UHGV virus genome: UHGV-1836508
Reading direction: 5' to 3' (one strand)
Source: a virus
Length of the DNA stretch: 41,013 nt
Shown here: positions 1 through 41,013 of the stretch, one piece after another
How the letters are laid out: each line of letters starts with the position of its first letter
Numbering within the stretch: position 1 is the first letter of the stretch
Notes under the pieces: model-generated
Database searches by the model: none
What the model was told of the DNA's origin: nothing
The model's input: the letters and a program-made list of their open reading frames with translations, nothing else
Position numbers and translations under genes: made by a program

Positions 1-958
1 CGTCTGACTCTCTGGCTACCTGAACAAGCAAGCCAGTAACACCAGAATAATCTACTGTGTAATAACGTTCACCTTCTTCACCTTCCGATCCGCTCGCACC
101 GTCCTGATATTTCATTGCGGAACCTACAACTTCTGGGATTGCTTCCAGAGCTTCCTGTGCAATGACACCAGCATAGGGCATACCGTTTTCTTTAAGCGTG
201 TATGTATAGCCGTTCATTTTACGGATGCGGTCGGTTGCATTATCGATCACCTGAATGTTGTCTTTCAGATCCCGGTCGGAATGCTGGTTAAATGCGGTGG
301 CATGACATGCACCATTAACGCTTAACATATAGGTGTTATCGGTATTTTTCTGCGCATAGAACATATAAGCGCCACCATCAACACCGACTTCATAAACAAC
401 AGGACGGCTGGAATTTCCCCATAATAACGTCGACACACCAGAATACGCCGTACCTTGCGTGTTTAGTGTCATGGTCGACCCGTGATTAGCATATTTGATC
501 TGCAATGAGTCTGTATTATCAAACTTAATAAGCGCGTTACTTCCCCGCACACCATACGACATGAGACAGTTCCCCATCTTAAGGTAACCATCACTGCCTG
601 GAAAAATTAAAGTTCCTCCGTAAAGATCACTAAAGTCCCAAAAGATACCTTTTGTCCCGTTATGTGTGACGATCCTCGTCATTGTATCTTTAGTACCATC
701 AATATTTTTTCTGGTATATATGTCACTATAAGCGTTTTCCGTTTCACCAGTCTTATTTGACAAATGCAGCTTACCGCTGAATATAGTTCCAGTTGTTGGC
801 AATGTTTTTTGATCATAGATTACATTGCAATAACCATTCCATGTTGTTTTATTGTCTACATAAGATTTTGTTGCGTAGTTTCCTTGATCGGTTTTTAATT
901 TGCTAACGTCGGATTTTAGCGTTTTGATATCATCAGGAATTACTGTCGATGTAGCCAT
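1..958 (-). CDS. tail fibre / receptor-binding protein, partial (N-terminal 319 codons; 3' end beyond window start) with intramolecular-chaperone (peptidase S74-type) motif
   Basis: Minus-strand frame is open from ATG at 958 (SD GGAAGGAAA just upstream, in-frame stop at 968-970) down to position 2 with no stop, checked triplet by triplet. Product contains SDRDLKDNIQVIDNATDRIRKMNGYTYTL...GVIAQEALEAIPEVV, the hallmark start of tail-fibre C-terminal intramolecular chaperone domains. Absent from the ORF track only because its stop lies outside the window. Confidence 0.7.
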   Translation of the reverse strand, partial: MATSTVIPDDIKTLKSDVSKLKTDQGNYATKSYVDNKTTWNGYCNVIYDQKTLPTTGTIFSGKLHLSNKTGETENAYSDIYTRKNIDGTKDTMTRIVTHNGTKGIFWDFSDLYGGTLIFPGSDGYLKMGNCLMSYGVRGSNALIKFDNTDSLQIKYANHGSTMTLNTQGTAYSGVSTLLWGNSSRPVVYEVGVDGGAYMFYAQKNTDNTYMLSVNGACHATAFNQHSDRDLKDNIQVIDNATDRIRKMNGYTYTLKENGMPYAGVIAQEALEAIPEVVGSAMKYQDGASGSEGEEGERYYTVDYSGVTGLLVQVARESD

Positions 959-967
959 TTTCCTTCC

Positions 968-1249
968 TCACATCCAGCCACGAAGTTGATGCTCAACAGC
1001 AACCGCGTATTCATCGAATAATGACGGTGTTTTCACATCATTAATGATGCGCACGTTTACAAAATATCCGTCTTCCTTAACACATACCGGTTCGCCATCT
1101 TCAGTCAGTTCTCCGGTTTCTTTGTACACGTTACCTATCACGTCAATAAGAATATCATCCTGCATCGACTCGTCATCATAATAGCCAGTGCTATCCATAA
1201 AGGCCGAAAAGTCGGCCCTGTCTTCAAATTTGAGTGTTAAATCTTTCAT
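968..1249 (-). CDS. hypothetical acidic 93-aa protein between the two fibre genes (possible fibre assembly factor)
   Basis: ATG at 1249 overlaps the upstream fibre stop (TAATG); stop at 968-970 sits 10 nt before the next fibre start. No recognisable motif. Confidence 0.5.
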   Translation of the reverse strand: MKDLTLKFEDRADFSAFMDSTGYYDDESMQDDILIDVIGNVYKETGELTEDGEPVCVKEDGYFVNVRIINDVKTPSLFDEYAVAVEHQLRGWM

Positions 1250-3615
1250 TAGATTGACTCCCCCATCTGAGCATCAGTCAATGCCTTGTGCCATATTCTG
1301 AAATTCCTGATATGACCAAATAAATGGCGTAACCCGGCTGTAGTCTGGCCTCCAATACGGATAATTGCGGAGTTCTGAATATATGACCATGTGGTTTTTG
1401 TTTCGCTGGATATACGCCCGTTACTTACTGAGCACGTAGACTGATCTGACTTTACACGCATCCCCATAACCATTTTTTCAAGCGATGCGTTTTCGTTTAC
1501 CCGTCTGTTAGCCAAACCTATATCACAATAAGGAAATCCGTCGTAATCTGTTGAACGACCGAAGCCAAGAATAATAGCCGCTCCGGTTTGATGACCGCCG
1601 GTATCAAAAACACGCGGTGCTGCATTTGGCGTTTTATACCAGTTCTTATGTACCTCACAAAGAACTGTAAAAGGAAGATTATAAAGGTTATTCTTGATTG
1701 GGACTGTCACCATATCGCTTGCGCGAGTGCTTGCAGTTATATCAGTTACAATAAATGACGAAGCACTTGATCCACCTTCCACTTGTGGAGTTGCGATATC
1801 CAGATAGTCTCCGGATACTGTGCTTGAACCTTTTACAGGAGCGTACTGAACCATCGCACCAATCATGCTCTCAGTATCCAGTGCATTAATTGTAGCCTGG
1901 AAGAAAATCCAACCAGTAGCCTCATCTTTTACTGCCTTTGAAATAATACGATTTGCAGCACCACCAGTTAGTTCAATTAAAAGTGTTGATAAATTGAGGT
2001 AAGCATCTCCCAAAAAAGTGTAAGTAGAACCATCATGATGTTCAAATCTTAAACGACACCTTATATTTTCAACATCACTTCTGACACGGCATGAAATGGT
2101 CACATATTTTTCATCACCTGTGACATCAAATCCTTTACTGCCAGAAACCGTTACGATACTAATCGCACTTGTTTGACCAATAAGAGTATCTTTTACAGTA
2201 AATCTACCATAAGTAAAATTAAAAGAATCCGTGGATATTTCTGTGAGTTCCAGATTGCTTGACTTATTCCATTTAGATGGATTTGTTGAATTAAGCAGAA
2301 GATTAGTTCTTTGCCCCTCAATAAGCAGGCCATCACGTTCAAATCGTGGCTCGTCAATGGCAGCCTCTGTCAGCACACCAGATTTATTAATATAGGTTGC
2401 TTTCGATGCGCGTTTAAACTTTACAACCTTATCGCCAGGCATCGTTATTTCATCATCACCAATAACAATCTTTTTATATGACGGCGAAAAGCCCGTAATC
2501 ATATCCAGTGAATCGTTAAACGGTATCCACACATCGGGAAGCGGCTGCAAAACTTGTTTATACGGCTCCGCAGCCTGGTTTGCATACTCTCTGGCTGCGT
2601 CTTCACTCGCTTTTGCAGCCGTCTGGCTTGCAGCGGATGCTTTCGCCGAGTTAGCCGCCGCAGTCTCGCTCGCCTTTGCGTTGGTTTCACTGGTTTTTGC
2701 AGCTTTTTGACTGTTGGCTGATGCAGTGGCAGAAGCAGCCGCCGCACTTGCAGAACCAGCTGCGGCACTCTCGCTTTGGGCTGCTGCATCCTGACTGCTT
2801 TTCGCCGCAGTTTCGCTGGCTTTAGCATTCGTTTCGCTGGTCTTCGCTGCCGTCTGGCTGGACTTTGCGTTAGTTTCACTCGTCTTCGCTGCTTTCTGGC
2901 TATTAGCCGCCGCAGTTGCTGATCCAGCTGCTGAAGTCGCAGAACCGGCTGCCGCACTCTCGCTTTCAGCTGCTGCATCCTGACTGCTTTTTGCTGCGGT
3001 AGCGGAGTTGGCGGCAGCACTCTGACTCGATTTTGCAGCTGCCTCGCTATTTTTCGCATTAGTTTCGCTGGTCTTTGAAGCTGTCTCACTCGCTTTTGAG
3101 TTAGTTTCTGATTTTTTGGCCGCTGTTGCGCTCGCTGCCGCCTCTTTAGCTTTTTGTGCAGCGGTGTTAATTATGGGAGTATTTTCTTTATACCATTCTA
3201 GGTTCTCATTGTGCTCATTAACGATCTGCGTAAGGGATTTTACGGTTAATTCCGTGCCATCTTCACGCTCAATTGTTATTTCATCCACAGCAGTCAGCCA
3301 ACTACGCATCATTTTTGAATCGGCTGACATGCGAGACATAAGCGCAGTAAAACGAGCACTAAATTGGGTCAAATCACCTTCATAGGTCGTAATTATTCTG
3401 CACGGAACATTTGTTTGGGTGCTGCCACCGTAGGCTTCAACAAGAGTTAACGAAGTGTCACTCTCGATTGATTTTATTTCATATAACTTATTATCGGGGC
3501 CAATCAATATCATACCTGGAAGGACGCCGTTCGCCGTCACTCCCCATGCTGTGCCTGTTCCCACTACAGTTTTATTTCCTTTAGTGAGATTTATTGTACC
3601 TTCCCTGTACCACAT
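1249..3615 (-). CDS. side tail fibre protein (lambda Stf-like) with Ala/Ser/Thr-rich repeats
   Basis: 788 aa directly downstream of J. Central region is built of repeated KTSETNAK / AAKSSQ / SATAA units, very like the alanine-rich repeats of lambda Stf-type fibres. ATG at 3613-3615. Confidence 0.8.
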   Translation of the reverse strand: MWYREGTINLTKGNKTVVGTGTAWGVTANGVLPGMILIGPDNKLYEIKSIESDTSLTLVEAYGGSTQTNVPCRIITTYEGDLTQFSARFTALMSRMSADSKMMRSWLTAVDEITIEREDGTELTVKSLTQIVNEHNENLEWYKENTPIINTAAQKAKEAAASATAAKKSETNSKASETASKTSETNAKNSEAAAKSSQSAAANSATAAKSSQDAAAESESAAAGSATSAAGSATAAANSQKAAKTSETNAKSSQTAAKTSETNAKASETAAKSSQDAAAQSESAAAGSASAAAASATASANSQKAAKTSETNAKASETAAANSAKASAASQTAAKASEDAAREYANQAAEPYKQVLQPLPDVWIPFNDSLDMITGFSPSYKKIVIGDDEITMPGDKVVKFKRASKATYINKSGVLTEAAIDEPRFERDGLLIEGQRTNLLLNSTNPSKWNKSSNLELTEISTDSFNFTYGRFTVKDTLIGQTSAISIVTVSGSKGFDVTGDEKYVTISCRVRSDVENIRCRLRFEHHDGSTYTFLGDAYLNLSTLLIELTGGAANRIISKAVKDEATGWIFFQATINALDTESMIGAMVQYAPVKGSSTVSGDYLDIATPQVEGGSSASSFIVTDITASTRASDMVTVPIKNNLYNLPFTVLCEVHKNWYKTPNAAPRVFDTGGHQTGAAIILGFGRSTDYDGFPYCDIGLANRRVNENASLEKMVMGMRVKSDQSTCSVSNGRISSETKTTWSYIQNSAIIRIGGQTTAGLRHLFGHIRNFRIWHKALTDAQMGESI
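2560..3140. repeat. in-frame tandem coding repeats (Ala/Ser/Thr-rich) inside the side tail fibre gene
   Basis: Reiterated gc(a/c)gc / agcgaaac / ctggct units at DNA level give repeated SETNAK-AAKSSQ peptide units; this also generates spurious ORFs in other frames. Confidence 0.7.
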
Positions 3616-3708
3616 TTATCCTTTGCTCCTAGATATGGTGGGCGTTCCATGCCCACCATTAAGTTAGTACCTACCTATTTTTACAGAAATGATTATTTTT
3701 TTCCACAA

Positions 3709-6700
3709 TCAAAGCCGACCAATCCTCACTCGAAGGACATTATTGTCATCATAAACGTCAATCCTCTGACCATTTATAACCAATCTCCCATTGCCGCCAC
3801 TATTGCCGTTGATCTCAAGCGTTCCATTTTTACCAAATCGCCATCCGGCTCGTCCGCTTACGAAGTTTGTTGATTGCAAGTCACCTACCTTTGCATTTGT
3901 GATAGTACCATCCTTAATATACGCACCATTCATGTATGCAACGCTGTTTTCGATAACAAATGGTGTGGTGATCTTTCCGTTAACTGAGTTAACTAGACCA
4001 AATCGATCTGCTTGCACCAAAAACTGGGAAAGCCCCGTGGTGTCAATTCCAAGCGCAATACCTGCGACATATTTTTGCCCACCACTTGTTGACGTTTCCA
4101 TCTTCAACGTCCACGCGGTTGAAACCTTTTTGTTAGTATCAGCAATAGCAGTTGCCTGCTCTTGAATTGTCGCTGTATTTCCATCAACTGATGCTTTTAA
4201 GGTGTCAATTCGTCCACTTAGAGCATTGTCGGCGTTTGTGCGCACAGTCGCCTCAGACGTAATCGCGGCATTAATATCTTTGCTCGTTTGCGCCTGTAGA
4301 TTAGTGATGCTAGAAGCCAAAGCCGAATCAGCGTCAGTTCTGGCTTTCGTCTCTTCTGCTACAGCCGCCTTAATATCTTTACCCGTCTGGCTCTTCAATG
4401 TGGTTATCTGTTGTGCTAAAGATTCATCAGCAGTTGCTCGGGCAATTTTTTCTTCAGATATAGCTGCACTAATATCGCCTTCAATTTTGGCTTGTAACGA
4501 TAGTATTTCTTTTGAAAGTGCTTCATCGGCACTAGCTCGTGCCTCTTGTTCACTCACAATTGCGGCAGAAATATCATCGTTAATCTTTGATTCAAGTTTG
4601 GTGATTCTGCTTGCAATAGCATTATCAGCATCTACACGAGCCGTTGTTTCTTCAGTGATTGAAGCTCTGATATCCTCATTTATTTCAGCGCGAATTTCCT
4701 CCATTTTCGTAGCCATTGCAGATATATCGTCTGCAAAAGCCTTCTGAGTTGTGGTGATCTTCGCATTACTCACCATCTGCTTGTGCTGATCTTCATCCTG
4801 ACGCAAAGCAAGATCGATGTTTGTTTTAGCCAATGCCTCAATGTTTGTCGTAACTTCGGCACTAGAACGTTCAACTTCAGCCACGGTTTTTTTCATTTCT
4901 TCAATGGTGGCTAAACTGCTATCTACAGTTGACTTCATCGCCTCGATTTCTTTCGCGTTTGCCAAGTCACCCTCAACTCGTGCTTCACGCTCCTCCGCAA
5001 TTAAAGCCGATGAATTGTCAAGTGCTGCATTTGCCGCCTCAACAGCTCCAGCTACAGCTTTACCCTGCTCTGATACAGTTTCCTGCAACTGAATTAAGGC
5101 AGCGTTAGAGTTTGCAACCTCCTTAAGTGCGTCTTCCACCTTGCTGACAGTACCGGAAACTTCCGTTTTAAGATTGTTTTGAGCTTCTTCAAGCCGCTGA
5201 TCGGCATCTGTAAATTTGTCATCGAGGATTTTCAGACTTTCTTCCATCTGTTGATAGATGGAATCCACCGCCTCCTGAGATACTTTTGAGTCGATTTCCT
5301 CAAGTAAAGTCTGGCCAAGTTCAGAAGACGTAATTTTGCCTGTCAGGAACGACAGCACATCGCGAGTCGTCGCCTCTGTACCCAAGTTTGAGTTCGGAGG
5401 ACTCAACATACCGCGCTTGTTTGACGCACGAACCCAGTAATACCACGTTTCGCTATCCCCAAGACCAGCATGTGTAAAGGTGGTGCTTGCAGACTCTGCG
5501 ATCAGTTTCGCTGTATCCAGATTGTTGGTCTGGGATGCGTAAACATTAATGTGATCAAGGTCTACCGAATCTGGATTAACCCAATTCAGTATCACATTAC
5601 GATAGTCTCCAACGGCTGTTAATGACGTTGGGGCATCTGGCGGTGTCATTGTGCCCAGCACCTGATAAACGGTACTGATAATCTCTGTTTTTTTACCGTT
5701 GAATGAAACCGCATACAGCTGGAAGTCGTAGCGTCCATTCTCCGCGACATTAACGATTTCGTATTGCTCTTCGGTTACACGCGCCGATTGCCAGTTCGAT
5801 ACATTGTTTGCATCAGAACGTCGCCAACTGATCCAATACTCTGGAGATTTCCCTTCCCATGTTGCAGTCAGTTTTACTGACAGGTTGCCCGGGCTTGAGA
5901 GATAAGTCCCTTCAGTGATTTGCAAATTAGACGGCTTGGAATAAGTCGGGTCCAATACCGTCGTATTCTGCGGGATAAGCGTTGCACCATTGTCGATCGC
6001 CTCATATTTAGACGGATTGTTCTCAACAGCGGTGATGTCAAAGCTACCCGGCGTTTCCCCCTGTGCTATGTTAACAATGCGAACGCGCATAGGTTCGAGG
6101 TCTGGTTCTGTAATAGTCCAGACGCCGTTCAAAACAGGCGTTTCAGCCGAAGACAGGGCTTTTGAAAACGTAACTTTTGTTATATTTTCGCCAGTTTCAA
6201 GAACATCGCGTTCAACGATTTTGCCTTCCTGATTCAGTATTCGAATAAAGCAGCCGCCTTTGGCTAACGACACAGGCGCATCGAGTGTGACGCTGTTTTT
6301 GGTAAACGCCACAATTCGACCTGAGTTACGTTTGCCTGCGCGATATTTGTTCTGAATCAGAACGGTTTCACCAGGCATCAAAAATGACGCGTCTAAGCCG
6401 GCAGTAAATGTAATTACATCCGACTCCATTCTGGCGGTATATAAAAGCCACAAACCAACTCGGTGAGCCTGCCCTCGGCTTGTACAGCCAAATGCCACGA
6501 CTTCTGTCTTACGCTCACCATAACGGCGCATTGCGTCCTGATCTTCAACGTACTCGATGTTTTGCTTATAACCGTCCTCCTTGTTGTTGTAGGTTACGAG
6601 CGCAACGGATGGGCGATCTTTACGCGCAGAACCTTTATAGGTAAACAATCCATCTTTGACGTTAGAGTTGGTAAACATCATTACCGGATCTGACGGGCTA

Positions 6701-7869
6701 TCCTGCATGATGTTAACCATGCCACCAGCCCAAAACACCATGCCGCGGAATGCTCCAGCAATATCCTGAATTAGTCGGTATGCGTCCTGTCGACTGGTAA
6801 TCTGCGTATTGATTGCAAAACGTTTCTCTTTGCCACCAAAGCCATCATCAACCTCTTCGTCACAATATCGACCGATCTGGTACAGCTGGCCGAGGTCAAT
6901 CATGGACTCTGATACAAATTGGCCAAGCCCATATCGTTCATTCGTTAACAGGTCGAAAAGAATCCAGGCTGGATTGGATGAAGACAGCAGCTTAAACGTA
7001 CCGTCCCATACTCCAACGTAAGTGTTACTGGATTCGTTATAGTTTGATGGCACACGAATTTTTAGGCCACGCACCAGATAAGAGCGAGAAGGCATAGTGC
7101 TGCCGAACTGCTCAGAATTAACCTTCAACCCCACCAGCACAGAGTTTGGGTAGTTCATCGGTGTATCGACAATCTCACCTATTGAATCCACCCATGTATC
7201 GTTATAGAGATACTGGCTGCTGTTATCATCGGTAATACGGACTACACGAACCTTGTATGCGCGTCCAGGCTTAGGCAGCTTCAGCTCATAGCTACGGTAA
7301 TAAACACCTGTCTTCTTTGCTGTTAGCTTAATGCCAACGCTTTTTTCACCTTCTGCGACCACATCTACAAATGTTGAGTCGCCATTTGCTATCTGGAACT
7401 TGTACTCAACGCTTGTACCGTTCGTGTCACCAGTTTTTTTATCTATGCTTCGCAAAGAAGGAAACTTCATGATGACACGAACCCGATCAGCTTCATCGTT
7501 ATCGATTGAAACCGTTACATAATGTGTTTTTTTTAACTGGATATTGACGGATTTAGGCGTTTCAACGAAATCAAAGCCAGACATTGGAGTCTGGTCTTGC
7601 GAACCGTCGCGAAAATCCCATGTGATTCCGCTGAAGTTGGAGGAACCGTCTTCATTTACAATCGGCAGATCGTCGATAAAAATAGATCTTGCGCCATTTA
7701 CTAAGCCGCCAATTACCCCTTCCCCAAGAAGATCGAGGATAGCGGCCATTGCACGAGAATTTACGGTATCGTCGGCTTCAACCGGTGTACGGCTGGAGCT
7801 TTTGCTGCTTTTTTTACCACCCGCACCGGCAATAAACAGCGGTAGCTTTTTCTTCTTGAACTGTTCCAT
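3709..7869 (-). CDS. central tail fibre / host specificity protein (lambda gpJ-like)
   Basis: About 1386 aa, position after I-K-L-M, gpJ-like N-terminal and C-terminal regions (…AYIKDGTITNAKVGDLQSTNFVSGRAGWRFGKNGTLEINGN…). Track start at 7875 is TTG; first ATG with SD is at 7869. Confidence 0.9.
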   Translation of the reverse strand: MEQFKKKKLPLFIAGAGGKKSSKSSSRTPVEADDTVNSRAMAAILDLLGEGVIGGLVNGARSIFIDDLPIVNEDGSSNFSGITWDFRDGSQDQTPMSGFDFVETPKSVNIQLKKTHYVTVSIDNDEADRVRVIMKFPSLRSIDKKTGDTNGTSVEYKFQIANGDSTFVDVVAEGEKSVGIKLTAKKTGVYYRSYELKLPKPGRAYKVRVVRITDDNSSQYLYNDTWVDSIGEIVDTPMNYPNSVLVGLKVNSEQFGSTMPSRSYLVRGLKIRVPSNYNESSNTYVGVWDGTFKLLSSSNPAWILFDLLTNERYGLGQFVSESMIDLGQLYQIGRYCDEEVDDGFGGKEKRFAINTQITSRQDAYRLIQDIAGAFRGMVFWAGGMVNIMQDSPSDPVMMFTNSNVKDGLFTYKGSARKDRPSVALVTYNNKEDGYKQNIEYVEDQDAMRRYGERKTEVVAFGCTSRGQAHRVGLWLLYTARMESDVITFTAGLDASFLMPGETVLIQNKYRAGKRNSGRIVAFTKNSVTLDAPVSLAKGGCFIRILNQEGKIVERDVLETGENITKVTFSKALSSAETPVLNGVWTITEPDLEPMRVRIVNIAQGETPGSFDITAVENNPSKYEAIDNGATLIPQNTTVLDPTYSKPSNLQITEGTYLSSPGNLSVKLTATWEGKSPEYWISWRRSDANNVSNWQSARVTEEQYEIVNVAENGRYDFQLYAVSFNGKKTEIISTVYQVLGTMTPPDAPTSLTAVGDYRNVILNWVNPDSVDLDHINVYASQTNNLDTAKLIAESASTTFTHAGLGDSETWYYWVRASNKRGMLSPPNSNLGTEATTRDVLSFLTGKITSSELGQTLLEEIDSKVSQEAVDSIYQQMEESLKILDDKFTDADQRLEEAQNNLKTEVSGTVSKVEDALKEVANSNAALIQLQETVSEQGKAVAGAVEAANAALDNSSALIAEEREARVEGDLANAKEIEAMKSTVDSSLATIEEMKKTVAEVERSSAEVTTNIEALAKTNIDLALRQDEDQHKQMVSNAKITTTQKAFADDISAMATKMEEIRAEINEDIRASITEETTARVDADNAIASRITKLESKINDDISAAIVSEQEARASADEALSKEILSLQAKIEGDISAAISEEKIARATADESLAQQITTLKSQTGKDIKAAVAEETKARTDADSALASSITNLQAQTSKDINAAITSEATVRTNADNALSGRIDTLKASVDGNTATIQEQATAIADTNKKVSTAWTLKMETSTSGGQKYVAGIALGIDTTGLSQFLVQADRFGLVNSVNGKITTPFVIENSVAYMNGAYIKDGTITNAKVGDLQSTNFVSGRAGWRFGKNGTLEINGNSGGNGRLVINGQRIDVYDDNNVLRVRIGRL
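4230..4700. repeat. five tandem 93-nt (31-aa) repeats in the coiled-coil part of the J-like gene
   Basis: Peptide units DI(S/K/N/R)A(A/S)I…AR…AD…L…I…L recur five times (DISAAIVSEQEARASADEALSKEILSLQAKIEG and variants). Confidence 0.6.
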
Positions 7870-7886
7870 GTTCAAAAAATCCTTGT

Positions 7887-8480
7887 TTACATTAGCTGGT
7901 CAATCGTGATTGAAGAACTCACAACCTGTGAGCCAACCAGAATTTCCTCGCCATAGATAAGTTGTACTGGGTTGCCCTGGTTTTCTGTATTTTGAGGGCC
8001 GTCGAAATAATAAGAGTTCGAGTTATCTGCCTGTCTCACACTTTCGTTAGTGGCTTGCGGCGATATTATTTGTGATATGCCGCCCATCATCAGTGACAAA
8101 CCGAGAGGTGCTAAAGCAGGCATCACTACCGCCGATACAACCAACAAAGCGGCCCCTACTACCGTCTGAAACCACCCAAAAGCAGATCCACCGCTTCCTC
8201 GCGGAACAGGTGTAATGCGGATTTTGGCAATGTTGTCAGACTGCCCCATCATCTGATATTCACTTTCGTCAACAGACCACTTGTGGCCCTGTTTATTGGT
8301 GATCTGGATGTGGTAACGGTCATAGGTTTTGATATTGCGCTTCATCCATGCTTTAAACCCAGGCTTGTTGGCCTCAATTAAATCCAGAGCCTGTTTTGTA
8401 TTGCGCACCTTTAGATGCCAGTGGCGGCCAAAATGTTTGGCCATAGGGCCGCCAAGCTGCACATGAACTAACTCAGACAC
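7887..8480 (-). CDS. tail assembly protein (lambda gpI-like)
   Basis: 197 aa between K and J homologues; hydrophobic Gly/Ala-rich C-terminal segment as in gpI. GTG start with SD AAGGGAG. Confidence 0.7.
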   Translation of the reverse strand: MSELVHVQLGGPMAKHFGRHWHLKVRNTKQALDLIEANKPGFKAWMKRNIKTYDRYHIQITNKQGHKWSVDESEYQMMGQSDNIAKIRITPVPRGSGGSAFGWFQTVVGAALLVVSAVVMPALAPLGLSLMMGGISQIISPQATNESVRQADNSNSYYFDGPQNTENQGNPVQLIYGEEILVGSQVVSSSITIDQLM

Positions 8481-9265
8481 GTCTCATCTCCCTTGAGCAA
8501 GTCTCTGTGACGCAAGTGATGCGTCGTATGTTTCTGATACATTCCGCCGTAATAAGCACGACAACTAAGACGGTCGATCTGGTGATGAAGAATCATTCCA
8601 TCGCCGATATAAACCGCGCAGTGATCTGGCATTTTCCCGTATTGAATAAAGAAGACGTCCCCACGTTGAGGCTCTGTTCCAGGCGCAAGCCGTACCAATC
8701 CCTCGTTTCGGTAGTTCTGGTCGAGAATGTCGTTATCGCCGGTGTACCACGATGGAATATGCAGGTGTGCGTTCGGGTTAAGCTCGACGTTAAACTCACG
8801 CTTCAAATAGTCCCGACACAACATCCAGCAATCGAATACGCCAAATACATACGGTCTCCCCAGGTATGGCATTTCGAAACCATCAGGTGTGATCACATTC
8901 ATCTCGCTAAAATGGAAAGGGGCATCTCCCTCAACATTCTTGCGAATAGCCAGAATCATCCACGGAACTTCCGTCGCTTCACAGCCTGCACGATCGGCAT
9001 CAGATGCTTCTGCTGATTCATCAGTATGTGAATGCCAGATTGCGATTACGTCACCTGCATCCTCTGCCGCCATAATGTCGTCAACGTGCATTACAAAAGT
9101 GTTCTGCGGGTTCTCCGAAACATTTCGCGCTTCCATAAAGCGATATTTGTCGCCATTAGTTCTCACCAGAAAGCCACACGCTTCATTAGGGTAGCGATTT
9201 ATGGCGCAGAGATAGATTTGCTGCATAACATCAGAGCCAAGCTCAGGGATTGCTTTATTACCCAT
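8468..9265 (-). CDS. tail assembly protein (lambda gpK-like; MPN/JAMM plus NlpC/P60 domains)
   Basis: N-terminus …NEACGFLV… and HSHTDESAEASDADR (JAMM HxH…S…D) followed by a Cys/His NlpC/P60-like half, as in lambda K. Track start 9292 is TTG; ATG with SD GGAG is at 9265. Confidence 0.85.
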   Translation of the reverse strand: MGNKAIPELGSDVMQQIYLCAINRYPNEACGFLVRTNGDKYRFMEARNVSENPQNTFVMHVDDIMAAEDAGDVIAIWHSHTDESAEASDADRAGCEATEVPWMILAIRKNVEGDAPFHFSEMNVITPDGFEMPYLGRPYVFGVFDCWMLCRDYLKREFNVELNPNAHLHIPSWYTGDNDILDQNYRNEGLVRLAPGTEPQRGDVFFIQYGKMPDHCAVYIGDGMILHHQIDRLSCRAYYGGMYQKHTTHHLRHRDLLKGDETCLS

Positions 9266-9956
9266 ATCGCGTAGCTCCAATAAACCCGCCAAAATGGATC
9301 ACTCCGTTGGCAAAATAATTCCGACGCGCATTACAGGCGTCATAACGTTTTGTGCAGTAATCAGCACCAGACATAGACGTCTGCTGGTTATTTTTGTCGA
9401 AATATGGACCGGTATAGCCGCATTCTGGCCCTCGGTATTTCCACGGGCAGGTGTTTTTAATGATCTGACGATACGGCAGTTGCACCCCCATCAAATCGAA
9501 CACACTGGACAATTCAAACTCGACAACCTGATGAGTTTCGAGAGTTTTCTGTTCGATAAACCACATTTCATCCGGGAAATGTTGGTTTGGATCTGCTGTT
9601 GGGTTGCCGTCTTTAAAATTAACGGCATCGAGGAAGCGAGCCAGCGTCATCTTGCGAATAATGCGGCAGCCAACAAGATCGTCGTTCGCCTGAACTTCCG
9701 CAGAGACGGTTCCGGCAAAGTTCGATACCTGAATTTTTGGACGTGGCAACGTTCCCTGGCCAGTTTTGTCAAAGCCTGATGCTTTGATTGGCCACGGCTC
9801 GTATGTCACTCCTTGCCAGACGACCGGTTGCATCAGTTCGTTTGTTCCGGCGTGGAAGAATAACTTCCCCCCTGAAGTTGTGTTCGACATATCCAGTACG
9901 AACAACTCAATGAGTGCAGAGGGAGATAAGCTCTGAATATCAGCTTTAATTCCCAT
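9258..9956 (-). CDS. minor tail protein (lambda gpL-like, Cys-rich C-terminus)
   Basis: Strong similarity to lambda L: VVWQGVTYEPWPIKASGFD…ARFLDAVNF…CPWKYRGPECGYTGP…C…C. ATG at 9956 has SD AAGGATG and gives 232 aa, the same length as lambda L. Confidence 0.9.
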   Translation of the reverse strand: MGIKADIQSLSPSALIELFVLDMSNTTSGGKLFFHAGTNELMQPVVWQGVTYEPWPIKASGFDKTGQGTLPRPKIQVSNFAGTVSAEVQANDDLVGCRIIRKMTLARFLDAVNFKDGNPTADPNQHFPDEMWFIEQKTLETHQVVEFELSSVFDLMGVQLPYRQIIKNTCPWKYRGPECGYTGPYFDKNNQQTSMSGADYCTKRYDACNARRNYFANGVIHFGGFIGATRYG

Positions 9957-10038
9957 TGTTTCATCCTTGAAATAAGTAGGCGCTAACATCCTGTCAGCGC
10001 CACAATGATAGTAAATTAGTACTTACTTATCCAGATAC

Positions 10039-10374
10039 TTAAGCCTCAAATACTTGTCTGAATGTAGCAGTTAAGACACAGTACCCCTGATATCGCTTGA
10101 CCGTATGACTGTCACATACAACTACAATCCGTTTTCCTCTTGGATTAACCCAATAGAACGACTCAACTCCTGCTCGCTCAGTCAGGAAGTCATCGATTGC
10201 ATTAATTTCGTTGTATGATCTGGTAAAGGTTAACGACCATTCTTCTTTAATACGATTAAGACCTTGAGCCTGTCGCTGCTCGTAGTCATCACCAAAATTA
10301 AGTACCGTTACATTCGGTTTTACGCTCTTTTCAGATTCGTAATCTGGATACCAATTAAACGTTTGTCTTTCCAT
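10039..10374 (-). CDS. minor tail protein (lambda gpM-like)
   Basis: 111 aa with FGDDYEQRQAQGLN, matching lambda M FGDGYSQRAPAGLN; SD AAGGA 7 nt upstream of the ATG. Confidence 0.85.
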   Translation of the reverse strand: MERQTFNWYPDYESEKSVKPNVTVLNFGDDYEQRQAQGLNRIKEEWSLTFTRSYNEINAIDDFLTERAGVESFYWVNPRGKRIVVVCDSHTVKRYQGYCVLTATFRQVFEA

Positions 10375-10416
10375 CTCACATCCTTGTGAGACTGCCCCGG
10401 TCGGGGCAGTCGATAG

Positions 10417-13400
10417 TTAGTTACGTTGAGTGTTTGGGTTGAGTGATCCGCCAGGGCGTTTCTCTTGAGCGATAGTCTCAAGCGCGATTGCTTTCATCCG
10501 TTGAGCGGCATTGTTCCATATGCTTTCTGTATCGCCGGATTCAGTTGTGCTACCGTCACTATGGACGTTGATCTCAATTGATACAGGAGAAAGAACATTT
10601 CCTCCTCCACTCATACCATCGGTACTGAGCGTTACAGGGATTGTTCGACCATCAGGCAATGGAACATACGCCTCATTCATATCGCCTTCCCCAAACAACG
10701 CCAATTGAGGTGAGTTGGCGATACCGCCTTTCTGGTATGCTCGGAGCGGGATCACGCCGTCTTTTCCGAATATGCCACCATTTGCAAACTTCGGAATTGC
10801 AGGAATACCATTCGTGCCATCGGCAGCAGAACTGGTCAGATTGTTGAACCCGGAAGTTGAGCCAGAAGAACCGGACATCAATCCATCGAATCCACCACCA
10901 GCCCATACTGAAACCAAACCAGATGCAACTGTCGCGCCGAAATTCAACCACTTATTACCAGAGCCGGAAGCATTAGCTCCAAGCATTGCAAACGCGGCAG
11001 ACAGAGCGCCGGTAACAGAGCTGAGGTTCTGCATCGAGAAGATGGAGTCCTTCACTGCTTTTGTCTCAGCATCTTTGGCTTCGGTGCTATTAAATAGCCC
11101 TGATACCCAGCTACCAATCGCATTTGTTGCTGTGCCAATTGCGCTGGTGGTCTGCTGTGTCGTTTGCCCCAATCCAGTTACCGAACTGGACGTCTCCTTC
11201 GTGGCTTCTCCTACCGACTTGTCGCCATTAACAGTGTTGCTTATGCGCACACCTTGATTGGCAACTGCGGAAGCAACCCCGGTGAGCAAATTACCACTCT
11301 GTGAACTACCAGCTGCGGTGGTTCCCATCCCCAACATGTTCATTAGAGGCAGCGTGATCTGCGACTTCACGACCATATTGGTGATATCTTTCAAAATGGA
11401 CTGAGATAGGCTGGAGAAGCTCATCTTCCCGTTAATAACGAAATCAGTCAGGACATCAGTTAAGCCACTAAACAAATCAGTCCAGGTGCTTTCGATCTGC
11501 TCTGCCAGATTTTCGTATTCCAGTGCCAACTTCTGCGTCGCAGTCCCCGTCTCTTTAATAAGCGCGGTATTGCCAGCAGCAATCAGTTGATTGATTTTCT
11601 TTGTATAAAGCGCCACAACTTTAGGATCAGACGCCTTATCACGAAGTTCTATCAACGCTTTGAGATTGCGGTTGTAGGTGTCTTCGAAATCAGCAACTTT
11701 CTCTTCGCGAGACGGCGTATAGCCAGCACTAACAATGGAATCCGCCTCCGGTGCCCAAGTGGAGATCATCTGCTCAACATTGCGGCGATTAAACATCTCG
11801 CGATATTCAGGTGTCGCATTTTTGAGGTCTTCAAGACGTTTTTTCGCCTTGTCGATCATCTCTTGAGTGATGAACTCGTTAGGTACCGCATTAGCCAAAT
11901 CTGTCAGCGATTTCGTTGTATCGCGAAGAGACTGATCAAACGATACCGTAGCCTTAGAGCTTTCACCCATTTGCCCCATAAGCTGATCAGCTTTGTCCAG
12001 AGCCTTCTGGTATCCGGCTGCCAGTTTCTGTTGCGCTGCCTGTTCCTTCTTGGCCGCACGCTGCGAGGCGTTAGCTGATCGTTGGGCTGCTTTCTCGGCA
12101 GCTGCTGCATCCTGTTCACGAGCTTTAGTAAGTGCGGCAATGGCTGCGGCACGCTCTTCATCGCTCATTTTCTCCAGAGAGCTGGCGCTGGATGCTTTCT
12201 GCAAATTAAGCTGCGTCTTGAGTTGTTTAGGCCCAATAATCGGCTTACCTTCGAAGTCCATCATCGGAGTGCCGTCAGGCAAAGTACGTTGATAAGTCGC
12301 AGAATCCATCTGGTTTCGCATATATTGCGCCAGCGCCTTCTGAGCAGCTTTATCAGTTGTACCTAACCCAAGAACATCTCCATTGATTGACACTAAGCCA
12401 TTACCACTTTTGGCCGCGTTATCCCTCTTAAACTCTGCCTGAGTCAGTTCCTGAGCAACGACTTCCAAATGCTCCTGATAGCCACGAATACTTCCTTGCA
12501 GTTTCTGAATCTGCTCGGTATTTCCTTCCTTTTTCGCTTTTTCAAGCTGATCATTAAGAGTCGCGATTTGCTTCTCGGTCGCATTCTTACGAGAAGAAAG
12601 TGAATCAACCAGTTTTTGCGCAGGCTCCAGATAGCTTTTGTTTACCGTTTCACGTAACGGTGCCAATAGCTTGTTCTTTTCGTCATCCGAAAGTGAACCG
12701 TCATCCTTGATTTTCTGGATTTTCTCCAGAGCCTCCTGACGAGCTTTCACGAACGTTGCCGCAAAGTCTCTATTCTCTTCGAGTATTTTCTCTATCTGGG
12801 ATTCTGCCGTCTCTTTTGCCAGACGTTTGGCTACAGCCAAATCCCCTCTGGCAATAGTTTCATTGGTTTCATCGCGTTTCTTACGAAGTTCATTTAGCTC
12901 ATTTTCTATTCGCTTACGTTCATCATGATTAATCTTTACTGTAGTTCCGGCCATACCCGGCCCATAAACCACCTTTTCGCCAGATTTTAACTCTTGTTCC
13001 TTTTGCGTGATTTGTTGCTCAAGACGCGCTTTATACTCGGCCATCTGTGCACGTTTAGCCGCCGTCATCGCTTCTGGTATTTTCCTAATCTCGTCAACGA
13101 CCTTTGAAGTTTCGCTACGAAGCATGGTCATATACGTGATTAAGCCAGCAACAGCGGTCATTGCAGCAGTGAAAACAAAACCTATCGGATTCGCCGCAAT
13201 AAACGCAGTCAGGCCAGCAAAAGCGCCTTTAAGCCCCGTAATCGCCCCACGGATGGCGAAAATAAGAGAGGGGATCGGAGCCAGCCCCATACGTGCCGCA
13301 CGATTGAATCGGGTTACTGCTGTAGCGCCGAGGTTAAATGGAGTCTGTATGGCGGTCGCCATCGTGGCAAAGGTGCTAACCATCTGGCTGCCTGCGCCAA

Positions 13401-14994
13401 CTACCCCCATGATCCCTGCTCGCATCAGTTTGAACGCAACCATCGCGGCCACGACCTTACCGAGATTAATCACCAGCTCTTGGTTCTTTGCTAACCATTG
13501 AGCAAGCTGACGCAACCCATCGATTGCCGTTGTTAACCCCGAACCTAAAGAATTGGCAAACGAAATCCCTTCGGCGCTATTCATGATTGAAGCCAGTTCT
13601 TTCATCCCCTTCGATAGAGAATCCAGATATCCGGCCTGACCAACCCGATCAGCAAATAACGTGAATGACGTCTGAAGTTGCGCCAGCGCACCTGTGTAGG
13701 TTTGCATCATGTCTTTCGCTGCGTTCTCATTCTCCGCACGCAGACCAACAAACATCAGAGACAACGCCTGTTTTGCCTCAACCGTACCGCTGGCAACGGC
13801 TTTAGTCAGTTCCCCCATAGTGATGCCTGCGGCGTCTGCCATTGCCTGCATCGCGTTAGGAACGGCTTCACCTAATTGCTGACGTAGCTCTTCCATTGAC
13901 ACAACGCCCTTACCGGACATCTGCTGAACGGCCACAGCCGCACGTTTCAACAGCTCACTATCACCACCAAAACGAGCAACGGAGTCCACCAGCGCCTTCA
14001 GAGAACCATCGGTTGGATCTAAGCCAGCAGAACGAAACTTCACGAAGGAGTCTGTTAACGCCTGCATCGCGAACGGCGCATTTTGAGCCATGTCTACGAT
14101 GTACTTCATATCATCAGCGGCAGCCTGGCCCGGGTTGGACTTCTCCTTATTCAACCCTCGAAGCATCACCCGCATACGTTCCATTTCGGCCGCAGCTTCA
14201 ACAATAGGCTTCTGCCACCCAAACATGATGTCAGTAACCGTTCTGGCTGCATCTCCGATCTCGCCAAGCAGGAAAATGTTGCCACGAAGGCCAGAGAACA
14301 TACCTCCTTCGTTACTTTTACCGCTATGGCCAGAAGCGCCGCTACGCCGCCCGCTACCACCATCGCCACTTCCAGATGTACGAACGCGTACCGGCTTGCT
14401 AATCAGTTGCTGACGTCCGATAACTTCGTCCATCTGCTCACGAACCTTTTTCAGTCCCTCGGCAGCCTGACTCGTTGTGACACCCCAATTACTGAGTCGC
14501 TTCGTCGTGGTATTAAGGCGCGTATTCATGCCACTCACGGACGCAGAGGCTTCTTTGACCTCCGTACCAAAGCGGCTTGCGCTTTTGCTTGCATAGGTCG
14601 CCCAATCAGAGAAATCATTTAGCTCTGATTGCACTTTACGTAATGACGCGGTGAGTTTATCTACTGAAGAAGTTGTCGTATCGACGCGCTCAATCAGGGC
14701 TTTAAGACCAGAATTGAGGCTGGTGATGTTGCCACGCATTTTACGCGTAGCATCTGAAGCAAGCTCAAAACCGGCAGCTACATCCTGTAGTTTATCTGCC
14801 GTAGAATCGAGCTTGCTTTCCAGAACGCCAATGATACGGGCGACCGAACCCAAAGAGCGTTCAAAGGTTTGGATTTTTTGAGCAGGCTTTGTTACCTGCT
14901 CACCAAATCGAGTAAGCAGTTTCCCCGCACGATCGATTGACGCTGTAAACTGTTTGTCTTCCAGCGACAGGATAAACTCTACGTTTTGTGACAT
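10417..14994 (-). CDS. tail tape measure protein
   Basis: About 1525 aa, coiled-coil rich with Gly-rich segments, located between the G/T chaperones and M. Track start 15015 is TTG; ATG at 14994 follows the T-frame stop. Confidence 0.9.
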   Translation of the reverse strand: MSQNVEFILSLEDKQFTASIDRAGKLLTRFGEQVTKPAQKIQTFERSLGSVARIIGVLESKLDSTADKLQDVAAGFELASDATRKMRGNITSLNSGLKALIERVDTTTSSVDKLTASLRKVQSELNDFSDWATYASKSASRFGTEVKEASASVSGMNTRLNTTTKRLSNWGVTTSQAAEGLKKVREQMDEVIGRQQLISKPVRVRTSGSGDGGSGRRSGASGHSGKSNEGGMFSGLRGNIFLLGEIGDAARTVTDIMFGWQKPIVEAAAEMERMRVMLRGLNKEKSNPGQAAADDMKYIVDMAQNAPFAMQALTDSFVKFRSAGLDPTDGSLKALVDSVARFGGDSELLKRAAVAVQQMSGKGVVSMEELRQQLGEAVPNAMQAMADAAGITMGELTKAVASGTVEAKQALSLMFVGLRAENENAAKDMMQTYTGALAQLQTSFTLFADRVGQAGYLDSLSKGMKELASIMNSAEGISFANSLGSGLTTAIDGLRQLAQWLAKNQELVINLGKVVAAMVAFKLMRAGIMGVVGAGSQMVSTFATMATAIQTPFNLGATAVTRFNRAARMGLAPIPSLIFAIRGAITGLKGAFAGLTAFIAANPIGFVFTAAMTAVAGLITYMTMLRSETSKVVDEIRKIPEAMTAAKRAQMAEYKARLEQQITQKEQELKSGEKVVYGPGMAGTTVKINHDERKRIENELNELRKKRDETNETIARGDLAVAKRLAKETAESQIEKILEENRDFAATFVKARQEALEKIQKIKDDGSLSDDEKNKLLAPLRETVNKSYLEPAQKLVDSLSSRKNATEKQIATLNDQLEKAKKEGNTEQIQKLQGSIRGYQEHLEVVAQELTQAEFKRDNAAKSGNGLVSINGDVLGLGTTDKAAQKALAQYMRNQMDSATYQRTLPDGTPMMDFEGKPIIGPKQLKTQLNLQKASSASSLEKMSDEERAAAIAALTKAREQDAAAAEKAAQRSANASQRAAKKEQAAQQKLAAGYQKALDKADQLMGQMGESSKATVSFDQSLRDTTKSLTDLANAVPNEFITQEMIDKAKKRLEDLKNATPEYREMFNRRNVEQMISTWAPEADSIVSAGYTPSREEKVADFEDTYNRNLKALIELRDKASDPKVVALYTKKINQLIAAGNTALIKETGTATQKLALEYENLAEQIESTWTDLFSGLTDVLTDFVINGKMSFSSLSQSILKDITNMVVKSQITLPLMNMLGMGTTAAGSSQSGNLLTGVASAVANQGVRISNTVNGDKSVGEATKETSSSVTGLGQTTQQTTSAIGTATNAIGSWVSGLFNSTEAKDAETKAVKDSIFSMQNLSSVTGALSAAFAMLGANASGSGNKWLNFGATVASGLVSVWAGGGFDGLMSGSSGSTSGFNNLTSSAADGTNGIPAIPKFANGGIFGKDGVIPLRAYQKGGIANSPQLALFGEGDMNEAYVPLPDGRTIPVTLSTDGMSGGGNVLSPVSIEINVHSDGSTTESGDTESIWNNAAQRMKAIALETIAQEKRPGGSLNPNTQRN

Positions 14995-15001
14995 TCCCTT
15001 G

Positions 15002-15669
15002 TCATCCTCTGCCAAATATTTGCATCAGTTGCTCTTTGGCGTCAGGGTCTGCCTTATCCTGGCTTGGATCGTAGACTTTATCTGTTACGACTGGTCTTCC
15101 AATCCTGAGTTGCAAACCCTCCATGAACGCCTTCACAGCCTCTCCATCCGCCTGGGACGCACGAGCGACTTGTAAGTTGCGGACATCCTCTTCCGCACGC
15201 AGACGGTCTATATTGCGACTGAGCATCCAGAACATCGTGAGAGGAACGTTCAGTAGCTCTAATGGCGACACGGCGTAGTGAGCAACTACACGACTGAAAT
15301 AGAATCCGAGATCTATTGAGACGGTCCTTGTCCCGGATTCATCGCGGGAAATTACTTTGCCCCTTCGCCAGCCGCTTTTTCGTTTTCTTCATCAATCACT
15401 TCCATAGCGAAGGTGAAGATCTGCTGGAGTTGCGGAACAGTCAGTTTTTCAAGAACTTCGTCAGGTACTGAAGGGATAACCTTACGAACCAGATCTGCAT
15501 AAGCTGTCACTTGCTCAACAGGAGACATGTTCATGAGATCTTTACCTTCCATCTGCTTGATGGAAACGAACAGACCTACCGTCATTTCAACGATGGGATA
15601 TTCCTGACCGCCAAATTTGATGCTTTTCTTCGGAGGCAGAATGGAATCGAGATCGAGTAATTTGGTCAT
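15002..15669 (-). CDS. tail assembly chaperone G-T fusion, predicted to be made by -1 ribosomal frameshift
   Basis: The downstream open frame (track ORF 15002..15271) is exactly -1 relative to G and stays open up to the stop at 15389-15391, overlapping the last 12 G codons, which contain GAAAAAG. Conserved G/GT arrangement of siphovirus tail modules. Confidence 0.5.
15352..15669 (-). CDS. tail assembly chaperone (gpG-like)
   Basis: 105-aa acidic protein immediately upstream of the tape measure gene; ATG with SD AAGGA. Confidence 0.75.
   Translation of the reverse strand: MTKLLDLDSILPPKKSIKFGGQEYPIVEMTVGLFVSIKQMEGKDLMNMSPVEQVTAYADLVRKVIPSVPDEVLEKLTVPQLQQIFTFAMEVIDEENEKAAGEGAK
15375..15381 (-). 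other. candidate -1 frameshift slip site (GAAAAAG on coding strand)
   Basis: Only homopolymeric slippery run inside the G/T frame overlap window. Confidence 0.35.
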
Positions 15670-15724
15670 TGGTTAAAATCCTTTTAAAAGAGAGGCCCAT
15701 CCTGAGCCTCTGCTTAATTACTGA

Positions 15725-16471
15725 TTAATCTGCGGGGTTAATCGTTACTGACTTAGTTGCCTTCTTACCACCGCTATTGCTGGTGAAGGAGATATTTGTA
15801 GAACCCTGCGCCACACCACGTACCAGACCCGTTTGATCTACCGTGGCCTTTTCCTGGTCTTCGGATTCCCAAACACCGGTTTTGTCTGCGGCATCAGCTG
15901 GAGTGATTTCGGCTGCCAGTTGCACAGTTTCTCCAGCTTTTACGGTTGGAGATTCCGGTGAGATCGACACAGTTTTTACCGGTTTAGGACCGCTCATTTT
16001 GCCCAGAACGCCTTCATCATCCGGGTATGCGCTGAACTGAACAGAGAACACACGAACATCATCAGACTGGTAGGTCATAGTGAAGTTGCCCGCGGTTGCC
16101 GCTTTCGGGATGGTCAACACATAGTCGGTGGTGTCCTGCGGAGTCAGAACCAGCTCCTTCGCCACATCAATCAGGTTAACGCCCTGTGCAGATGTGATCG
16201 TGACAGAGTTGTCATCTTCGCTCAGAGTAGAACCAGGCATCAGGTCAACCATGTTTTGGAGTACAGACTCAGCCAGAGGCGCGGTGATGGTAATGTTGCG
16301 CCCCTGAACTAATTCGGAAATTACGGTCTGCCCCAACTGATCGACGGTGACTTTCAGCGTTTCAGTGGCTACTTCAACCTGAACACCACCTTTGGTGTAA
16401 CCCAAATCCACACCACCAAACGACACCTTACAGGCACCAAGTTTGATGTTTTTTACATGGGTATTAGACAT
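15725..16471 (-). CDS. major tail protein with C-terminal Ig-like (Big_2-type) domain
   Basis: Position upstream of G/T; C-terminus …TVKAGETVQLAAEITPADAADKTGVWESEDQEKATVDQTGLVRGVAQGSTNISFT… is a Big_2-like Ig domain. ATG at 16471 has SD AAGGAG; the track start 16507 has none. Confidence 0.8.
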   Translation of the reverse strand: MSNTHVKNIKLGACKVSFGGVDLGYTKGGVQVEVATETLKVTVDQLGQTVISELVQGRNITITAPLAESVLQNMVDLMPGSTLSEDDNSVTITSAQGVNLIDVAKELVLTPQDTTDYVLTIPKAATAGNFTMTYQSDDVRVFSVQFSAYPDDEGVLGKMSGPKPVKTVSISPESPTVKAGETVQLAAEITPADAADKTGVWESEDQEKATVDQTGLVRGVAQGSTNISFTSNSGGKKATKSVTINPAD

Positions 16472-16526
16472 TGATGGAAAACTCCTTTTTCCGTTAATTC
16501 TACGCATTCATTGCGCTAATAGTAAG

Positions 16527-16554
16527 TATATACTTACTAATTGAGTTAATTCAA
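16527..16554 (-). promoter_or_regulatory. candidate sigma70-type promoter for the major tail gene (TTGAAT - 16 bp - TATATA)
   Basis: Hexamers read on minus strand; the -10 lies in the perfect palindrome TAGTAAGTATATACTTACTA. Confidence 0.4.
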
Positions 16555-16929
16555 TAAATAGCCAGCAAATTCAACAGGAATGCCTGCTTCTATTAATGCC
16601 CCATCATTTTTGGGATAAATGATTGGCATCGCCATCGGTCGTACAAGTCGAAAATAAACACCACCAGATTCCGTTTCCTCTACTGGAAACATCTCAATGA
16701 TTTTATGGGCTTTCTCAACCGTCGTAGTAATTGACGAACCACGCACAATGATTGTGAATGATTCGTGATAAAAGCCCTGTAGCTCATGATCGATGCTGAT
16801 GCCGGTATTTGGGTTAATAAGCAGGACGCCAGATTTCACATTGGCAGGCAAGTAGTGACAGAAAATGTCAGTCCCGACCGTGCCAATCTTTGCCTTCTGC
16901 ATCAAACTTGCAAACGCTTCAATAAACAC
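16546..16929 (-). CDS. putative tail terminator / tail completion protein
   Basis: Gene immediately upstream of the major tail gene. Track start 17052 is TTG with a 122-nt overlap; GTG at 16929 with SD GAGAGG is the likelier start (ATG at 16902 is an alternative). Confidence 0.45.
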   Translation of the reverse strand: MFIEAFASLMQKAKIGTVGTDIFCHYLPANVKSGVLLINPNTGISIDHELQGFYHESFTIIVRGSSITTTVEKAHKIIEMFPVEETESGGVYFRLVRPMAMPIIYPKNDGALIEAGIPVEFAGYLLN

Positions 16930-16930
16930 A

Positions 16931-17404
16931 TTAACCTCTCGTAAATCCGGCTTTTCTGGCAGCCTCAAGAATCGCTTCTGAGAACTGCTTCTCGCTAATT
17001 TCCACCGCTCTTTCCAGAAAGTGTGGCCCAACACGGGGTTTAACACCGGCAATTGGTGGGTTTGTCACGTTCTTCATTCGAGAAAGATAACCGAGTCGGT
17101 ATTTACCCAGCTCCATGTACTTAGCATAGTCACCTACTTCTACGCCCGGATGCCCCTGACGTGGTTTTGCTCCAGACACAGAAAGCTCAATACGCAGCCC
17201 TGAATAACCTTCTTTAATCACCCTGGCAAAGATGGCTGTCTCCAGAGATCCGGTTTCCAGCGGGGCCATTGCACGGCTGAGACGCTCAACCAAACGCGCC
17301 AGCTTTTCCATGTCCCGGATAAGATATCGCTTAAATGCTTTCTGGCTGTTGTTGAGTCGATTCCCCGCACGTTTGAACTGATGCGCATCGTATTTCAGAC
17401 CCAT
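16931..17404 (-). CDS. putative head-tail joining / tail component protein
   Basis: 157 aa, ATG start, overlaps upstream gene stop by 10 nt; position in the connector region. Confidence 0.45.
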   Translation of the reverse strand: MGLKYDAHQFKRAGNRLNNSQKAFKRYLIRDMEKLARLVERLSRAMAPLETGSLETAIFARVIKEGYSGLRIELSVSGAKPRQGHPGVEVGDYAKYMELGKYRLGYLSRMKNVTNPPIAGVKPRVGPHFLERAVEISEKQFSEAILEAARKAGFTRG

Positions 17405-17739
17405 ATATTCGCCCCTACTTCAAGATGCCCAGGTCTTCCTCGTAGCCCCCAGCGGCGATGAACACTGGACACCTTTAATTTTTGACCTTCAAGGATCAGC
17501 ACATCATCAAGTTGTACAGCCGCTTCTAAAGGGACAACTAACACAGCATCAAACAGCTCCAGACTCGCCTTACCACGACTACCAGAGCTATCAGCACGAA
17601 CTGACGATTTCTCATTACTCTGTTCGAACTTAACCACGCCGACATTCGTCTTCCTGACGAATTGTAATTGCGCCTCGCCGTAAACGTTCTTTGCGCCAAA
17701 GCGGTAGATCGCAATTTCTGTTTGCCACGAAATATTCAT
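17395..17739 (-). CDS. putative head-tail adaptor / head closure protein
   Basis: Track start 17835 is TTG; ATG at 17739 preceded by AGAGAGAG. Position between head and tail genes. Confidence 0.4.
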   Translation of the reverse strand: MNISWQTEIAIYRFGAKNVYGEAQLQFVRKTNVGVVKFEQSNEKSSVRADSSGSRGKASLELFDAVLVVPLEAAVQLDDVLILEGQKLKVSSVHRRWGLRGRPGHLEVGANIWV

Positions 17740-17818
17740 GCTCTCTCTCTGTTGTTGTCGGTCGCTCTCATTACTGGCCAAAAACCCTTTCGACCAAAAG
17801 TAAATAATGCGACTGGCG

Positions 17819-18652
17819 TTACGCACGGCGAACAATCATACGGTTGTTGATGTAACTGACCAGCAAGCGCCAGGTACTGCGAGCCACATGAACGTTTGCA
17901 GCTTTACCGGTACGGTACATGTTGGTTGTTTCACCGATTGACTCTGACAAAATGCCATCCTCTCGTGCTGCGGCAACATCATTGCCATTTGCGATCTCAC
18001 ACGCTTCGTTGACAACGGCAAGCATCAACGCTTCTTTGAAGTAGTCAGGGAACTCTTCAAACTTCTCCTGCGTCATCTTTTCCCAATCGACTAAATCATG
18101 CCGGTACGCTCCATCTGCTCCCCACGGAATGTCATACACATTCAGCATATTTTGAGGGCGATCGTATCGGTCAAAGTCGATACGTAGAATTTTGCGGATT
18201 GAGAACGGTAAAGTTTTAATTCGTCTGGTAGCCTCAATGAGACGCTTGCGCATTAAGCCTTCACCATCCGACAGCAAAGTGTCCCCATTCAGCATATCGA
18301 TCGCCTGCATTTGAGCATCAGCGACAGTTGCAAACGACTGTTCTGGTATCGACAGTTCAAAACTATTCAGCAGAACATACATTTGCCGCTCTTCATGCGT
18401 CAGACCCGATGCAACAGCCTTCACAATGACGTACCGCAGATCGCGTTCTTTCTCAGAGAGCTGGTTATATTCAGCCGACACGACAACCGGAATCGACATT
18501 TGACCGCTGGTAATTTCTAGCGGCTCGCCATCAACGAGAATAGCCCCGGTGCTGTCCTTTACTGTGTAGGTAGCAGATTCGATATCCAGCACGTTGAAGG
18601 CAAATGAAAGGGAAACAGCTTCACCGCTACGATACGAGTCGATCTGCGCCAT
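17819..18652 (-). CDS. hypothetical structural protein (connector region)
   Basis: 277 aa; ATG overlaps upstream stop (TAATG); within the late operon. Confidence 0.5.
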   Translation of the reverse strand: MAQIDSYRSGEAVSLSFAFNVLDIESATYTVKDSTGAILVDGEPLEITSGQMSIPVVVSAEYNQLSEKERDLRYVIVKAVASGLTHEERQMYVLLNSFELSIPEQSFATVADAQMQAIDMLNGDTLLSDGEGLMRKRLIEATRRIKTLPFSIRKILRIDFDRYDRPQNMLNVYDIPWGADGAYRHDLVDWEKMTQEKFEEFPDYFKEALMLAVVNEACEIANGNDVAAAREDGILSESIGETTNMYRTGKAANVHVARSTWRLLVSYINNRMIVRRA

Positions 18653-19086
18653 TACTCACCGCCTTGTGCTTTCAGGATGCCTTCAATCATCTCGACAATT
18701 CCTTTCGCTTTGACACCAACCTGATTACCAATCACACGTAGACCGGCAATGCCTTCATTGTCTGCAATTGACTCCAACTCTTCTCGTGTGAAAGTCTGGA
18801 TCTGTTTGGTCGGTTCATCTGGTGTCCCACGTTTCATTGGCACAATGTCAGGTGCTGCTGGCTCGGTAATCAGGTCTGCGGTCAACTCGCCACGATCACT
18901 GTATGCGGCAGACGGAGAAACATTTTTGCCCTCGACTGTTGATGCTCGCATTGAGGCACAAATCCTTTGCTGATCGATAAAAGGCAACTCCGCTACGGAC
19001 ACCCCGTTCTCGAACTGAACGCCGCACAACATTCCCGAATAACCGGAAAATTGCGGTTCTAATAAAACAATTTTTGCTGGTTTCAT
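18652..19086 (-). CDS. hypothetical structural protein (connector region)
   Basis: 144 aa; ATG start preceded by a GC hairpin with GAAA loop (19110-19127). Confidence 0.5.
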   Translation of the reverse strand: MKPAKIVLLEPQFSGYSGMLCGVQFENGVSVAELPFIDQQRICASMRASTVEGKNVSPSAAYSDRGELTADLITEPAAPDIVPMKRGTPDEPTKQIQTFTREELESIADNEGIAGLRVIGNQVGVKAKGIVEMIEGILKAQGGE

Positions 19087-19130
19087 AACGCATTCTCTCT
19101 ACATGGGCGGCTTTCGCCGCCCAATATTGA

Positions 19131-20051
19131 TTATTCCTGTGCAGCAGTGACTTCTACGGTCGCTGTCGCTTTGTGGCTACCATCTTGGGTAGTAACCTCG
19201 ATTGTGGCAGTACCAGCCGCAACGCCAGTTACAACACCGGTTTCGCTATCCACCGTTGCAAACTCGGTATTTTTGGATTCCCAAGTAACGGTTTTATTTG
19301 TTGCTCCTGCCGGCTCGACATTTGCGGTCAGCTGAACAGTTTTGTTTGCCTCAACGGTTGTGCTATTTGGGTCGATTTCGACGCCGGTAACAGCCACAAC
19401 AGGCGCAGTTACTTCCACCGTTGCAGTTCCCTTTTTGCTGCCATCTTGGGAAACGATCTCAATCGTCGCAGTGCCAACTTCTACACCAGTAACGTTCCCG
19501 CTCTGGTCTACCGTTGCCTTGTCTTCATTTTTGGAAGACCAAGTAACTGCCTTATTCGTCGCATTTGACGGCTGAACATTCGCTTTCAGACTGACTGATT
19601 TCCCTTTCTCAACAGAGGTTGAGTCTGGCGTTACCGTTACGGATTGAACGGCTACCGGATTTACGGTGACTTCCACTGACGCGGAAAGCTGGGTTTCCTG
19701 ATCAGTTGCGGTAATTTTCACTTTGCCTGGTGCTACGCCAGTTACTAATCCAGTGCCGTTGACGGTTGCAATTTGATCATTGGCTGACTTCCAGGTGAAT
19801 GAACTGGCACTCTTACCCATAGTAATACCTGCACTAAGTTGAACAGTTTTCCCAACCAAAACTGACGGTGAAGCCGGGGTTATGTTTACGGATTGGGAGA
19901 AGGGAACCGCCTGCAAACAAGCAGATAGCTGACTTTGTTGTCGCTCGGTTAAAGGTTCATCGGAGATAGAATTGGTAAATCCGGCACGGCACATATGCCC
20001 CGTAAAATCCGAAAATGCCTCTTCCGTAATCTTCATCTTTTGTTCTGGCAT
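19131..20051 (-). CDS. Ig-like (three Big_2-type repeats) virion surface protein, probable head decoration protein
   Basis: Three repeated units of the form …V(T/S)VTP…(V/A)xxGxTVQL(S/T)A…P…ATN…V(T/W)(W/K)xS…ATVD…G…V(T/R)GV…G(T/S)…I… immediately downstream of the major capsid gene and its attenuator. Confidence 0.7.
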   Translation of the reverse strand: MPEQKMKITEEAFSDFTGHMCRAGFTNSISDEPLTERQQSQLSACLQAVPFSQSVNITPASPSVLVGKTVQLSAGITMGKSASSFTWKSANDQIATVNGTGLVTGVAPGKVKITATDQETQLSASVEVTVNPVAVQSVTVTPDSTSVEKGKSVSLKANVQPSNATNKAVTWSSKNEDKATVDQSGNVTGVEVGTATIEIVSQDGSKKGTATVEVTAPVVAVTGVEIDPNSTTVEANKTVQLTANVEPAGATNKTVTWESKNTEFATVDSETGVVTGVAAGTATIEVTTQDGSHKATATVEVTAAQE

Positions 20052-20061
20052 TTCTCGCTCC

Positions 20062-20093
20062 TACAAAAAGGGTGGGCGTATAGCCCACCCTTT
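20062..20093 (-). terminator. intrinsic terminator / attenuator after the major capsid gene
   Basis: Minus-strand hairpin AAAGGGTGGGC-tatac-GCCCACCCTTT followed by TTTTG. Confidence 0.7.
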
Positions 20094-20124
20094 AACATAG
20101 ATAATTACTTATCTACTTCACTGA

Positions 20125-21000
20125 TTAAATTTTTACATTGGTCAGTGCAGCGATAGCCTTATCGTGCTTATTCGCCAGAGAGCAGTACCACTTCACACGG
20201 GTACGTACTGCGTCTTTGTTCTGTACAGTACCAATGTTTTCAACAACGATACCTGCGTTGTCGCCGCCATACAGACCAGTAACGCCGTTCTCTTCTGACA
20301 GATGCAGGCAGTAGATGCTTGCTTTGCCAGAATCGGTCGGGATGAAGTCGTTGATGATGAACGGAACGCCGTTATGACACAGCATCGGACGACCGAAGTT
20401 CTCCATCATGATTTCAGACGGACCTACGTTTACTGTACGCAGCAGCGCACGGTAAGCACGCAGGTGCTCTGAACGCATCATGATGCAGTCAGCACCAAGA
20501 TCTTTCACCGCATCGACCAGTTCGTCGAACATAGAGAAAGTCATAGATGCACCGGCGATATCGATCTTCTGATCTGCGTGCATCAGGCGTGGAATGCCGT
20601 CAAACGCCTTGTTGTTGGAGCTGGAGTCACCCAAAATCAGGTTGCGACGGAACGCACGAGCCAGACCTTTAACTTTCTGACGAACCTGAATAGCCAACTG
20701 GTTGTTGGTGTCGGCCATAGTGGTCGCCAGGAATTTATCAACGTCTACGTCACCAGCCAGAATACGCAGTTTCGCAACGCATTCTTCGAAGGTTGCTGCA
20801 CCTTCAGGGATGGTGTCGTTAACGTCGATGAAGGTAGCTTCACTCAGCGTTTTTTCACGGTTGTACAGATATGCCTTTGAATTAATTTTCATAAAAGGCA
20901 GGATGGCAAACAGGTCATCGCGATCGATGATAGTTTCGATCACACCCTGTTCAAGTTCGTTGTTAGACAGCTTTTCAGCTTCTTCACGCAGTAATGGCAT
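20125..21000 (-). CDS. major capsid protein
   Basis: 291 aa after scaffold and portal, followed by an attenuator; composition and length typical of HK97-fold capsid proteins. Confidence 0.75.
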   Translation of the reverse strand: MPLLREEAEKLSNNELEQGVIETIIDRDDLFAILPFMKINSKAYLYNREKTLSEATFIDVNDTIPEGAATFEECVAKLRILAGDVDVDKFLATTMADTNNQLAIQVRQKVKGLARAFRRNLILGDSSSNNKAFDGIPRLMHADQKIDIAGASMTFSMFDELVDAVKDLGADCIMMRSEHLRAYRALLRTVNVGPSEIMMENFGRPMLCHNGVPFIINDFIPTDSGKASIYCLHLSEENGVTGLYGGDNAGIVVENIGTVQNKDAVRTRVKWYCSLANKHDKAIAALTNVKI

Positions 21001-21025
21001 CTATCAATTCCCTTTGATTTAGATG

Positions 21026-21913
21026 TTACTTAAGTCCAATTTTCCCCAGACCGGAGGCCAACTTATCCATAGTCGACTTGTTCTTCGGTTGGGATATTGT
21101 GTAGGTCGATTTGGAATGTGAGCCTACACCCTGCTTGGCTTCGCTACGCATCAATGCGTCAGCTTCCGGATCTGCCCGCACAATGCGTTCAATCGCGGAT
21201 TCAAACGGCAACGGCTTACCTTCACCGTCAACCAGAACAGCTCGTTCTTTGTGACCTGCCGGTTTGTCATAACCCACTACGCTACCGTCTTCACCCACTT
21301 CAAAATGAGAACCGTAGATCACGCGGGCTTTTGCCGGGGTCATCAGAACTTTGTCACGTAGGAAGAGAGAGTTACTGAAGGAAGCGCCCACGGTCATCTC
21401 GACTAATTGAGATTTCAGTGATGCGTTTTCACTTTCCAGTGCTGCATAACGTTCGTCACGCTGTGCCAGCTCTGCCTGGTGTGCTTCGATCATCTGTTTT
21501 TTAACAGCATCGAACTCACCACGACGCTCCAGTTCAGCTTGCTCCGCCTCACGACGTGCGTTTTCTGCGGCCTGTTCAGCTTCTAAAAGCTGGCGAGCAC
21601 GAGCCGGATCGATATCACCGTACTGAGCAAGCTGATCGGCCAATGTGCGCTCTTTCTCTTTGCGCTTCATGTTCTCCTTCAGCAGTTCAGCACCAGCTTT
21701 CTTGGTTTTACGAAGTTCGGCCAGTAACTCTTCCTGAGTCATGCCAGCGTATTCGTCATCGCCCTTCGGCTGCTCTTTTTGTTCACCCTGTTTGTCAGGA
21801 TCTTGTGTACTCTGCTCATTATCAGCAGCTACACCGCCAGCGCCTCCACGCTCATGCGCTTCAGCGACATCCATCAGACCACGACGGGCCAAAAGCATTT
21901 GCCACAGATTCAT
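21026..21913 (-). CDS. scaffolding protein
   Basis: 295 aa, long charged coiled-coil stretch (…AELERRGEFDAVKKQMIEAHQAELAQRDERYAALESENASLKSQL…) between portal and capsid genes; SD AAGGA. Confidence 0.6.
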   Translation of the reverse strand: MNLWQMLLARRGLMDVAEAHERGGAGGVAADNEQSTQDPDKQGEQKEQPKGDDEYAGMTQEELLAELRKTKKAGAELLKENMKRKEKERTLADQLAQYGDIDPARARQLLEAEQAAENARREAEQAELERRGEFDAVKKQMIEAHQAELAQRDERYAALESENASLKSQLVEMTVGASFSNSLFLRDKVLMTPAKARVIYGSHFEVGEDGSVVGYDKPAGHKERAVLVDGEGKPLPFESAIERIVRADPEADALMRSEAKQGVGSHSKSTYTISQPKNKSTMDKLASGLGKIGLK

Positions 21914-21934
21914 AAAAATTCCTTTTGTTACTTA

Positions 21935-23509
21935 TCACTCGTTCTCTTGAGTAGATGAGTCCCCATTCCCTCGGGGTTGATCTTGCCCGCTTTCTTGGGC
22001 TGCACCACGATCATAAGTAAGTACTGACTTATTTTCAAGGGTATTTAGATCATTTTTTGGAGGAAAATTCAAGAGATCTTTATCAAATTCCTTTTTCATC
22101 GCCTCAGTAATGTTCGGGAAAATCTTCTCAATAAGCATTTCCATCTGGTGACGACGTACAGAGTCCGGTGCCTGAAGTAATGACAGTTTCTCGGCAACAG
22201 AAAATTCATCAGTAAGGCCACGAATATCGAAACTTTCTGGATATGCAATTAAAGAGTGGTCTTCGTCCAGATCTACCCCCATCCATTTCGCAACCAGTAG
22301 CATGATTTGGCGTTCAGCCCTTTCCAGACGCTCTGCTTTTGTGACAAGCAAGCTATTTACACGCTGGAAGTCATACATTTTTGCGGCACCAGATGAATTA
22401 TCGATTCCCTGTGCGTTGTCCTGCTTCGTTCGCTCACCAGCTACACCAACTGAATGGTAGATTTCGTTAATCACCGTCTTAATCGTAGTGATGATCATCT
22501 GAGCTTGTTTCGGGTCTGGTGACAGATAAAACGGCTGGTTTCCACCTTCAGAATCGTAGGTGAAGACTCGCTTTGTGCCCATTTCAAGCACTTTAGTGTG
22601 GTTTTCATCACCAGGTAAAAGCGACTGTACCGGTATAGCCAACTGGCTAAATGTCTGATCCTGAATAATGGCATCAAGGTTTGACAGATAGTTTGCAACC
22701 GCACGATCAAGATAAGCGATATCATCGATCAACGATGGGCTGAAATACGGTGATTCACTTTCTCCAATACAATCAACAGGAAACACAGGAACTACGCCGA
22801 GATTATGCTCACCGCTATCCTCTAAAATTACTTTTGCCTGACGGCGACCTGCTCCACCAGCGCCCTTCTTCACTTCCTCACGGAACAGATACCACTCGTT
22901 TTGTGTCCACAGACGATAACGTTGGTATTCCTGACCTGTAGAAGTAAAAGGATCTGCGTCATCACGAGCGACTTCCACAATTAACGCCCACAACATATTC
23001 CCGTCGTCGTCCCATGCCACATCCAGCATTTGCTGAGGTGAAATCCAGTAGGCGTAGGCGCGAGCATCTTTCTTTTTCTCGTCAGCTACTGACTCAACAT
23101 CACCACTCATCGTGCTATCGACAACAACCCATATGCGACCGTAAATAGACGACTGCAAATCAATAGCGGCCATAAATGAGTCAATAGAGGCATTCTGGCG
23201 AGTCGCACGTTTCCAGAAATTGCGGATCTGCTCTGGTGCCTCTTCGATATTTCTATGAATGTCTTCTTTAAAGAGATATTTGTTGATGAGGTTTACCACC
23301 TCACGAGTGTGGTTGAAGCGATAAGCACGTTCAACTCGCTCCTTAAACTCCTGATCTCCCTCTTTAAAGTAACGAAAGATATTGTCTGTAAACCAACCAC
23401 GCCCGCCAGCGTAAGTGCTGGCGAGGAAGTCCCAATGTTCTTTTTTCTTTTCGTATTCCGGGTGGCGTCGCGCCACCAGATCCTTAATTTGTTTGTCGTT
23501 CAATTCCAT
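21935..23509 (-). CDS. portal protein
   Basis: 524 aa directly downstream of the terminase large subunit; size and position. Confidence 0.8.
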   Translation of the reverse strand: MELNDKQIKDLVARRHPEYEKKKEHWDFLASTYAGGRGWFTDNIFRYFKEGDQEFKERVERAYRFNHTREVVNLINKYLFKEDIHRNIEEAPEQIRNFWKRATRQNASIDSFMAAIDLQSSIYGRIWVVVDSTMSGDVESVADEKKKDARAYAYWISPQQMLDVAWDDDGNMLWALIVEVARDDADPFTSTGQEYQRYRLWTQNEWYLFREEVKKGAGGAGRRQAKVILEDSGEHNLGVVPVFPVDCIGESESPYFSPSLIDDIAYLDRAVANYLSNLDAIIQDQTFSQLAIPVQSLLPGDENHTKVLEMGTKRVFTYDSEGGNQPFYLSPDPKQAQMIITTIKTVINEIYHSVGVAGERTKQDNAQGIDNSSGAAKMYDFQRVNSLLVTKAERLERAERQIMLLVAKWMGVDLDEDHSLIAYPESFDIRGLTDEFSVAEKLSLLQAPDSVRRHQMEMLIEKIFPNITEAMKKEFDKDLLNFPPKNDLNTLENKSVLTYDRGAAQESGQDQPRGNGDSSTQENE

Positions 23510-23535
23510 TTGAATAACCTTAGATAATTACTTAC

Positions 23536-24792
23536 CTATCGAGAACCACCAAGAATAACACGGTTTTTGACTGGATACCTACGATGTACTGGATAGCCCA
23601 ATGCGTCTGCACTATGCTCAATGCCACCTGTCTTATCCATATCTCGTGTTCCAGGCTTGTAGATGACTTTTTCCAGTGAATCAATCAAATGCTTGCACTT
23701 CGGATCGATATACAGCCGGATATCTCCAGATGCGGTCATCAGCATTCGGTTAACAGCATTAACACGATCCGCAATTGGCGGGTGCTTTTTCGAATAATCG
23801 ACACGTAAGAATCCCTTCTCTTTGAATATGTCGACGTCAGACTCCCCGCGAGCATGTTGGCGATAAGCACCTGCCGGATCTGGAAATACCGTTATCTGTG
23901 ATTTCCAGCGCCAGAAGCGTCTCTCAAGCTCATCACAAACCTCTGCCGTGTTAGAGGAAAAGAGCACCAATTCATCAATTGCCCATAGCTCACCATTTGG
24001 CTGAGGTTGCAAAATTACTGAAGACATCGGGTCAATGTTGAAGTCCTGCCCTACCCATATAGGCAACCGAGGGTTGAACTGAAGCGGTTTTACATGCACG
24101 TTACGATCGAACGGGTAGTAAACGCGCCCGGACATGTTCTCAAAGCTCGCCAGGTACTCCTGAGCGAACGATTTCGGGTCCATATCGTTCTTAGCAGCTT
24201 CAATTTCCGCCGTAGGTACAAACGGAGAATCGGCAGTTACAAACTGCCAGCTCTTCCACTGTCCCTTTCTTTGCAGCTCTACGTTCTGGCCTATAGTCCA
24301 CAGTTTGTGAAATTCCGAGAAGCCTTTTGGCGTACCAATGATCAGTGCACCGCCGCGTGTCGATGAAAGAGTAGGTCGTAACACCTTGTACCAGGTGTCA
24401 GCCTTCATATCCTGAAATTCATCAAGCACTACAAAATGCAACGCTACGCCGCGCAGAGTGTCAGGCTTATCAGCACCTTTGAGGGCGATCTCCGAACCGT
24501 TCTTCAACACGATTGTCATCGTGGTGTCGTTCTTTTTCCTAACCCACTTACGAGGCAGAACTTCCTGTAGATCGTCCCACAAAATCTGGCGAGCCATCTG
24601 GTAAGTAGGAGCGACATACCAGACTCTTTGCTTTTTTTCCTTTGCCGCCGCACGAATAATAGTGGAGATCGACAACCGGGATTTTCCCCAGCGTCGACCA
24701 GCACAAACAACTTTAAATCGATGCGGAGACTGGAAGACTTTCATCTGTCCAGAATGCAGTTGCACAAGACTGAGCGAGGACGGGATTGCCAT
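23536..24792 (-). CDS. terminase large subunit
   Basis: Walker A …VVCAGRRWGKSRLS… and Walker B VVLDEFQDM in the N-terminal ATPase half; position before portal. Confidence 0.85.
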   Translation of the reverse strand: MAIPSSLSLVQLHSGQMKVFQSPHRFKVVCAGRRWGKSRLSISTIIRAAAKEKKQRVWYVAPTYQMARQILWDDLQEVLPRKWVRKKNDTTMTIVLKNGSEIALKGADKPDTLRGVALHFVVLDEFQDMKADTWYKVLRPTLSSTRGGALIIGTPKGFSEFHKLWTIGQNVELQRKGQWKSWQFVTADSPFVPTAEIEAAKNDMDPKSFAQEYLASFENMSGRVYYPFDRNVHVKPLQFNPRLPIWVGQDFNIDPMSSVILQPQPNGELWAIDELVLFSSNTAEVCDELERRFWRWKSQITVFPDPAGAYRQHARGESDVDIFKEKGFLRVDYSKKHPPIADRVNAVNRMLMTASGDIRLYIDPKCKHLIDSLEKVIYKPGTRDMDKTGGIEHSADALGYPVHRRYPVKNRVILGGSR

Positions 24793-25424
24793 TATTCGTC
24801 CTCCCCTTCAATTCCATCATCTGTCGCATCAAATTCGCTTAGAGCTTCTTCTTCCAACGTCTCAAGCAATTCGTCATCGATGATTTCAGGCTCGTCGTCT
24901 TCCTGACGTAATTTCGCCACCTGGGAAGGCGTAAGCTCACCAAATACCAGGTTCGGAATTTCTTCCTCGTCATTTTCCGCATGATCCATGCCCAATGCTT
25001 TGGACGAAACTTCAAAGCATTTTGCAAGGGTATTACTGGCTCTCTGTAAGCTCTTGAGAGAATCCTCAATCGCCCCTAAAGGCTTACCCTCACGTTTGGC
25101 CGTAGTGACTTCGACCATCACCATCTGCCCCAACGCATACGCCCAGCCGTCATAACGTGTACGACGTTCTTCTATCTTTTCCGCACGGGCTTTAGCGCGA
25201 AGCTCTGCGTCAGATTTAAGAGACTCACGAACCATCTTCCCAACAGAGTCCGCGCCTTTCTCTAATCCTCGCTTTTTGAAATGTCTGGAGAGTGTTTCAC
25301 GACGAATGCCGTACTCTTCCTCCAGCTTTGAGAGTGTATATTCGCCTGACGTCCATTTGGCTTCAGCTTCGGCCCACTCCGCTGGTGTCAGGCGAGTTTT
25401 TACCTCGTCTTTTTCGACCGTCAT
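24792..25424 (-). CDS. terminase small subunit (putative)
   Basis: 210 aa, HTH-like N-terminus (YTLSKLEEEYGIRRETLSRHFKKRG), acidic C-terminal tail, stop overlaps large-subunit ATG (TAATG). Confidence 0.6.
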   Translation of the reverse strand: MTVEKDEVKTRLTPAEWAEAEAKWTSGEYTLSKLEEEYGIRRETLSRHFKKRGLEKGADSVGKMVRESLKSDAELRAKARAEKIEERRTRYDGWAYALGQMVMVEVTTAKREGKPLGAIEDSLKSLQRASNTLAKCFEVSSKALGMDHAENDEEEIPNLVFGELTPSQVAKLRQEDDEPEIIDDELLETLEEEALSEFDATDDGIEGEDE

Positions 25425-25443
25425 AGATCCCTCTAAAACACAC

Positions 25444-25463
25444 AGAGCGCGTCCATGCGCTCT
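25444..25463 (-). other. leader hairpin immediately upstream of the terminase small subunit RBS
   Basis: AGAGCGC-gtccat-GCGCTCT, 15-20 nt before the SD. Confidence 0.5.
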
Positions 25464-25507
25464 AAAACAACTTGTTTACTGCATCTGCTAACCAACTTGT
25501 TTTCTGG
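25464..25507 (-). promoter_or_regulatory. two copies of the shared palindromic leader element (AAACAAGTTGTTT type) upstream of the terminase genes
   Basis: Plus strand aaaacaacttgttta (25464-25478) and accaacttgttttctgg (25491-25507); same element as in the early-gene leaders. Confidence 0.5.
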
Positions 25508-25549
25508 GGTGTTTAATTAGGTCTGGCATGTCTTACGAAGCCTGCTTCC

Positions 25550-25586
25550 GTATATATTTAATAAGTTACTTATTATTTATATATAC
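25550..25586. promoter_or_regulatory. 37-bp AT-rich nested inverted repeat upstream of the terminase genes
   Basis: gtatatat-tt-aataag-tta-cttatt-att-atatatac; outer arms gtatatat/atatatac and inner arms aataag/cttatt. Confidence 0.5.
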
Positions 25587-25619
25587 AGATGCAGGTCTTT
25601 AAATAAGCTCCCAGACCGA

Positions 25620-25886
25620 TTACATCACCAGTAACTTCGCTTTGGCTCGACCTAAAGTGGTTAACCCAAGAGTCCGGCGGTGATAGCGATTGTCACTGCG
25701 TTGGCGCGTATGCCCTTTCTCCACCAGCCCCTTTTTTATCAGAGCGCGAATTGAGAACTGGATACTTTGCTTGGTTGTCTTGTACGGCAAAACTTCAAGC
25801 AATTCGTCCAGGTCAAGTAGATGACCTCGCTCATAACCGAGATTGAGCGTTTTGATGATGTCCTTTTGTTTATCGGTTAACGTCAT
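25620..25886 (-). CDS. small winged-helix-like DNA-binding protein (putative regulator)
   Basis: 88 aa, basic C-terminus, helix-turn-wing pattern (…QSIQFSIRALIKKGLVEKGHTRQRSDNRYHRRTLGLT…); SD AAGGA 7 nt before the ATG; last gene of the ParB operon. Confidence 0.45.
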   Translation of the reverse strand: MTLTDKQKDIIKTLNLGYERGHLLDLDELLEVLPYKTTKQSIQFSIRALIKKGLVEKGHTRQRSDNRYHRRTLGLTTLGRAKAKLLVM

Positions 25887-25895
25887 GGCAAATCC

Positions 25896-26786
25896 TTATG
25901 CCGGTAAAGCAATTTCTAACGGTTTATCCAAAGGTTGTTTGTCGAATGCCAGCAGTGGCAGCGTGTCAGGCAGTCGACGGCCAAAGTCAGGGTTTCGGTA
26001 CACACCATACAACGGAGACGTAAAGCTCAGGTTGTGAATGTCCTTGAGCAGCTTCACAATGCTGGCCTCGTCCACCAGACTGTCGGCAATGTCCTGAATC
26101 GTCGTGCCACGATTCCGCCCAGCTTTTGCCAGGGAACTGTTCTTATGGTAGTCCGCCACCAAATCGCGCAGCGCACGGCGACGACGAGACTCGCTCATAG
26201 CGAACAACTCTTTGACGATCGCCTCGTTATCACCCGGGTCGGAGCGGAAATGGCGCTGGAACACACGCAGTGCACTTTCATAGCTCTTCGGTCGCTCAGG
26301 GCGGATGAACTTAAACCCTGCTTTCATGGCGAAGGGATTGTATTTGCTCATCGAGGACTGGATCTCAATGATTGGCCGGTCATGCATCCTGCTAACCAGG
26401 TTAATCATTCTATAAGAGACGCCTACGCCACGATACTGAGTATCCACAACTGAGCGACTGATCACCGCAAAGTTGTTATTCACGTACCGACCCCAGTACT
26501 GGTTAGCCACGGTGGTATTAGTGGTTGGTTTCAACTTAGGAAACATGCGGTGGCGAGGTGCCAACAGTAGTTTCGGGTAAGCCATAACCACGACGCCCAC
26601 CAGACGGTCATCAAGTTCGCAGCGATAGTAAGTTGGCGCGAAAGGTTTGCCGTCTGTTTTGTAGTGAAGCGACTTAAGAGCGTGCCAGTCCTCTACAGTT
26701 CCCTTTGTAACAGTCATTCGCTCCAGAAAGTCCAGATGACGCGGAAACTCTTCAGGGCGGTAGCGTTTAATGATGATGTCCGTCAT
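25896..26786 (-). CDS. GNAT-like acyltransferase-fold protein with C-terminal extension
   Basis: GNAT motif A-like QYRGVGVSYRMI preceded by hydrophobic strands, and motif B-like YNPFAMKAGFKFI; about 130 extra C-terminal residues. ATG overlaps the ATPase stop (ATGA). Confidence 0.5.
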   Translation of the reverse strand: MTDIIIKRYRPEEFPRHLDFLERMTVTKGTVEDWHALKSLHYKTDGKPFAPTYYRCELDDRLVGVVVMAYPKLLLAPRHRMFPKLKPTTNTTVANQYWGRYVNNNFAVISRSVVDTQYRGVGVSYRMINLVSRMHDRPIIEIQSSMSKYNPFAMKAGFKFIRPERPKSYESALRVFQRHFRSDPGDNEAIVKELFAMSESRRRRALRDLVADYHKNSSLAKAGRNRGTTIQDIADSLVDEASIVKLLKDIHNLSFTSPLYGVYRNPDFGRRLPDTLPLLAFDKQPLDKPLEIALPA

Positions 26787-27448
26787 GAATGGACCTCATC
26801 ATGACTACCATTGTGATATTCCACCTTCACGCGTTCTTTGTAGTGCTTGGTGATCTGCATATCAGGGCGCAGCGCGTTCTTCAGGTCTTCGTGAGTCGTC
26901 GCCACCATTACCGTCGCACCAACCTTTCGAGCGGCACGCTGGAGGTTAGACGCCACAACCTGAGCGGTTACACGGTCGAGAACAGCGCCGAACTCGTCAG
27001 CAGCCCATACTTTAGCGCCTGACTCAATCAGTTTGGCAATCTTGAGACGATATTTCTGGCCGTCTGACATTTCAGAAGGCTTGCGAACAAACAGATATGC
27101 ATCGTTCAGACCAGCCATAGATAACAACCCAAGCGCATCACTGGTCGTTTTGCCCAACTGATCGATGACGTTAACCTCATTATCGAAGGTAAAATCATCG
27201 ATGGAGGCTACAGACAGCCCTTCATCCTTCATCTGTCGTTGCAACTCGCGCAGCACAACGGATTTGCCGGAACCGGATTGGCCGGTGATGTACACCACAT
27301 CGCCCTGCTTCACTTCCAGCTCCAGATTGTCGTAAAGCGTCCACTCTTTTTCGTCCAGGCCAAGCCCGAACGACTCAGCGATTTCCAACGTGCGCGTGGT
27401 TTTATTTACGCGTGTCTGAAACGATACGTTGATGATGTATTTGCTCAT
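26783..27448 (-). CDS. stand-alone ABC-type ATPase (nucleotide-binding domain only)
   Basis: Walker A GQSGSGKS, ABC signature MSDGQ, Walker B VWAADEF, H-loop TTHED; no transmembrane segment; ATGA overlaps on both sides. Confidence 0.75.
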   Translation of the reverse strand: MSKYIINVSFQTRVNKTTRTLEIAESFGLGLDEKEWTLYDNLELEVKQGDVVYITGQSGSGKSVVLRELQRQMKDEGLSVASIDDFTFDNEVNVIDQLGKTTSDALGLLSMAGLNDAYLFVRKPSEMSDGQKYRLKIAKLIESGAKVWAADEFGAVLDRVTAQVVASNLQRAARKVGATVMVATTHEDLKNALRPDMQITKHYKERVKVEYHNGSHDEVHS

Positions 27449-28113
27449 GCAGCCATCTCCCCGGAAGAGATCTTCTCCGCATATGCCACAAATGCGTCTA
27501 CCCCGCTTTCTCCCGTCATTTCTTCCATATGGGCAAGCAAATCACCAACAACAATGGCAGAGCCAGCAGGGAGCGTTTTAAAGCCCAATACGTCGACAAC
27601 ACGTACTTCTTCCGCTGCAACTTCACGACTGATCTCGGTGTGTTCATCCTTCTGTCGTTTAGTTTCTTCGCCAAGATCGATAACTAGCGAGTCGGTGTCC
27701 ATTTCTTCTGTCATACTGCCAACGAGAACATTCAACTCACGCTCTTCAAAGCCGAAAACCTCAATATCGTCCAGAACAAGCGACTCAAGCTCTTTCTGTA
27801 GCTTAATTGCATCGTAATCAATGCTGGCAAGTCGGTTATCTTCAAGGCGCTTCGCACGAACCTCGTCATCACTCAGATCATCACGAACAATAACCGGTAC
27901 GCGCTCAAGTCCAGCAAAAATTGCAGCCTCACGGCGGCCGTGGCCAGTAATAATTACGTCGTTCTTATCGACCGTAATTGGCTGGTCAAATCCGCGCTTT
28001 TTAATGGCTGCGGCCAAATCTCTGATCTGCTGTTCATCATGCTTTTTGGCATTCATCTCATAGGGAATAAGATCTGCCGGGTCGCGATATACGATTTCAA
28101 ACTTTTTGGTCAT
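27445..28113 (-). CDS. ParB/Srx-fold (ParB N-terminal domain) protein, paralogue 2
   Basis: …VIITGHGRREAAIFAGLERVPVIV… matches the ParB arginine-rich motif; ATG at 28113 overlaps the upstream stop (ATGA). Confidence 0.75.
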   Translation of the reverse strand: MTKKFEIVYRDPADLIPYEMNAKKHDEQQIRDLAAAIKKRGFDQPITVDKNDVIITGHGRREAAIFAGLERVPVIVRDDLSDDEVRAKRLEDNRLASIDYDAIKLQKELESLVLDDIEVFGFEERELNVLVGSMTEEMDTDSLVIDLGEETKRQKDEHTEISREVAAEEVRVVDVLGFKTLPAGSAIVVGDLLAHMEEMTGESGVDAFVAYAEKISSGEMAA

Positions 28114-28811
28114 TACATACGCTCCTTGTAGTAGTCGACCAGCCACACCAGAGCCTCACCAGCGTTCTCCATTTCATTACCGGTGTTAATAGCCTGCTCT
28201 TTGATGATGTTTTTTATGGTTTCTGCAACACGATCTGACGCATCGAAAGTTACTTTGAAGCGCATGGTCTGATGTTCCGCACCCACACGTTCGGTTTTCT
28301 CTCGTTTGTCGGTATCGACAGGCTCATCACTACCACGAGACAACGCCTCCAGTGCTTCAAGGTCGATTGCCGCCTCTTTTGCTAAAACCATCGAGATTTC
28401 GTCGTCATACGGGGCGATTTCAGACAGTTGATAGTCAAGTTCTGACTGAATTTCTTCAATGAAGCGTTGCAATGCGATTTGGTCGTCTTCACCGTATCGC
28501 TCGTTGTCCACCAGTGACATCTGTTTAGCTACGACATCGCTAATTTTGCCCACAGAAAGCACCGGAACCGTTGAAATTCCTTGCTCAATAGCAGCACGCC
28601 AGCGATGTTCACCGCCGAGGATTTCAAAAAATCCATCTTCAAGTTCACGAGCCAAAATTGGCTTAAAAAAGCCCAATTTTTCGATAGAACCTTTCAGTTT
28701 TTCAAAATTCTGCGCACCAACCGAATTGGTGTTCCAGGTATTCGGGCGAAGGTTGGCAACATCAACCTGCAAAATCGTGATTTTTACATCCATTTTATTG
28801 CTACAATCCAC
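28113..28811 (-). CDS. ParB/Srx-fold (ParB N-terminal domain) protein, paralogue 1
   Basis: …EILGGEHRWRAAIEQGISTVPVL… is close to the canonical ParB GERRxRAA box. Start uncertain (GTG 28811 or ATG 28793), both with weak SD. Confidence 0.7.
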   Translation of the reverse strand: MDCSNKMDVKITILQVDVANLRPNTWNTNSVGAQNFEKLKGSIEKLGFFKPILARELEDGFFEILGGEHRWRAAIEQGISTVPVLSVGKISDVVAKQMSLVDNERYGEDDQIALQRFIEEIQSELDYQLSEIAPYDDEISMVLAKEAAIDLEALEALSRGSDEPVDTDKREKTERVGAEHQTMRFKVTFDASDRVAETIKNIIKEQAINTGNEMENAGEALVWLVDYYKERM

Positions 28812-28875
28812 TAAGTAATCACTTACTTATTATAATAGCCAAATAACATACAAAAGGCACTAAGGAAAGAGGTTT

Positions 28876-30435
28876 ATGACTGTTCGGATTGTATCTAACG
28901 CAGTAAATGCGCTTATTTCTGGCGCAGATGACAAGGTAAAGCAACTGGTGCAGCAAATGTTGAGCTACGAAGTCGAGACTGGCGACTGGAAGGGCACAAG
29001 CACGATGTTCAACTGGAGTAAAAACTCGTTCCCTGCTGGCTTTGCCAAGCCTGTAGCGGCGAACTTGAACAAGGCGGGCATCAAATGTGTTCATATCCGC
29101 AAAGACAAAGCCCCGGCGCTTGGTAAACCAAATCCGGCGGTTAACCCATTCCCATACAATCCTGATTATGCGTATCAGGATCAGACTGTGGAAACACTGG
29201 TTCGAGAGGGAATGATGATTGCGCAGATCGCTACTGGTGGCGGGAAATCTAACGTTGCCTGCAAAGCAGCTGCACGTATCGGTCGAATGACATTATTTTT
29301 AACAACCCGCTCTGTTCTGATGTTTCAAATGGCCGAAAACTTCCAGAGATCCATCGACTACCGCGCCGAAAATGGCGAACCGTGGTTAAAAGACCAAAAG
29401 GTTGGAGTCATTGGCTCGGGTGAGTTCCAGGTATCACGACATATCAACGTCGCTACAGTTCAAACTCTTGCAAGTTTCCTCGAAGAACCACCACGCGATG
29501 CAACACCAGATAAAAAGAGCTACCACCTCAAACGTCGGGAGTTGGTGAAACGCTTCCTTTCAAGTGTGTCTCTGCTTATTCTGGAAGAAGCGCATGAGTC
29601 TTCAGGTTCTAATTTCTATGACATTGCCAGATTATGTGTGAACGCAGACTATCGTCTGGCGCTTACAGCCACGCCGTTCATGAAGGATTCGACGGAAGCC
29701 AACATGCGCCTGATGGCGGTGGCCGGGCGAATTGAAATTAAAGTCACAGAAAAGTACCTGATTGATCGAGGCATTCTGGCAAAGCCGTACTTCCTTTATC
29801 ATAAAGTTGCCTACAAGCCAGACGAGGCCAGAATCAAGGCCGAACTTGCCAACAAACACCTCAATTTTAGAGTTGGTATGAGCACCGCCTACCAAAAGGC
29901 TTATCAGTTGGGGATCGTGTATAATTTGGGACGTAACGAGGCCATAGTGCGCGAGGCATTGCTTTATAAGCAACATTCACTCAACTGCATGACTCTGGTT
30001 CGTCTTAAACGCCACGGGCAAATCCTGATGGAGATGATGAAGGAGTCAGGTCTTAAAGTTGATTTCATCTATGGGGAATCTAACCAGACGACAAGGCAAG
30101 CAAAGCTGAATAGTTTAGCGTCTGGTGAAATAGATGTTTTAATAGGCTCGACTATTCTGGATGTCGGTGTTGATGTACCAAGCGTTGGTGCGGTCATTCT
30201 GGCTGGTGGTGGAAAAGCAGAAGTTGAAATGAGGCAGCGTGTCGGTCGTGGCTTACGAGCCAAAAAAAATCAGGCAAACGTGTGTTTTATCACTGATTTC
30301 ATTGACATTAGCAACAAATACCTGTTGTCTCACTCTTATGAGCGAAAACACATCATCGACACCACACCTGGCTTTGCAGAAGGTGTATTGCCTATTGATG
30401 GAGCATTCGATTTTGGAGTTCTGAAACGAGATTAG
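28876..30435 (+). CDS. superfamily 2 (DEAD/DEAH-type) helicase
   Basis: Motif I IATGGGKS, motif II LLILEEAHE, motif III LTATPF, motifs V/VI …DVLIGSTILDVGVDVPS…QRVGRGLR; strong SD TAAGGAAAGAGG. Confidence 0.85.
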   Translation: MTVRIVSNAVNALISGADDKVKQLVQQMLSYEVETGDWKGTSTMFNWSKNSFPAGFAKPVAANLNKAGIKCVHIRKDKAPALGKPNPAVNPFPYNPDYAYQDQTVETLVREGMMIAQIATGGGKSNVACKAAARIGRMTLFLTTRSVLMFQMAENFQRSIDYRAENGEPWLKDQKVGVIGSGEFQVSRHINVATVQTLASFLEEPPRDATPDKKSYHLKRRELVKRFLSSVSLLILEEAHESSGSNFYDIARLCVNADYRLALTATPFMKDSTEANMRLMAVAGRIEIKVTEKYLIDRGILAKPYFLYHKVAYKPDEARIKAELANKHLNFRVGMSTAYQKAYQLGIVYNLGRNEAIVREALLYKQHSLNCMTLVRLKRHGQILMEMMKESGLKVDFIYGESNQTTRQAKLNSLASGEIDVLIGSTILDVGVDVPSVGAVILAGGGKAEVEMRQRVGRGLRAKKNQANVCFITDFIDISNKYLLSHSYERKHIIDTTPGFAEGVLPIDGAFDFGVLKRD

Positions 30436-30437
30436 TT

Positions 30438-30716
30438 ATGAGCGAAAAGAAAACAACTTATTGCCAGGTGGCATTGTCTGATAAGGCCAATGAAAAACTT
30501 GGAAAATTCCAAATAAAACTCAAAGAGAAAAAAATCAAGATGTCTAAGGCTGAAGTTATCAATGCCATTCTGGAGACGATGACTATGGCTGAATTTGACA
30601 AAGTCACATCTGCCGTTGGGGTTTCCGCTAAGACGCGTGAGAAAATCATGCGCATCTATGAAAACTCCAATATGACAAAAAAAGATCTAGAGGAAATACT
30701 GAGCAGGTTGCCGTAA
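30438..30716 (+). CDS. hypothetical 92-aa protein (Lys-rich)
   Basis: ATG 2 nt after the helicase stop, so likely coupled; no recognisable motif. Confidence 0.5.
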   Translation: MSEKKTTYCQVALSDKANEKLGKFQIKLKEKKIKMSKAEVINAILETMTMAEFDKVTSAVGVSAKTREKIMRIYENSNMTKKDLEEILSRLP

Positions 30717-30748
30717 CATTTCATATTTACCCCCTATCTACTAATTCT

Positions 30749-30784
30749 ATGATGTGCTCACTTGTTAGAAAGGAGCACATCATG
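30749..30784 (+). other. 11-bp perfect stem-loop sequestering the SD and start codon of the next gene
   Basis: ATGATGTGCTC (30749-30759) pairs with GAGCACATCAT (30773-30783); loop holds AGAAAG of the SD; the ATG at 30782 is in the stem. Confidence 0.55.
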
Positions 30785-31348
30785 AGTTGGTTAAAAGAAT
30801 TATCATTTGTTGACACCACTGGCGCTAAGAAAAATCATTCTTTCTGGAAAGTCAGCGATCCTTCTGATTTTCTTGTTGGTGCTAATGCTGCTTTTGAATT
30901 GCTTAACTTTTATCAACGTTATCCAGAAATGAAACACAGTCCACTCCTGTACAGAATAACAAACGATATGAATAGGTCTGGTTTATTATCAAGTGAGTCA
31001 GCGAAAGGCTTTTTTAGCAAAATTACGCCTCACATATCATTCGATGCAACAAACGAAATTGATTATCTATCCACGAAATCTCAAGAACAATTATCTGTAC
31101 CACCTGAGAAAAAAGAAAGACGAATTGCCAGCATTGAAAATATATCGAAAGAGCTTCGCACAACAACGTTGAGGCTGCTGAACTTTCTTACGCTGCTTAA
31201 TTGGATAGATGATCAAACATTGATTCCATCAACAGATGCGTTGGATAACAGAGTCCTTAGGCTGAACAAAAAATCGCAATTTGGTTTTGTGTTCACCAAA
31301 AAAGGTGAAGATTTAATCAAAAGAAAATATAGATTATTGAATGATTAA
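30782..31348 (+). CDS. hypothetical 188-aa protein (AT-rich accessory gene)
   Basis: SD AAAGGAG 7 nt upstream of the ATG at 30782; the track start at 30749 lacks an SD. Confidence 0.55.
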   Translation: MSWLKELSFVDTTGAKKNHSFWKVSDPSDFLVGANAAFELLNFYQRYPEMKHSPLLYRITNDMNRSGLLSSESAKGFFSKITPHISFDATNEIDYLSTKSQEQLSVPPEKKERRIASIENISKELRTTTLRLLNFLTLLNWIDDQTLIPSTDALDNRVLRLNKKSQFGFVFTKKGEDLIKRKYRLLND

Positions 31349-31354
31349 TAGTCT

Positions 31355-31384
31355 ACATGCAGGTGTATGAGAGCACCTGCATGT
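31355..31384 (+). terminator. stem-loop terminator after the 188-aa gene
   Basis: ACATGCAGGTG-tatgagag-CACCTGCATGT directly after the stop; T-run is interrupted. Confidence 0.45.
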
Positions 31385-31637
31385 GACATTCATCACATTT
31401 TTGAATGTATATACCTTCGGCTGAAAAAGATCTTGATAGGCTAAATGATATTTGTAGGCTTCGCCTCCGAAGAAATTCGGAGGATATATGCGACAATTTA
31501 TAAAAACGTGTGACCTAAGAAATATAGTAGATGATATTGCATGTGATGAAATTAGCAAAAAAGAGAAGAACAAAAACGCCAATTAACGCTATCTACCTAT
31601 AAATCTGAAGAGTTCAATAGGATGCATATCTGAAACA

Positions 31638-31673
31638 CGCCCTCGACAATACCAAAAAGATTTGTCGAGGGCG
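31638..31673. terminator. bidirectional hairpin terminator between convergent accessory genes
   Basis: CGCCCTCGACAA-taccaaaaagatt-TTGTCGAGGGCG, 12-bp perfect stem. Confidence 0.55.
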
Positions 31674-31732
31674 TCGGGCTTTCCCTATGTCTGAACGATT
31701 AAATTTTACAGCAATTAAATATTTTGTATATG

Positions 31733-32533
31733 TTATTCTTCTGGTGGCACGACAAAATCATCGAGCTTATTCTTTTCGTCTCGAAGCAACTTGATTTCTT
31801 CTTCTGTTATACATTTGTCATAATCTGTTTGTTCAGAATGGCACAGTGTAACCGCGAATGGATAGCCGGTATAGGACAGTCCCCTAACAGGTTCTAGTTC
31901 ACCGTTGTCTTTTTTCCTAAATTTGTAAAAGTCAGGAGTGTCATAATTGGTGACGCTAACAAGAGCATATTTATCATTTTCTCTTGCATACACTTCACTA
32001 ACACCTCTCGATTCGCCCAACTCTCTACTCACATATGTCGAATCACTTGCTGCATCAAACACAGCCTGACCTAATGGAGTTTTTTTTAAATCATCTATTT
32101 TCTCTTTTTCCTTCCTGATTTTAGATTCGTTTTCCAGATAAAGTTTCACACCGTTTTCTTTACATGCTAGATTTTGGCGTTCAAAACGTAATCGTTCTCT
32201 TGCCGAGTTGGCACTTTTATCCATTGTAACGAATACAATCGGGTTACGTTCACGAACATCAAAGATGTGCGCATTGAATGCGGTCGCACCTGTATAGGCG
32301 TTCAAGACGTTTTTGCCATTCACCTCTCCACATACCATATATGAATAGCTATTTTCACCTAACTGAATAGCTCGCATATTCGTGAACCGACCAGCATCAG
32401 GATCTAGCAGTGTAGAGCGAATATCCTTTTCAACTAGATCTATGGCTCGCTCTTCATCAGAATCACAACCTGTTAATAGTAAAGCCGCTATTAACAATGC
32501 TAATGAGTATTTTTTATTCACCCCATTCTTCAT
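31733..32533 (-). CDS. lipoprotein (signal peptide with lipobox LTGC), stand-alone accessory gene
   Basis: N-terminus MKNGVNKKYSLALLIAALLLTGCDSD; own divergent promoter region and downstream hairpin; AT-rich. Confidence 0.7.
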   Translation of the reverse strand: MKNGVNKKYSLALLIAALLLTGCDSDEERAIDLVEKDIRSTLLDPDAGRFTNMRAIQLGENSYSYMVCGEVNGKNVLNAYTGATAFNAHIFDVRERNPIVFVTMDKSANSARERLRFERQNLACKENGVKLYLENESKIRKEKEKIDDLKKTPLGQAVFDAASDSTYVSRELGESRGVSEVYARENDKYALVSVTNYDTPDFYKFRKKDNGELEPVRGLSYTGYPFAVTLCHSEQTDYDKCITEEEIKLLRDEKNKLDDFVVPPEE

Positions 32534-32635
32534 GAAACTTATTCCATAATCAATTTTTGGTGGAATGTACGGTTAGTCTGTCTACGCATCATAGAGATGT
32601 ATATAATGACCAAAAAAGACTTAAAAAGGTAGACT

Positions 32636-33157
32636 ATGGTTAAAGACATCACCTACGGCATACCGGCTGAAGTCTGGCCGCGAGACTACGAACATGCTGA
32701 AAACATACTTATGTTCTGGCGGAAGAACAACATTCCTGTAAGAGTCACGCTTGAAGACGGTCAGGTGTTTTGCATGTACGTTCAGGGGACAATGCCTTCC
32801 CGCAATAAGCTAGATTTATGCCCGCTTCCATATGATAAAGAAAATCGTATAAGACTCCCACTTGAGCGCATTAGCACAATTGAATCAGGTGTAATCGATG
32901 GCATTGCTCGCGAGTTCAAAGGTAGGCTAACAATACATCCAGACTATGTTGACAATCAGCCATCACGCCGTGACTTTTTTGCGATATGTCGCAAGGCTTA
33001 TCAAAACGACCAATCTATAAGGGTCTACATGACAGACGGTCGTGAAATAGAAGGGGTGTCAAGAGGCGTTGATGCTTGCCAGGTCACTCTTAAATTAGAA
33101 GACGGCAGAAAAATACTTGTTTTCTTCGATTGGGTTGAACGAATCCTTCCATTTTAA
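32636..33157 (+). CDS. hypothetical protein with two tandem Rof/YaeO-like repeats (possible Rho modulator)
   Basis: Internal duplication …VRVTLEDGQVFCMYVQG…RIRLPLERISTIE / …QVTLKLEDGRKILVFFDWVERI resembling the LTLELKDGE…RLDKITSF pattern of Rof; TATAAT at 32602-32607 upstream. Confidence 0.35.
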   Translation: MVKDITYGIPAEVWPRDYEHAENILMFWRKNNIPVRVTLEDGQVFCMYVQGTMPSRNKLDLCPLPYDKENRIRLPLERISTIESGVIDGIAREFKGRLTIHPDYVDNQPSRRDFFAICRKAYQNDQSIRVYMTDGREIEGVSRGVDACQVTLKLEDGRKILVFFDWVERILPF

Positions 33158-33168
33158 ATCTATAAGGG

Positions 33169-33198
33169 TAATAACCGGCTAAGCCCGGTTATTATTTT
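33169..33198 (+). terminator. intrinsic terminator
   Basis: TAATAACCGG-ctaagc-CCGGTTATTA followed by TTTT. Confidence 0.7.
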
Positions 33199-33339
33199 AC
33201 ATGCCATTCATTTAAAACTCTTTCAATGTCACTCTGTATAAATATATAAGGTTAAAAGCCCGAATTGATTATTTATTTAGGGAACACCTTCGACGATCTC
33301 GCTTTTATTTCTAGGACTTTCATCCCTGCAGAAAATTTA

Positions 33340-33367
33340 AAAAAAATACTTGCAATCTTTTTTCACG
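33340..33367 (+). promoter_or_regulatory. sigma70-type promoter (TTGCAA - 16 bp - GATAAT) with upstream A-tract
   Basis: -35 at 33340-33345, -10 at 33362-33367, A-rich block 33321-33338; flanked by inverted repeat ttcgacgatctcgctttt / ctcgtcgaaagcgag. Confidence 0.55.
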
Positions 33368-33452
33368 TATCGATAATTGAACTCGTCGAAAGCGAGCTAG
33401 CTAACGACAGTAAAAAATAAATTCATTTTAATTTTTCGTAAGGATGTCCATC

Positions 33453-34103
33453 ATGACTAACATTATCATTTCTAAAAAGTCCATCATTGAAGCTGCTGCC
33501 ATTGTATCCGACGAGCTGCGCGAAAAAGCAGATCTGGCAACTCAAACATATAACGAACATTATAAAAATGGTACGCACACAAAAGCAGACAAAGCAAATA
33601 TGCAAGCTGCGACCACCAAACTTGCTTACTTCATCAACAACGTCGTAAACGCAGTAGAAGACGAAAAATTGTGCTCTGTTTTCTACTATGCGATCAAAGC
33701 AAGCAAACAAGCGCCAGAAGTATTTTTCCGTGATGCAATGACTAATAGTTATTCTCTGGAAAAACTGGTTTATCTGGTTAAATCCATTAAAGCTGGAAAG
33801 TGTGTTTATTCCGTCGCTGATATGTCCGGATCTCGTGTATTCGCATTAATCGATATGATTAACGACGAGATCGAGACGTTCACAAATGGCGCTGTTTTCG
33901 ATTTAATGAATGAAGCGAAAAAAGCCAACGAAATAAAATTAGACGCAGGATACACTCAAGCCAACCAGCTTATCAATCTTTGCGAACGTCTTGGACTTGT
34001 TGAGAAAGTCAAAGGAATGGGAAGCGCAAAAGCTGGTACGCAGCAATATCGCTTTATTAAAAATGATTTCTATAACTATCTGGCTGATGCTTTCAAAGCG
34101 TAA
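33453..34103 (+). CDS. hypothetical 216-aa protein
   Basis: SD AAGGA before the ATG at 33453; own promoter and terminator; no motif recognised. Confidence 0.55.
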   Translation: MTNIIISKKSIIEAAAIVSDELREKADLATQTYNEHYKNGTHTKADKANMQAATTKLAYFINNVVNAVEDEKLCSVFYYAIKASKQAPEVFFRDAMTNSYSLEKLVYLVKSIKAGKCVYSVADMSGSRVFALIDMINDEIETFTNGAVFDLMNEAKKANEIKLDAGYTQANQLINLCERLGLVEKVKGMGSAKAGTQQYRFIKNDFYNYLADAFKA

Positions 34104-34116
34104 TTAATGGAATCTG

Positions 34117-34137
34117 GCGCCCACTATGGGCGCTTTT
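34117..34137 (+). terminator. hairpin terminator (partial, read-through to next gene likely)
   Basis: GCGCCCA-cta-TGGGCGC followed by TTTT, then SD AAGGAG of the next gene. Confidence 0.6.
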
Positions 34138-34150
34138 AAGGAGCTTAATC

Positions 34151-34381
34151 ATGTTTATTCTTATCGCTGGCGTTAACGTGCGCAATGAATATTTTGTTAA
34201 TCGCATCGCTGGGATCGCTGGTTACGCTGGGCGCTCAGTCGAGTTTATCGATGAAACAACGCGTAAAATTGATTTATTGAGCGACCAGGAGCGAAAAAAA
34301 GCAGACGTGAACGACGCTGATATATTTTTAATGTTAAAAGCGTTTGTAGAAATGGGATTTAAAATCAGTTTACACAAATAA
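34151..34381 (+). CDS. hypothetical 76-aa protein
   Basis: SD AAGGAG 7 nt upstream; followed by a strong terminator. Confidence 0.5.
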   Translation: MFILIAGVNVRNEYFVNRIAGIAGYAGRSVEFIDETTRKIDLLSDQERKKADVNDADIFLMLKAFVEMGFKISLHK

Positions 34382-34387
34382 AATCGA

Positions 34388-34410
34388 GCGCCCATAGTGG
34401 GCGCTTTTTT
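34388..34410 (+). terminator. intrinsic terminator
   Basis: GCGCCCA-tag-TGGGCGC then TTTTTT; exact reverse complement of the hairpin at 34117-34133. Confidence 0.8.
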
Positions 34411-34434
34411 CGTTTCCAATACTCCCACCATAAC

Positions 34435-34456
34435 GCGCCAATGATGGCGCTTTTTT
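34435..34456 (+). terminator. second tandem intrinsic terminator
   Basis: GCGCCA-atga-TGGCGC then TTTTTT; further weaker GC hairpins follow to about 34580. Confidence 0.65.
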
Positions 34457-34758
34457 ATTGTCTTTGACTCACTCCAACAACATAAAAATAAGCGCCAAAA
34501 TAACGCCATAGACGCGCTTTTATATCCTTACCAGTACATACCCATTACTTAGCGCATTAACGCGCTTAAATCGCGTTATATTGCGTTATGGTGTATGGTT
34601 AATCATTGGCTTTTATTCTTGCTATGTGATCCGCGTTTATTTGTCGGCGCAGATCGGCATTTTGTGTTGTTCTGTGTCCGCTCGCATATGATTGCCACGT
34701 TGGGCAACGTGTACGCGCTTACAGTGATTTACCCACGGATTCACATAATCACATAGCG

Positions 34759-34995
34759 AAAGCTATCTGGATGGCCCAGGGGCTGAAACCCCCACCAGCG
34801 ATACCCCAGCGCCGCTACGCAATTTCTGGCGCGATTCCGGGTTTCTCCCGCTCAGTTTTCTACATAAAGGCGACCCCCGCCGTTTCCCGAAAAAATCCTG
34901 GCCGTTTCCCGTCGGCTCATGAATACGTTCCTCGCCGTTTCTGAAAATTTCCCTGCGGCAGCTGGTGGCTATAGAGAAAGGGCCGTTTCTGGCCC
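34759..34995. repeat. iteron array 1: about 6-8 direct repeats of (G)CCGTTTCC(C)-type units
   Basis: gccgtttcccgaaaaaa (34878), gccgtttcccgtcgg (34901), cgccgtttctgaaaat (34933), tttccctgcgg (34950), gccgtttctggccc (34982) plus degenerate copies; non-coding. Confidence 0.75.
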
Positions 34996-35004
34996 TCTTC
35001 TCAG

Positions 35005-35487
35005 TTACACGCCATCAAGGATGTGGATGCGGTTGCTTGCGTATACATTCAGCATAAAGTTAGCGCAAAACAGTTTCCATGTATCAACGCCAGCGGTATA
35101 CGTAATGTTTTTGCATTTAATCGCATTGTTGGCGATCCGCATCCCCTGCGATACTGCTTCATCGTCGGAAAATTTGAACGACGATTGAGTTTTAATCCAG
35201 ACAGAAATCTGCGTAGCGAACTCAATCAGCTTGGACTGGCAGAATCGCCCGGAGCGCACCGGAAAGACGAACGTTCCGAATCCAGAATTTACCACATACG
35301 CTTTCTCAAATACCCGCGAGTAACGACGATTGCCAATGATGTCGCGTGCAATAATGCATTTTTCTTGTGCTGACAGTTCTACCGTCTCATTGTCGCGCCA
35401 TGCACCAAGTACTCGTTTTTCAATGTCAGAGAACGTTACAGCGATATTGCCATGTGCGGGTGCGTTTACAGTAGCGATAAAATTCAT
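35005..35487 (-). CDS. hypothetical 160-aa early-cassette protein A
   Basis: ATG with SD AAGGAAA; own promoter and shared leader element. Confidence 0.6.
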   Translation of the reverse strand: MNFIATVNAPAHGNIAVTFSDIEKRVLGAWRDNETVELSAQEKCIIARDIIGNRRYSRVFEKAYVVNSGFGTFVFPVRSGRFCQSKLIEFATQISVWIKTQSSFKFSDDEAVSQGMRIANNAIKCKNITYTAGVDTWKLFCANFMLNVYASNRIHILDGV

Positions 35488-35508
35488 GATTATTTCCTTA
35501 TCGTAAAT

Positions 35509-35562
35509 AACAAATTGTTTTCTTGTTGGTGTTAATTATCGTTGTACGAATAAGGCGTCAAA
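35509..35562 (-). promoter_or_regulatory. promoter (TTGACG - 15 bp - GATAAT) plus conserved leader element for gene A
   Basis: Minus strand reads TTGACGccttattcgtacaacGATAATtaACACCAACAAGAAAACAATTTGTT, then SD and ATG. Confidence 0.55.
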
Positions 35563-35662
35563 GTGGAAAGTTGCGGTAGCCGGACGAGAACAGGTGGGTT
35601 TGTCGGTTGCCTGGAGGTAAGAGGTTGGTGTTTTTAGCCTGCGGGAAACAGGATGGTCATTT

Positions 35663-35686
35663 AAGGCCACCAGCATTGGTGGCCTT
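35663..35686 (-). terminator. hairpin (terminator or processing site) after gene B; contains a Chi octamer
   Basis: AAGGCCACCA-gcat-TGGTGGCCTT; near-identical copy at 36134-36157. Confidence 0.45.
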
Positions 35687-35691
35687 AGTCT

Positions 35692-35973
35692 TTAGTGGAG
35701 CAGACCGATGTCGATGGTATCCCCTGAATCATCCACACGGATCATCAGCATGGCGAAGGCGTTTAGTGGATAGCTTGCGTGCCATTCAGGGAAGCGGTCA
35801 TCTCGCATGAAGTCGGCAATGTCGTAAACGCATCCCTCAAAGTGGAAGAATCGCGTGCTTACCTGCTCGTCATAATCCACATGATCCATTTCTTGCTGTT
35901 CTGTTTCCGGCAAGTCCAGCCATGATTCAAGGAATACATTTTGTGCTTTAGGGGTAATGGTGAAATCAGTCAT
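35692..35973 (-). CDS. small strongly acidic early-cassette protein B (93 aa; DNA-mimic-like composition)
   Basis: ATG at 35973 with SD GAGGA (the longer track ORF has no SD). About 22 Asp/Glu against about 5 Lys/Arg. Shares a D(I/A)ADFM(R/D) segment with gene F. Confidence 0.55.
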   Translation of the reverse strand: MTDFTITPKAQNVFLESWLDLPETEQQEMDHVDYDEQVSTRFFHFEGCVYDIADFMRDDRFPEWHASYPLNAFAMLMIRVDDSGDTIDIGLLH

Positions 35974-35992
35974 GAGCATATCCTCACTGCGT

Positions 35993-36024
35993 AAACATGT
36001 TGTTTTCTTGTTGGTGTAATTATC
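35993..36024 (-). promoter_or_regulatory. -10 GATAAT plus conserved leader element for gene B
   Basis: Minus strand GCGATAATtACACCAACAAGAAAACAACATGTTTAC. Confidence 0.5.
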
Positions 36025-36133
36025 GCAGTGTAGATAAGGCATAAAAGAAGTTAATACAGGCTGAATACACAAGAAAGGTTCTGGAAGTTGATAGCCAGGT
36101 TTCAAACTAACCTTCGGTTATTAAAAGTCATTT

Positions 36134-36157
36134 AAGACCACCAATGCTGGTGGCCTT
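36134..36157 (-). terminator. hairpin (terminator or processing site), inverted copy of the 35663 element; contains a Chi octamer
   Basis: AAGACCACCA-atgc-TGGTGGCCTT, followed on the minus strand by a U-rich tract. Confidence 0.45.
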
Positions 36158-36308
36158 AATAATTATCGCCCGATTACGCTAAGGATCTTTTCCTCAACTG
36201 ATTTGTTGTTGCGACTAAACTGCCTTGCGTATCTGATGACAGAAGAGGCGTTTTGCTTTCTGACCATCTCGGCTCTTTCCTTCAGGCGTTTCTTGAAATC
36301 GCCCATAT

Positions 36309-36683
36309 TTACCACCAGGCGCAGAAGGTCAGTCTGTTATTGTGAAAGTCGTGGTTCTTAATCAGATCTTCCACAAGCTCTTTCAACTCCCCCACATCAT
36401 GCCAGTAACCTTCATCGTACTCCTGACTGCCGAAGAAAAAACCTTCCCGGGTAGGCAAGTACTCTTCGCAATTACTTTCGTTTATGTGCATCAAATGAGC
36501 CTTCAGAAAACAAATGTCATTCATCGTTAATTCTAAAAGCTCACAATTTTCGACTTCACCTACGTTGCGCTCCATCCACCCAACGAGCGCATTGAACTTA
36601 CGGAAGTAAGCAACCCGCTTTCTGGATGCCTCGTTATTCAGATCGTTTTTAGGCTGTGTCTCGATATAGATATCAAGTCCCAT
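36309..36683 (-). CDS. hypothetical acidic early-cassette protein C (124 aa)
   Basis: ATG at 36683 with SD AAGGAA; track start 36725 is GTG without SD. Confidence 0.55.
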   Translation of the reverse strand: MGLDIYIETQPKNDLNNEASRKRVAYFRKFNALVGWMERNVGEVENCELLELTMNDICFLKAHLMHINESNCEEYLPTREGFFFGSQEYDEGYWHDVGELKELVEDLIKNHDFHNNRLTFCAWW

Positions 36684-36737
36684 GATGGTTTCCTTATTAA
36701 GTTGCTTCAGTGAAATCATTTTCACAAATCAGATAAG

Positions 36738-36760
36738 GCAGAAAACAAATTGTTATCGGG
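36738..36760 (-). promoter_or_regulatory. conserved leader/operator element upstream of gene C, in inverted orientation
   Basis: Plus strand gcagaaaacaaattgttatcggg. Confidence 0.4.
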
Positions 36761-36768
36761 CTTAATAA

Positions 36769-36791
36769 AATGGCGCGGTTTACGCGCCATT
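36769..36791 (-). terminator. intrinsic terminator after gene D
   Basis: AATGGCGCG-gttta-CGCGCCATT then TTATT on the minus strand. Confidence 0.65.
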
Positions 36792-36800
36792 TAAAGAGGA

Positions 36801-37196
36801 TTAAGCGAATACGCTTTCAGGGATTAAGGTGTCGGCAGGAATGCCAGAGGTAATGCGCAGGCCGTACTGACCAATCCAGGTAGTGTTGGTATTCAGGTTG
36901 GAGGCGAATACGGTGTTAACCATATTCATCATGGTTTCAAACACCTCTTCATCAACCTGGCGGAAGTAGTTCTCGATTTTCAGCAGCAGCGGGTCAGTTG
37001 CATCGAGAATGGACTGGTATTGAGTCGCGTACTCGCCGTCGGAGGCATCACCTTTACGCACGATCGTACTGGCCTGGACTTCGGCACCAGTTTCGGTGTT
37101 GTACGTAACAACGGTGATTTTTGCCACATTCTTACCTTCGGCGGTTTCAGAGGCATAGTAAACATCAACTGTCAGTTTTTCGCGTTTAACGGTCAT
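36801..37196 (-). CDS. hypothetical 131-aa early-cassette protein D
   Basis: ATG at 37196 with SD GGAGAG; own sigma70-like promoter. Confidence 0.55.
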   Translation of the reverse strand: MTVKREKLTVDVYYASETAEGKNVAKITVVTYNTETGAEVQASTIVRKGDASDGEYATQYQSILDATDPLLLKIENYFRQVDEEVFETMMNMVNTVFASNLNTNTTWIGQYGLRITSGIPADTLIPESVFA

Positions 37197-37228
37197 TTCA
37201 CTCTCCGTAGTGTTTTGGTTATTTTTAT

Positions 37229-37257
37229 ATTCTATGATCGTAGGTATGTACTTACAA
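37229..37257 (-). promoter_or_regulatory. sigma70-type promoter for gene D (TTGTAA - 17 bp - TAGAAT)
   Basis: Hexamers read on minus strand; -35 lies within a GTAAGTAC motif. Confidence 0.5.
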
Positions 37258-37266
37258 TACAAAAAA

Positions 37267-37289
37267 AGCCCCGTAAGGATGGCGGGGCT
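37267..37289 (-). terminator. intrinsic terminator after gene E
   Basis: Minus strand AGCCCCGCC-atccttac-GGGGCT followed by TTTTTTT. Confidence 0.8.
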
Positions 37290-37323
37290 GTCGTACTGTC
37301 GACTAATTACCACTTGCACATTA

Positions 37324-37635
37324 TCAGGCTATTGCCATCACTGATGCTCTCTGAATTTCTTGCTGGGCCACGCGGTTAACTTCCATCAAAGCCAGTTCGA
37401 GCTGATGTTCCGGCCACATTCTTTGAAATGCCATCCAGCCTTTTCCACGCTGGCGACGAACATTCATTACATAACGAGTAAAGGTGTTTTTATCGAAAGA
37501 CACCGCTGTTTCACGGAACAGACGAATAGAGGTTCCATTGGCAACGATGTCCAGCAAAGTTAATTGAGCAACCAGCGCAGGCTTCTCTTTTCTCTTCTGG
37601 TCTTTGTCCAGACCAAGAACCAATGATTTTTTCAT
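37324..37635 (-). CDS. small basic early-cassette protein E (103 aa; possible nucleic-acid-binding regulator)
   Basis: ATG at 37635 with SD GGAG; Lys/Arg-rich. Confidence 0.5.
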   Translation of the reverse strand: MKKSLVLGLDKDQKRKEKPALVAQLTLLDIVANGTSIRLFRETAVSFDKNTFTRYVMNVRRQRGKGWMAFQRMWPEHQLELALMEVNRVAQQEIQRASVMAIA

Positions 37636-37646
37636 CACAACTCCGT

Positions 37647-37681
37647 AAACAACTTGTTTTCTCAATGGCGTAAATAATACC
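37647..37681 (-). promoter_or_regulatory. -10-like TATTAT plus conserved leader element for gene E
   Basis: Minus strand GGTATTATttacgccattGAGAAAACAAGTTGTTTAC. Confidence 0.45.
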
Positions 37682-37789
37682 AGTAAGAAAACGGCTACAA
37701 AGCATATTGATCAGGCGCATGAGCGATATGCAGGTTCTTCCCTGCGGCTACAGATTAAGTTAAGCCAGCATTGCTGGCTTTGGTTGGGA

Positions 37790-38119
37790 TTACGCGATTA
37801 CCTCAAGAAACTCCTGAACGTCCCAATGCTGGACGAGGTGAAGATAGACCTTAGAAATCACGTCATTTTCGCTATCGCATGTGAAGTAGTACTTCTGGCT
37901 GCGGTTGTATGTGTCCACACAAAATTCGCTCATATCCATAAAGTCAGCATCTTCACCCATGTCGCAAATCATCAAAGCAGGTGCGTCATCACGAGTCATC
38001 AGCTCAAGCACCCACCGCGAATTGATCAGAGTGGAAGACCAACCTTCTAACTCATAAAACTGATCAAACTCTTTTTGAGTTAATTTCTTGATTTGGTTGA
38101 TGTCGATATTTGCAAACAT
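37790..38119 (-). CDS. small strongly acidic early-cassette protein F (109 aa; paralogue-like to B)
   Basis: ATG at 38119 with SD AAGGA; net charge about -15; EDADFMDMSEF segment resembles gene B. Confidence 0.55.
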   Translation of the reverse strand: MFANIDINQIKKLTQKEFDQFYELEGWSSTLINSRWVLELMTRDDAPALMICDMGEDADFMDMSEFCVDTYNRSQKYYFTCDSENDVISKVYLHLVQHWDVQEFLEVIA

Positions 38120-38132
38120 AAAGCAATCCTTA

Positions 38133-38165
38133 AACAACATGTTTTCTTGATGGTGTTATTATCGC
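38133..38165 (-). promoter_or_regulatory. -10 GATAAT plus conserved leader element for gene F
   Basis: Minus strand GCGATAATAACACCATCAAGAAAACATGTTGTTTAAGG. Confidence 0.5.
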
Positions 38166-38479
38166 AATAACGCACAAGCGAAAAAGGATTTTATTCCGGT
38201 GAATGTGGTTTTGGCAGTGAGTTTTCAGGTTCAGTACCGAGAACACTTTTTACATTATTCTGATTTAGTGGCCGAAGGTGGCTGGTGGGCAGAATAATCC
38301 TCTCCCCGAAAACCTACTGAAATCGATTGTGACCCGTTGGCTGTCTGGCACAATTACGCTGTAGCTGGGCATTCAGAGGGAATCCAGCGGTAAGTAAGTT
38401 CGCCTGCACGTGAGCGTCTCTCTTCTTCCCGCACATTACAGGTGGGTAGCCGCAACTCTCCCTCTCGCTATACCGGTAC

Positions 38480-38662
38480 GCCGCCGTTCCTGAACCGGCA
38501 TCGAGCCTTTTCCCGAAATCCACACAGGCAACTCGACCGTTTCCCTGAAAATCCCCAGCCGTTCCCCGAAGGCAATCCAGCCGTTTCTGTAGCGGGATGC
38601 AGCCTTTTCCCTGCGGCGACGCTCCCGTTCCTGAAAATGGACATAGCCTTTTCCCTGGATGG
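38480..38662. repeat. iteron array 2: eight direct repeats of (A)GCCGTTTCCCTGAAAA-type units at 20-23 bp spacing
   Basis: Copies start at about 38484, 38504, 38537, 38557, 38578, 38601, 38624 and 38645; the region has only low-complexity ORFs. Confidence 0.8.
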
Positions 38663-38699
38663 CCCGAAGGCTGACCGAAGGGGTGGAAATAGGCGTTAC

Positions 38700-39690
38700 G
38701 GGGGACGAAAATTATGGCTTGAATTTATACGAAGAAAGTAGCGATACCCCTCCTTCCCTTCCCACTTATACCTCCCACGAATTTTCTCTCTTATGTGGGC
38801 ATAAACCTTCCCTCTGATAACGCTCTATACGGCGAGTATTCCTTTGGGTGAAATGGGTGGTTTGTTCTTTCTACCGGCATATGTGGTTTCGTTCTTCTTG
38901 AGGTGGTTCTTCTCTGTGTTTTCGTCTGGGTTGTTCTCGTCGTTTTGGTGACTGTTCTTCTCCGTGTATGGAGTAATGGCAGGTGGGCGATTGCTTTCGT
39001 TATTGTGTTTGAGTTGTTTGTCTGGAGTGCGTGAAGGGCTTTTGTAGTTATTCGTGTATTGGGTAATGGCGTTTCCCGTGATTGTTATGTTTCGTGTCTT
39101 TTGGGATTGAGAGAAACCTTGCGGTTACAGGCTTCGTTGGGGTTTCAGTGATTCTGGTGTTTCTTCGCTGTTTGGGTAATGGCGTGTCGTGGGTATCGCG
39201 CGTATGGAAGTTTCGAATTGCCTGTGAAAGTTAGGTTGGTTGTCCGGTAGCCTGGGAAGAAGAGGTGGGTCTTTTCGGTAGCCTGCCATAAAGAGGTTGG
39301 TTGTTTTTGGTAATGGCATATGTGTTATTTAGTTGTTTTGTTATACCTGAAAATAAGTTGTTTATATGGTTGTGTAACGCAACGGGAGCGATTTTGAGCG
39401 TGTGTTTTTGTTGGTAGTGTGTTGAGTCGTCTGTGGTGAAATTTGGACGCTGTGGCGCTATCTGCTGCGTGGGATTACGGGTATAAGAAGTGATGTGTGA
39501 AAACGTCAATTTTTTAGACCAAATCGGGTGAAAGCGTTGACATTTCGTTGATCTGTTGTTCAGTTGTTTTCTTATTGGTATAAACAACTATAACCTATTG
39601 ATATTTAAGGATGTGATTGCAGGTATAGAATGGGGGTAGTGGCGATCAACGGATTCTTATAGAAAAGAATCAAATTGTGACCGCCATTAT
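38700..39690. other. ~1-kb GT-rich (plus strand) non-coding tract with dispersed GGTAATGGC repeats
   Basis: No plus-strand ORF of 60 aa or more; minus-strand ORFs are low-complexity with TTG start; GGTAATGGC-like motif at about 38965, 39063, 39175 and 39309. Confidence 0.6.
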
Positions 39691-39697
39691 CAATGTT

Positions 39698-40432
39698 TTA
39701 CTTAGTTTTGTTTAGCAGAGAGAGAATTTCATCACTAATTTCACTCGCCTGTTTGATAGCCAATGCAGTTACCTCTTCTATGGTTGGTGACTGTTGATGC
39801 TCATGTTTGGTTTCAGTTATGACAATGTGTTCTTCACCTGAATTTGCGCATAGTGCCGCATTGACTATAAGGTTTGAGTAAGAATTTAGCAGAGCACTGT
39901 TGATAAACGCTTTCACGGTATTACTGTCTGCACCAAATACATCTTTTCTGACCGCTTCAGCCTCACAGCGAACCCCTGCAGCAACATCGTGAAGAACATG
40001 TATGGCCTTGGGGCTTGTTTGTTCACAGTACTCAATCATTATTGTCGAATTGTTCTGTTCAACAAATGATCTGATGCCTGACGATTCACCCATAGCATCG
40101 AAGGCAGCGTGACCCGCACTAGTAGAGATATCTTCATAGAGTTCTTCATCGCTATCTTTTTCTTCAGGTGTCGAGGTGTCTTCATCGTCGTAATAGATAT
40201 TGCCTTTAATCAGTGTTTTGGACACTTGATATAAACAATAAGAGACAAGATTTAAGCATTGGATTTTAGCTGTATTGTCCTTTGTCGCCTCGCTCTTCAG
40301 TTCTTTCGCTTCTTCAGTAAGGCTGTTGATAAGACTTTGTATTTTTTCCAACGCGTTAGGTGCACACTCAGCGTTGTCCATAAAGAATTTATAACCAGTC
40401 CCAGGGATTTCTAAACTTTTCAACTTTTTCAT
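39698..40432 (-). CDS. hypothetical 244-aa protein
   Basis: ATG start with SD-like AGGAT upstream; acidic central region; no motif recognised. Confidence 0.55.
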   Translation of the reverse strand: MKKLKSLEIPGTGYKFFMDNAECAPNALEKIQSLINSLTEEAKELKSEATKDNTAKIQCLNLVSYCLYQVSKTLIKGNIYYDDEDTSTPEEKDSDEELYEDISTSAGHAAFDAMGESSGIRSFVEQNNSTIMIEYCEQTSPKAIHVLHDVAAGVRCEAEAVRKDVFGADSNTVKAFINSALLNSYSNLIVNAALCANSGEEHIVITETKHEHQQSPTIEEVTALAIKQASEISDEILSLLNKTK

Positions 40433-40477
40433 TTCTTTGATAATCCTAAAAACAAACTACCAATGCTTTAATATCTG

Positions 40478-40777
40478 TTACCAGTTCCAGCACTCAAGCC
40501 CTTCAACAACCGGTGCGCCACAATCAAAATGTACAGAGTCAAAGCCTACATCAAGTACCTTCTGAATGTTCGAAATCGCGCCCTCGGATATACCATATCG
40601 ACGCAAGTTATCTTTCCAGTCATCGTCCTGTAACCCGGCGTGAACTATGCAACCGTACTCAATTTGTGAAACCCAATCCAGCTCATTGCTTGCGATCATG
40701 AATCGGCGAGCATCTTCCTCTGATGTATGAGATGAACTGATCAATGCCACCTGGTAGGATTGAGTAATATTTAACAT
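40478..40777 (-). CDS. hypothetical 99-aa acidic protein
   Basis: ORF overlapping the upstream gene stop; no motif recognised. Confidence 0.5.
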   Translation of the reverse strand: MLNITQSYQVALISSSHTSEEDARRFMIASNELDWVSQIEYGCIVHAGLQDDDWKDNLRRYGISEGAISNIQKVLDVGFDSVHFDCGAPVVEGLECWNW

Positions 40778-41013
40778 CCCCTCTCCCCGTTTGGAAACAA
40801 CTCATTCGCCGTAGTGGATATAACCTCCCAATTAACGCCGACATCAGCGTTATGGCATTGTCTGATTTTTTGCATCACCTGTACGCATTGTTCATCAGTG
40901 AGATCTGTCCTTACTTCAGCAATATCTTCTTTGTGCCACATAACCATGAGTAAGGGTTCGTCTTCTGGATAGTTTTTCAGTTTCTCGATGATTTCTTTTG
41001 CTGTTCCAAACAT
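40771..41013 (-). CDS. hypothetical 80-aa acidic protein (start at or beyond window end)
   Basis: ATG exactly at the window edge; the upstream region is not visible, so the N-terminus may be longer. Confidence 0.45.
   Translation of the reverse strand: MFGTAKEIIEKLKNYPEDEPLLMVMWHKEDIAEVRTDLTDEQCVQVMQKIRQCHNADVGVNWEVISTTANELFPNGERGC

What the first reader, a model, noticed from the sequence alone, without database searches (positions are those of the whole stretch)
30749..30784. Perfect 11-bp hairpin that buries the SD and AUG of the 188-aa gene
ATGATGTGCTC (30749-30759) pairs with GAGCACATCAT (30773-30783); the SD AAAGGAG straddles the loop-stem junction and the start codon at 30782 lies inside the stem. 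There is no following U-run, so this is not a terminator. It suggests translational control (RNA thermometer-like, or dependence on an RNA-binding factor or on upstream translation) of an accessory gene that may be toxic.
Basis: seen in the sequence. Interest (0 to 1): 0.45.

Follow-up and report, generated by a model that had tools for sequence, protein, structure and literature searches.

The report
Conserved hairpin locking a gene's start
A very stable, evolutionarily conserved RNA stem-loop buries the ribosome-binding site and start codon of an accessory DNA-binding-protein gene on the E. coli LF82 phage-plasmid Cyrano, most likely keeping it silent while its upstream neighbours are expressed; this is an ordinary kind of control found at a new place.

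Summary
ATGATGTGCTC (30749-30759) pairs perfectly with GAGCACATCAT (30773-30783), and the stem extends to 30740-30791 (-28 kcal/mol). The SD AAAGGAG and the ATG at 30782 lie inside it.

The window is plasmid pLF82, also known as phage Cyrano, an SSU5-like phage-plasmid.

The hairpin is kept in relatives from Klebsiella, Enterobacter, Cronobacter, Salmonella and Citrobacter, whose proteins are only 35-45% identical. Across these relatives:
- there is one compensatory G-C/C-G swap and several G-U changes;
- the loop is free in sequence and length;
- the outer stem is rebuilt from different sequence.

This fits an RNA structure tied to this gene better than chance or a rigid operator.

Opening this RBS costs about 25 kcal/mol, the highest of 41 genes in the window.

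The thermometer idea is rejected, because the stem is predicted to stay closed above 70 C. It is not a canonical terminator either. Even so, published RNA-seq shows RNA falling 7.5-43-fold between the upstream 92-aa gene and this gene.

Best reading: a cis translational lock and insulator on read-through transcripts. How it is opened is unknown.

It is a new member of a known kind, of modest interest.

The parts
30438..30716 (+). orf92 (CYRAN_117), the last gene of the conserved helicase-orf92 unit. It is expressed in lysogeny and its stop codon is at 30714-30716.
   Evidence: RNA-seq gives 75-977 FPKM, and the gene is listed as a 'moron' 12-fold above background. There is no Pfam, NCBIfam or PDB match.
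30717..30748 (+). G-free, pyrimidine-rich spacer (A8 C10 G0 T14) containing the conserved motif TTTACCCCC (30726-30734). It also holds a weak sigma-70-like site, TTTACC-16-TATGAT, at 30726-30753.
   Evidence: Composition. T22, T23 and C28-C30 are invariant in alignment A2. The promoter-like site scores 9/12 but is not conserved in relatives. The motif is unique in the 108-kb plasmid.
30740..30747 (+). Outer left arm (ACTAATTC). It pairs with 30784-30791, and T30748 is bulged.
   Evidence: RNAfold MFE and centroid. Relatives form an equivalent outer helix from different sequence.
30749..30759 (+). Core left arm, ATGATGTGCTC. Its ATGATG is the mirror of CATCAT and gives rise to the spurious 199-aa start.
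   Evidence: 8 of 11 positions are invariant among 20 distinct relatives, although the arm is non-coding.
30760..30772 (+). Loop (13 nt). CUU 30761-63 can pair with AAG 30770-72, which leaves a 6-nt apical loop.
   Evidence: In relatives the loop sequence is free except for the 3' AAAG, and its length is 13, 14 or 25 nt.
30769..30775 (+). Shine-Dalgarno sequence AAAGGAG, 6 nt upstream of the ATG. It straddles the loop-stem junction and is fully paired in the MFE structure.
   Evidence: GGAG is invariant in A2.
30773..30783 (+). Core right arm, GAGCACATCAT.
30782..31348 (+). The 188-aa gene (CYRAN_116 / WP_000118609; phrog_13473). It encodes an N-terminal helical domain, a disordered linker and a C-terminal MerR/KilAC-like winged-helix domain. 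The start ATG at 30782-30784 lies inside the stem.
30784..30791 (+). Outer right arm (GAGTTGGT; the last base of the start codon, codon 2, codon 3 and the first base of codon 4). It pairs with 30740-30747.
31355..31384 (+). A second perfect 11-bp hairpin (ACATGCAGGTG/CACCTGCATGT, loop 8), 7 nt after the stop codon of the 188-aa gene. It is a possible 3' end of the gene's transcript.
   Evidence: (I6). Not examined further.

Best explanation
The inverted repeat is transcribed as part of the helicase-orf92-orf188 message. It folds at once into a local stem-loop of 19-22 bp that encloses both the Shine-Dalgarno sequence and the AUG of the 188-aa gene.

Because the 30S subunit cannot bind, read-through transcripts from the upstream operon, which is expressed in lysogeny, are essentially untranslatable for this gene. 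The untranslated downstream RNA is then lost, by Rho-dependent polarity, by decay, or both. Meanwhile the hairpin is left as a protective 3' cap on the upstream message. This explains why orf92 RNA is abundant and orf188 RNA is at background.

The element belongs to the accessory gene as its 5' control element. In effect it insulates a MerR/KilAC-like DNA-binding protein from its neighbours' expression.

Shown here: the sequence, the predicted stability, the conservation and limited covariation, co-occurrence with the gene, and the fall in RNA.

Inferred: that the hairpin forms in vivo, that it blocks initiation, and that Rho or decay causes the RNA drop.

Unknown: what, if anything, opens it. 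Candidates are a phage promoter firing inside the hairpin as in T4 gene e, RNase III processing, or a trans-acting factor.
For: Geometry and energy:
- Perfect 11-bp core and 22 bp in total; -19.1 and -28.0 kcal/mol; z = -3.84.
- Opening positions -15 to +13 costs 24.8 kcal/mol. The next-highest gene costs 15.4 and the median of the 41 annotated genes is about 9.

Conservation:
- The same hairpin sits on the SD and AUG in 20 distinct sequences from SSU5-like elements. Their orf188 proteins are 35-45% identical to the window's.
- The 14-bp helix is 97% paired. One pair is fully compensatory (C-G in 15 sequences, G-C in 5). G-C to G-U and C-G/U-A to U-G changes are tolerated.
- The non-coding left arm is the best-conserved stretch of the intergenic region, while the loop varies in sequence and length (13, 14, 25 nt).
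- The outer helix is rebuilt from different sequence in each clade. In the window, ACTAATTC pairs with GAGTTGGT with two G-U pairs. In relatives, (A)AATTC pairs with GAATT(A) or TAGTTC with GAACTA, including an A-U to G-C covariation with a synonymous codon change.

Linkage to the gene:
- Plasmids whose similarity stops at the orf92 stop codon carry other cargo and no hairpin (L005, L006).
- All 17 pattern matches that carry the SD+ATG and flanking sequence of this element repeat hairpin sequences already tied to this gene.

Expression (published RNA-seq, GEO GSE154648, in PMC9928086 S1 Table):
- orf92 is at 75-977 FPKM, the helicase at 28-326 and orf188 at 0-53.
- That is a 7.5-43-fold fall in all 9 samples in which orf188 is detectable; in the tenth it is at the floor.
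- orf188 is at the prophage background in LB.

Precedent: an SD-sequestering stem-loop has been shown experimentally to block 30S binding in IS200 tnpA (PMC4513863).
Against: - There is no direct evidence that the hairpin forms or blocks translation in vivo. Everything about translation is a thermodynamic prediction.
- Covariation is thin. Eight of the 14 core pairs never vary, and the single fully compensatory pair is one event that separates two clades. A symmetric DNA site would also preserve it.
- The core sequence is more conserved than pairing alone would require.
- The RNA-seq data are per gene, so they cannot place the drop at the hairpin. Short-gene counting bias may inflate orf92 somewhat.
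- A hairpin remnant persists in plasmids that have lost the gene (L003, L014). This could mean it also serves the upstream operon.
- A gene that can never be translated makes little sense, and no opening mechanism was identified.
Confidence: 0.6

Rival explanations
1. The hairpin is mainly the 3' end element of the upstream helicase-orf92 operon. It would act as a weak or atypical terminator, an RNA polymerase pause site, or a barrier to 3' exonucleases that stabilises the upstream message. Its overlap with the next gene's RBS would be secondary.
For: - RNA falls 7.5-43-fold after orf92, and orf92 RNA is 1.4-4.4-fold higher than the helicase RNA 5' of it. This is what a 3'-protected decay intermediate would look like.
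- In L005 a canonical stem plus T-run follows orf92 at the same place.
- In L003 and L014 the gene is deleted, but a 9-bp version of the hairpin remains.
- In some relatives the stem is followed by UUAUUUA and preceded by AAAA.
Against: - The window clade has no U-tract (GAGUUGGUUAAAAG). The terminator scan finds nothing here.
- Loops of 13-25 nt are atypical for intrinsic terminators.
- Recombination breakpoints put the hairpin on the cargo side, and it travels with the orf188 gene.
- The right arm is always exactly the SD plus the AUG.
- This reading is not exclusive of the best explanation.
Confidence: 0.2
2. The palindrome acts in DNA as an operator for a dimeric DNA-binding protein. Candidates are the 188-aa winged-helix protein itself (autoregulation) or orf92. 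It would overlap a weak promoter for the gene.
For: - Eight of the 14 core pairs are invariant, which is more than pairing needs.
- The product has a MerR/Par/RacA-like winged-helix domain, and such proteins bind palindromes.
- A sigma-70-like site, TTTACC-16-TATGAT, overlaps the left arm.
- The 25-nt loop variant differs from the others by about one helical turn.
Against: - Spacing between the arms is not fixed (13, 14, 25 nt).
- Changes that keep G-U pairing but break DNA symmetry occur in L042 and L184, and the outer helix contains G-U pairs.
- The outer helix co-varies with coding sequence.
- There is no second copy of the half-site pair anywhere in the 108-kb plasmid.
- The promoter-like site is absent from most relatives.
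Confidence: 0.1
3. The hairpin is opened by translation coming from upstream. Ribosomes that finish orf92 would re-initiate at the left-arm AUG (30749 or 30752, in frame), melt the stem and so allow or replace initiation at 30782.
For: - The first AUG after the orf92 stop is the left-arm AUG, 33 nt downstream.
- No stop codon lies between it and the main start in any variant. It is in frame in the window, L012 and L044 types, and forms an overlapping short ORF in the L007, L008 and L009 types (my reading).
Against: - The left-arm AUG has no SD and is itself base-paired.
- It is a forced consequence of CAT in the right arm.
- The frame relation is not conserved.
- The stop codon is 24 nt from the base of the stem, so a terminating ribosome cannot reach it.
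- orf188 RNA is at background even though orf92 is well expressed.
Confidence: 0.06
4. The hairpin is an RNA thermometer that melts at host temperature or on heat shock.
For: Only the general architecture supports this: the SD and AUG lie in a hairpin.
Against: - The predicted unpaired probability of the SD and AUG bases is at most 0.07 at 37 C, 0.08 at 42 C and 0.11 at 50 C. The bases are still mostly paired at 75 C.
- The helix is perfect and lacks the internal mismatches or bulged G typical of ROSE and fourU elements.
- There is no Rfam match above noise.
Confidence: 0.02

Closest known systems
IS200 tnpA 5'-UTR stem-loop (SD-sequestering cis repressor)
   Same: A local mRNA hairpin encloses a strong SD, keeps a potentially harmful gene of a mobile element almost untranslated, and protects it from impinging transcription. 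Inhibition of 30S binding was shown by toeprinting and stem mutations (PMC4513863).
   Different: IS200 has a separate terminator hairpin upstream, an antisense sRNA (art200) and an Hfq contribution. None of these was found here. Here a single hairpin covers both SD and AUG, it is intercistronic inside an operon-like array, and there is no sequence similarity.
Phage T4 gene e (lysozyme), soc and I-TevI: RBS hairpin in early or read-through transcripts, bypassed by late promoters that fire inside the hairpin (from my own knowledge: McPheeters et al. 1986; Gott et al. 1988; not retrieved here)
   Same: It is a phage gene lying downstream of earlier-expressed genes. Read-through RNA carries both arms and is translationally silent. 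The arrangement would give temporal control without a repressor protein.
   Different: No conserved promoter was found inside the hairpin. The sigma-70-like site TTTACC-16-TATGAT exists only in the window clade, and late promoters of SSU5-like phages are not known. This is a functional analogy only.
IS10/Tn10 'fold-back inhibition' of transposase translation in read-through transcripts (from my own knowledge: Davis, Simons and Kleckner 1985; not retrieved)
   Same: An upstream sequence that is present only in externally initiated transcripts pairs with the RBS and blocks translation.
   Different: It has the same dependence on an internal promoter, which is not demonstrated here.
Intercistronic stabiliser hairpins and Rho-dependent polarity in operons (general knowledge)
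   Same: There is a stable hairpin between cistrons, the upstream RNA is more abundant than the downstream RNA, and an untranslated downstream cistron is expected to be a Rho substrate.
   Different: Typical stabilisers (REP elements, the puf hairpin) do not overlap the next RBS. Rho involvement was not tested here. The only hint is a G-free, C-rich 32-nt spacer.

Membership tests
RBS-sequestering mRNA hairpin (cis translational repressor) | The SD and/or start codon are base-paired within a local stem. | tested here: met
   GAG of the SD and the AU of the AUG lie in the 11-bp core. The G of the AUG and the next 7 nt lie in the outer helix. AAG of the SD pairs with CUU in the loop.
RBS-sequestering mRNA hairpin (cis translational repressor) | The stem is stable enough to compete with 30S binding, well beyond about -6 kcal/mol. 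| tested here: met
   -19.1 kcal/mol for the core and -28.0 kcal/mol for the extended stem. The opening cost is 24.8 kcal/mol, the highest of 41 genes. These are predictions only.
RBS-sequestering mRNA hairpin (cis translational repressor) | Pairing is maintained in evolution (covariation). | tested here: inconclusive
   97% of cells are paired. There is 1 fully compensatory pair in the core and 1 in the outer helix, and 3 G-U substitutions, but 8 of 14 pairs never vary. The covariation score exceeds all 500 shuffles and all slid controls. There are few independent events.
RBS-sequestering mRNA hairpin (cis translational repressor) | Stem-disrupting mutations raise translation and compensatory mutations restore repression. 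| not testable with these tools
   Needs reporter fusions or toeprinting.
RNA thermometer (ROSE, fourU and similar) | An imperfect stem that melts gradually between about 30 and 42 C. | tested here: not met
   The helix is perfect. The unpaired probability of the SD and AUG stays at or below 0.08 at 42 C and the bases are mostly paired at 75 C. There is no Rfam hit above noise.
Intrinsic (Rho-independent) terminator | A G+C-rich stem with a short loop (3-8 nt), followed immediately by a U-tract. | tested here: not met
   The scan reports no terminator at this site. The 3' flank is GAGUUGGUUAAAAG and the loop is 13 nt (6 nt if the inner 3 bp form). Some relatives have UUAUUUA after the stem, but this is not conserved.
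Intrinsic (Rho-independent) terminator | RNA 3' ends or a drop in transcript level at the site. | tested here: inconclusive
   Gene-level RNA-seq shows a 7.5-43-fold drop between orf92 and orf188. It cannot place the drop or tell termination from decay.
Palindromic operator of a dimeric DNA-binding protein | Fixed half-site spacing, strict DNA symmetry, and usually several sites per element. | tested here: not met
   Spacing is 13, 14 or 25 nt. Variants that break DNA symmetry but keep G-U pairing occur. There is a single copy in the 108-kb plasmid.
RNase III processing site | About two turns (around 20 bp) of nearly continuous double-stranded RNA. | tested here: inconclusive
   The window has 22 bp with two 1-nt bulges. 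Relatives have 12-18 bp. Cleavage was not testable.
T4 gene e-type promoter-in-hairpin switch | A promoter placed so that its transcripts start inside or after the 5' arm. | tested here: inconclusive
   TTTACC-16-TATGAT (30726-30753) would start transcription near 30760, but it scores at chance level (16 sites found against 12.6 expected) and is absent from most relatives. Phage-specific promoters are unknown.

The most novel reading that the evidence does not exclude
The hairpin is the off-state of a genuine switch. The 188-aa MerR/KilAC-like DNA-binding protein would be an antirepressor-type or other developmental regulator of SSU5-like phage-plasmids. It would be made only when the stem is bypassed or cut, either by a phage promoter firing inside the hairpin or by RNase III or another induced factor. 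The element would then gate the lysogeny-to-lysis decision, or plasmid maintenance, of a widespread family of enterobacterial phage-plasmids whose induction circuitry is still undescribed.
Probability: 0.12. Interest if true: 0.6.

Novelty: new member of a known kind. Interest (0 to 1): 0.3.

Why it matters
SSU5-like phage-plasmids are common in E. coli, Klebsiella and Salmonella and can carry resistance genes, yet their regulation is almost unknown.

This element is a clear, conserved and easily testable piece of post-transcriptional control in that family. It explains why a gene lying directly downstream of a lysogeny-expressed operon stays silent. It also settles a start-codon annotation conflict (188 aa against 199 aa; the 199-aa form is present in a cluster of 483 database sequences).

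If the gated protein proves to be a developmental regulator, the hairpin would be part of the lysis-lysogeny or maintenance switch. On present evidence it is a routine example of RBS occlusion.

Tried and rejected
- Rfam scan of 30300-31700 at E up to 10: only noise, such as microRNA models at 18 bits.
- Thermometer idea: rejected by a temperature series.
- Repeated operator: neither the half-site nor the TTTACCCCC motif has another paired copy in the window or in the whole 108-kb plasmid.
- Internal sigma-70 promoter: present at 9/12 only in the window clade, so not conserved.
- Pattern scan of viral contigs for the two arms: 120 or more hits, mostly chance. Only 17 had this element's SD+ATG and flanking context, and all 17 repeat hairpin sequences already tied to the orf188 gene in SSU5-like loci. 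No new contexts or variants emerged.
- Metagenome and genome scans: no new stem variants.
- orf92 as the trans-factor: it looks like a beta-alpha-alpha (ribbon-helix-helix-like) protein to my eye. There is no Pfam, NCBIfam or PDB sequence support, and the AF2 model was too poor (pLDDT 57) to search with.
- orf188: no Pfam, NCBIfam or PDB sequence hit. HMMER against 1.84 billion representatives found only the family itself. The afdb50 fold library was unavailable.
- Antisense-RNA idea: a '-' strand promoter-like site at 30992-30963 exists, but a U-run after the hairpin on the minus strand is seen only in one clade. Not pursued.

Full report
**What is there**

The window is identical to E. coli LF82 plasmid pLF82 (NC_011917.1, positions 36162-77174). 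This plasmid is also known as phage Cyrano, a 108-kb SSU5-like phage-plasmid.

At the reported coordinates the sequence reads TCT-ATGATGTGCTC-ACTTGTTAGAAAG-GAGCACATCAT-GAG. The repeat finder confirms two 11-nt arms (30749-30759 and 30773-30783), 100% complementary, with 13 nt between them.

RNAfold extends the helix as follows:
- 30740-30747 pairs with 30784-30791 (8 bp, two of them G-U).
- T30748 is bulged.
- CUU 30761-63 pairs with AAG 30770-72.
- The free energy is -19.1 kcal/mol for the core and -28.0 kcal/mol for 30740-30791.
- The z-score is -3.84 against 200 dinucleotide shuffles.

The SD AAAGGAG (30769-75) and the ATG (30782-84) are entirely inside this structure.

**Chance**

A perfect hairpin of 11 bp or more turns up in 40% of shuffled windows, although the window has six against 0.47 expected. 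The hairpin is therefore not significant by itself. The case rests on its placement and its conservation.

**Start codon**

The Cyrano record starts the gene at 30749 (199 aa). RefSeq and phage PhiR41_1 start it at 30782 (188 aa).

The left-arm ATGATG is simply the mirror image of CATCAT in the right arm and has no SD. In diverged homologues the main frame is closed by a TAA a few codons upstream, and the only start codons follow the SD. The protein alignment begins at M1. The start at 30782 is correct.

**Conservation**

The 188-aa protein (phrog_13473, no Pfam) occurs only in SSU5-like elements. Loci were collected from plasmids, IMG/VR, metagenomes and Logan assemblies. Their hosts are E. 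coli, Klebsiella, Enterobacter, Cronobacter, Salmonella and Citrobacter, and their proteins are 35-45% identical to the window's. All of them carry the same hairpin on the SD and AUG.

In an alignment of 20 distinct sequences (A2):
- The non-coding left arm is the most conserved part of the intergenic region, with 8 of 11 positions invariant.
- The loop keeps only its 3' AAAG and varies in length (13, 14 or 25 nt).

Pair counting gives:
- A 14-bp helix that is 97% paired.
- Eight invariant pairs.
- One fully compensatory pair: G30751-C30781 in the window clade against C-G in the other 15 sequences.
- G-C to G-U in L042 and L184, and two positions that alternate with U-G.
- A covariation score above all 500 shuffles and above all slid controls.

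Outside the core, each clade extends the stem with its own sequence. In the window, ACTAATTC pairs with GAGTTGGT. In relatives, AATTC pairs with GAATT or TAGTTC with GAACTA. This includes an A-U to G-C change matched to a synonymous codon change.

The number of independent events is small. Taken together, though, the variable spacing, the G-U tolerance and the co-evolution of the upstream sequence with codons 2-4 fit an RNA helix better than a DNA operator.

No second copy of the half-sites exists in the whole plasmid.

**Which gene owns the hairpin**

Many related plasmids are similar only up to the orf92 stop codon and then carry different cargo. These have no such hairpin: L005 has a canonical stem plus T-run there, and L006 has another gene.

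Scanning IMG/VR for the two arms gave mostly chance hits. The 17 hits that carry this element's SD+ATG and flanking context all repeat hairpin sequences already tied to the orf188 gene in SSU5-like loci.

The hairpin is therefore a 5' element of the accessory gene.

Two plasmids (L003, L014) have lost the gene but keep a 9-bp remnant of the hairpin.

**Strength of the block**

Opening the region from -15 to +13 around the start costs 24.8 kcal/mol. This is the highest value among the 41 annotated genes of the window. The next is 15.4 and the median is about 9.

The predicted probability that the SD or AUG bases are unpaired is at most 0.07 at 37 C, 0.08 at 42 C and 0.11 at 50 C. The stem is still largely closed at 75 C. 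The RNA-thermometer suggestion is therefore rejected. Rfam has no match.

**Expression data**

Misson et al. 2023 (PMC9928086) re-analysed RNA-seq of LF82 (GEO GSE154648). Their S1 Table gives log2(5+FPKM) for five conditions in duplicate. After conversion:

| Gene | FPKM range |
|---|---|
| Helicase (CYRAN_118) | 28-326 |
| orf92 (CYRAN_117) | 75-977 |
| orf188 (CYRAN_116) | 0-53 |

RNA therefore falls 7.5-43-fold between orf92 and orf188 in all 9 samples in which orf188 is detectable. In the tenth, an LB replicate, orf188 is at the floor. orf92 is listed as a 'moron' 12-fold above the prophage background, while orf188 sits at background in LB. orf92 RNA is also 1.4-4.4-fold higher than the helicase RNA upstream of it.

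Caveats: these are per-gene counts, short genes are somewhat inflated, and the position of the drop is not resolved.

**Interpretation**

The hairpin is not a canonical intrinsic terminator:
- The scan finds none at this site.
- The 3' flank is GAGUUGGUUAAAAG.
- The loop is long.

The element nevertheless coincides with the effective end of the upstream transcript.

The simplest account has three steps:
1. The stem blocks initiation on read-through RNA.
2. The untranslated orf188 RNA is removed by Rho polarity, by decay, or both. The 32-nt spacer before the stem contains no G and is C-rich, which is compatible with Rho loading but does not prove it.
3. The hairpin remains as a 3' cap that stabilises orf92 RNA.

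Translation coupling with orf92 is unlikely. The orf92 stop codon is 24 nt from the base of the stem.

**The gated protein**

Nothing indicates a toxin. The product is probably a DNA-binding regulator or an anchoring protein.

**What opens the lock**

This is unknown.
- A sigma-70-like site, TTTACC-16-TATGAT (30726-30753), would start transcription inside the loop and give an mRNA without the left arm. This is the T4 gene e or IS10 fold-back design. However, the site scores at chance level and is not conserved.
- The helix is long enough for RNase III in the window (22 bp) but not in all relatives (12-18 bp).
- The element may also be a constitutive damper that allows only trace expression, like the IS200 tnpA stem-loop (PMC4513863).

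**Verdict**

The finding is a conserved RBS-occluding intercistronic hairpin, a new member of a well-known kind. Its interest is modest unless the gated protein turns out to be a developmental regulator of this phage-plasmid family.

Noticed in passing
window 30438-30716 (+): orf92 (CYRAN_117) is one of the most highly transcribed Cyrano genes in lysogeny (12-fold above background, up to about 980 FPKM), yet has no Pfam, NCBIfam or PDB match. Its N-terminal half (TYCQVAL strand, then two helices, 'MSKAEVINAILE') looks ribbon-helix-helix-like to my eye. The AF2 model was too poor (pLDDT 57) to test this.
   Followed up: partly
window 32636-33157 (+): This gene encodes a full-length homologue of FljA, the 'repressor of phase-1 flagellin' (PF03614, E 1e-80), with a weak Hfq/LSM-like C-terminal hit. 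It is kept in synteny downstream of the helicase-orf92 unit in all relatives examined. As an RNA-binding translational repressor carried on a phage-plasmid, it might act on host flagellin or on plasmid mRNAs.
   Followed up: no
window 31355-31384 and 31637-31674: There are two more perfect hairpins (11 bp with loop 8, and 13 bp with loop 12). One lies just after the orf188 stop codon and the other in the gap between orf188 and the convergent lipoprotein gene. Neither has a clear T-run on the + strand. They are possibly transcript 3' ends or a bidirectional terminator.
   Followed up: no
window 30716-30720, compared with plasmid loci L003-L014: The region downstream of orf92 is a cargo hotspot. 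Related plasmids stay 85-89% identical up to the orf92 stop codon (or up to 30691) and then carry unrelated genes. The FljA-like gene follows further on.
   Followed up: partly
L006:1790-1830 (plasmid pM160133_p3): In this plasmid a different gene replaces orf188. Its SD (GGGAG) is also paired, with codons 3-4 (GGGAGAC/GTCTCCC, 7 bp), and the ATG sits in the loop. This is a second, independent RBS hairpin at the same genomic position.
   Followed up: no
window 30749-31348; protein cluster P0002: The 199-aa form of the protein, which starts at the SD-less ATG 30749, is in databases as a cluster of 483 member sequences and in the Cyrano record. It appears to be a systematic start-codon mis-call caused by the palindrome.
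   Followed up: yes
L015 (JAEWTL010000044.1, 'MAG: Bacillota bacterium'): A 29.6-kb contig of a metagenome-assembled genome labelled Bacillota carries the enterobacterial SSU5-like orf188 locus. Its hairpin region is identical to that of an E. coli plasmid (L009). This is probably a binning contaminant.
   Followed up: no
window 2542-2611, 20067-20093, 35662-35687: These are further perfect inverted repeats of 11 bp or more. The window has six in total against 0.47 expected by chance. 20067-20093 (AAAGGGTGGGC/GCCCACCCTTT) lies between the major capsid gene and the next gene and looks terminator-like.
   Followed up: no
window 40908-41013 and the rest of NC_011917.1: The phage-plasmid carries chromosomal-type housekeeping genes (metG, apbC, dnaE, nrdAB, thyA, folA-like). 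It also has a cspG cold-shock RNA chaperone gene at plasmid position 10937-11152. Csp proteins melt RNA structure, so this is a speculative candidate for modulating the hairpin.
   Followed up: no

Follow-up and report, generated by a model that had tools for sequence, protein, structure and literature searches.

The virus genome UHGV-1836508 contains an open reading frame with a translated sequence of 173 aa, and the question it raises is what kind of regulator this small protein may be. An earlier note, made from the letters of the DNA, had read it as a stand-alone gene whose product has two repeats resembling Rof (YaeO), the E. coli inhibitor of Rho, and had suggested that it modulates Rho-dependent termination. 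The whole stretch of DNA analyzed is 41,013 nt long and is termed the window; all positions refer to it (Table 1). The open reading frame is present as described, and the peptide segments quoted in the note match its translation exactly. The protein family to which the translated sequence is assigned is however a different one.

Table 1. Features of the FljA-like locus and its downstream region, with positions in the window
Feature	Position	Strand	Basis and remarks
CDS, 173 aa, ATG start	32636..33157	+	ORF call; FljA-family protein
TATAAT, -10-like hexamer	32602..32607	+	Read from sequence; no consensus -35 at 16-18 nt spacing
Weak Shine-Dalgarno AAGGTAG, ending 3 nt short of the ATG	32626..32632	+	Read from sequence
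N-terminal segment, aa 1-17, DITYGIPAEVWPRDY	32636..32686	+	One of the best conserved parts of the family; low-confidence model
First Sm/Hfq-like domain (predicted), aa 18-84, one helix and five strands	32687..32887	+	AlphaFold2 model
Second Sm/Hfq-like domain (predicted), aa 111-173, one helix and five strands	32966..33154	+	AlphaFold2 model
Intrinsic-terminator-like hairpin, core AAUAACCGG / CCGGUUAUU, 6-nt loop, then U-rich tail	33165..33198	+	RNA fold
Conserved non-coding block upstream of the partner gene	33225..33443	+	Found with the FljA-like gene in almost every related element; association only
Partner gene, 219 aa, PHROG 1513	33444..34103	+	No Pfam and no PADLOC match; downstream in nearly all loci

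The 173 aa sequence matches the Pfam family PF03614 (Flag1_repress, FljA, "repressor of phase-1 flagellin") with an E-value of 1e-80 and a score of 269.9 bits, where the cut-off is 24. The match spans profile positions 1–170 of 170. A second match is to PHROG 1444 (4.8e-98). An alignment of 34 family members, including the flagellin-linked proteins, shows that the family-invariant residues are all present, i.e. Y7, G8, E12, P15, R16, D17, Y18, P34, R71, E83, R112, D113, F114, F115, C118, R129, G135, D165, W166, V167 and R169. By sequence comparison the gene product is a full-length relative of FljA, the Salmonella repressor of flagellin mRNA translation. Some RefSeq records already carry the family name ("repressor of phase-1 flagellin"), and the SSU5 homologue carries the annotation "putative repressor of phase 1 flagellin".

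The DNA sequence shows 100% identity to Escherichia phage Cyrano (OV696614.1), in which the gene is CYRAN_114, annotated as 'Transcriptional regulator'. Cyrano has ParB and helicase genes in addition to structural genes of a siphovirus and is therefore of the SSU5/pHCM2 type of phage-plasmid. The window spans the ends of the linear Cyrano record: record position 101 corresponds to window position 25458 on the minus strand, record positions ~100237–101937 correspond to window positions 33700–32000, and an exact match to the first 40 nt of OV696614.1 was not found in the window. Since the window crosses the record ends, it represents either a form that is circular or permuted, or a nearly identical plasmid, e.g. 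NZ_OY754366.1.

Homologues are found in 831 plasmids of PLSDB, nearly all of ~100–115 kb and non-mobilizable, with Klebsiella (341), Escherichia (229), Enterobacter (92), Yersinia (62) and Salmonella (60) as carriers. Among complete E. coli genomes the gene is present in 243 of 5426 (about 4.5%), plasmid-borne every time and chromosomal in none. Only 32 family representatives were recovered when 1.84 billion representative proteins were searched with the profile. Enterobacterial-type phage-plasmid DNA is also present in records labelled 'MAG: Bacillota bacterium', 'Candidatus Fimivivens' and 'Gemella morbillorum' (L006, L007; P0079); these labels probably reflect mis-binning or contamination and not true hosts.

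SSU5, pHCM2, pMT1 and other SSU5-type elements have the same gene at the same position, with 54–100% identity to the CYRAN_114-type protein. There is no essential difference between these homologues; what varies among the elements is the lipoprotein neighbour at 31733..32533 and the promoter region. Salmonella enterica FljA, including FljA(z66) of the linear plasmid pBSSB1, aligns with the CYRAN_114-type protein over the whole length. The two have the invariant residues in common and are of equal size class (173–179 aa), and a two-domain architecture is predicted for both from the alignment. FljA(z66) is likewise borne on a mobile element (PMC2652032). The identity between the phage-plasmid protein and Salmonella FljA is however only 35–37%. 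Unlike its Salmonella counterpart, the phage-plasmid gene lies outside any flagellin operon, with no invertase in its vicinity; it belongs to the phage-plasmid backbone and occurs also in hosts without flagella.

The signals around the gene agree in part with the earlier description of a stand-alone unit with its own TATAAT promoter and a strong terminator. The -10 hexamer is perfect, but an acceptable -35 is absent and a sigma-70 consensus scan called no promoter at 32602..32607. Among related elements the 'GTATATAATGAC' context of the hexamer is found only in loci L019 and L068, and TGTATAAT is found in L037. The terminator stands: the hairpin has 14 bp and a folding energy of -15.5 kcal/mol (z = -3.38; one of 200 shuffles folds equally well), and a U-rich tail follows. 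A simple terminator scan did not call this hairpin, which is due to the thresholds of the scan. The gene is stand-alone in that it is flanked by signals of its own and lacks a flagellin partner, but the same conserved downstream gene is nearly always present. PADLOC gave no defence-system match for the FljA-like protein or for three of its four neighbour genes, and the fourth, at 30749..31348, has only a marginal SspC match (E-value = 0.0059). Rfam matched no known RNA over positions 32300–33600 at E ≤ 1.

The internal duplication described in the note is weak at the sequence level and evident in the predicted structure. Compared with each other by BLASTP, the two halves give an E-value of 0.048 over 14 aa. 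Alignment of the half-profiles by hhalign has a probability of 2.2% (E-value = 0.022), which becomes 33% (E-value = 4.5e-4) with distant family members added. The AlphaFold2 model (mean pLDDT 83.3, pTM 0.54) displays two tandem units of one helix and five strands each. In the first, the helix is at aa positions 19–30 and the strands are at 34–39, 44–53, 58–62, 71–75 and 79–84; in the second, the helix is at 111–123 and the strands are at 127–132, 137–145, 149–153, 159–163 and 167–172. As modelled, both halves adopt the Sm/Hfq-type fold. Searches of the PDB sequences, run both with the protein and with the profile of its family, turned up chance matches only, e.g. ferritin, LSm7 at E~1 and kinesin, and no solved structure for the FljA family was among them. 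No paper connecting FljA with the Sm fold was found in the searchable literature.

The N-terminal segment ahead of the first unit contains the invariant residues Y7, G8, E12, P15, R16 and D17, and its pLDDT is below 50 at residues 1–7 and 12–14. It is retained as DITYGTKR in a very distant clade (P0231, P0232, P0234) and is missing in another (P0222, P0223, P0228). This segment may serve for binding and become folded only upon contact with its ligand.

The predicted fold, an N-terminal helix followed by a bent sheet of five strands, is held in common with Hfq. The score of the FljA-like protein against the Hfq profile PF17209 is 19.9 bits, which is under the gathering threshold of 27, and the NCBIfam Hfq profile gives 12.4 against a threshold of 61.7. 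Hfq is a homohexamer of single domains, whereas the FljA-like protein would have two domains per chain. The Sm2 motif 'YKHAI' of Hfq is absent from both halves, and by inspection LPLERISTIE and FFDWVERILPF stand in its place.

Pfam and NCBIfam profile scans detected no HTH or other DNA-binding domain in the 173 aa. An RNA-binding translational repressor fits well with the tandem Sm fold and the lack of a DNA-binding domain. With all possible targets taken together, the protein is likely to be an RNA-binding repressor that acts post-transcriptionally.

Characterised fljA genes follow immediately after a flagellin gene, usually together with an invertase. This placement was confirmed in four loci (L008, L089, L090 and L102), i.e. 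a Franconibacter chromosome (L008), a Salmonella Muenchen plasmid (L089), a Salmonella Senftenberg linear plasmid (L090) and the canonical hin-fljB-fljA arrangement, which was verified for P0207. The window protein has 35–44% identity to these flagellin-linked FljA proteins. By contrast, neither the window nor any of 80 viral loci and six plasmid-like genome-contig loci has a flagellin gene within 5 kb. The search patterns of the genome-contig scan were biased to the phage-plasmid clade and overlooked Salmonella fljA, which was recovered through the plasmid hits and the search of representative proteins.

The neighbour that is retained is the partner gene. In almost every related locus its homologue starts 0.3–1.1 kb 3′ of the FljA-like gene, and it displays 82–98% identity across these loci, against 54–99% for the FljA-like gene, and it persists beside family members that are only ~25% identical. 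The order ParB, helicase, ~93 aa open reading frame, then FljA-like gene and ~220 aa partner gene is kept in distant clades (22–27% identity; 45% for P0208). One distant family member is on a 104-kb Providencia-like contig. The upstream flank of the FljA-like gene differs widely among elements. In the window it contains a divergently oriented gene for a putative lipoprotein of 266 aa (PHROG 20234; 31733–32533, minus strand), which is upstream in a minority of related elements and looks like a variable accessory (moron-like) insertion.

The non-coding block ahead of the partner gene is conserved in 73 distinct related loci, also in those whose FljA-like protein is just 54–65% identical, and it is better conserved than the adjoining coding sequence, including that of the FljA-like protein. 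It contains the conserved motifs 'ATTTATTTAGG[GC]AACACCTTCGA' and 'TTTATTTCTA[AG]GAC', a promoter-like CTTG..-17-..CGATAAT at 33350–33377, a conserved leader and the Shine-Dalgarno sequence TAAGGA of the partner gene. Directly past the conserved -10, at 33385–33408, there is an imperfect palindrome or leader hairpin, which is ATCGAAAGCG-AACA-CGCTAACGAT in most loci and has GTCG...CGAC in the window. The consensus fold is weak (-3.35 kcal/mol), with compensatory AU to GC changes in two sequences and GC to AU changes in three. This element could be a structure in the RNA or an operator in the DNA.

Between pairs of phage-plasmid copies, including those on K. pneumoniae and Y. pestis plasmids, dN/dS is about 0.10–0.16, and the protein is therefore functional. 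A neighbour-joining tree, midpoint-rooted, rough and without support values, places the flagellin-linked proteins in a single clade. Its sister group is formed by the enterobacterial phage-plasmid proteins, and two other phage-plasmid clades branch off more deeply than this pair. The tree is suggestive of a flagellin-linked FljA nested within the phage-plasmid diversity.

The function that we favor, tentatively and at a little short of an even chance, is that of a FljA-type post-transcriptional repressor, for which host fliC mRNA would be the single most likely target in a flagellated E. coli. As presented in PMC2652032, Salmonella FljA and FljA(z66) bind the 5′ leader of fliC mRNA and block its translation, and the mechanism is credited there to Bonifield & Hughes 2003 and Yamamoto & Kutsukake 2006. 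Cells that make FljA(z66) contain fliC mRNA but do not translate it, and the linear plasmid with fljA(z66) and without a functional flagellin gene turns motile E. coli non-motile (PMC2652032). The fliC mRNA is the only target known for the FljA family. By analogy with these proteins, RNA binding by the window protein is presumed and its target would be of the same kind. Aldridge et al. 2006 is reportedly another of the original papers on the mechanism of FljA.

Under such a mechanism, a small protein with two tandem Sm domains behind a conserved N-terminal segment would attach to a specific mRNA at its 5′ leader, prevent translation and thereby destabilize the message. The gene, carried on an SSU5/pHCM2-type phage-plasmid, would be transcribed from its own promoter and transcription would stop at its own terminator. 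A lysogen would then make little or no flagellin; this may lower its costs, conceal an immunogenic antigen or deprive flagellotropic phages of their receptor.

Two features of the family are in keeping with repression of fliC. The sister position of the flagellin-linked clade is most easily explained if the phage-plasmid protein already repressed fliC before a flagellin cassette captured it. The faster evolution of the FljA-like protein, when compared with its neighbours, is expected of a protein that tracks a variable host target. Counted against fliC as the target are the low identity to the tested FljA proteins (about 36%), the 86 phage-plasmid loci in which no flagellin gene is found within 5 kb, the intact Klebsiella and Yersinia plasmid copies under purifying selection, and the unchanged place of the gene in very distant phage-plasmids. 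A search of the searchable literature found no experiment on any phage-plasmid copy of the FljA-like gene.

A fliC-leader-like operator within the window was considered and rejected. The E. coli K-12 fliC leader was compared with both strands of the window by blastn-short and Smith-Waterman, and the best score, 24, is no better than those of shuffled sequences (21–28). An 85%-identical copy of the gene is present at 20210–20722 of NC_018651.1, the 109-kb plasmid of E. coli O104:H4 str. 2009EL-2050. That a carrier is serotyped H4 is weak, circumstantial evidence that carriage of the gene does not silence flagellin, although the H type was possibly assigned genetically.

The protein could also be an Sm-type RNA-binding regulator whose target is not flagellin, i.e. 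a phage-plasmid mRNA or another host RNA, and roughly a third of our confidence lies with this reading. The conserved leader of the partner gene is one candidate target here, and repression of flagellin in Salmonella would be a later, derived use. The backbone position of the gene is kept across all deep clades of the family, and this synteny, down to 22–27% identity, suggests a role in the biology of the element itself. The family is tiny, and its readable clades that are not linked to flagellin are all in phage-plasmid synteny, though one of them (L099) is only a 1.8-kb contig. Purifying selection on the Klebsiella and Y. pestis plasmid copies points in the same direction, as does the block with its hairpin or palindrome before the partner gene, which is more conserved than the FljA-like coding sequence. 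If the partner-gene leader were the target, however, equal conservation of the FljA-like protein would be expected, and this is not observed. Support for the hairpin is itself thin, with a weak folding energy and few compensatory changes, and the element can equally be read as a DNA palindrome. No alternative RNA has direct support. The chance-level result with the fliC leader in the window is neutral for this reading.

A related proposal concerns the origin of the family. The FljA family may originally have been a backbone gene of SSU5-type phage-plasmids that encoded a tandem-Sm RNA-binding regulator for the element's own biology or for takeover of the host. Salmonella FljA would then descend from a copy that an incoming flagellin cassette had captured and that became domesticated, and the phage-plasmid target need not be flagellin. 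Klebsiella is without flagella and Y. pestis is non-motile, and persistence of the gene in these hosts would be explained by such an ancestral role. The hin gene, which is related to phage invertases, offers a parallel to the capture of FljA. In its full form this proposal is regarded as rather doubtful.

The database names 'Transcriptional regulator' and 'transcriptional repressor' would fit a DNA-binding or ligand-sensing transcriptional regulator, acting for example on the palindrome at the start of the partner-gene transcript. A palindrome resembling ATCGAAAGCG-N4-CGCTAACGAT does lie directly past the conserved -10 of the partner gene. The names however descend from the old FljA name, and FljA was later found to act post-transcriptionally (PMC2652032). 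The profile scans of the 173 aa, as noted above, detected no DNA-binding domain. WYL proteins have separate HTH domains, whereas the FljA-like protein has none. This function is considered unlikely.

The remaining proposal is that of a tandem Rof-like protein which binds host Rho and inhibits Rho-dependent termination during takeover. Rof is a Sm-like homologue of Hfq, and both proteins bind and inhibit Rho (PMC11018626). The Sm-like fold would thus be common to Rof (PF07073) and the FljA-like protein as predicted. A low-confidence alignment of the N-terminal half with Rof spans nearly all of Rof, including its N-terminal 'TYxP...DY' motif. The Rof residues that contact Rho are C10, Y13, D14, E17, R46, K47, N48 and E50, of which Y13 and D14 are essential, and the alignment places P15, Y18, E19, E22, S55, R56, N57 and L59 at these positions. 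Residues are identical or conservative at five of them (Y13 to Y18, D14 to E19, E17 to E22, K47 to R56 and N48 to N57), whereas C10, R46 and E50 are unmatched. Within the FljA family Y18 and N57 are conserved, but the equivalent of the essential D14, position 19, is E, S, T, K or Q. On this tentative alignment, the key Rho-contact positions of Rof would not all be conserved across the family.

A profile comparison with the Rof family was among the checks proposed in the earlier note. With hhalign the N-terminal half has a probability of only 7–36% depending on the profile chosen, which is 12% once distant FljA relatives are included, and the C-terminal half has 0.6–1%; the Rof profile used is shallow (109 sequences, all at least 85% identical), and a single Rof sequence was also used. 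None of these values is significant. The Pfam profile PF07073 has no match among the 34 family members even at E ≤ 10, and a PDB search with the family HMM at E ≤ 10 gave neither Rof nor Hfq chains. In structural comparison Hfq ranks well above Rof. The pattern that the note had seen is therefore real as a weak N-terminal alignment and a shared Sm fold, but similarity specific to Rof is not significant. The assignment to the Rof family or as a Rho modulator gives way to the full-length FljA match, and membership in the Rof family is rejected as a relatedness beyond the Sm fold.

The two proteins also differ in architecture and mode of action. Rof is a single domain of 84 aa whose N-terminus inserts into the N-terminal domain of Rho and must be free beside helix 1, as a His-tag abolishes activity. 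The FljA-like protein is 173 aa long, its second domain is internal, and 17 conserved residues precede the first helix. Rof acts by protein–protein inhibition of Rho and not by mRNA binding, whereas mRNA binding is the activity demonstrated for the FljA family. The resemblance to Rof is that of the shared Sm/Hfq-like fold only, and action on Rho is very improbable.

On its face the gene is an ordinary, already annotated member of the FljA family, and the Rho-antagonist story is unsupported. The points of value are the predicted tandem-Sm architecture of FljA, the conservation of the gene in non-flagellated hosts, and the possible phage-plasmid origin of the Salmonella repressor. Two Hfq-like Sm domains in one chain, as predicted, would provide a structural rationale for the binding of mRNA by FljA. 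The family is small and is centred on phage-plasmids common in clinical Enterobacteriaceae, e.g. pHCM2 of S. Typhi and pMT1 of Y. pestis. If flagellin is silenced, as in the favored function of fliC mRNA repression, these elements would alter host motility, H-antigen expression, visibility to TLR5 and sensitivity to flagellotropic phages. If flagellin is not the target, conservation in non-flagellated hosts points to another RNA target, and a phage origin would be suggested for a classic regulator of phase variation.

Follow-up and report, generated by a model that had tools for sequence, protein, structure and literature searches.

Morons, as defined by Hendrix and colleagues, are accessory genes in lambdoid phages, and the classical ones are autonomously transcribed in lysogens. 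Type II toxin-antitoxin modules have two genes on one strand behind a private promoter. Escherichia phage Cyrano (pLF82), a phage-plasmid, carries KacT, RelE-like, and HicAB toxin-antitoxin systems. Plasmid iterons (P1 incC/incA and RepFIB) and centromeres (tubC and parC) are built from clustered direct repeats. Winged-helix (wHTH) folds occur in MarR/PadR, TubR, RTP, and Orc1/Cdc6 proteins. Small loop inversions in perfectly palindromic hairpins are well known in chloroplast spacers.

We analyzed a locus that resembles each of these in part. It lies in a 41,013-nt stretch of DNA (the window) from an SSU5-type phage-plasmid, which is 99.2% identical to Cyrano and related to SSU5, and it encodes a 216-aa protein (gpA) followed by a 76-aa protein (gpB). 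As with morons, a variably present gene sits between conserved genes with its own terminator copy, and the content of this slot differs in close relatives. However, gpB has no promoter of its own and is at the expression floor in the prophage. The two-gene, one-strand layout with a private promoter is also that of the KacT-antitoxin and HicAB modules of Cyrano, but gpA and gpB differ from type II systems in having a variable partner, an intervening terminator, silence in the lysogen, and no homology. The hairpins that border the slot share with the chloroplast inversions an identical stem and a 3-nt loop that is reverse-complemented, and the flip recurs across lineages and in both copies. Unlike the chloroplast case, the hairpin here is a duplicated bacterial intrinsic terminator at the edges of a gene slot, and template switching or copy conversion is a candidate mechanism. 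Farther downstream, GCCGTTTCCCG direct repeats in two clusters, six of them at 22-bp spacing, resemble iterons and centromeres, but these arrays are not beside the RepA gene of the element, and a connection with gpA is conjecture. Finally, gpA is predicted to end in the H-b-H-H-b-b arrangement of wHTH proteins, with a conserved helix at the recognition position, although it has no sequence similarity to entries in Pfam, NCBIfam, or the PDB and no structural match with an E-value of <0.01.

Results

gpA has a constant upstream neighbor and a variable downstream one

Both open reading frames in a first-pass annotation of this DNA proved to be real (Table 1). In all homologues gpA starts at the MTN/MSN codon corresponding to position 33453; the open reading frame list has a 219-aa version that begins at 33444. 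We found 102 close homologues, all on enterobacterial contigs of about 105 to 112 kb. A gpA profile had only 23 matches among 1.84 billion representative proteins, and gpA is encoded on 815 PLSDB plasmids, 62 of which are from Yersinia (pMT1). The differences between gpA and its SSU5 counterpart are distributed 24/12/83 by codon position, which indicates purifying selection. gpA is a core gene of SSU5/pHCM2/pMT1-type phage-plasmids.

Table 1. Positions of the features of the gpA locus in the window
Feature	Position	Strand	Remarks
Intrinsic terminator of the fljA-like gene	33168..33199	+	Stem GUAAUAACCGG/CCGGUUAUUAU and U-run; left border of the unit
Invariant noncoding block ATATATAAGG	33242..33251	+	Candidate regulatory site
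Upstream site 1, TTATTTAGGGAAC	33273..33285	+	First of two direct repeats; center ~106 bp 5' of predicted start
Upstream site 2, TTATTTCTAGGAC	33305..33317	+	32 bp after site 1; center ~74 bp 5' of predicted start
A-tract, UP-element-like	33339..33346	+	Directly 5' of the -35 hexamer; seen in the sequence
Sigma-70-type promoter, TTGCAA-16-GATAAT	33350..33377	+	Predicted start ~33384-33386
gpA, 216 aa	33453..34103	+	CYRAN_113 = SSU5_120 = phrog_1513; Shine-Dalgarno AAGGA 33441-33445
Hairpin 1, GCGCCCA-CTA-TGGGCGC	34117..34133	+	Followed only by UUUU and the next Shine-Dalgarno; left border of the slot
gpB, 76 aa, exchangeable accessory gene	34151..34381	+	CYRAN_112, phrog_1585; Shine-Dalgarno AAGGAG 34138-34143
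Hairpin 2, GCGCCCA-TAG-TGGGCGC + UUUUUU	34388..34410	+	Strong intrinsic terminator; right border of the slot
Third, backup terminator, GCGCCA-ATGA-TGGCGC + UUUUUU	34435..34456	+	-10.7 kcal/mol; intrinsic terminator
Array 1, GCCGTTTC(C/T)(C/T)G direct repeats	34879..34992	+	4 copies, first two 22 bp apart; candidate binding sites
Array 2, GCCGTTTCCCGAAAAT-type direct repeats	38483-38660		Six repeats exactly 22 bp apart

The constant neighbor of gpA is the upstream fljA-like gene, and this order was kept in 82 of 87 loci. The fljA-like gene, a conserved intergenic region, and gpA also follow one another in Xenorhabdus and Morganella (confirmed with Pfam), where there is no small gene 3' of gpA. 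The intrinsic terminator of the fljA-like gene has an RNA fold of -13.0 kcal/mol and is invariant among relatives. A block of small acidic early-type genes, including one for a DUF5983 protein, adjoins gpA.

The DNA 3' of gpA is different. We surveyed it in 81 related loci, which are not phylogenetically independent, and coded its content as hairpin (H), a 67-aa gene (S), gpB (B), or a gpB paralogue with 47 to 53% identity (B'). The architectures were H-S-H (26 loci), H-B-H (17 loci), H-S-B-H (16 loci), and H alone (7 loci), plus B' variants. Hairpin 1 was 3' of gpA in nearly all loci, and gpB accompanied gpA in about 36. The 67-aa gene is unrelated to gpB. As these architectures indicate, this region is a slot whose borders are copies of a single terminator hairpin and which gains and loses different small genes. 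The first-pass annotation had proposed that gpA and gpB might be a toxin/immunity or exclusion pair. The co-occurrence data largely refute this reading, since the small partner was missing from 7 of the 81 loci, had been replaced by the 67-aa gene in 26, and was joined by it in 16.

The hairpins reported between and after the two genes (34117 to 34133 and 34388 to 34404) are an 18-nt perfect inverted match. That they are exact reverse complements of each other is true but nearly trivial. Their stem is a perfect palindrome, and therefore both are the same element, differing only by inversion of the 3-nt loop (CTA/TAG). The loop pairs in the survey were CTA/CTA (42 loci), TAG/CTA (9 loci), CTA/TAG (9 loci), and TCA/TGA (1 locus). 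The loop was flipped in 19 of 72 two-hairpin loci. The window has two copies of GCGCCCA-NNN-TGGGCGC (0.00 expected), whereas a further 49 kb of Cyrano has none. A dispersed hairpin element was rejected because the sequence is confined to the slot.

The folding energy of hairpin 1 is -14.1 kcal/mol, and it is probably a leaky terminator or attenuator. Hairpin 2 (-15.5 kcal/mol), with its run of six U residues, qualifies as an intrinsic terminator, as does the third terminator, which is invariant in close relatives. We found no promoter in the 47-nt gap between the two genes, which holds only the hairpin and a Shine-Dalgarno sequence. Therefore, the small gene is not individually regulated, as had been suggested, but the description of the locus as a separately promoted and terminated unit was correct. 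The gpB gene has an internal 9-nt tandem repeat (34204 to 34230). A low-confidence model of its product (pLDDT 68) is ferredoxin-like, with only generic matches (PII-like, Cas2, and ACT).

Both genes are off in a lysogen growing in LB

For expression, we used published RNA-seq data from one strain, LF82, given as log2(fpkm+5) with a floor of 2.32. In the LF82 lysogen in LB the values were 2.78 and 2.32 for gpA and 2.32 and 2.32 for gpB, both under the Cyrano median. This silence means that the genes were off in LB; it does not give the timing of their switching on. Values of about 5.6 for gpA and 4.6 for gpB were reached only after 6 h in macrophages. This rise was small, and several other silent Cyrano genes shared it.

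The fljA-like gene was expressed in the lysogen, whereas gpA was not. Across the terminator that separates them, the signal fell >30-fold, from about 8 log2 units for CYRAN_114 to about 3 for CYRAN_113. This drop shows that such terminator sites work in Cyrano. The toxin-antitoxin genes of Cyrano were 9- to 60-fold above background in the lysogen.

The lack of lysogen expression argues against roles in addiction, immunity, or exclusion, all of which would have to act there. Similarly, its silence rules out gpA as a plasmid-maintenance factor in the lysogen. An unknown early function, which had been offered as the alternative to a toxin/immunity pair, fits the data because both genes gave floor-level signals in LF82 lysogens grown in LB.

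The promoter and upstream noncoding DNA are conserved

The sigma-70-type promoter reported upstream of gpA exists, but it is 10 bp to the right of the position first given for it (33340 to 33367). Its score is only 9 of 12, and the region has no excess of promoter-like sites (10 found and 13.6 expected). The A-tract upstream of it, also in the first-pass annotation, is present, and an A-run before CTTG is kept in all lineages. The CTTG of the -35 element and a -10 element (GATAAT, CATAAT, or TATTAT) are at the same position in all of them too. We accept the promoter as real because the A-tract, CTTG, and -10 element are kept in lineages in which the protein is only 33 to 62% identical. It was inactive in the LB lysogen. 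A sigma-28 promoter was considered because the -10 sequence ATCGATAA resembles GCCGATAA, but it was rejected because there is no -35 match and distant relatives have TATTAT. No LexA box was seen at the promoter on reading the sequence.

The inverted repeat said to flank the promoter turned out to be two separate 8-mers, TTCGACGA (33289, pairing with 33383) and CTCGCTTT (33298, pairing with 33389). Both are in the same left-to-right order on each side, and so there is no single palindrome. Each kb of the window has about five exact 8-nt inverted repeats within 150 bp, and relatives keep only TTCGA/TCGAA of these 8-mers.

Other upstream sequences are strongly conserved. The block ATATATAAGG is identical in elements from E. 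coli, Salmonella, the 62%-identity group, Xenorhabdus, and Morganella. The context of upstream site 1, ATTTATT(T/G)AGG(G/C)AACACCTT, is essentially invariant across five lineages and has a single occurrence in the window and 49 kb more of Cyrano. Upstream site 2 is kept in all five lineages and is the sole match to its pattern in the window. The conserved upstream blocks have no further copies in the window or in an additional 49 kb of Cyrano, so we rejected a dispersed P1 C1-type repressor operator. The gpA leader (CATCGAAAGCGAAC...AACGA...) is also kept across lineages. Rfam and tRNA scans of the window had no match.

gpA is predicted to contain a winged helix

We found no sequence match to gpA in Pfam, NCBIfam, or PADLOC, and a gpA profile had zero matches to PDB sequences at E-values of up to 10. 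In PHROGs, gpA and gpB each match only a PHROG of unknown function. The AlphaFold2 model (pLDDT 82.5) has an N-terminal helical domain (residues 8 to 114), which includes a long helical hairpin, and a C-terminal winged helix (residues 126 to 213). Within the latter, the H-b-H-H-b-b segment (residues 126 to 201; pLDDT 78 to 90) is composed of H126-137, E142-144, H145-158, H168-179, E183-185, and E198-201. The model is that of an all-soluble helical and winged-helix protein and has no predicted membrane segment.

Local Foldseek matches to gpA were all to winged helices: 7nyw_D (a chain of the MukBEF-MatP-DNA head module), RTP (1f4k), TubR (6aht), PadR, and Orc1/Cdc6. They had target-normalized TM-scores of 0.5 to 0.6 and rmsd values of 3 to 4 Å over about 90 columns. 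The best E-value was 0.03 (PDB and BFVD), and there was no significant structural match to the whole protein. The N-terminal helical domain (115 residues) had no match. Conservation in gpA is highest in the helix at the recognition-helix position (YTQANQLINLCERLG), where T168, Q169, and G181 are invariant down to 22% identity. However, DNA binding by gpA is only a prediction, as its putative winged-helix domain is mildly acidic (pI 5.0) and this type of fold can also serve in contacts between proteins.

Two repeat arrays bracket the adjacent operon

Array 1 begins 500 bp 3' of the gpA unit, and together the two GCCGTTTCCCG arrays bracket the adjacent leftward operon. Both arrays were kept together with gpA in every lineage examined, Xenorhabdus and Morganella among them, but the 22-bp phasing was lost in distant relatives. 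The RepA protein of Cyrano is encoded by a separate gene, CYRAN_63, which is 34 kb from the arrays. RepA iterons were rejected, as the GCCGTTTC repeats were not found near the repA gene of the element. When viral contigs were scanned for paired repeats, 66 of 79 were the same SSU5-type contigs, and the rest were a few unrelated ones, probably found by chance. Only one winged helix is predicted in gpA, and it has no Rep Pfam match. It might be one candidate binder of array 1. We found nothing in the literature on the gpA gene, on fljA in phage-plasmids, or on GCCGTTTC-type repeats.

Discussion

We have moderate confidence in the following explanation: gpA, which is repressed and probably binds DNA, is an early or induced factor, and an exchangeable accessory cassette follows it. 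The gene has its own sigma-70 promoter, which is off in the lysogen, and would belong to a postinfection or induction program, not to prophage maintenance. Its predicted fold suggests a site-specific DNA-binding regulator or organizer, which might act on conserved repeats nearby, either those at the gpA promoter or those in the downstream GCCGTTTCCCG arrays. Transcription would reach hairpin 1, where the 4-U tail directly abuts the next Shine-Dalgarno sequence, and termination there may be leaky. A fraction of transcripts would then read into the small gene in the slot, in this case gpB. Hairpin 2 and the third terminator would halt transcription before it reaches the leftward operon, which is convergent. 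The slot flanked by the hairpin copies turns over, presumably by recombination, and repeated flips of the 3-nt loop in the perfectly palindromic hairpin produce the mirror image.

Perhaps gpA does not bind DNA. Instead, its winged helix and helical hairpin could be protein-interaction modules, and it could be an early factor that binds a protein of the host or of the phage, for host takeover, for antidefense, or as a replication accessory. Its C-terminal domain has a pI of 5.0, and among its best local structural matches are winged helices that do not bind DNA, for example chains of the MukBEF complex. The silence of gpA in the lysogen and its position beside the small acidic early-type genes, including the DUF5983 gene, are also consistent with such a role. 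We consider it unlikely, because the most conserved segment of gpA is exactly the helix at the recognition position. Furthermore, the noncoding repeats nearby have diverged less than the proteins have, and this pattern demands a conserved DNA-binding protein.

Another possibility is that gpA binds the GCCGTTTCCCGAAAAT-type direct repeats, either as the initiator that binds a second (e.g., lytic) origin or as a factor for looping or silencing. Winged helices are found in iteron-binding initiators and TubR-type centromere binders. Array 1 is close to the gpA unit, array 2 is phased at 22 bp, and the repeats are absent around the distant plasmid RepA gene. The arrays and gpA have also been retained together in all lineages examined, and both the repeat core and the recognition-position helix are nearly invariant. 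However, there is no direct link between gpA and the arrays, and other proteins are candidates for binding them: the ParA/MinD-like CYRAN_99 and its neighbors, two ParB-N proteins, and the DNA-binding CYRAN_123. Also, gpA has one winged helix and not the two of Rep_3/RepA-type initiators, to which it has no sequence similarity. The phasing is gone in distant relatives, and the repeats could act as RNA from the minus strand. On balance, repeat binding of this kind seems rather unlikely. In its most specific form, gpA would be the dedicated binder of a second repeat system in SSU5/pHCM2/pMT1-type elements and, once switched on by infection or induction, would fire a lytic origin or loop or reprogram the leftward operon. 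We regard that proposal as decidedly doubtful.

Salmonella FljA represses translation of the fliC mRNA, which raises the idea that the fljA-like gene and gpA are a real pair, with the FljA-like RNA-binding protein repressing gpA translation through the conserved 5' leader. The gene order, conserved as far as Xenorhabdus and Morganella, the cross-lineage conservation of the leader, and the opposite expression states of the two genes in the lysogen would all fit. However, the gpA signal is already low in the RNA, which indicates transcriptional silence rather than translational control. Moreover, the likeness between the gpA and E. coli fliC leaders is limited to short, ordinary motifs near the Shine-Dalgarno sequence, and synteny alone does not prove regulation. 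Such translational control of gpA is therefore improbable.

We give almost no weight to the idea that gpA and gpB act from the resident phage-plasmid as a toxin/immunity, toxin-antitoxin, or superinfection-exclusion pair. A small gene does follow a larger one on one strand, the two have a private promoter and terminators, and phage-plasmids such as Cyrano do carry toxin-antitoxin systems. However, gpA has no constant partner in the 81 loci or in Xenorhabdus and Morganella, a terminator hairpin separates the two genes, both are at the detection floor in a lysogen that clearly expresses its real toxin-antitoxin genes, neither protein matches a PADLOC defense model, a Pfam toxin or antitoxin, or NCBIfam, and an exclusion protein would not be expected to be silent in the prophage and without a predicted membrane segment.

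Phage-plasmids of the SSU5 type, which are common in clinical E. coli, Klebsiella, Salmonella, and Enterobacter and among which is the Y. pestis pMT1 backbone, have hardly been studied with respect to lysis/lysogeny and replication control. As it stands, the locus is an ordinary uncharacterized phage gene with an accessory cassette, and the toxin/immunity idea can go. What it offers is a conserved, lysogen-silent, and probably DNA-binding protein with no characterized relative, together with regulatory DNA that is conserved beyond the proteins and a well-defined slot for the exchange of small genes. If gpA is a switch or origin factor, then it would provide a handle on the induction and copy-number control of SSU5-type elements. 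If it binds the arrays, then it would found a new winged-helix family that organizes origins or operons and is present on about 800 sequenced enterobacterial plasmids, including pMT1.

A variable slot follows gpA

The stretch 33200-34500 is 99.2% identical by sequence comparison to Escherichia phage Cyrano, which is phage-plasmid pLF82 of E. coli LF82. Other SSU5-type phage-plasmids, from E. coli, Klebsiella, and Salmonella, match it at 81 to 91% identity. The ORF listing returned the two ORFs of the first-pass annotation, gpA (216 aa) and gpB (76 aa). Cyrano carries them as CYRAN_113 and CYRAN_112, each labelled hypothetical, and the SSU5 counterpart of gpA is SSU5_120. The conserved gpA reading begins at the ATG at 33453; a 219-aa version from 33444 is not common to relatives.

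We gathered 80 loci from viral contigs, five phage records, and two distant genomic relatives; 81 loci were usable. With H for the hairpin, S for an unrelated 67-aa coiled-coil-like gene, B for gpB, and B' for a 47 to 53% identical gpB paralogue, the architectures after gpA were H-S-H (26 of 81), H-B-H (17), H-S-B-H (16), H alone without a small gene (7), H-S-B'-H (3), H-B'-H (3), and H-B'-H-B-H (2), with other arrangements in a few. Elements of Xenorhabdus hominickii and Morganella psychrotolerans encode gpA homologues 33 to 35% identical to the window protein, with no small gene after them. Therefore, the hairpin copies delimit a slot with changing content, and gpA and gpB, which had been read as a pair, are not one: gpB is one among several occupants. 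The constant neighbour of gpA is the fljA-like gene, not gpB. It lies immediately 5' of gpA in 82/87 loci, and its Xenorhabdus and Morganella counterparts also score above the Pfam cutoff. It could repress host flagellin (a lysogenic conversion) or control phage mRNA; we found no literature on its role in such phage-plasmids.

The 47-nt gap between gpA and gpB contains hairpin 1, four T's, the gpB Shine-Dalgarno sequence, and nothing more, leaving gpB without its own promoter. gpB is phrog_1585, without an assigned function there, and is confined to the same SSU5-type elements. It was modelled at low confidence (pLDDT 68) as a ferredoxin-like b-a-b-b-a-a-b fold, for which matches were only generic, and codon-position differences indicate weaker constraint than on gpA. 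Homologues carry 3, 2, or 1 units of a tandem repeat, giving 76, 73, or 70 aa, a variation that points to slippage-type length change.

Features of the gpA locus and its surroundings
Feature	Position	Strand	Description
ParB-N cluster	25620-28793	minus	two ParB N-terminal-domain genes, two ABC-type ATPase genes, small DNA-binding gene
fljA-like gene	32636-33157	+	Pfam Flag1_repress, E = 1e-80; weak Hfq/LSM-like C-terminus
Conserved block ATATATAAGG	33242-33251		invariant in five lineages
Conserved block ATTTATT(T/G)AGG(G/C)AACACCTT	fljA-like/gpA intergenic		invariant in five lineages
Conserved block TT(A/T)TTTCTA(G/A)GA(C/G)TT	fljA-like/gpA intergenic		invariant in five lineages
gpA	33453-34103	+	216 aa
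Hairpin 1	34117-34133		GCGCCCA-NNN-TGGGCGC
gpB	34151-34381	+	76 aa
9-nt tandem repeat in gpB	34204-34230		ATCGCTGGG / ATCGCTGGT / TACGCTGGG; encodes IAG-IAG-YAG
Hairpin 2	34388-34404		GCGCCCA-NNN-TGGGCGC
Conserved non-coding stretch	34405-34870		between convergent genes; contains hairpin 3, a third terminator (34435-34456)
Array 1	34879-34992		four GCCGTTTC(C/T)(C/T)G direct repeats; ends conserved non-coding stretch between convergent genes
Array 2	38483-38660		about 8 GCCGTTTCCCGAAAAT-like repeats, six at exactly 22-bp spacing
Repetitive non-coding region	38700-39350		right of array 2; GGTAATGGC x4 and several GGTT.TTCTTCT-like repeats
99-aa protein	40478-40777	minus	DUF5983 C-terminal domain, E = 5e-12
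gpA locus of Y. pestis A1122 pMT1 (L170)	NC_017169.1 12091-12741		whole locus intact

Both hairpins are genuine and far above chance expectation. Together they make an 18-nt perfect inverted match, and the hairpin has 2 copies in the window (0.00 expected) and 0 in a further 49 kb of Cyrano. Hairpin 1 folds at -14.1 and hairpin 2 at -15.5 kcal/mol. The stem GCGCCCA/TGGGCGC is a perfect palindrome in itself; therefore, the reverse complement of the hairpin is the same hairpin with its 3-nt loop inverted. The "mirror image" noted earlier is a fact of the sequence, but an oddity of palindromic hairpins rather than part of this module's design. Across loci the loop is mostly CTA; the first copy carries TAG in 10 loci and the last copy does so in 9, and a single locus pairs a TCA loop with a TGA loop. 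Mirror-image pairs occur in 19/72 two-hairpin loci (34117-34133 and 34388-34404 here; loci L004-L087 are relatives). Because CTA to TAG would otherwise take three substitutions, the parsimonious reading, as the sequences suggest, is that the loop has inverted repeatedly or that one copy has converted the other.

The gpA promoter lies in conserved DNA

The promoter TTGCAA-16 bp-GATAAT exists, but 10 bp right of its earlier placement, at 33350-33377. Its score (9/12) is unremarkable alone, and the region has 10 promoter-like sites (13.6 expected). We accept it because the A-tract, the CTTG of the -35 element, and the -10 element keep the same position in five lineages, across which gpA identity is merely 33 to 100%. 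The inverted repeat said to flank it did not hold up: it consists of two 8-mers whose complements run in the same, not the mirrored, order. Such 8-mer inverted repeats occur about 5 times per kb across the window, and relatives keep only TTCGA/TCGAA.

Blocks ATATATAAGG, TTATTTAGGGAACACCTT, and TTATTTCTAGGACTT at 33242-33320 are invariant although the flanking proteins are just ~33% identical, so this DNA is better conserved than the genes. The two blocks nearest gpA carry copies of the direct repeat TTATTT.AGG.AC, at 33273 and 33305. Their centres lie ~106 and ~74 bp before the predicted start, which fits activator or repressor binding at the gpA promoter. The sites are absent elsewhere in the window and in 49 kb more of Cyrano and therefore serve this promoter alone. 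The similar motif (A/C)TATAAGG is also found within the fljA-like gene, at 33015, and at 33160; TATAAGG occurs 0 times in 49 kb of remaining Cyrano, with ~8 expected from mononucleotide shuffles.

gpA is silent in the LF82 lysogen

We used a published LF82 transcriptome (PMC9928086, S1 Table), with values as log2(fpkm+5) and a floor of 2.32. After overnight growth in LB, gpA was at 2.78/2.32 and gpB at 2.32/2.32; in normalised counts, for which the Cyrano median is 9.8, they stood at 5.9 and 5.0 (PMC9928086). Both were ~3 in conditions B1/B6, taken as bacteria without macrophages, and only at 6 h inside macrophages did they reach 5.6 (gpA) and 4.6 (gpB) (PMC9928086). The fljA-like gene was at 7-8 in the same samples (PMC9928086) with gpA near the floor; therefore, the terminator at 33168-33199 works and the gpA promoter is off. 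CYRAN_98, a LexA-like S24 peptidase gene outside the window, rose from log2 7.4 to 12.3 in the lysogen (PMC9928086) and is by far its top-expressed regulator-type Cyrano gene (PMC9928086 S1 Table). The annotation gives CYRAN_45 as "putative repressor", but CYRAN_98 may be the real master repressor.

For a role in maintenance, immunity, or exclusion, the genes would have to be expressed in precisely these lysogen cells, in which recognised Cyrano toxin-antitoxin genes were 9-60-fold over background (PMC9928086). The proposed toxin-antitoxin or immunity pair is very unlikely, as obligate pairing, carrier-cell expression, and homology (in PADLOC, Pfam, and NCBIfam) are all lacking. The slot resembles a moron site in holding small genes but differs in having no promoter of its own and in being silent in the prophage.

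gpA is predicted to be a winged-helix protein

The gpA family is narrow. A search of 5.8 billion proteins gave 102 matches, all named hypothetical and all on enterobacterial contigs of ~105-112 kb. Among 1.84 billion cluster representatives, a profile search picked out just 23 proteins. gpA is phrog_1513, of unknown function, and had no match in Pfam, NCBIfam, PADLOC, or PDB sequences. It bears a clear sequence signature of purifying selection (differences from SSU5 of 24/12/83 by codon position). gpA is present on 815 PLSDB plasmids, of which 62 are from Yersinia and 791 are typed non-mobilizable. On Y. pestis pMT1 it is 87% identical and keeps its neighbours; the intact locus there comprises two ParB-N genes, a helicase, the fljA-like gene, gpA, a 75-aa slot gene, and a 160-aa gene.

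The AlphaFold2 model (pLDDT 82.5) has a long helical hairpin at residues 8-38 and 44-68, three more helices to residue 114, and a C-terminal H-b-H-H-b-b arrangement at 126-201. Foldseek gave no significant match with the whole chain. Its local matches were all winged-helix (MukBEF head-module chain 7nyw_D, RTP, TubR, PadR, and Orc1/Cdc6), with target-normalised TM-scores of 0.5-0.6 and rmsd of 3-4 A; a viral structure library agreed. The family's best-conserved segment, to 22% identity, is YTQANQLINLCERLG, a helix at the recognition-helix position. The model has the fold of winged-helix proteins, and we infer that gpA may bind DNA, although the domain is mildly acidic (pI 5.0). It resembles Rep-type initiators in having repeats nearby but differs from them in domain number and homology.

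Conserved repeat arrays flank the neighbouring operon

Window genes include structural genes, the ParB-N and ABC-type ATPase genes, a UvsW-like helicase gene, a lipoprotein gene, and the fljA-like gene, followed by a run of small leftward genes. Neither repA (CYRAN_63), the replication gene, nor parA (CYRAN_28) is nearby; both are at least 34 kb from the locus. The ParB-N cluster does not look like a classical partition operon. One of its ATPases is fused to an acetyltransferase-like domain; the cluster is silent in the lysogen and retained on pMT1. The DUF5983 protein sits in a run of small acidic leftward genes without a family match, which looks like an early or anti-host block.

Array 1 is ~500 bp downstream of the gpA unit (3 pattern matches, 0.12 expected). 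Arrays 1 and 2 have the same orientation and flank the leftward operon 35005-38140 on both sides. They occur in every lineage examined, that is, all SSU5-type loci and the Xenorhabdus and Morganella relatives. No such repeats lie near repA, and the arrays are unrelated to that region. Candidate functions are a second origin, a centromere, silencing, or an RNA-level motif read on the minus strand. Candidate binders are the ParA/MinD-like CYRAN_99 neighbourhood, the ParB-N proteins, and gpA itself, whose link to these repeats is improbable. In the non-coding stretch before array 1, several ATAACGC(G) motifs occur in either orientation alongside an invariant GTACATACCCATTAC, and sequences resembling DnaA boxes lie near 34720-34760; the stretch has no Rfam match. 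Annotated ORF CYRAN_104 (38306-38710, minus strand) overlies array 2 and may be spurious.

The analysis established the anatomy, conservation, variable slot, lysogen silence, and predicted fold. Most likely, gpA is a regulated, lysogen-silent gene of an early or induced programme, encoding a putative dimeric winged-helix DNA-binding protein. Its transcription would start from the 33350-33377 promoter under the control of two upstream sites. Hairpin 1, if leaky, would attenuate it, with read-through expressing whichever accessory gene occupies the slot. Hairpins 2 and 3 would insulate the unit from the convergent leftward operon. Overall, gpA represents a new uncharacterised family, predicted to belong among the winged-helix proteins found on mobile elements, with an accessory-gene slot attached, and the conserved repeats around its locus are a more promising lead than the gpA finding itself.

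Follow-up and report, generated by a model that had tools for sequence, protein, structure and literature searches.

Iteron arrays as such are a known kind of element. Phage P4 possesses one iteron family arranged in two clusters, ori and crr, both of which are bound by a winged helix and both of which are needed in cis; its iteron is TGTTCACC, and the binder is the C-terminus of a large primase-helicase. In P1 (oriR/incA), F (incB/incC) and RepFIB, two arrays of phased direct repeats, with a repeat spacing of about 20 bp, bracket the initiator gene itself, are accompanied by DnaA boxes and an AT-rich region, and consist of iterons that co-vary with the Rep protein. The lambda-type origin (O protein) contains four to eight phased sites for a winged-helix initiator, in this case inverted repeats within the initiator gene and beside an AT-rich region, and iteron centromeres, namely R1 parC, pB171 parC1/parC2, TubR-tubC and the dispersed sopC of N15, are likewise made up of phased direct repeats in two clusters. 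About 800 plasmid records were found here to contain SSU5-type phage-plasmids, including pHCM2 of S. Typhi, pMT1 of Y. pestis, pLF82/Cyrano and the Klebsiella pKPHS1 group, and according to the retrieved literature these elements carry resistance genes. Their plasmid replicon has been typed, and their lytic replication and early-gene control are not described in the literature; in the literature searched on SSU5 and pHCM2, no description of a lytic origin of these elements or of paired arrays was found.

The stretch of DNA analysed here (hereafter the window, 41,013 nt of the virus genome UHGV-1836508) is, judging by its similarity to known genomes, part of an SSU5-type phage-plasmid. The structural genes of Cyrano and SSU5 make up its first 25 kb, and the segment at 34.4-39.3 kb shows 97.9% identity to Escherichia phage Cyrano (pLF82 of E. 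coli LF82) and about 80% identity, over the alignable parts, to Salmonella phage SSU5. The same segment was matched in 728 plasmid records from Klebsiella, Escherichia, Enterobacter, Yersinia, Salmonella and others, nearly all of them non-mobilizable. The Cyrano genome of about 108 kb encodes a full replisome, with helicase, primase, Pol III alpha, SSB and UvsW/UvsY-type proteins, and no lytic origin or initiator is annotated in its record. The locus described below resembles P4 in that a single short iteron family forms two clusters a few kb apart in a phage-plasmid-like element; what sets it apart is an iteron family that is bipartite, independent of RepA and constant across lineages with differing replicons.

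The motif CCKTTYCY occurs 15 times on the plus strand of the 41-kb window and once on the minus strand, and it clusters at two places only, 34879-34962 and 38483-38667, with all units on the plus strand. The plus-strand matches include four at 34880, 34902, 34935 and 34983, spaced by 22, 33 and 48 bp (the last being the step to the 34983 copy), and eight at 38484-38647. When one mismatch at most is allowed, GCCGTTTCC gives 24 matches vs 9.1 ± 2.8 in shuffled sequences, none of 100 shuffles reaching 24. By a simple Poisson estimate, at least three same-strand matches in 64 bp would be met anywhere in the window with a probability of about 0.006, and the value for 8 matches in 172 bp is below numerical precision. 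The two arrays are also the only clusters in the whole Cyrano genome, a third being absent.

The left array (34879..34962, plus strand) includes units at 34879, 34901 and 34934 (GCCGTTTCC/T) and a degenerate unit, AAATTTCCCTGCGGC, at about 34945, and a Chi sequence is present at 34961-34968. Out of the five units listed for this array by the sequence-only reading, those at about 34878, 34901 and 34933 are indeed canonical; the one at about 34950 is a partial copy, TTTCCCTGCGGC, which is also found inside the right array at 38607, and the one at 34982 is not an iteron and belongs to the loop of an intrinsic terminator hairpin (34970..34995, minus strand) of the 160-aa gene, where the loop mimics the iteron. 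This terminator reads GGGCC-GTTTCT-GGCCC followed by a minus-strand T-run, and its stem covaries to GGGGC/GCCCC in other lineages. Cyrano and pNH25.3 lack the degenerate copies that had been proposed further left (34787-34878).

The right array (38483..38667, plus strand) contains eight units starting at 38483, 38505, 38536, 38558, 38580, 38602, 38624 and 38646, so the spacing in the window is 22, 31, 22, 22, 22, 22 and 22 bp. Across 25 distinct relatives, 74 of the 92 right-array intervals are of 22 bp and 14 of 31 bp. In the window and these relatives the overall unit spacing is 22/31/33/44 bp, i.e. both arrays are tandem direct repeats phased with the helix, and the 22-, 31- and 33-bp steps therefore place the units on one helix face. 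The copy number of the right array in relatives ranges from 3 to 8 through 22- or 44-bp indels, which shows that this array is non-coding in spite of the ORFs annotated over it. A further degenerate iteron-like copy, TCTCCCCGAAAACC, conserved as TCTTCCCGAAAACCTACTGAAA, is located at 38300..38320 (plus strand) in the interval between the array and the cassette promoter. The arrays are 3.6 kb apart in the window and 1.5-4.3 kb apart in relatives.

Both arrays are kept in the elements of E. coli, Salmonella, Klebsiella, Enterobacter and Cronobacter. The left array aligns together with its flanks in E. coli, SSU5, Y. pestis pMT1, two Klebsiella lineages, Enterobacter and Cronobacter, and its three canonical units hardly vary over 8 lineages, one of them pMT1, which possesses the left array only and has an IS element and a rearrangement after the second cassette gene. 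The core CCGTT(T/C)CC is kept wherever synteny is kept, down to the deep-branching Klebsiella plasmid OW968253, in which left iterons (GCCGTTTCCCGAAA, CCCGTTTCCCTGCGG), the cassette and right iterons are all present, as well as the CTTGAAT..ACG box and the asymmetric tract described below. The identity of the OW968253 proteins is about 31-33% for the 160-aa protein (33.3% by tblastn, 31.5% by blastp), 36% for the FljA-like protein and 49% for RepA. The arrays are thus deeply conserved, and the motif, which stays the same where the replicon of the plasmid and the genes around the arrays differ, may serve as a stable family marker.

It had been claimed from the letters alone that two arrays of the same family and orientation flank a six-gene cassette at 35005-38119, and this holds, the cassette genes being on the minus strand. 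The arrays bracket the cassette in every relative having both (26 distinct loci and several plasmid lineages), and no relative with one merged array in place of the two was found. The paired arrangement is ancestral, and a two-part cis-acting site is a fair reading; the packaging variant of the same suggestion is unlikely, with the terminase genes 9-13 kb away. A flanking box, CTGGATGGCCC(A/G)..GGCTGA, is also real: its copies at 34767-34786 and 38655-38674 are identical at 17 of 20 positions. The left copy (CTGGATGGCCCAGGGGCTGA, plus strand), which pNH25.3 and Cyrano lack or have in a diverged form, precedes the left array by about 90 bp, but the right copy (CTGGATGGCCCGAAGGCTGA, plus strand) lies at the downstream end of the right array and overlaps its last iteron. 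Because the box sits on opposite sides of the arrays, the left and right regions are not collinear copies. An ancient segmental duplication was rejected when the two regions were compared: only the repeat families matched and no collinear homology was found. The inverted iteron copy reported at about 35640 turned out to be a one-mismatch match within a different family of 30-bp repeats, three copies of which (CGGTAGCCTGG..GAGGTGGGT) are present at 35574..35660 on the plus strand and two at 39241-39300 (74% identity over 85 bp, E 2e-9).

The cassette (35005..38119, minus strand) consists of six small genes to which Pfam and PHROGs assign no function. Its core is represented by a 160-aa gene (35005-35487), a 131-aa gene (36801-37196, part of the ORF 36801-37319) and a 103-aa gene (37324-37635), all on the minus strand; the first and the third are found in all 26 loci and the second in 24 of them, the remaining cassette genes being variable. 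A separate promoter, with a palindromic operator-like leader behind it, serves every cassette gene. The element at 38133..38187 (minus strand), with the operator AAACAA-N-TTGTTT, is one of five copies, the others being located at 35509-35563, 35993-36047, 37648-37702 and about 39560-39600, and the same element is present at the parA promoter in both Cyrano and OW968253. Two near-identical 27-nt terminator hairpins in the cassette carry Chi.

The sequence-only reading also regarded the cassette as an inserted or exchangeable module between the arrays. Such a reading, in which the arrays would be homology blocks for excision or swapping of the cassette, can draw on the same-orientation direct repeats flanking a region of variable length (1.5-4.3 kb) and on the Chi sequences in or near each array (34961, 38281). 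The alignment of relatives, however, argues against it. The cassette is never absent between the arrays, loss of any of the three core genes is rare or never seen, no merged single array lacking the cassette occurs among the relatives (the smallest spacing being about 1.5 kb), and the homology between the left and right arrays amounts to 9-14 bp per unit (64% over 99 bp). Gene gain and loss breakpoints were mapped at 35686-35690, 36046, 36127, 36729-36732, 37703-37707 and 38140-38147, i.e. inside the cassette, and they fall on the internal promoter/operator repeats and the Chi-bearing terminator hairpins. Because the breakpoints sit on these elements, the cassette is plastic, yet the iterons are not its recombination sites, and recombination boundaries are a very improbable explanation of the arrays. 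It is the cassette, not the iterons, that resembles T4-type PeSLs, in which a repeated early-type promoter and a near-identical hairpin frame each small gene, and the breaking of gene gain and loss at promoter or hairpin elements is a trait met here as well. The differences are that the present elements belong to another phage lineage, that their hairpins carry Chi and that their promoters carry a palindromic operator.

The layout of the cassette is directly relevant to transcriptional control, in which the 216-aa protein discussed below or another phage regulator would occupy both arrays and repress, activate or insulate the cassette by looping or as a nucleoprotein filament, without taking part in replication. 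About 300-470 bp separate the right array from the first cassette promoter downstream of it, and the left one comes directly after the last terminator, so that the two frame the transcription units. The region is rich in regulatory repeats, with operators at every promoter and the 30-bp repeats upstream of the 160-aa promoter, and the expression pattern in the lysogen, where several cassette genes are partly expressed and the candidate binder is silent (LF82 RNA-seq, PMC9928086), fits a switch. On the other hand, the arrays are distant from the promoter core elements, an operator-bearing promoter is already present on each cassette gene, a simple operator would not normally have eight phased sites varying from 3 to 8 copies, and transcriptional control gives no reason for the 1.5-kb non-coding region with its asymmetric tract. 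We consider purely transcriptional control somewhat unlikely.

A connection with the plasmid replicon can be judged from the RepA locus. In Cyrano, the RepA locus (61.7-62.4 kb) is 33 kb from the arrays, whose region corresponds to 95-99 kb of that genome, and repA has its own flanking iterons of the CTCTATAGTGGAT type in an oriR-repA-incA layout, which is exactly the two-array arrangement of P1 and F; in OW968253 the RepA iterons are TATGCTGTCAGCGG. Neither of them resembles CCGTTTCC, the core of the arrays described here. No DnaA boxes were found in the array region, the sole TTWTNCACA match in the window being at 3699. The possibility that the arrays are iterons of RepA (IncFIB/P1-type) was therefore rejected on account of their different sequence, the distance from rep and the lack of DnaA boxes. 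The RepA iterons diverge with RepA while the CCGTTTCC arrays remain constant, an internal control from which the binder of the arrays is seen to be a different, more conserved one. Thus, in contrast to P1, F and RepFIB, no Rep gene is bracketed, DnaA boxes are lacking, and the motif stays the same as RepA and its iterons change. A conserved RepA-independent cis site of this kind is a target for mapping a lytic origin or a centromere, and the arrays could help explain incompatibility or jumps in copy number.

Partitioning genes are encoded about 40 kb from the arrays. They include a type Ib ParA (Pfam MipZ/CbiA) and a 119-aa ParG-like partner whose tail is basic and whose core resembles a ribbon-helix-helix fold (CYRAN_28/29 in Cyrano), for which the arrays might be dispersed centromere sites, comparable to the sopC sites of the phage-plasmid N15 or to parC1/parC2 of pB171. 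The operon has no repeat array adjoining it in Cyrano or OW968253, and no obvious centromere lies near it. The partner gene was found in 797 plasmids, belonging to the genera that carry the right array, and is absent, like this array, from Yersinia; the strand presumed to read the DNA, KSRTMS(L/I)ED, differs in the deep lineage by a single L/I change, and the gene is expressed in the LF82 lysogen (PMC9928086). Besides, a 51.6-kb defective, plasmid-only Cronobacter derivative retains the arrays, which fits a maintenance role equally well and counts against an origin specifically. A centromere of this type is nevertheless unlikely. Compared with the iteron centromeres listed above, the arrays are remote from the par genes, and the parA promoter of Cyrano and of OW968253 has the general operator only, with no autoregulatory site resembling CCGTTTCC. 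Moreover, pMT1 possesses the left array though it lacks this par system, and pairing the arrays with the candidate DNA-binding gene right beside them is more economical. As for other genes with partition-like annotation, two ParB_N proteins and one ABC ATPase were identified by Pfam among the upstream genes, with no tie to the arrays, and CYRAN_99, annotated as MinD, was rejected as a partition protein as it is an Mrp/NUBPL-type ATPase.

The arrays are embedded in conserved non-coding DNA. The left one lies, together with its box, in a region of about 620 bp between convergent genes (34382..35004), which also contains two plus-strand terminators (34386-34406 and 34435-34450) and AACGCG/GCGTTAT repeats and has a mean column identity of 79% in 8 lineages. 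The right one is located within a non-coding region of about 1.5 kb (38141-39697). To the right of it there is a conserved block (38695..38775) comprising GTTACGGGGGA, a short AT-rich stretch (CTTGAAT..TACG) and the polypyrimidine run CCCCTCCTTCCCTTCCCACTT, which is also recognisable in the deep lineage OW968253. Further on, a strand-asymmetric tract of about 800 bp (38800..39600) has a G+T-rich plus strand, with a GC skew up to +0.56 and an AT skew down to -0.63, and this asymmetry is kept in every lineage examined. The tract includes repeats of about 27 bp at 38958, 39048, 39161 and near 39300 in addition to the two 30-bp copies mentioned above. The 118-codon ORF annotated in it has an implausible low-complexity translation and no PHROG family match, and no pseudogene of the 160-aa gene was found there. 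An invariant promoter-like sequence, TTGACG-N18-TATACC (39480..39509, minus strand), would direct transcription leftward into the tract, toward the right array.

This arrangement, in which the right array comes after a putative inward promoter and a long untranslated tract, brings in an RNA-level element, i.e. a C-rich, G-poor plus strand or minus-strand GGGAAA repeats acting as a Rho-loading site or a CsrA-type sponge. The GC skew of -0.13 to -0.25 at both arrays agrees with it, as do the minus-strand units CAGGGAAA/CAGGAA, which we take to be reminiscent of CsrB repeats. Against such an element, the strict 22/31/33-bp phasing and the 9-nt invariant core point to recognition of double-stranded DNA, the left array is located after a terminator, and no Rfam match was obtained for 32000-41013 at E up to 1. 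Since the right array folds no better on either strand than shuffled sequence (z +1.40 and +0.98), a structured RNA is excluded and the riboregulator or CsrA-sponge idea was dropped; an RNA-level role in general is hardly to be expected. Direct-repeat arrays are often binding sites of small terminase subunits, as in lambda cosB and SPP1 pac, which would be the case for regarding the arrays as pac or cos sites. The terminase genes, however, occupy about 23.5-25.4 kb, 9.5-13 kb from the arrays, and the least stable and most AT-rich DNA of the window is the intergenic region upstream of them (25425-25620), at which both the Cyrano and SSU5 records start, making packaging extremely improbable. Even taken jointly, the RNA-level, recombination and packaging roles are improbable.

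The arrays most likely mark a control site of the lytic programme, possibly the lytic origin. Our tentatively preferred explanation, possible though still short of probable, is that they form a lytic replication origin made up of two parts, similar to P4 ori and crr or to R6K. This explanation is favoured because the element encodes a replisome of its own while no lytic origin is known for it, because phased iteron arrays are typical of replication origins, because the right array is embedded in an extensive conserved stretch that is free of genes and has a promoter pointing inward, and because the gene of the candidate binder is a lytic-phase gene. Whatever their role, both arrays are best explained as cooperative docking sites on double-stranded DNA for one sequence-specific protein of the conserved backbone other than RepA. 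With units phased at two or three helical turns, the bound protein would be aligned on one face and could oligomerise, and a loop could form by bridging of the two arrays across about 1.5-4.3 kb. In the origin reading, the larger right array, inside its 1.5-kb conserved non-coding region with the inward promoter, would represent the origin core and the left array a distal enhancer or control site, with the phage helicase, primase, Pol III alpha, SSB and UvsW/UvsY-type proteins being recruited to the origin. The identity of the binder, the looping of the arrays and the origin function are what we infer from these features.

Several observations count against an origin. There is no unwinding element or DnaA box near the arrays and no skew signal: in a nearest-neighbour stability scan, no AT-rich unwinding element adjoining either array was found, the least stable 40-mers of the two regions (34321, 34451, 39326 and 39567) being 400-900 bp from the arrays, and the cumulative GC skew of the whole Cyrano genome is monotonic and dominated by gene orientation, showing no origin signature and being uninformative on origins. 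No recognisable initiator family is encoded beside the arrays according to Pfam, PHROGs and PDB profile searches, and the left array is located at a point of gene convergence, which is more typical of a terminus. From the lambda-type origin, which is similar in its four to eight phased sites for a winged-helix initiator, the iterons here differ in being intergenic direct repeats without an AT-rich region.

In the searches of the ten neighbouring proteins against Pfam and PHROGs, only an FljA-like regulator was recognisable, and PDB sequence and profile searches with the 216-, 160- and 103-aa proteins returned no matches. Among these, the 216-aa protein (phrog_1513, CYRAN_113 in Cyrano), encoded at 33453..34103 on the plus strand about 780 bp left of the left array, is the best candidate for the iteron binder. 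Synteny of its gene with the left array was seen in every lineage examined. In the AlphaFold model (pLDDT 88.7), N-terminal helical hairpins, predicted to form a coiled-coil-like domain, are followed by a C-terminal winged-helix-like domain with the order helix-strand-helix-helix-strand-strand, and the top Foldseek matches are DNA binders of the winged-helix type (RTP, MukE, the Orc1/Cdc6 winged helix and TubR), each of them individually weak (E 0.05-0.3). In the putative recognition helix, a TQ pair and the following glycine are invariant in family members down to 22-30% identity, and the surrounding motif (Y/F)TQxNQ...ERLGL is largely retained at this level. Pfam and PHROGs place the protein in none of their Rep families, no solved structure matches it in sequence, and it could be tied to no known family. 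In contrast to the P4 binder, it is small and has no enzymatic domain, the helicase and primase being encoded by separate genes about 40 kb away. The expression of CYRAN_113 in the LF82 lysogen is at floor level, about 6, vs 133 for RepA, 50 for ParA and 96 for the repressor (RNA-seq, PMC9928086); the gene is thus silent in the lysogenic state, and the system is assigned to the lytic programme on this ground.

A more specific proposal is that the arrays, the 216-aa protein and the 1.5-kb non-coding region constitute an unrecognised type of lytic origin, in which a new small initiator family would act on two looped arrays and initiation would depend on the transcription of an A+C-rich, untranslated leader of about 0.9 kb (possibly Rho-sensitive or forming an R-loop), with a link to the UvsW/UvsY-type proteins. 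This more elaborate version of the preferred explanation is quite unlikely as a whole. A testable function is thereby offered for phrog_1513, a protein family of unknown function.

A pattern scan of IMG/VR gave mostly chance matches beyond SSU5-like contigs. One of the loci, L022, contains a lambdoid origin-like array inside a 364-aa ORF and is unrelated, its shared CCGTTTCC core being judged coincidental. An exhaustive profile search of 1.84 billion proteins yielded 23 clusters only for the 216-aa family, which appears to be confined to SSU5-like elements as far as the members examined are concerned. The only distant member whose context was examined, a metagenomic relative with 30% identity (P0109 from locus L133), is itself SSU5-like, and its gene is followed by repeats loosely similar to CGTTCCC/CGTTTTGAAA, which is suggestive only.

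The six small minus-strand genes of the cassette (35005-38119), which are bracketed by both iteron arrays, share a repeated regulatory element: each of them is preceded by a repeated promoter with an operator-like palindrome, AAGAAAACAA-N-TTGTTT, in the leader behind it. The promoter and leader are located at 35509-35563, 35993-36047, 37648-37702, 38133-38187 and about 39560-39600. Beyond the window (L007 14240-14275 and L132 about 7975-8030), the parA promoter carries it as well, both in the close relative Escherichia phage Cyrano and in the distant Klebsiella plasmid OW968253. The repeated operator-like element has the look of a binding site for a repressor acting across the genome, in the manner of the C1 operators dispersed through phage P1.

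Two near-identical terminator hairpins of 27 nt (35661-35687 and 36133-36159) are also found in the cassette, both containing a Chi site (GCTGGTGG or its complement). The breakpoints of cassette gene gain or loss among relatives (35686-35690, 36046, 36127, 36729-36732, 37703-37707 and 38140-38147) coincide with the Chi hairpins and the repeated promoters, and one relative, L036, shows a clean deletion from hairpin to hairpin, an arrangement reminiscent of the promoter/stem-loop cassettes that are shuffled in T4-type phages. The whole 41-kb window has thirteen Chi sites (6722, 7131, 10895, 11143, 13986, 22854, 25721, 30202, 34792, 34961, 35667, 36146 and 38281), where a random octamer would be expected about 1.3 times; five of the thirteen fall within 34.8-38.3 kb.

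The region at 38800-39600 is an 800-bp non-coding tract of extreme strand asymmetry, the leftward transcript of which would have about 76% A+C. A unit of about 27 bp with GTAATGGC at its end occurs in it four times, and the position and skew of the tract are kept in all lineages. Possible roles are those of a leader for Rho loading, a region of R-loop formation or an RNA that binds protein. Two ORFs annotated in Cyrano overlie the right array and this tract, namely CYRAN_104 (L001 9907-10311, window 38314-38523) and CYRAN_103 (L001 10801-11157, window 39231-39587). They are probably not true genes, given that close relatives differ by indels of 22/44 bp, and given a TTG start, an implausible translation and, for CYRAN_103, expression at floor level.

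The gene at 32636-33157 (+) codes for an FljA-family protein with a full-length match to PF03614, the repressor of phase-1 flagellin (E = 1e-80). The C-terminal part of the protein also matches Hfq/LSM, though weakly and below threshold. The gene is the first of an operon which ends with the gene for the 216-aa predicted winged-helix protein. Since FljA is known as a protein acting on mRNA, the FljA-like protein may target the nearby A-rich leaders.

In Cyrano and OW968253 the repA gene has iterons on either side (L003 1650-2133 and 3190-3760; L131 22700-22820 and 23940-24210, respectively), which is the classic plasmid replicon layout. The RepA proteins are 49% identical, whereas the RepA iteron sequences of the two are wholly different.

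The motif WTACTTAY, often in the palindromic form TAAGTA..TACTTA, recurs at 10023, 16530, 20105, 23528, 25566 and 28823. It sits where the AT-rich DNA is least stable, between operons of structural genes and upstream of the terminase genes, and probably marks a late promoter or a site for an activator. A cluster kept family-wide, pMT1 included (27445-28811 and 26783-27448, both minus strand), consists of two adjoining genes for ParB_N-domain proteins of about 232 aa each followed by one for a small ABC-type ATPase.

The 51.6-kb Cronobacter plasmid NZ_CP027108.1 is a half-size derivative from which most structural genes are gone; it retains the genes for ParA and the ParA partner, those for the helicase, the FljA-like protein and the 216-aa protein, and the cassette with the two arrays.

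Follow-up and report, generated by a model that had tools for sequence, protein, structure and literature searches.

Classical morons of lambdoid prophages are flanked by a promoter and a terminator and are expressed from the repressed prophage. In the phage-plasmid P1, the C1 repressor acts through many operators that are dispersed over the genome, each an asymmetric 17-mer. DNA mimics such as Ocr (T7 gp0.3) and ArdA are known with many unrelated folds.

The locus described here lies in a 41,013-nt stretch of DNA (UHGV virus genome UHGV-1836508), which was analysed as a whole and is called the window. The window is an SSU5-type phage-plasmid with 99% identity to pLF82 of E. coli LF82 (phage Cyrano), and the island on this common E. 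coli phage-plasmid is a variable set of six self-contained small genes. As in lambdoid morons, every unit begins with a promoter-like element of its own and closes with a hairpin past the stop codon, and the units are independently present or absent between relatives; unlike morons, most of them stay near background in the lysogen, under an operator that also heads lytic genes. The reuse of one short operator at many promoters (replication, packaging, accessory) of a phage-plasmid, overlapping the core promoter or start site, recalls the P1 C1 regulon. In contrast to P1, however, the site is palindromic and of unrelated sequence, it does not occur in the immunity region of CYRAN_45, a putative repressor, where other palindromes are found, and repression is something that we infer. 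Like Ocr, ArdA and other DNA mimics, proteins B and F are small, soluble and strongly acidic (pI 4.1 and 4.2, respectively), and the island genes are separately expressed from a mobile element. Distant relatives of B occur in same-strand ORFan runs that resemble the early small-gene arrays of large lytic phages (e.g. T4-like), whereas the island array is found in a temperate phage-plasmid and each gene has its own operator-controlled promoter.

Gene content, conservation and turnover of the units

The six small genes of the original prediction were confirmed as minus-strand ORFs A to F (Table 1). A seventh ORF of 47 aa had been overlooked, and the island thus contains seven ORFs in six units: A, B, C with the 47-aa ORF, D, E, and F. 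All have good SD sequences. Four of the products are acidic and three basic. None of the seven contains a transmembrane segment or a signal-peptide-like stretch, none has a match in Pfam, NCBIfam, PADLOC or PDB, and every database names them hypothetical, with no function on record; this includes all 27 members of the cluster of the 47-aa ORF. For gene C, the PHROG profile begins at residue 13 of the 136-aa form, the ATG at 36683 gives a product of 124 aa, and the counterpart in PhiR41_1 is an annotated gene of 375 nt. Gene D has homologues in further temperate phages of Klebsiella and Proteus, among them phiKO2 (gp62).

Table 1. Features of the island and related sites (positions in the window).
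Feature	Position	Strand	Description
terS/structural operon operator	25462..25505	-	two tandem copies of the island palindrome
FljA-family gene (CYRAN_114)	32636..33157	+	Pfam PF03614, E=1e-80; also a weak Hfq-like match
Hairpin after A	34974..35002	-	GGGCC stem, then UUUCUCU; MFE -21 kcal/mol for 55-nt stretch
Gene A	35005..35487	-	160 aa, basic (pI 9.2), phrog_1641; ORF call, annotated hypothetical
A promoter/operator module	35507..35563	-	TTGACG-15 nt-GATAAT-TAACACCAACA-AGAAAACAATTTGTTAT, then SD AAGGA; D1 repeat and motif match
Three iteron-like repeats	35571..35663	.	about 30 nt each, cGGTAGCCTG..AAGAGGTTGGT, B-A spacer; families D3, D5
Hairpin after B	35662..35687	-	11-bp stem, no U-tract; z -4.4; repeats I1, D9
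Gene B	35692..35973	-	93 aa, net charge -15, phrog_1845
B promoter/operator module	35992..36047	-	TTTATG-15 nt-GATAAT-TACACCAACA-AGAAAACAACATGTTTA, SD GAGGA; D1 repeat and motif match
Hairpin after 47-aa ORF	36132..36159	-	second copy of duplicated element; z -5.1; repeats I1, D9
47-aa ORF (CYRAN_109)	36163..36306	-	basic, pI 11; starts 2 nt past C stop
Gene C	36309..36683 (long form to 36719)	-	124/136 aa, net charge -10/-11, phrog_7971
C operator, inverted	36740..36756	.	about 14 nt upstream of TGTGAAAAT extended -10-like element; putative promoter assignment
Hairpin after D, terminator-like	36768..36792	-	10-bp stem, then UUUUAUU; z -3.9
Gene D	36801..37196	-	131 aa, net charge -8, phrog_2473
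D promoter, sigma-70-like	37229..37257	-	TTGTAA-17 nt-TAGAAT, no palindrome; sigma-70 scan
Terminator after E, canonical intrinsic	37261..37289	-	GCCCCG stem, then seven T; from sequence
Gene E	37324..37635	-	103 aa, basic (pI 10.5), phrog_5125
E promoter/operator module	37646..37702	-	TTGTAG-15 nt-TATTAT-TTACGCCATTG-AGAAAACAAGTTGTTTA, SD GGAG; D1 repeat and motif match
Hairpin after F	37762..37780	-	8-bp stem, sequence-related to B and 47-aa ORF hairpins; repeat D10
Gene F	37790..38119	-	109 aa, net charge -13, phrog_7645; lineage-restricted orphan
F promoter/operator module	38131..38187	-	TTTTCG-15 nt-GATAAT-AACACCATCA-AGAAAACATGTTGTTTA, SD AAGGA; D1 repeat and motif match

A hairpin downstream of each gene had also been predicted, and a stable fold was indeed found after every unit, four of the six folding far better than shuffled sequences (z -3.9 to -5.1). 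Three of the hairpins, those behind B, the 47-aa ORF and F, have no U-tract and may therefore fail to terminate transcription. The one after B is a copy of a duplicated 27-39 nt element. The iteron-like repeats of the B-A spacer have two further copies at 39241-39307.

A, B, D and E have exactly the same lengths in phage SSU5 (SSU5_113 is the orthologue of E) at identities of 54-80%, and the dN/dS values of A (0.126, against SSU5_117) and B (0.129) indicate purifying selection. Among PLSDB plasmids, A was found in 801, B in 652 and F in 229. Gene A, the core gene of the island, extends across at least 8 genera in this collection, while nearly all plasmids with F are from Escherichia or Shigella. 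Gene C is restricted to E. coli and some Klebsiella elements, and neither SSU5 nor the Klebsiella element pJN2-26 has C, the 47-aa ORF or F. In PhiR41_1 exactly the 471-nt B unit is missing and the junction lies inside the duplicated hairpin; the B unit was lost through recombination between the two hairpin copies. The databases also contain copies of B and F with frameshifts. The island genes are real, their proposed architecture was confirmed, and units are present or absent independently between relatives.

The shared palindrome and island expression

A 55-nt upstream module in four copies (repeat family D1) precedes A, B, E and F. In this module a 17-bp palindrome, AGAAAACAAnTTGTTTA, comes after -35/-10-like hexamers and directly before the ribosome-binding site. 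In C, the palindrome is present in inverted orientation across the putative -35 region, an arrangement also seen upstream of CYRAN_93 and CYRAN_101. The expectation that each gene has its own -10/-35 hexamers and SD was borne out by the modules of A, B, E and F and by the D promoter, while the promoter of C is a putative assignment. A generic sigma-70 scan detected the D promoter only, because the spacer of the shared module is 15 nt.

The palindrome has nine matches in the window against 0.49 expected, a number reached in none of 100 shuffles. The full Cyrano genome holds 22 matches, about 17 of them intergenic and 10-70 nt upstream of start codons, and the palindrome heads about 17 transcription units element-wide, including those of terS, parA, the helicase gene and nrdB. 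The tandem copies at the terS/structural operon place the island operator in a genome-wide regulon. The motif is conserved upstream of orthologous genes in SSU5 (5 matches, 0.15 expected), in pJN2-26 (8 matches, 0.17 expected), and also in PhiR41_1. The island had been likened to phage early host-takeover regions, a view that was not borne out: its operator is shared with the terminase, parA, helicase and RNR units and so marks a regulon spanning the genome, not an early class.

In A, B, E and F, the site follows the -10-like hexamer after 10-11 nt, which places it at about +1 of the transcript, and all forward-orientation sites of the element are 7-11 nt downstream of such a hexamer. The distance to the start codon is variable (10-39 nt). 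Four sites are inverted and precede the start codon by 16-70 nt (by 56-70 nt in C, CYRAN_93 and site 1 of CYRAN_101); those in C, CYRAN_93 and CYRAN_101 are apparently upstream of the -10 of the promoter.

To judge from PMC2652032 and from titles cited in PMC3378880, fliC is regulated by FljA at a post-transcriptional level. A full-length protein of the FljA family, CYRAN_114, is encoded by the element at a distance of 2 kb from the island, is also conserved in SSU5 and pJN2-26, and is a candidate RNA-level binder of the palindrome. The palindrome would then not be a DNA operator but the target, in the mRNA leader, of a translation block like that of FljA on fliC mRNA. As with fliC, the site is located in the presumed 5' leader in most units; it adjoins the SD, at the distances given above, in 12 units, and the Salmonella fliC leader and the A leader have CAAGTTGT and GATAAGGAAA..ATCATG in common. 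However, it is the -10-like hexamer and not the SD to which the motif keeps a fixed position, and the inverted sites also speak against a leader target. As RNA, the site forms only a weak 5-bp A-U-rich hairpin, and the phage matrix scores the fliC leader below 8 bits, compared to 21-31 bits for phage sites. A 15-bp palindrome is, on the other hand, typical of a dimeric DNA-binding protein, and the site geometry fits DNA binding better. Control at the mRNA level by the FljA-family protein is considered unlikely.

RNA-seq values were taken from the S1 table of PMC9928086, which covers LF82 lysogens only. In overnight LB lysogens the values were 12.8 for F, 12.2 for E, 17.0 for D, 5.7 for C, 6.7 for B and 25.5 for A, with an element median of 9.8 (PMC9928086). 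The top signal of the island was that of the 47-aa ORF at 57.9, or 5.9x the median, followed by A (2.6x) and D (1.7x). Most island genes are near background in these lysogens. Expression of the island was higher in macrophages, where SOS-type genes rise too, with the strongest rise for F (PMC9928086), and ciprofloxacin induces Cyrano 39-fold. The motif-bearing unit parA-CYRAN_29/30 is at 5-9x background in the lysogen, so the palindrome does not always mean silence.

Charge, kinship and fold of proteins B and F

B and F rank 2 and 4 in acidity per residue among the 128 ORFs of the element. The strong acidity proposed for B and F and the acidity of C were confirmed, with the exception that F is less charged than the predicted -15 to -17. 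B and F had also been regarded as paralogue-like, but they are unrelated: BLASTP gave E=3.6, hhalign a probability of 0.08%, and the Smith-Waterman score was below the shuffle mean (z=-1.25). The D(I/A)ADFM(R/D)(D/M) segment that they were thought to share was a misreading. F reads EDADFM, so only ADFM is common to both, and this match is at chance level, as 63% of shuffled pairs share as much.

B belongs, as a divergent and hyper-acidic member, to an uncharacterised phage family that is large (at least 1288 clusters) and in which acidity is general (median net charge -7). In the SSU5 clade, the extra acidity of B arises through loss of the near-invariant family residues T8, N9, N10, R13, R44 and K46. 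Structure prediction, proposed as a check of Ocr/ArdA-like function, gave a confident beta-rich AF2 model of B (pLDDT 93.2). No neighbour was found among solved structures, so the model does not have the fold of Ocr, ArdA or Arn, and in BFVD it matched only members of its own family; B is predicted to adopt a beta-rich fold previously unsolved. Distant family members are encoded in long same-strand arrays of 60-120-aa ORFans on large phage contigs, adjoining Phage_DsbA and NAD-salvage genes. The homologues of F form 10 clusters, all at least 74% identical.

Possible functions of the island

In our view, the best explanation, to which we give about an even chance, is a modular accessory island of operator-repressed units with host-takeover or anti-defence products. 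Each of the six autonomous transcription units comprises a promoter, operator, ribosome-binding site, small gene and hairpin. Five of them (A, B, C with the 47-aa ORF, E, and F) carry the element's own palindrome, which would be bound as DNA by an element-encoded dimeric regulator that represses them, and D would stand outside this control through its own sigma-70-type promoter. The island would be silent in the plasmid-prophage, and infection or SOS induction would activate it together with the remaining lytic programme. The products, small soluble proteins with no enzymatic signatures, might bind host or competitor proteins stoichiometrically and so act as host-takeover or anti-defence factors, a role that is plausible from composition, gene size and context. 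Recombination at the hairpins that they share accounts for the gain and loss of units.

A more specific proposal is that B and F, and perhaps C, are early DNA-mimic anti-restriction proteins of the Ocr/ArdA kind, blocking type I R-M, BREX or similar DNA-binding defences. B and F both rank in the top four of the element's proteins for acidity, acidity runs through the whole B family, the genes are small with their own promoters, and the arrays with distant B-family members are of an early type. Since DNA mimics have many unrelated folds, missing similarity is no bar to mimicry. Nevertheless, the seven proteins gave no match to the Pfam models of Ocr, ArdA or ArdB/KlcA, or to any further family, including those of PADLOC and NCBIfam, and the confident model of B matches none of the solved mimics. 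B and F are unrelated, and the loss of basic or polar family residues in SSU5-clade B looks like divergence from the usual function. DNA mimicry is thus unsupported, and we consider it quite improbable. It is unlikely, too, that the units are lysogenic-conversion morons that help the host, e.g. by excluding superinfection or warding off incoming phages or plasmids. The autonomous promoter-plus-terminator layout, the expression of the 47-aa ORF, A and D in LB lysogens, the operator-free sigma-70 promoter of D and the presence of CYRAN_109 on the original authors' own moron list agree with such a role. In addition, an SSU5-like Klebsiella plasmid reduced both the uptake of plasmids and the phage burst of its host (PMC8969562), but no gene was assigned to that phenotype. 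Against such a role, expression of B, C, E and F in the lysogen is at background level or close to it, the operator of five of the six units is also that of lytic genes silent there (such as terS, helicase and nrdB), and PADLOC gave no match.

It is highly improbable that the ORFs are in decay or have no function, filling the space between regulatory repeats, and that their acidity is a compositional accident. The narrow orphan F, the frameshifted copies of B and F and the easy loss of units would agree with decay. In contrast, dN/dS is 0.13 for A and B, lengths are unchanged in SSU5 despite the sequence divergence, the B family is large and has a confidently predicted fold, all the genes kept good SD sequences, and A is retained in plasmids of many genera.

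Small genes and promoter-like modules of the island

All six minus-strand ORFs of the island, A to F, were found where the original prediction had placed them, and the 47-aa ORF (CYRAN_109 of Cyrano, OV696614, the phage deposit of the E. coli LF82 plasmid pLF82) lies between C and B. The start of C is more likely at 36683, since the PHROG profile sets in at residue 13 of the longer protein and the annotation of the related PhiR41_1 has a gene of 375 nt. In phage SSU5, the orthologues of A, B, D, and E are equal in length with 54–80% identity, and the dN/dS against SSU5 is 0.13 for both A and B, with dS being saturated for D and E. The island genes are real. No membrane-type or signal-peptide-type hydrophobic stretch was found in any of the island proteins. 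The 47-aa ORF is apparently translationally coupled to C, and the two products form an acidic/basic pair (−11 and +8) that is inherited together.

Genes and sites of the island and of related features, with positions in the window
Feature	Position	Strand	Description
Gene A	35005-35487	-	160 aa, net charge +5
Gene B	35692-35973	-	93 aa, net charge -15
47-aa ORF	36163-36306	-	net charge +8, start two bases past C stop
Gene C	36309-36683	-	124 aa (136 aa from 36719), net charge -10/-11
Gene D	36801-37196	-	131 aa, net charge -8
Gene E	37324-37635	-	103 aa, net charge +8
Gene F	37790-38119	-	109 aa, net charge -13
terS palindrome pair	25462-25505		tandem sites
FljA-family gene (CYRAN_114)	32636-33157	+	full-length, PF03614 E=1e-80, weak Hfq-like C-terminal match

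Repeat analysis revealed a 55-nt upstream module in four copies, one of them ahead of each of A, B, E, and F. In sense orientation, the module starts with a −35-like hexamer (TTGACG, TTTATG, TTGTAG, or TTTTCG), followed by 15 nt, by GATAAT or TATTAT, by about 10 nt (nACACCAACA), and by the palindrome AGAAAACAnnnTGTTTA. Next comes the ATG, preceded by a good Shine-Dalgarno sequence. Owing to their 15-nt spacer, these modules escaped a generic promoter scan, which returned only the TTGTAA-17-TAGAAT of D. Upstream of C the palindrome is inverted and lies about 14 nt ahead of TGTGAAAAT, which resembles an extended −10; this inverted arrangement also precedes CYRAN_93 and CYRAN_101. A stable hairpin immediately follows every unit. 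U-tracts accompany the hairpins of D and E and, in part, the A hairpin; the hairpins of B, the 47-aa ORF, and F have none. The hairpins of B and of the 47-aa ORF are 96% complementary copies, to which the F hairpin is related in sequence. The claim that the genes are individually promoted and terminated is therefore essentially right, as far as promoter-like modules and hairpins can be predicted from the sequence. The search of Rfam with positions 34000–40000 gave no match, and no significant tandem array was found by TRF.

The set of units differs between the relatives. SSU5 carries E, D, B, and A along with further small genes and a 'repressor-like' ORF in antisense orientation, and lacks C, the 47-aa ORF, and F, and the Klebsiella phage-plasmid pJN2-26 is similar. 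PhiR41_1 lacks exactly one unit, namely gene B with its promoter and a hairpin. The missing stretch, 471 nt, is as long as the distance between the two copies of the duplicated hairpin element, and the junction falls inside this element; the hairpins therefore double as recombination joints between units.

A palindrome at dispersed promoters

The palindrome was searched for as a 17-mer with up to 2 mismatches. Nine matches were found in the window when 0.49 were expected, a number reached by no shuffle. The complete Cyrano genome contains 22 matches to AGAAAACAAnTTGTTTA, about 17 of which are intergenic and located 10–70 nt upstream of a start codon. Besides A, B, C, E, and F, the palindrome heads terS (two tandem sites), parA, cobT, nrdB, the genes for the replicative helicase and a tciA-like product, CYRAN_58, CYRAN_87, CYRAN_93, and CYRAN_101 (two sites). 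It is kept upstream of the SSU5 orthologues (5 matches vs. 0.15 expected), in pJN2-26 (8 vs. 0.17 expected), and in PhiR41_1. At the forward sites, the motif begins 7–11 nt past an A/T-rich −10-like hexamer and at a variable 10–39 nt from the start codon, and the inverted sites lie over a putative −35.

That the motif keeps a fixed distance to the promoter, that inverted copies occur further upstream, and that the dyad symmetry spans 15 bp all speak for a DNA operator to which a dimeric protein would bind, at about +1 or −35, and such a geometry would point to repression. The logic would resemble that of the dispersed operators of P1 C1, as here likewise one site is found at many separate promoters of the SSU5-type element. 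We did not find a description of the palindrome in the searchable literature. It is absent from the divergent (immunity) region between CYRAN_45, a putative repressor gene, and CYRAN_46. This region (OV696614 42600–42800, outside the window) contains GGTAAG-N2-CTTACC-type palindromes and a 21-nt direct repeat, which are probably the primary immunity operators, distinct from the palindrome of the dispersed promoters.

A minority alternative is that the palindrome is bound by the product of the FljA-family gene, a 'repressor of phase-1 flagellin' that is kept in SSU5 and pJN2-26. FljA represses fliC post-transcriptionally according to PMC2652032 and to reference titles in PMC3378880, and the Salmonella fliC leader and the leader of A have CAAGTTGT and GATAAGGAAA..ATCATG in common. 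However, when scored with a matrix of the phage motif, the fliC leader reaches less than 8 bits compared to 21–31 bits for the phage sites; the resemblance is thus weak, and the fliC leader was rejected as a member of the motif. The FljA-family gene could control phage mRNAs or host flagellin, and its product acting on mRNA leaders could be one candidate for a global regulator of SSU5-type phage-plasmids, in which case a phage regulon would be under the control of a protein homologous to a translational repressor from the flagellar system. The DNA operator remains the favoured reading.

In the terS leader (window 25440–25480, minus strand), a GC-rich hairpin, AGAGCGC-atggac-GCGCTCT, is located downstream of the two palindromes and is followed by GTGTGTTTTAG, about 20 nt ahead of where terS begins. 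The hairpin resembles a terminator or attenuator in the leader of the late operon and would hint at control by antitermination.

The RNA-seq values for LF82 grown overnight in LB (PMC9928086 Table S1) are 12.8 for F, 12.2 for E, 17.0 for D, 5.7 for C, 57.9 for the 47-aa ORF, 6.7 for B, and 25.5 for A, the median of the element being 9.8. Within the island, only the 47-aa ORF passes the 'moron' cut-off of 49 used by the authors of that study. Most of the other motif-bearing units, among them terS, nrdB, tciA, CYRAN_58, 87, 93, and 101, are also near background in the LF82 lysogen; an exception is the parA operon, which is at 5–9 times background. In macrophage RNA-seq, F, A, B, and D are up roughly 4- to 30-fold, the S24-peptidase gene and several toxin-antitoxin genes increase as well, and Cyrano virions were induced 39-fold by ciprofloxacin. 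This fits with the island genes being off in the plasmid-prophage and on with de-repression. The units are like morons in having their own predicted promoter and a hairpin around a single gene. Morons are, however, expressed from the repressed prophage, while B, C, E, and F stayed below the cut-off in the LF82 data. The signal of the 47-aa ORF, tenfold above that of the upstream gene C in the lysogen, may come from a promoter of its own, from a stable 3' fragment, or from an sRNA ending at the strong hairpin.

Protein families and acidity

None of the seven proteins gave a significant match in Pfam, NCBIfam, or PADLOC, the best non-significant matches in other family searches had E-values of about 0.02–0.06, and in PHROGs only families of 'unknown function' were matched. 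The Pfam model PF08684, which we take to be Ocr, did not match any of the seven at E-values up to 1, and neither Pfam nor NCBIfam gave a match to the models of ArdA (presumably PF07275) or ArdB/KlcA (presumably PF03230). Sequence searches of the PDB with A, B, C, D, E, and F, and likewise with a profile of the B family, gave nothing. A multicystatin match to F (PDB, E=1e-4) was rejected as spurious, with no stretch passing by itself, and the name 'ABC transporter' that NCBI and UniRef give to B is not backed by any profile and was taken as an annotation error. D has homologues, phiKO2 gp62 among them, in further temperate phages of Klebsiella and Proteus. C has essentially no homologues beyond the SSU5-type group. 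F is represented by just ten clusters, all at least 74% identical, and so has no useful alignment.

The close homologues of B are restricted to SSU5-type elements. A profile search among 1.84 billion representatives identified 71 distant proteins (E <= 1e-3) of 85–105 aa that align end to end, and a second profile search identified at least 1288 clusters, none of which carries a Pfam domain. The full-length profile match and a common fold place B in this unnamed phage protein family of about 95–105 aa, the consensus of which is TI.TNN.PR..W.ELT.KE..EFDY...FFRYKG.VYDL.EFMR...W.GY.SDS.FSG. The first AlphaFold2 model of B, built on a shallow alignment of 16 sequences, had a pLDDT of 58 and was discarded. 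With 113 diverse family members aligned, the model reached a pLDDT of 93.2 and a pTM of 0.79 and contains seven strands and two short helices. Two family members in BFVD superpose on it with TM scores of 0.81–0.86, and no informative neighbour was found in three fold searches.

The median net charge of the B family is −7, compared to −13 to −15 in the SSU5 clade. The near-invariant family residues T8, N9, N10, P12, R13, R44, Y45, S74, and G75 are P, K, A, N, V, H, F, A, and M, respectively, in the SSU5 clade, and E25, D30, F42, F43, Y50, W64, and F73, residues of the hydrophobic core and others, are kept. The extra acidity of the clade results from the replacement of near-invariant polar and basic residues (T8, N9, N10, R13, R44, K46, and others). 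As these have been replaced with the core retained, the SSU5-clade B represents a divergent sub-branch, and its function may depart from the family norm.

As to the acidity of B, C, and F, which had been predicted, it was borne out for all three, B and F ranking second and fourth, respectively, in acidity per residue among the 128 ORFs of the whole element; the charge of F is, however, −13 and not −15 to −17. The suggestion that B and F are paralogue-like did not hold in any of four tests and B-F paralogy was rejected. BLASTP gave an E-value of 3.6, the profile-profile probability was 0.08%, and the Smith-Waterman score was below the shuffle mean (z=-1.25). The D(I/A)ADFM segment they were said to share had been misread, as B has DIADFM and F has EDADFM with only ADFM in common, and a 6-residue window at least as similar was present in 63% of shuffled pairs. 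The remaining pairs of island proteins are unrelated too, A and E being marginal. Residues 26–81 of A and 6–63 of E, both basic proteins, are 29% identical (z=3.7, 1/300 shuffles), a similarity that loses its significance once the 21 comparisons made are allowed for.

Two further small acidic proteins are encoded by the element. CYRAN_59 (OV696614 59105–59380, outside the window; 91 aa, net −15) exceeds all other proteins of the element in acidity per residue, shows no sequence relationship with B or F, and has CYRAN_58, headed by the palindrome, as its upstream neighbour. CYRAN_101 (window 40478–40777, minus strand; 99 aa, net −11) carries DUF5983 at its C-terminus (E=5e-12), and ahead of its gene lie two palindromes, one on each side of a GATAAT promoter.

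Distribution, possible roles, and flanking repeats

The best-supported interpretation is that the island is a modular accessory region, the units of which are plugged into the operator-controlled regulon of the element itself. After de-repression, its small soluble proteins would most likely act by binding other proteins, and an anti-defence or host-takeover role would fit their size, charge, context, and turnover. The idea of an Ocr/ArdA-like DNA mimic failed every test that was run, at the level of the sequence family and, for B, of the fold. Ocr (T7 gp0.3) has an all-alpha elongated fold and forms a dimer mimicking bent B-DNA, from which the predicted model of B differs; what B (−15 in 93 aa) and F (−13 in 109 aa) do have in common with Ocr is a very high negative charge density. 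DNA mimics are structurally diverse, so that mimicry is unlikely rather than refuted. For D, A, and the 47-aa ORF, a role in lysogenic conversion or exclusion is a fair rival to action after de-repression, in line with the lower phage burst and plasmid uptake seen with an SSU5-like plasmid in Klebsiella (PMC8969562). Two linked possibilities are rather doubtful: that the B family constitutes a new class of host-takeover or anti-defence effectors, to which F, C, and D would add more effectors, unrelated ones, at a hotspot of turnover, and that the palindrome is the operator of an undescribed global regulator. There is a modest chance that new biology will emerge from either the B family or the regulon.

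The 3.4-kb region is 99% identical to pLF82 and 95–99% identical to about 190 further Escherichia/Shigella plasmids in PLSDB; the SSU5-type phage-plasmids matching it are about 108 kb each. By tblastn against PLSDB, gene A was found in 801 plasmids from at least eight genera, including Klebsiella, Escherichia, Enterobacter, Yersinia, and Salmonella, gene B in 652 (105 Escherichia records, compared to 219 for A), and gene F in 229, almost all from Escherichia/Shigella. In the Cyrano and RefSeq annotations and for all cluster members in a large protein collection, every island gene product is a 'hypothetical protein'. A variable accessory region of small genes such as this island is nothing unusual for a temperate phage, and the element that carries it is well sampled; both the element with its genes, present in hundreds of database records, and this kind of feature are already known. 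As judged by the searchable literature, the shared operator and regulon, the hairpin-mediated turnover of units, and the assignment of B to a large unnamed family with a fold absent from solved structures appear to be undescribed.

SSU5-type phage-plasmids are very common in clinical Enterobacteriaceae, also carry resistance genes, and are essentially unstudied in their regulation. The palindrome provides a concrete, testable operator sequence that appears to join about 17 transcription units as one regulon, and the island a defined hotspot where small genes are exchanged via recombination at shared hairpins. If any island gene encodes an anti-defence or takeover factor, this would bear on the establishment of the element in new hosts.

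Upstream of F, about 1.4 kb (window 38250–39650) is without RefSeq genes and has a strong strand asymmetry, with a GC skew of +0.29 at 39–40 kb. It contains GGGTAATGGCG three times at 38958–39188 and CGGTAGCCTG..GGTTGGT twice at 39241–39307, all being degenerate families, as well as two weaker copies of the palindrome (39348 and about 39565), and might act in cis, as an origin, as a centromere, or otherwise. Two ORFs placed within it by the Cyrano annotation, 103 and 104, show background expression. Degenerate repeat arrays of the GGGAAACGG / CCGTTTCC type are located on both sides of the island (34863–34941 and 38478–38655), and the spacer between B and A holds, at 35571–35663, three iteron-like repeats of about 30 nt that are related to the two copies at 39241–39307.

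Follow-up and report, generated by a model that had tools for sequence, protein, structure and literature searches.

Why should several small genes of a phage-plasmid, and the leader of its terminase small-subunit gene (terS), share a partly palindromic element between promoter and Shine-Dalgarno (SD) sequence? The element was noticed in a window of 41,013 nucleotides (virus genome UHGV-1836508) that belongs to an SSU5-like phage-plasmid with 98.8% identity to Escherichia phage Cyrano. SSU5-type phage-plasmids, including pHCM2, pLF82/Cyrano, and numerous Klebsiella, Enterobacter, and Salmonella elements, are common in clinical Enterobacterales and able to bear resistance genes. Next to nothing is known about the control of lysogeny, replication, and accessory genes in this medically relevant group. 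Our analysis argues that the 17-base near-palindrome AAGAAAACAA-N-TTGTTT, which keeps a constant position in about 18 promoters, is most likely the site for one phage-encoded regulator, and that the genes under the motif constitute, genome-wide, a regulon hitherto undescribed for the SSU5-type group. No paper containing the motif sequence turned up in a full-text literature search.

A motif dispersed over the whole genome

The element proved real and more widespread than the first-pass annotation had noted, extending beyond one gene cassette and terS. With at most one mismatch, the core AAACAANTTGTTT occurs 8 times in the window for 0.24 expected (none of 100 shuffles reached 8) and 18 times in the 108-kb genome of Cyrano, the closest complete genome, where three pieces contained 4, 3, and 11 sites for ~0.2 to 0.3 expected in each. 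The minus-strand block ACACCA(A/T)CAAGAAAACA, reported between GATAAT or TATTAT and the SD of genes A, B, E, and F, was located in all four leaders (in B with three mismatches), as were the inverted copy ahead of gene C (36740-36755) and the two copies in the terS leader (25465-25477 and 25490-25502). A further copy at 39351-39363, which is kept in relatives as one half of a 25-bp pair, and a half-site at 39565-39581 had been overlooked (Table 1). The genes whose cores are exact reverse complements of each other are A and E (AAACATGTTGTTT and AAACAACATGTTT), not B and F as had been stated.

The core reads AAACAA-N-TTGTTT with mirrored C/G and any of the four bases (G, T, C, or A) at its center. 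This two-fold symmetry around an unconstrained base fits a dimer on double-stranded DNA. The description as a near-palindrome holds for the core only, as one arm is always extended (AGAAAACAA) and better conserved, with an extra AGA on that arm alone, making the complete element a pseudo-palindrome. Such asymmetry, together with the survival of lone half-sites, is odd for a simple homodimer operator and weighs against the explanation that we favor below. Over the whole promoter region, the motif is the most conserved part, above the -10 hexamer and the SD.

Table 1. Motif copies and candidate regulator genes in the window (positions are those of the window)
Feature	Position	Strand	Details
Gene A promoter module	38132..38163	-	-10 GATAAT 38163-38158; ACACCATC; D-type site AAGAAAACATGTTGTTT 38148-38132; ATG 38119
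Gene A block	38156-38140	-	ACACCA(A/T)CAAGAAAACA
Gene B promoter module	37647..37679	-	TGgTATTAT, -10 37679-37674; D-type site GAGAAAACAAGTTGTTT 37663-37647, perfect core
Gene B block	37671-37655	-	ACACCA(A/T)CAAGAAAACA, 3 mismatches
Gene C promoter	36718..36755	-	U-type (inverted, upstream) site TAACAATTTGTTTTCT 36755-36740, overlaps -35 region
Gene C promoter, after U-type site		-	GCCTTATCT, then TGtGAAAAT (-10 36723-36718); no downstream copy
Gene E promoter module	35993..36024	-	TGcGATAAT, -10 36024-36019; D-type site AAGAAAACAACATGTTT 36009-35993
Gene E block	36017-36001	-	ACACCA(A/T)CAAGAAAACA
Gene F promoter module	35508..35540	-	GATAAT 35540-35535; D-type site AAGAAAACAATTTGTTA 35524-35508
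Gene F block	35532-35516	-	ACACCA(A/T)CAAGAAAACA
terS leader double site	25462..25506	-	CAGAAAACAAGTTGGTT 25506-25490 and AAACAAGTTGTTTTAG 25477-25462; centers 25 bp apart
Terminator-like hairpin	25435..25463	-	AGAGCGC-ATGGAC-GCGCTCT and T-run, between terS double site and start codon 25424
Additional site	39351..39363	-	AAACAACTTATTT; A/C-rich, repeat-rich non-coding region
Half-site	39565..39581	-	ATACCAATAAGAAAACA(AC); extended arm retained, right arm gone
Weak site	33104..33126	-	AAGAAAACAAGTATTTTTCTGCC; 2 core mismatches, both arms extended; inside 3' end of FljA-like gene
88-aa winged-helix (MarR/PadR-like) protein	25620..25886	-	directly upstream of terS double site
173-aa FljA-family protein (PF03614)	32636..33157	+	two tandem Sm/Hfq-like domains

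Fixed position in the promoter

The element lies 9 to 10 nt downstream of an extended -10 (TGnGATAAT). This spacer was found in 37 of 52 distinct promoters, and the alignment of 16 promoters keeps a gap-free register from the -10 through the motif, the end of which stands 10 to 32 nt ahead of the start codon. The element thus has a fixed position relative to core promoter elements and to the predicted start sites. As judged from the -10 hexamers, from which the earlier placement at +1 to +30 also derives, its center would be near +14. The weakness of the -35 kept a simple sigma-70 scan from calling the motif promoters. At many of them, a further copy in inverted orientation overlaps the -35; it stands exactly 51 bp upstream of the first, past the hairpin of the upstream gene. 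Between paired sites, the center-to-center distance is 25 bp in 25 distinct sequences and 51 bp in 54; apart from three strays, no other spacing recurs. Both orientations, untranscribed upstream copies, and phased pairs are what is expected of an element acting independently of transcription.

Genes under the motif and their expression in the lysogen

All 18 Cyrano sites immediately precede genes of the lytic-direction strand, among them terS, parA, the helicase gene, cobT, nrdB, and many small cassette genes, and no motif with at most one mismatch was found in Cyrano ahead of the opposite-strand genes expressed in lysogeny. Three sites fall inside annotated open reading frames (95801, 97940, and 94605, the last in the doubtful CY103), the annotated starts of which appear to be placed too far upstream. 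The proposal that an early cassette and packaging were controlled together was borne out for the shared cis-element, terS leader included, which is enriched, position-locked, and conserved; its scope was too narrow, since replication, nucleotide-metabolism, and partition genes also carry the motif.

Despite good -10 elements, motif-bearing genes remain near background in the Cyrano lysogen (5 to 25 versus a median of 9.8; PMC9928086, S1 table). The exception is parA: its motif occupies the usual place, but the gene is expressed (50 to 89 versus 9.8; PMC9928086, S1 table) and thus argues against repression at the motif, although a second -10-like element downstream of the parA motif may be the source of this expression. 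Moreover, motif-bearing genes gave no uniform response under macrophage (SOS) conditions, which also goes against the favored explanation.

Invariance across the SSU5 group

The motif is invariant in distant relatives (SSU5 and Salmonella, Klebsiella, Enterobacter, and Nissabacter elements), including IMG/VR relatives with a FljA-like protein just 34 to 39% identical. With the motif identical in every relative compared, no covariation between motif and regulator could be obtained. Among 80 UvsW-anchored loci, the FljA-like, ParB-like, and winged-helix genes as well as the motif were all present whenever the flank was long enough; co-occurrence, therefore, does not discriminate between the candidate regulators. 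Among the viral contigs compared, motif density was about twice as high in SSU5-like loci as in unrelated loci, which had been selected for one match, and the promoter context of the motif was confined to SSU5-like loci.

DNA operator or RNA-level site

Of the two options first put forward, the evidence favors one dimeric regulator acting on DNA over a common RNA element, because the motif occurs in both orientations, with copies upstream of the -35 and outside the transcript, 25- and 51-bp spacings, and no leader fold. We propose, as the somewhat more probable account, a dyad-symmetric DNA operator at which a dimeric phage protein, most likely the 88-aa winged-helix protein, exerts repression. 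In this model, the operator AGAAAACAA-N-TTGTTT would be built into promoters of sigma-70 type, in which the -35 is weak and the -10 (TGnGATAAT) extended. The dimeric phage-encoded protein would bind the copy centered near +14 and, where present, the inverted copy centered near -38, which overlaps the -35 and, being 51 bp away, would lie on about the same DNA face. By flanking the core promoter on one side or on both, the protein would occlude or trap RNA polymerase, presumably repressing ~16 dispersed transcription units (small accessory cassettes, helicase, nrdB, cobT, parA, and the terS leader), either during maintenance of the plasmid-prophage or as an early lytic shut-off. The 25-bp pairs fit this model less well, since ~2.4 helical turns would place tandem dimers on different faces.

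The MarR/PadR-like protein encoded at 25620-25886 would be the likeliest binder. It models as a winged helix-turn-helix (pLDDT 85.5) with MarR, MepR, and PadR as structural neighbors at TM 0.7 to 0.79. Its putative recognition helix is invariant, its identity across the group is 75 to 100%, and its expression in LF82 is above that of the upstream operon neighbors. By its adjacency to the terS sites and its conservation, it is our best candidate for the regulator. The CI-like HTH repressor (CYRAN_45) was rejected as binder: its own divergent control region is devoid of the AAACAA motif and carries the different palindrome GGTAAG-N2-CTTACC. The genome seems to hold two dispersed palindrome families. 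Pfam and PHROGs gave no function for genes A to F or for other small candidate regulators.

A structured cis-regulatory RNA was likewise rejected. The motif hairpin reaches only -0.7 kcal/mol, with z-scores of 0.15 to 0.77 for the leaders; apart from pairing between the two terS copies, no stable structure came out of folding four leaders, the terS leader, and the motif by itself; no Rfam family matched at the gathering threshold; and the invariant motif shows no compensatory changes. There is another RNA-level explanation, which we consider unlikely: the leader copy (AAGAAAACAA-N-UUGUUUA) could be bound as single-stranded RNA by the FljA-family tandem Sm-like protein, blocking the 30S subunit and destabilizing the mRNAs, as FljA does on the fliC 5' untranslated region. 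FljA is a post-transcriptional or translational repressor of fliC mRNA (PMC2652032; bioRxiv 10.1101/2025.10.27.684867). The element encodes, along with the putative targets and 2.4 kb away, a full-length PF03614 protein (E=1e-80), and the sole characterized member of this family acts between promoter and SD, at a site formerly misread as an operator. All SSU5-like elements examined, Klebsiella ones included, have the FljA-like gene in their core set, and it is expressed in the lysogen (log2 ~7 to 8). K. pneumoniae is non-flagellated, so a FljA-like protein in Klebsiella elements needs a non-flagellin target, and the motif regulon offers the family a candidate non-flagellar role. At least 13 of the 18 sites are sense-oriented in short leaders adjoining the SD, the A-rich and U-rich arms are akin to ligands of the distal and proximal faces of Hfq, and the expression of parA would be accounted for if its possible second promoter yields a motif-less mRNA. 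Furthermore, two stretches of the Salmonella fliC leader (AGCCCAATAACATCAAGTTGTAATTGATAAGGAAAAGATC) recur here at a comparable distance from the AUG: CAUCAAG (CATCAAG in DNA) in the gene A leader and CAAGUUGU (8-mer CAAGTTGT as DNA) in the B-type core. As a 13-mer, however, this likeness is weak (4 mismatches, p estimated at ~0.08 within a 40-nt leader), and spacing differs in the E. coli K-12 fliC leader (TCAACGACTTGCAAT). An mRNA operator leaves unexplained the inverted copies upstream of the -35, which stand exactly 51 bp away in 54 distinct promoters and outside the predicted transcripts, so that not all sites are transcribed, sense, and near an SD. Dyad symmetry would also be meaningless for single-stranded RNA with so weak a hairpin. 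The FljA-like protein is the most variable neighboring core gene product (35 to 99% identity, with mosaic alleles) against an invariant motif, and its own leader has no site.

A bolder combination, which we hold to be distinctly improbable, is that the palindrome works at two levels and that the FljA family originally targeted it as RNA: the tandem Sm/Hfq-like protein would repress or anneal ~16 leaders bearing a self-complementary 13-mer, and the Salmonella fljA-fliC switch would have been domesticated from this system, its fliC leader imitating a phage leader through CAUCAAG and CAAGUUGU. If true, FljA-like proteins would make up a new class: Hfq-like regulators, encoded by phages, that act globally at the post-transcriptional level.

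The motif could also have arisen with no dedicated regulator, as part of a module that joins promoter and leader, with an extended -10 and an A-rich stretch serving as initial transcribed and translation-enhancing sequence, copied with terminator hairpins like the mobile PeSL (promoter-early stem-loop) cassettes known in T4-type phages and kept alike by recombination, with modular gene shuffling as the main effect. Each small gene from A to F is indeed an independent unit of promoter, SD, open reading frame, and hairpin, and the A, E, and F modules have ~30 identical bases in common. We give this little credence, as the core is also found in promoters with little flanking likeness (helicase, nrdB, parA, cobT, and terS), outranks the -10 and SD in conservation, and is unchanged in distant genomes, and copy-and-paste ancestry alone does not predict precisely spaced inverted pairs. 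Least likely of all in our view is a host factor conserved in Enterobacterales and exploited by the phage-plasmid, either Hfq on A-rich/U-rich RNA or, at the DNA level, a nucleoid or transcription factor. The invariance of the motif across elements from E. coli, Salmonella, Klebsiella, Enterobacter, and Nissabacter would suit such a factor, and the AAGAAAACAA and UUGUUU halves resemble Hfq ligands, but the higher motif density and the promoter context peculiar to SSU5-like loci speak against it. We know of no E. coli factor (IHF, LexA, CRP, PurR/LacI family, KdgR, SlyA, Fur, or the sigma-28 promoter) with a fitting consensus.

Comparison with known regulatory systems

With the favored DNA operator, a close parallel is E. 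coli MarR at marO sites I and II, where a small dimeric winged-helix protein represses by occlusion at pseudo-palindromes, one over the -35/-10 and the second between the start site and the SD; the predicted fold of the adjacent 88-aa protein is MarR/PadR-like. Unlike in mar, one operator type recurs at ~18 promoters across a replicon of 108 kb, its copies keeping strict spacings of 51 and 25 bp, and the candidate binder is devoid of the MarR dimerization helices (88 versus ~140 aa). The C1 regulon of P1 is alike in being that of a plasmid prophage with one operator type at many scattered promoters, separate small operons being controlled directly. The P1 C1 operator is an asymmetric 17-mer (ATTGCTCTAATAAATTT); the present motif is unrelated to this consensus, and on operator sequence membership in a C1-type regulon was rejected; the two apparent palindrome families also distinguish this genome from P1. 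KorB/KorA of IncP RK2 and SopB of N15 resemble the present case by a 13-bp palindrome at many promoters of one replicon, some centered near -39, and by ParB-family proteins, which are encoded here too; the motif, however, has no sequence relationship to OB or parS sites, and no evidence ties it to the two ParB-like genes, which are silent in the lysogen.

The FljA/fliC leader is comparable through the PF03614 protein encoded in the element, the site with dyad character between promoter and SD, and the core CAAGUUGU at a similar AUG distance, with a weak overall match. It differs by its single target against many here, where copies are also inverted and outside transcripts. In fliC, the site is found near +36 in a leader of 62 nt; the motif here would lie near +3 to +20.

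An invariant putative operator at ~18 promoters with fixed geometry provides a testable regulon and two concrete candidate regulators. It also explains the self-contained cassette organization of the accessory genes and shows where cassettes recombine. As with T4-type PeSLs, repeated stem-loops and early-type promoter modules flank small open reading frames and coincide with indel breakpoints; a separate palindromic operator, by contrast, is not known in PeSLs, and here the core is also found at housekeeping phage genes. The repeated promoter and hairpin modules mark breakpoints of cassette gain and loss: the gene E cassette, located between two near-identical 28-nt hairpins (35661-35688 and 36132-36159), is absent from phage CMS-2020a, and another indel breakpoint between the two genomes falls inside the motif of gene A, at 38140-38147.

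Conserved promoter module

Over all of region 35300-38400, the window shares 98.8% identity with Escherichia phage Cyrano (OV696614, 108,379 bp), which E. coli LF82 carries as pLF82, a plasmid prophage of the SSU5-like type (PMC9928086). The whole Cyrano genome, in three pieces (L001 to L003), was used as an annotated stand-in for the window alongside the lysogen RNA-seq table of the same publication. A window search with the 17-base motif ACACCAWCAAGAAAACA returned 6 matches against 0.33 expected, and, with up to one mismatch allowed, the palindromic core AAACAANTTGTTT occurred 8 times against 0.24 expected, a count reached by no shuffle (table). On the minus strand of 35300-38400, the block that the first-pass annotation had described in the leaders of the small cassette genes A, B, E, and F is present where it had been placed, and the core search also recovered the inverted copy preceding gene C and the two copies in the leader of terS, the terminase small subunit gene. 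The cores that are exact reverse complements are those of A and E, and not, as had been stated, those of B and F.

Cyrano carries 18 core sites (4, 3, and 11 on the three pieces; ~0.2 to 0.3 expected per piece), each directly preceding a gene of the lytic-direction strand: two at terS, two at CY101, and one each at parA, the DNA helicase gene, cobT, CY58, nrdB, CY85, CY87, CY93, CY103, and the cassette genes A, B, C, E, and F. Three of them fall nominally within annotated open reading frames (ORFs), apparently because the annotated starts are too far upstream. None of the 18 lies in front of a lysogen-expressed gene of the opposite strand. The element is, therefore, genome-wide; sites do precede the early cassette and packaging genes, for which shared control had been proposed, but are not restricted to them. 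The motif was found in identical layout in Salmonella phage SSU5, Klebsiella phages pJN2-26 and vB_KpnS_p4727, Nissabacter and Enterobacter plasmid prophages, one E. coli chromosomal remnant, and IMG/VR relatives with just 70% UvsW identity, and it is unchanged among all of them, leaving no variation for covariation with a binding protein. Full-text searches of the literature on SSU5/pHCM2 regulation and for the motif sequence yielded no description of the element. Altogether, this is a real, conserved, position-locked cis-element that defines a dispersed regulon of SSU5-type phage-plasmids.

Aligning 16 upstream regions, and tallying 52 distinct promoter sequences drawn from the window and its relatives, gave a module consisting of a weak -35 (TTTnnn), GCCTT, an extended -10 (TGnGATAAT or TATTAT), a 9- to 10-nt A/C-rich spacer (ACACCAAC), AAGAAAACAA-N-TTGTTTA, 10 to 32 nt containing the Shine-Dalgarno (SD) sequence, and the start codon. 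If transcription starts ~7 nt past the -10, the site would extend from ~+4 to +20, with its center near +14. Across the 52 sequences, the AGAAAACAA arm is the most conserved stretch of the region, above the -10 and the SD, and the opposite arm is looser; as these sequences were chosen by the motif, its information content is inflated. A three-base extension, AGA, has no mirror image, and the site is therefore a pseudo-palindrome.

At gene C, CY93, and CY101, an inverted upstream copy (AAACAANTTGTTTTCT) overlaps the -35, past the hairpin of the preceding gene. We surveyed all site pairs up to 120 bp apart in the window, Cyrano, SSU5, the two Klebsiella phages, the Nissabacter and Enterobacter elements, and 80 IMG/VR loci. 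Measured between centers, 54 distinct sequences had a spacing of 51 bp and 25 had one of 25 bp, with only three stray values. The 51-bp pairs bracket the core promoter, and the 25-bp pairs lie in the terS leader and a noncoding repeat-rich region. In the pairs of upstream and downstream copies examined, the extended arms point at the promoter from either side; the whole region is thus mirror-symmetric.

Coordinates of motif copies and other features (window positions unless stated)
Feature	Location	Remark
ACACCAWCAAGAAAACA, 0 mismatches	35516-35532, 36001-36017, 38140-38156	
ACACCAWCAAGAAAACA, 2 mismatches	39565-39581	absent from first-pass annotation
ACACCAWCAAGAAAACA, 3 mismatches	37655-37671	
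Core AAACAANTTGTTT, terS leader	25465, 25490	double site
Core AAACAANTTGTTT, cassette genes	35508, 35993, 36743, 37647, 38132	F, E, C (inverted), B, A
Core AAACAANTTGTTT	39351	
Cyrano sites nominally in ORFs	95801, 97940, 94605	
88-aa protein gene	25620-25886	directly upstream of double site
173-aa FljA-like protein gene	32636-33157 (+)	Pfam PF03614
Near-identical 28-nt hairpins	35661-35688, 36132-36159	flank gene E cassette
Indel breakpoint	38140-38147	in gene A's motif
Terminator-like hairpin	25435-25463 (-)	terS leader
Weak motif copy	33104-33126	
Noncoding region	38400-39600	1.2 kb
Direct repeats	38478-38655	four copies of ~37 nt
Repeats with core TGGGTAATGGCG	38958-39188	
TAGGTAAG-N2-CTTACCTA	3660-3677, 20098-20115, 22014-22031, 23521-23538, 28812-28829	
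TAGGTAAG-N2-CTTACCTA	Cyrano 22451, 26660, 42606, 67886, 77439, 79654, 84623	
parA leader	L002 29259-29306	
CYRAN_43	L003 268-822	184 aa
cobT promoter	L003 3050-3095	

DNA operator or RNA element

The first-pass annotation had left open one dimeric regulator or a common RNA element. The site shows dyad symmetry with a mirrored C/G and a free central base, occurs in both orientations and in some cases outside predicted transcripts, is rigidly coupled to the -10, and is spaced in quanta of 25 bp and 51 bp, all of which argue for a DNA operator and would be left unexplained by an mRNA element. The isolated motif hairpin reaches -0.7 kcal/mol and four leaders gave z-scores of 0.15 to 0.77, hence no stable fold, and a search of Rfam with the leaders returned no match. 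On balance, we thus favor a DNA operator, putatively bound by a small dimeric regulator, over the RNA element. A site centered close to +14, whether single or paired with one at ~-38, has a repressor geometry, and repression is the proposed direction of control.

The main alternative, a serious one that we nevertheless hold to be rather improbable, is binding of the leader copies at the RNA level by a protein of the FljA family, for which blocking of fliC mRNA translation has been reported (PMC2652032). The window encodes a 173-aa protein that matches the "repressor of phase-1 flagellin" (FljA) family over its full length (E=1e-80) and lacks a helix-turn-helix (HTH); its model (pLDDT 84.6) has two tandem Sm/Hfq-like domains, each with a helix and five strands. 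Its gene belongs to the core set of every SSU5-like element, the Klebsiella ones included, and is expressed in the lysogen. Moreover, the Salmonella fliC leader has CAUCAAG in common with the leader of gene A and CAAGUUGU with the B-type core, ~20 to 27 nt before the AUG, but taken as a 13-mer the similarity is weak, and the E. coli fliC leader is different. Binding to RNA would also leave the upstream copies and the pair spacings unexplained, and the FljA-like protein varies more than the other core gene products nearby (35 to 99% identity with mosaic alleles, against 65 to 100% for neighboring genes).

For the DNA operator, we infer that the preferred candidate binder is an 88-aa protein, because its putative recognition helix is invariant, as is the operator, and its gene adjoins the double site. 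It is modeled as a winged HTH (pLDDT 85.5), closest among solved structures to MarR, MepR, PadR, and small archaeal winged-HTH proteins (TM 0.7 to 0.79), and is 75 to 100% identical across the group, even where neighbors fall to 65%. In LF82, expression of its gene exceeds that of the operon lying upstream.

The CI-like HTH protein CYRAN_45 is an unlikely binder, its own divergent control region having no AAACAA site. That region holds a perfect GGTAAGTGCTTACC palindrome, a member of a second dispersed family (TAGGTAAG-N2-CTTACCTA) with 5 window matches against 0.10 expected. Most copies of this family are intergenic, before late or other genes, with tail fiber, holin, portal, nrdA, dam, and the ParB/UvsW divergent region as neighbors; it may be the operator set of CYRAN_45 or a late-promoter element.

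Expression in the lysogen

Despite good -10 elements, motif-bearing genes stay at 5 to 25 normalized counts in the LF82 lysogen, near background (median, 9.8), with a modest and uneven rise in macrophages. Among motif-bearing units, parA alone shows clear lysogen expression (50 to 89 versus 9.8); its leader has the motif at the standard position and a second -10-like GATAAT downstream of the motif. By far the top-expressed Cyrano gene in the lysogen is CYRAN_43 (~7000 versus 9.8; S1 table of PMC9928086), a neighbor of the integrase and repressor genes with no assigned function.

Cassette boundaries and neighboring sequences

Every small gene forms a unit of its own, with promoter-operator, SD, ORF, and hairpin. 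Compared with the window, phage CMS-2020a lacks the gene E cassette between two near-identical hairpins, and a second indel has its breakpoint inside gene A's motif; gain and loss of cassettes thus map to the repeated modules, which act as recombination boundaries. The arrangement resembles the PeSL elements of T4-type phages, where cassettes are likewise gained and lost at repeated modules.

In the terS leader, a terminator-like hairpin with a T-run separates the double site from the start codon, which suggests that the packaging operon is controlled by attenuation or antitermination; in RNA, pairing between the two motif copies is also conceivable. The noncoding region, A/C-rich on the minus strand and also containing motif copies, has several direct-repeat families and looks like an iteron or origin region; the ORFs that relatives have annotated there, CYRAN_103/104, may not be real genes. 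A weak motif copy, extended on both arms (AAGAAAACAAGTATTTTTCTGCC), falls within the final 50 nt of the FljA-like coding sequence; the minus-strand sequence after it resembles the usual GCC...-10 layout, so this could be an antisense promoter. Finally, the Cyrano cobT promoter has an inverted repeat, CTGCGCGAA...TTCGCGCAG, directly adjoining its -10, and this repeat reads CTGTACGAACAG...CTGTTCGTACAG in relatives (L074, L076, L083, and L109); both arms have changed, so that pairing or dyad is preserved.
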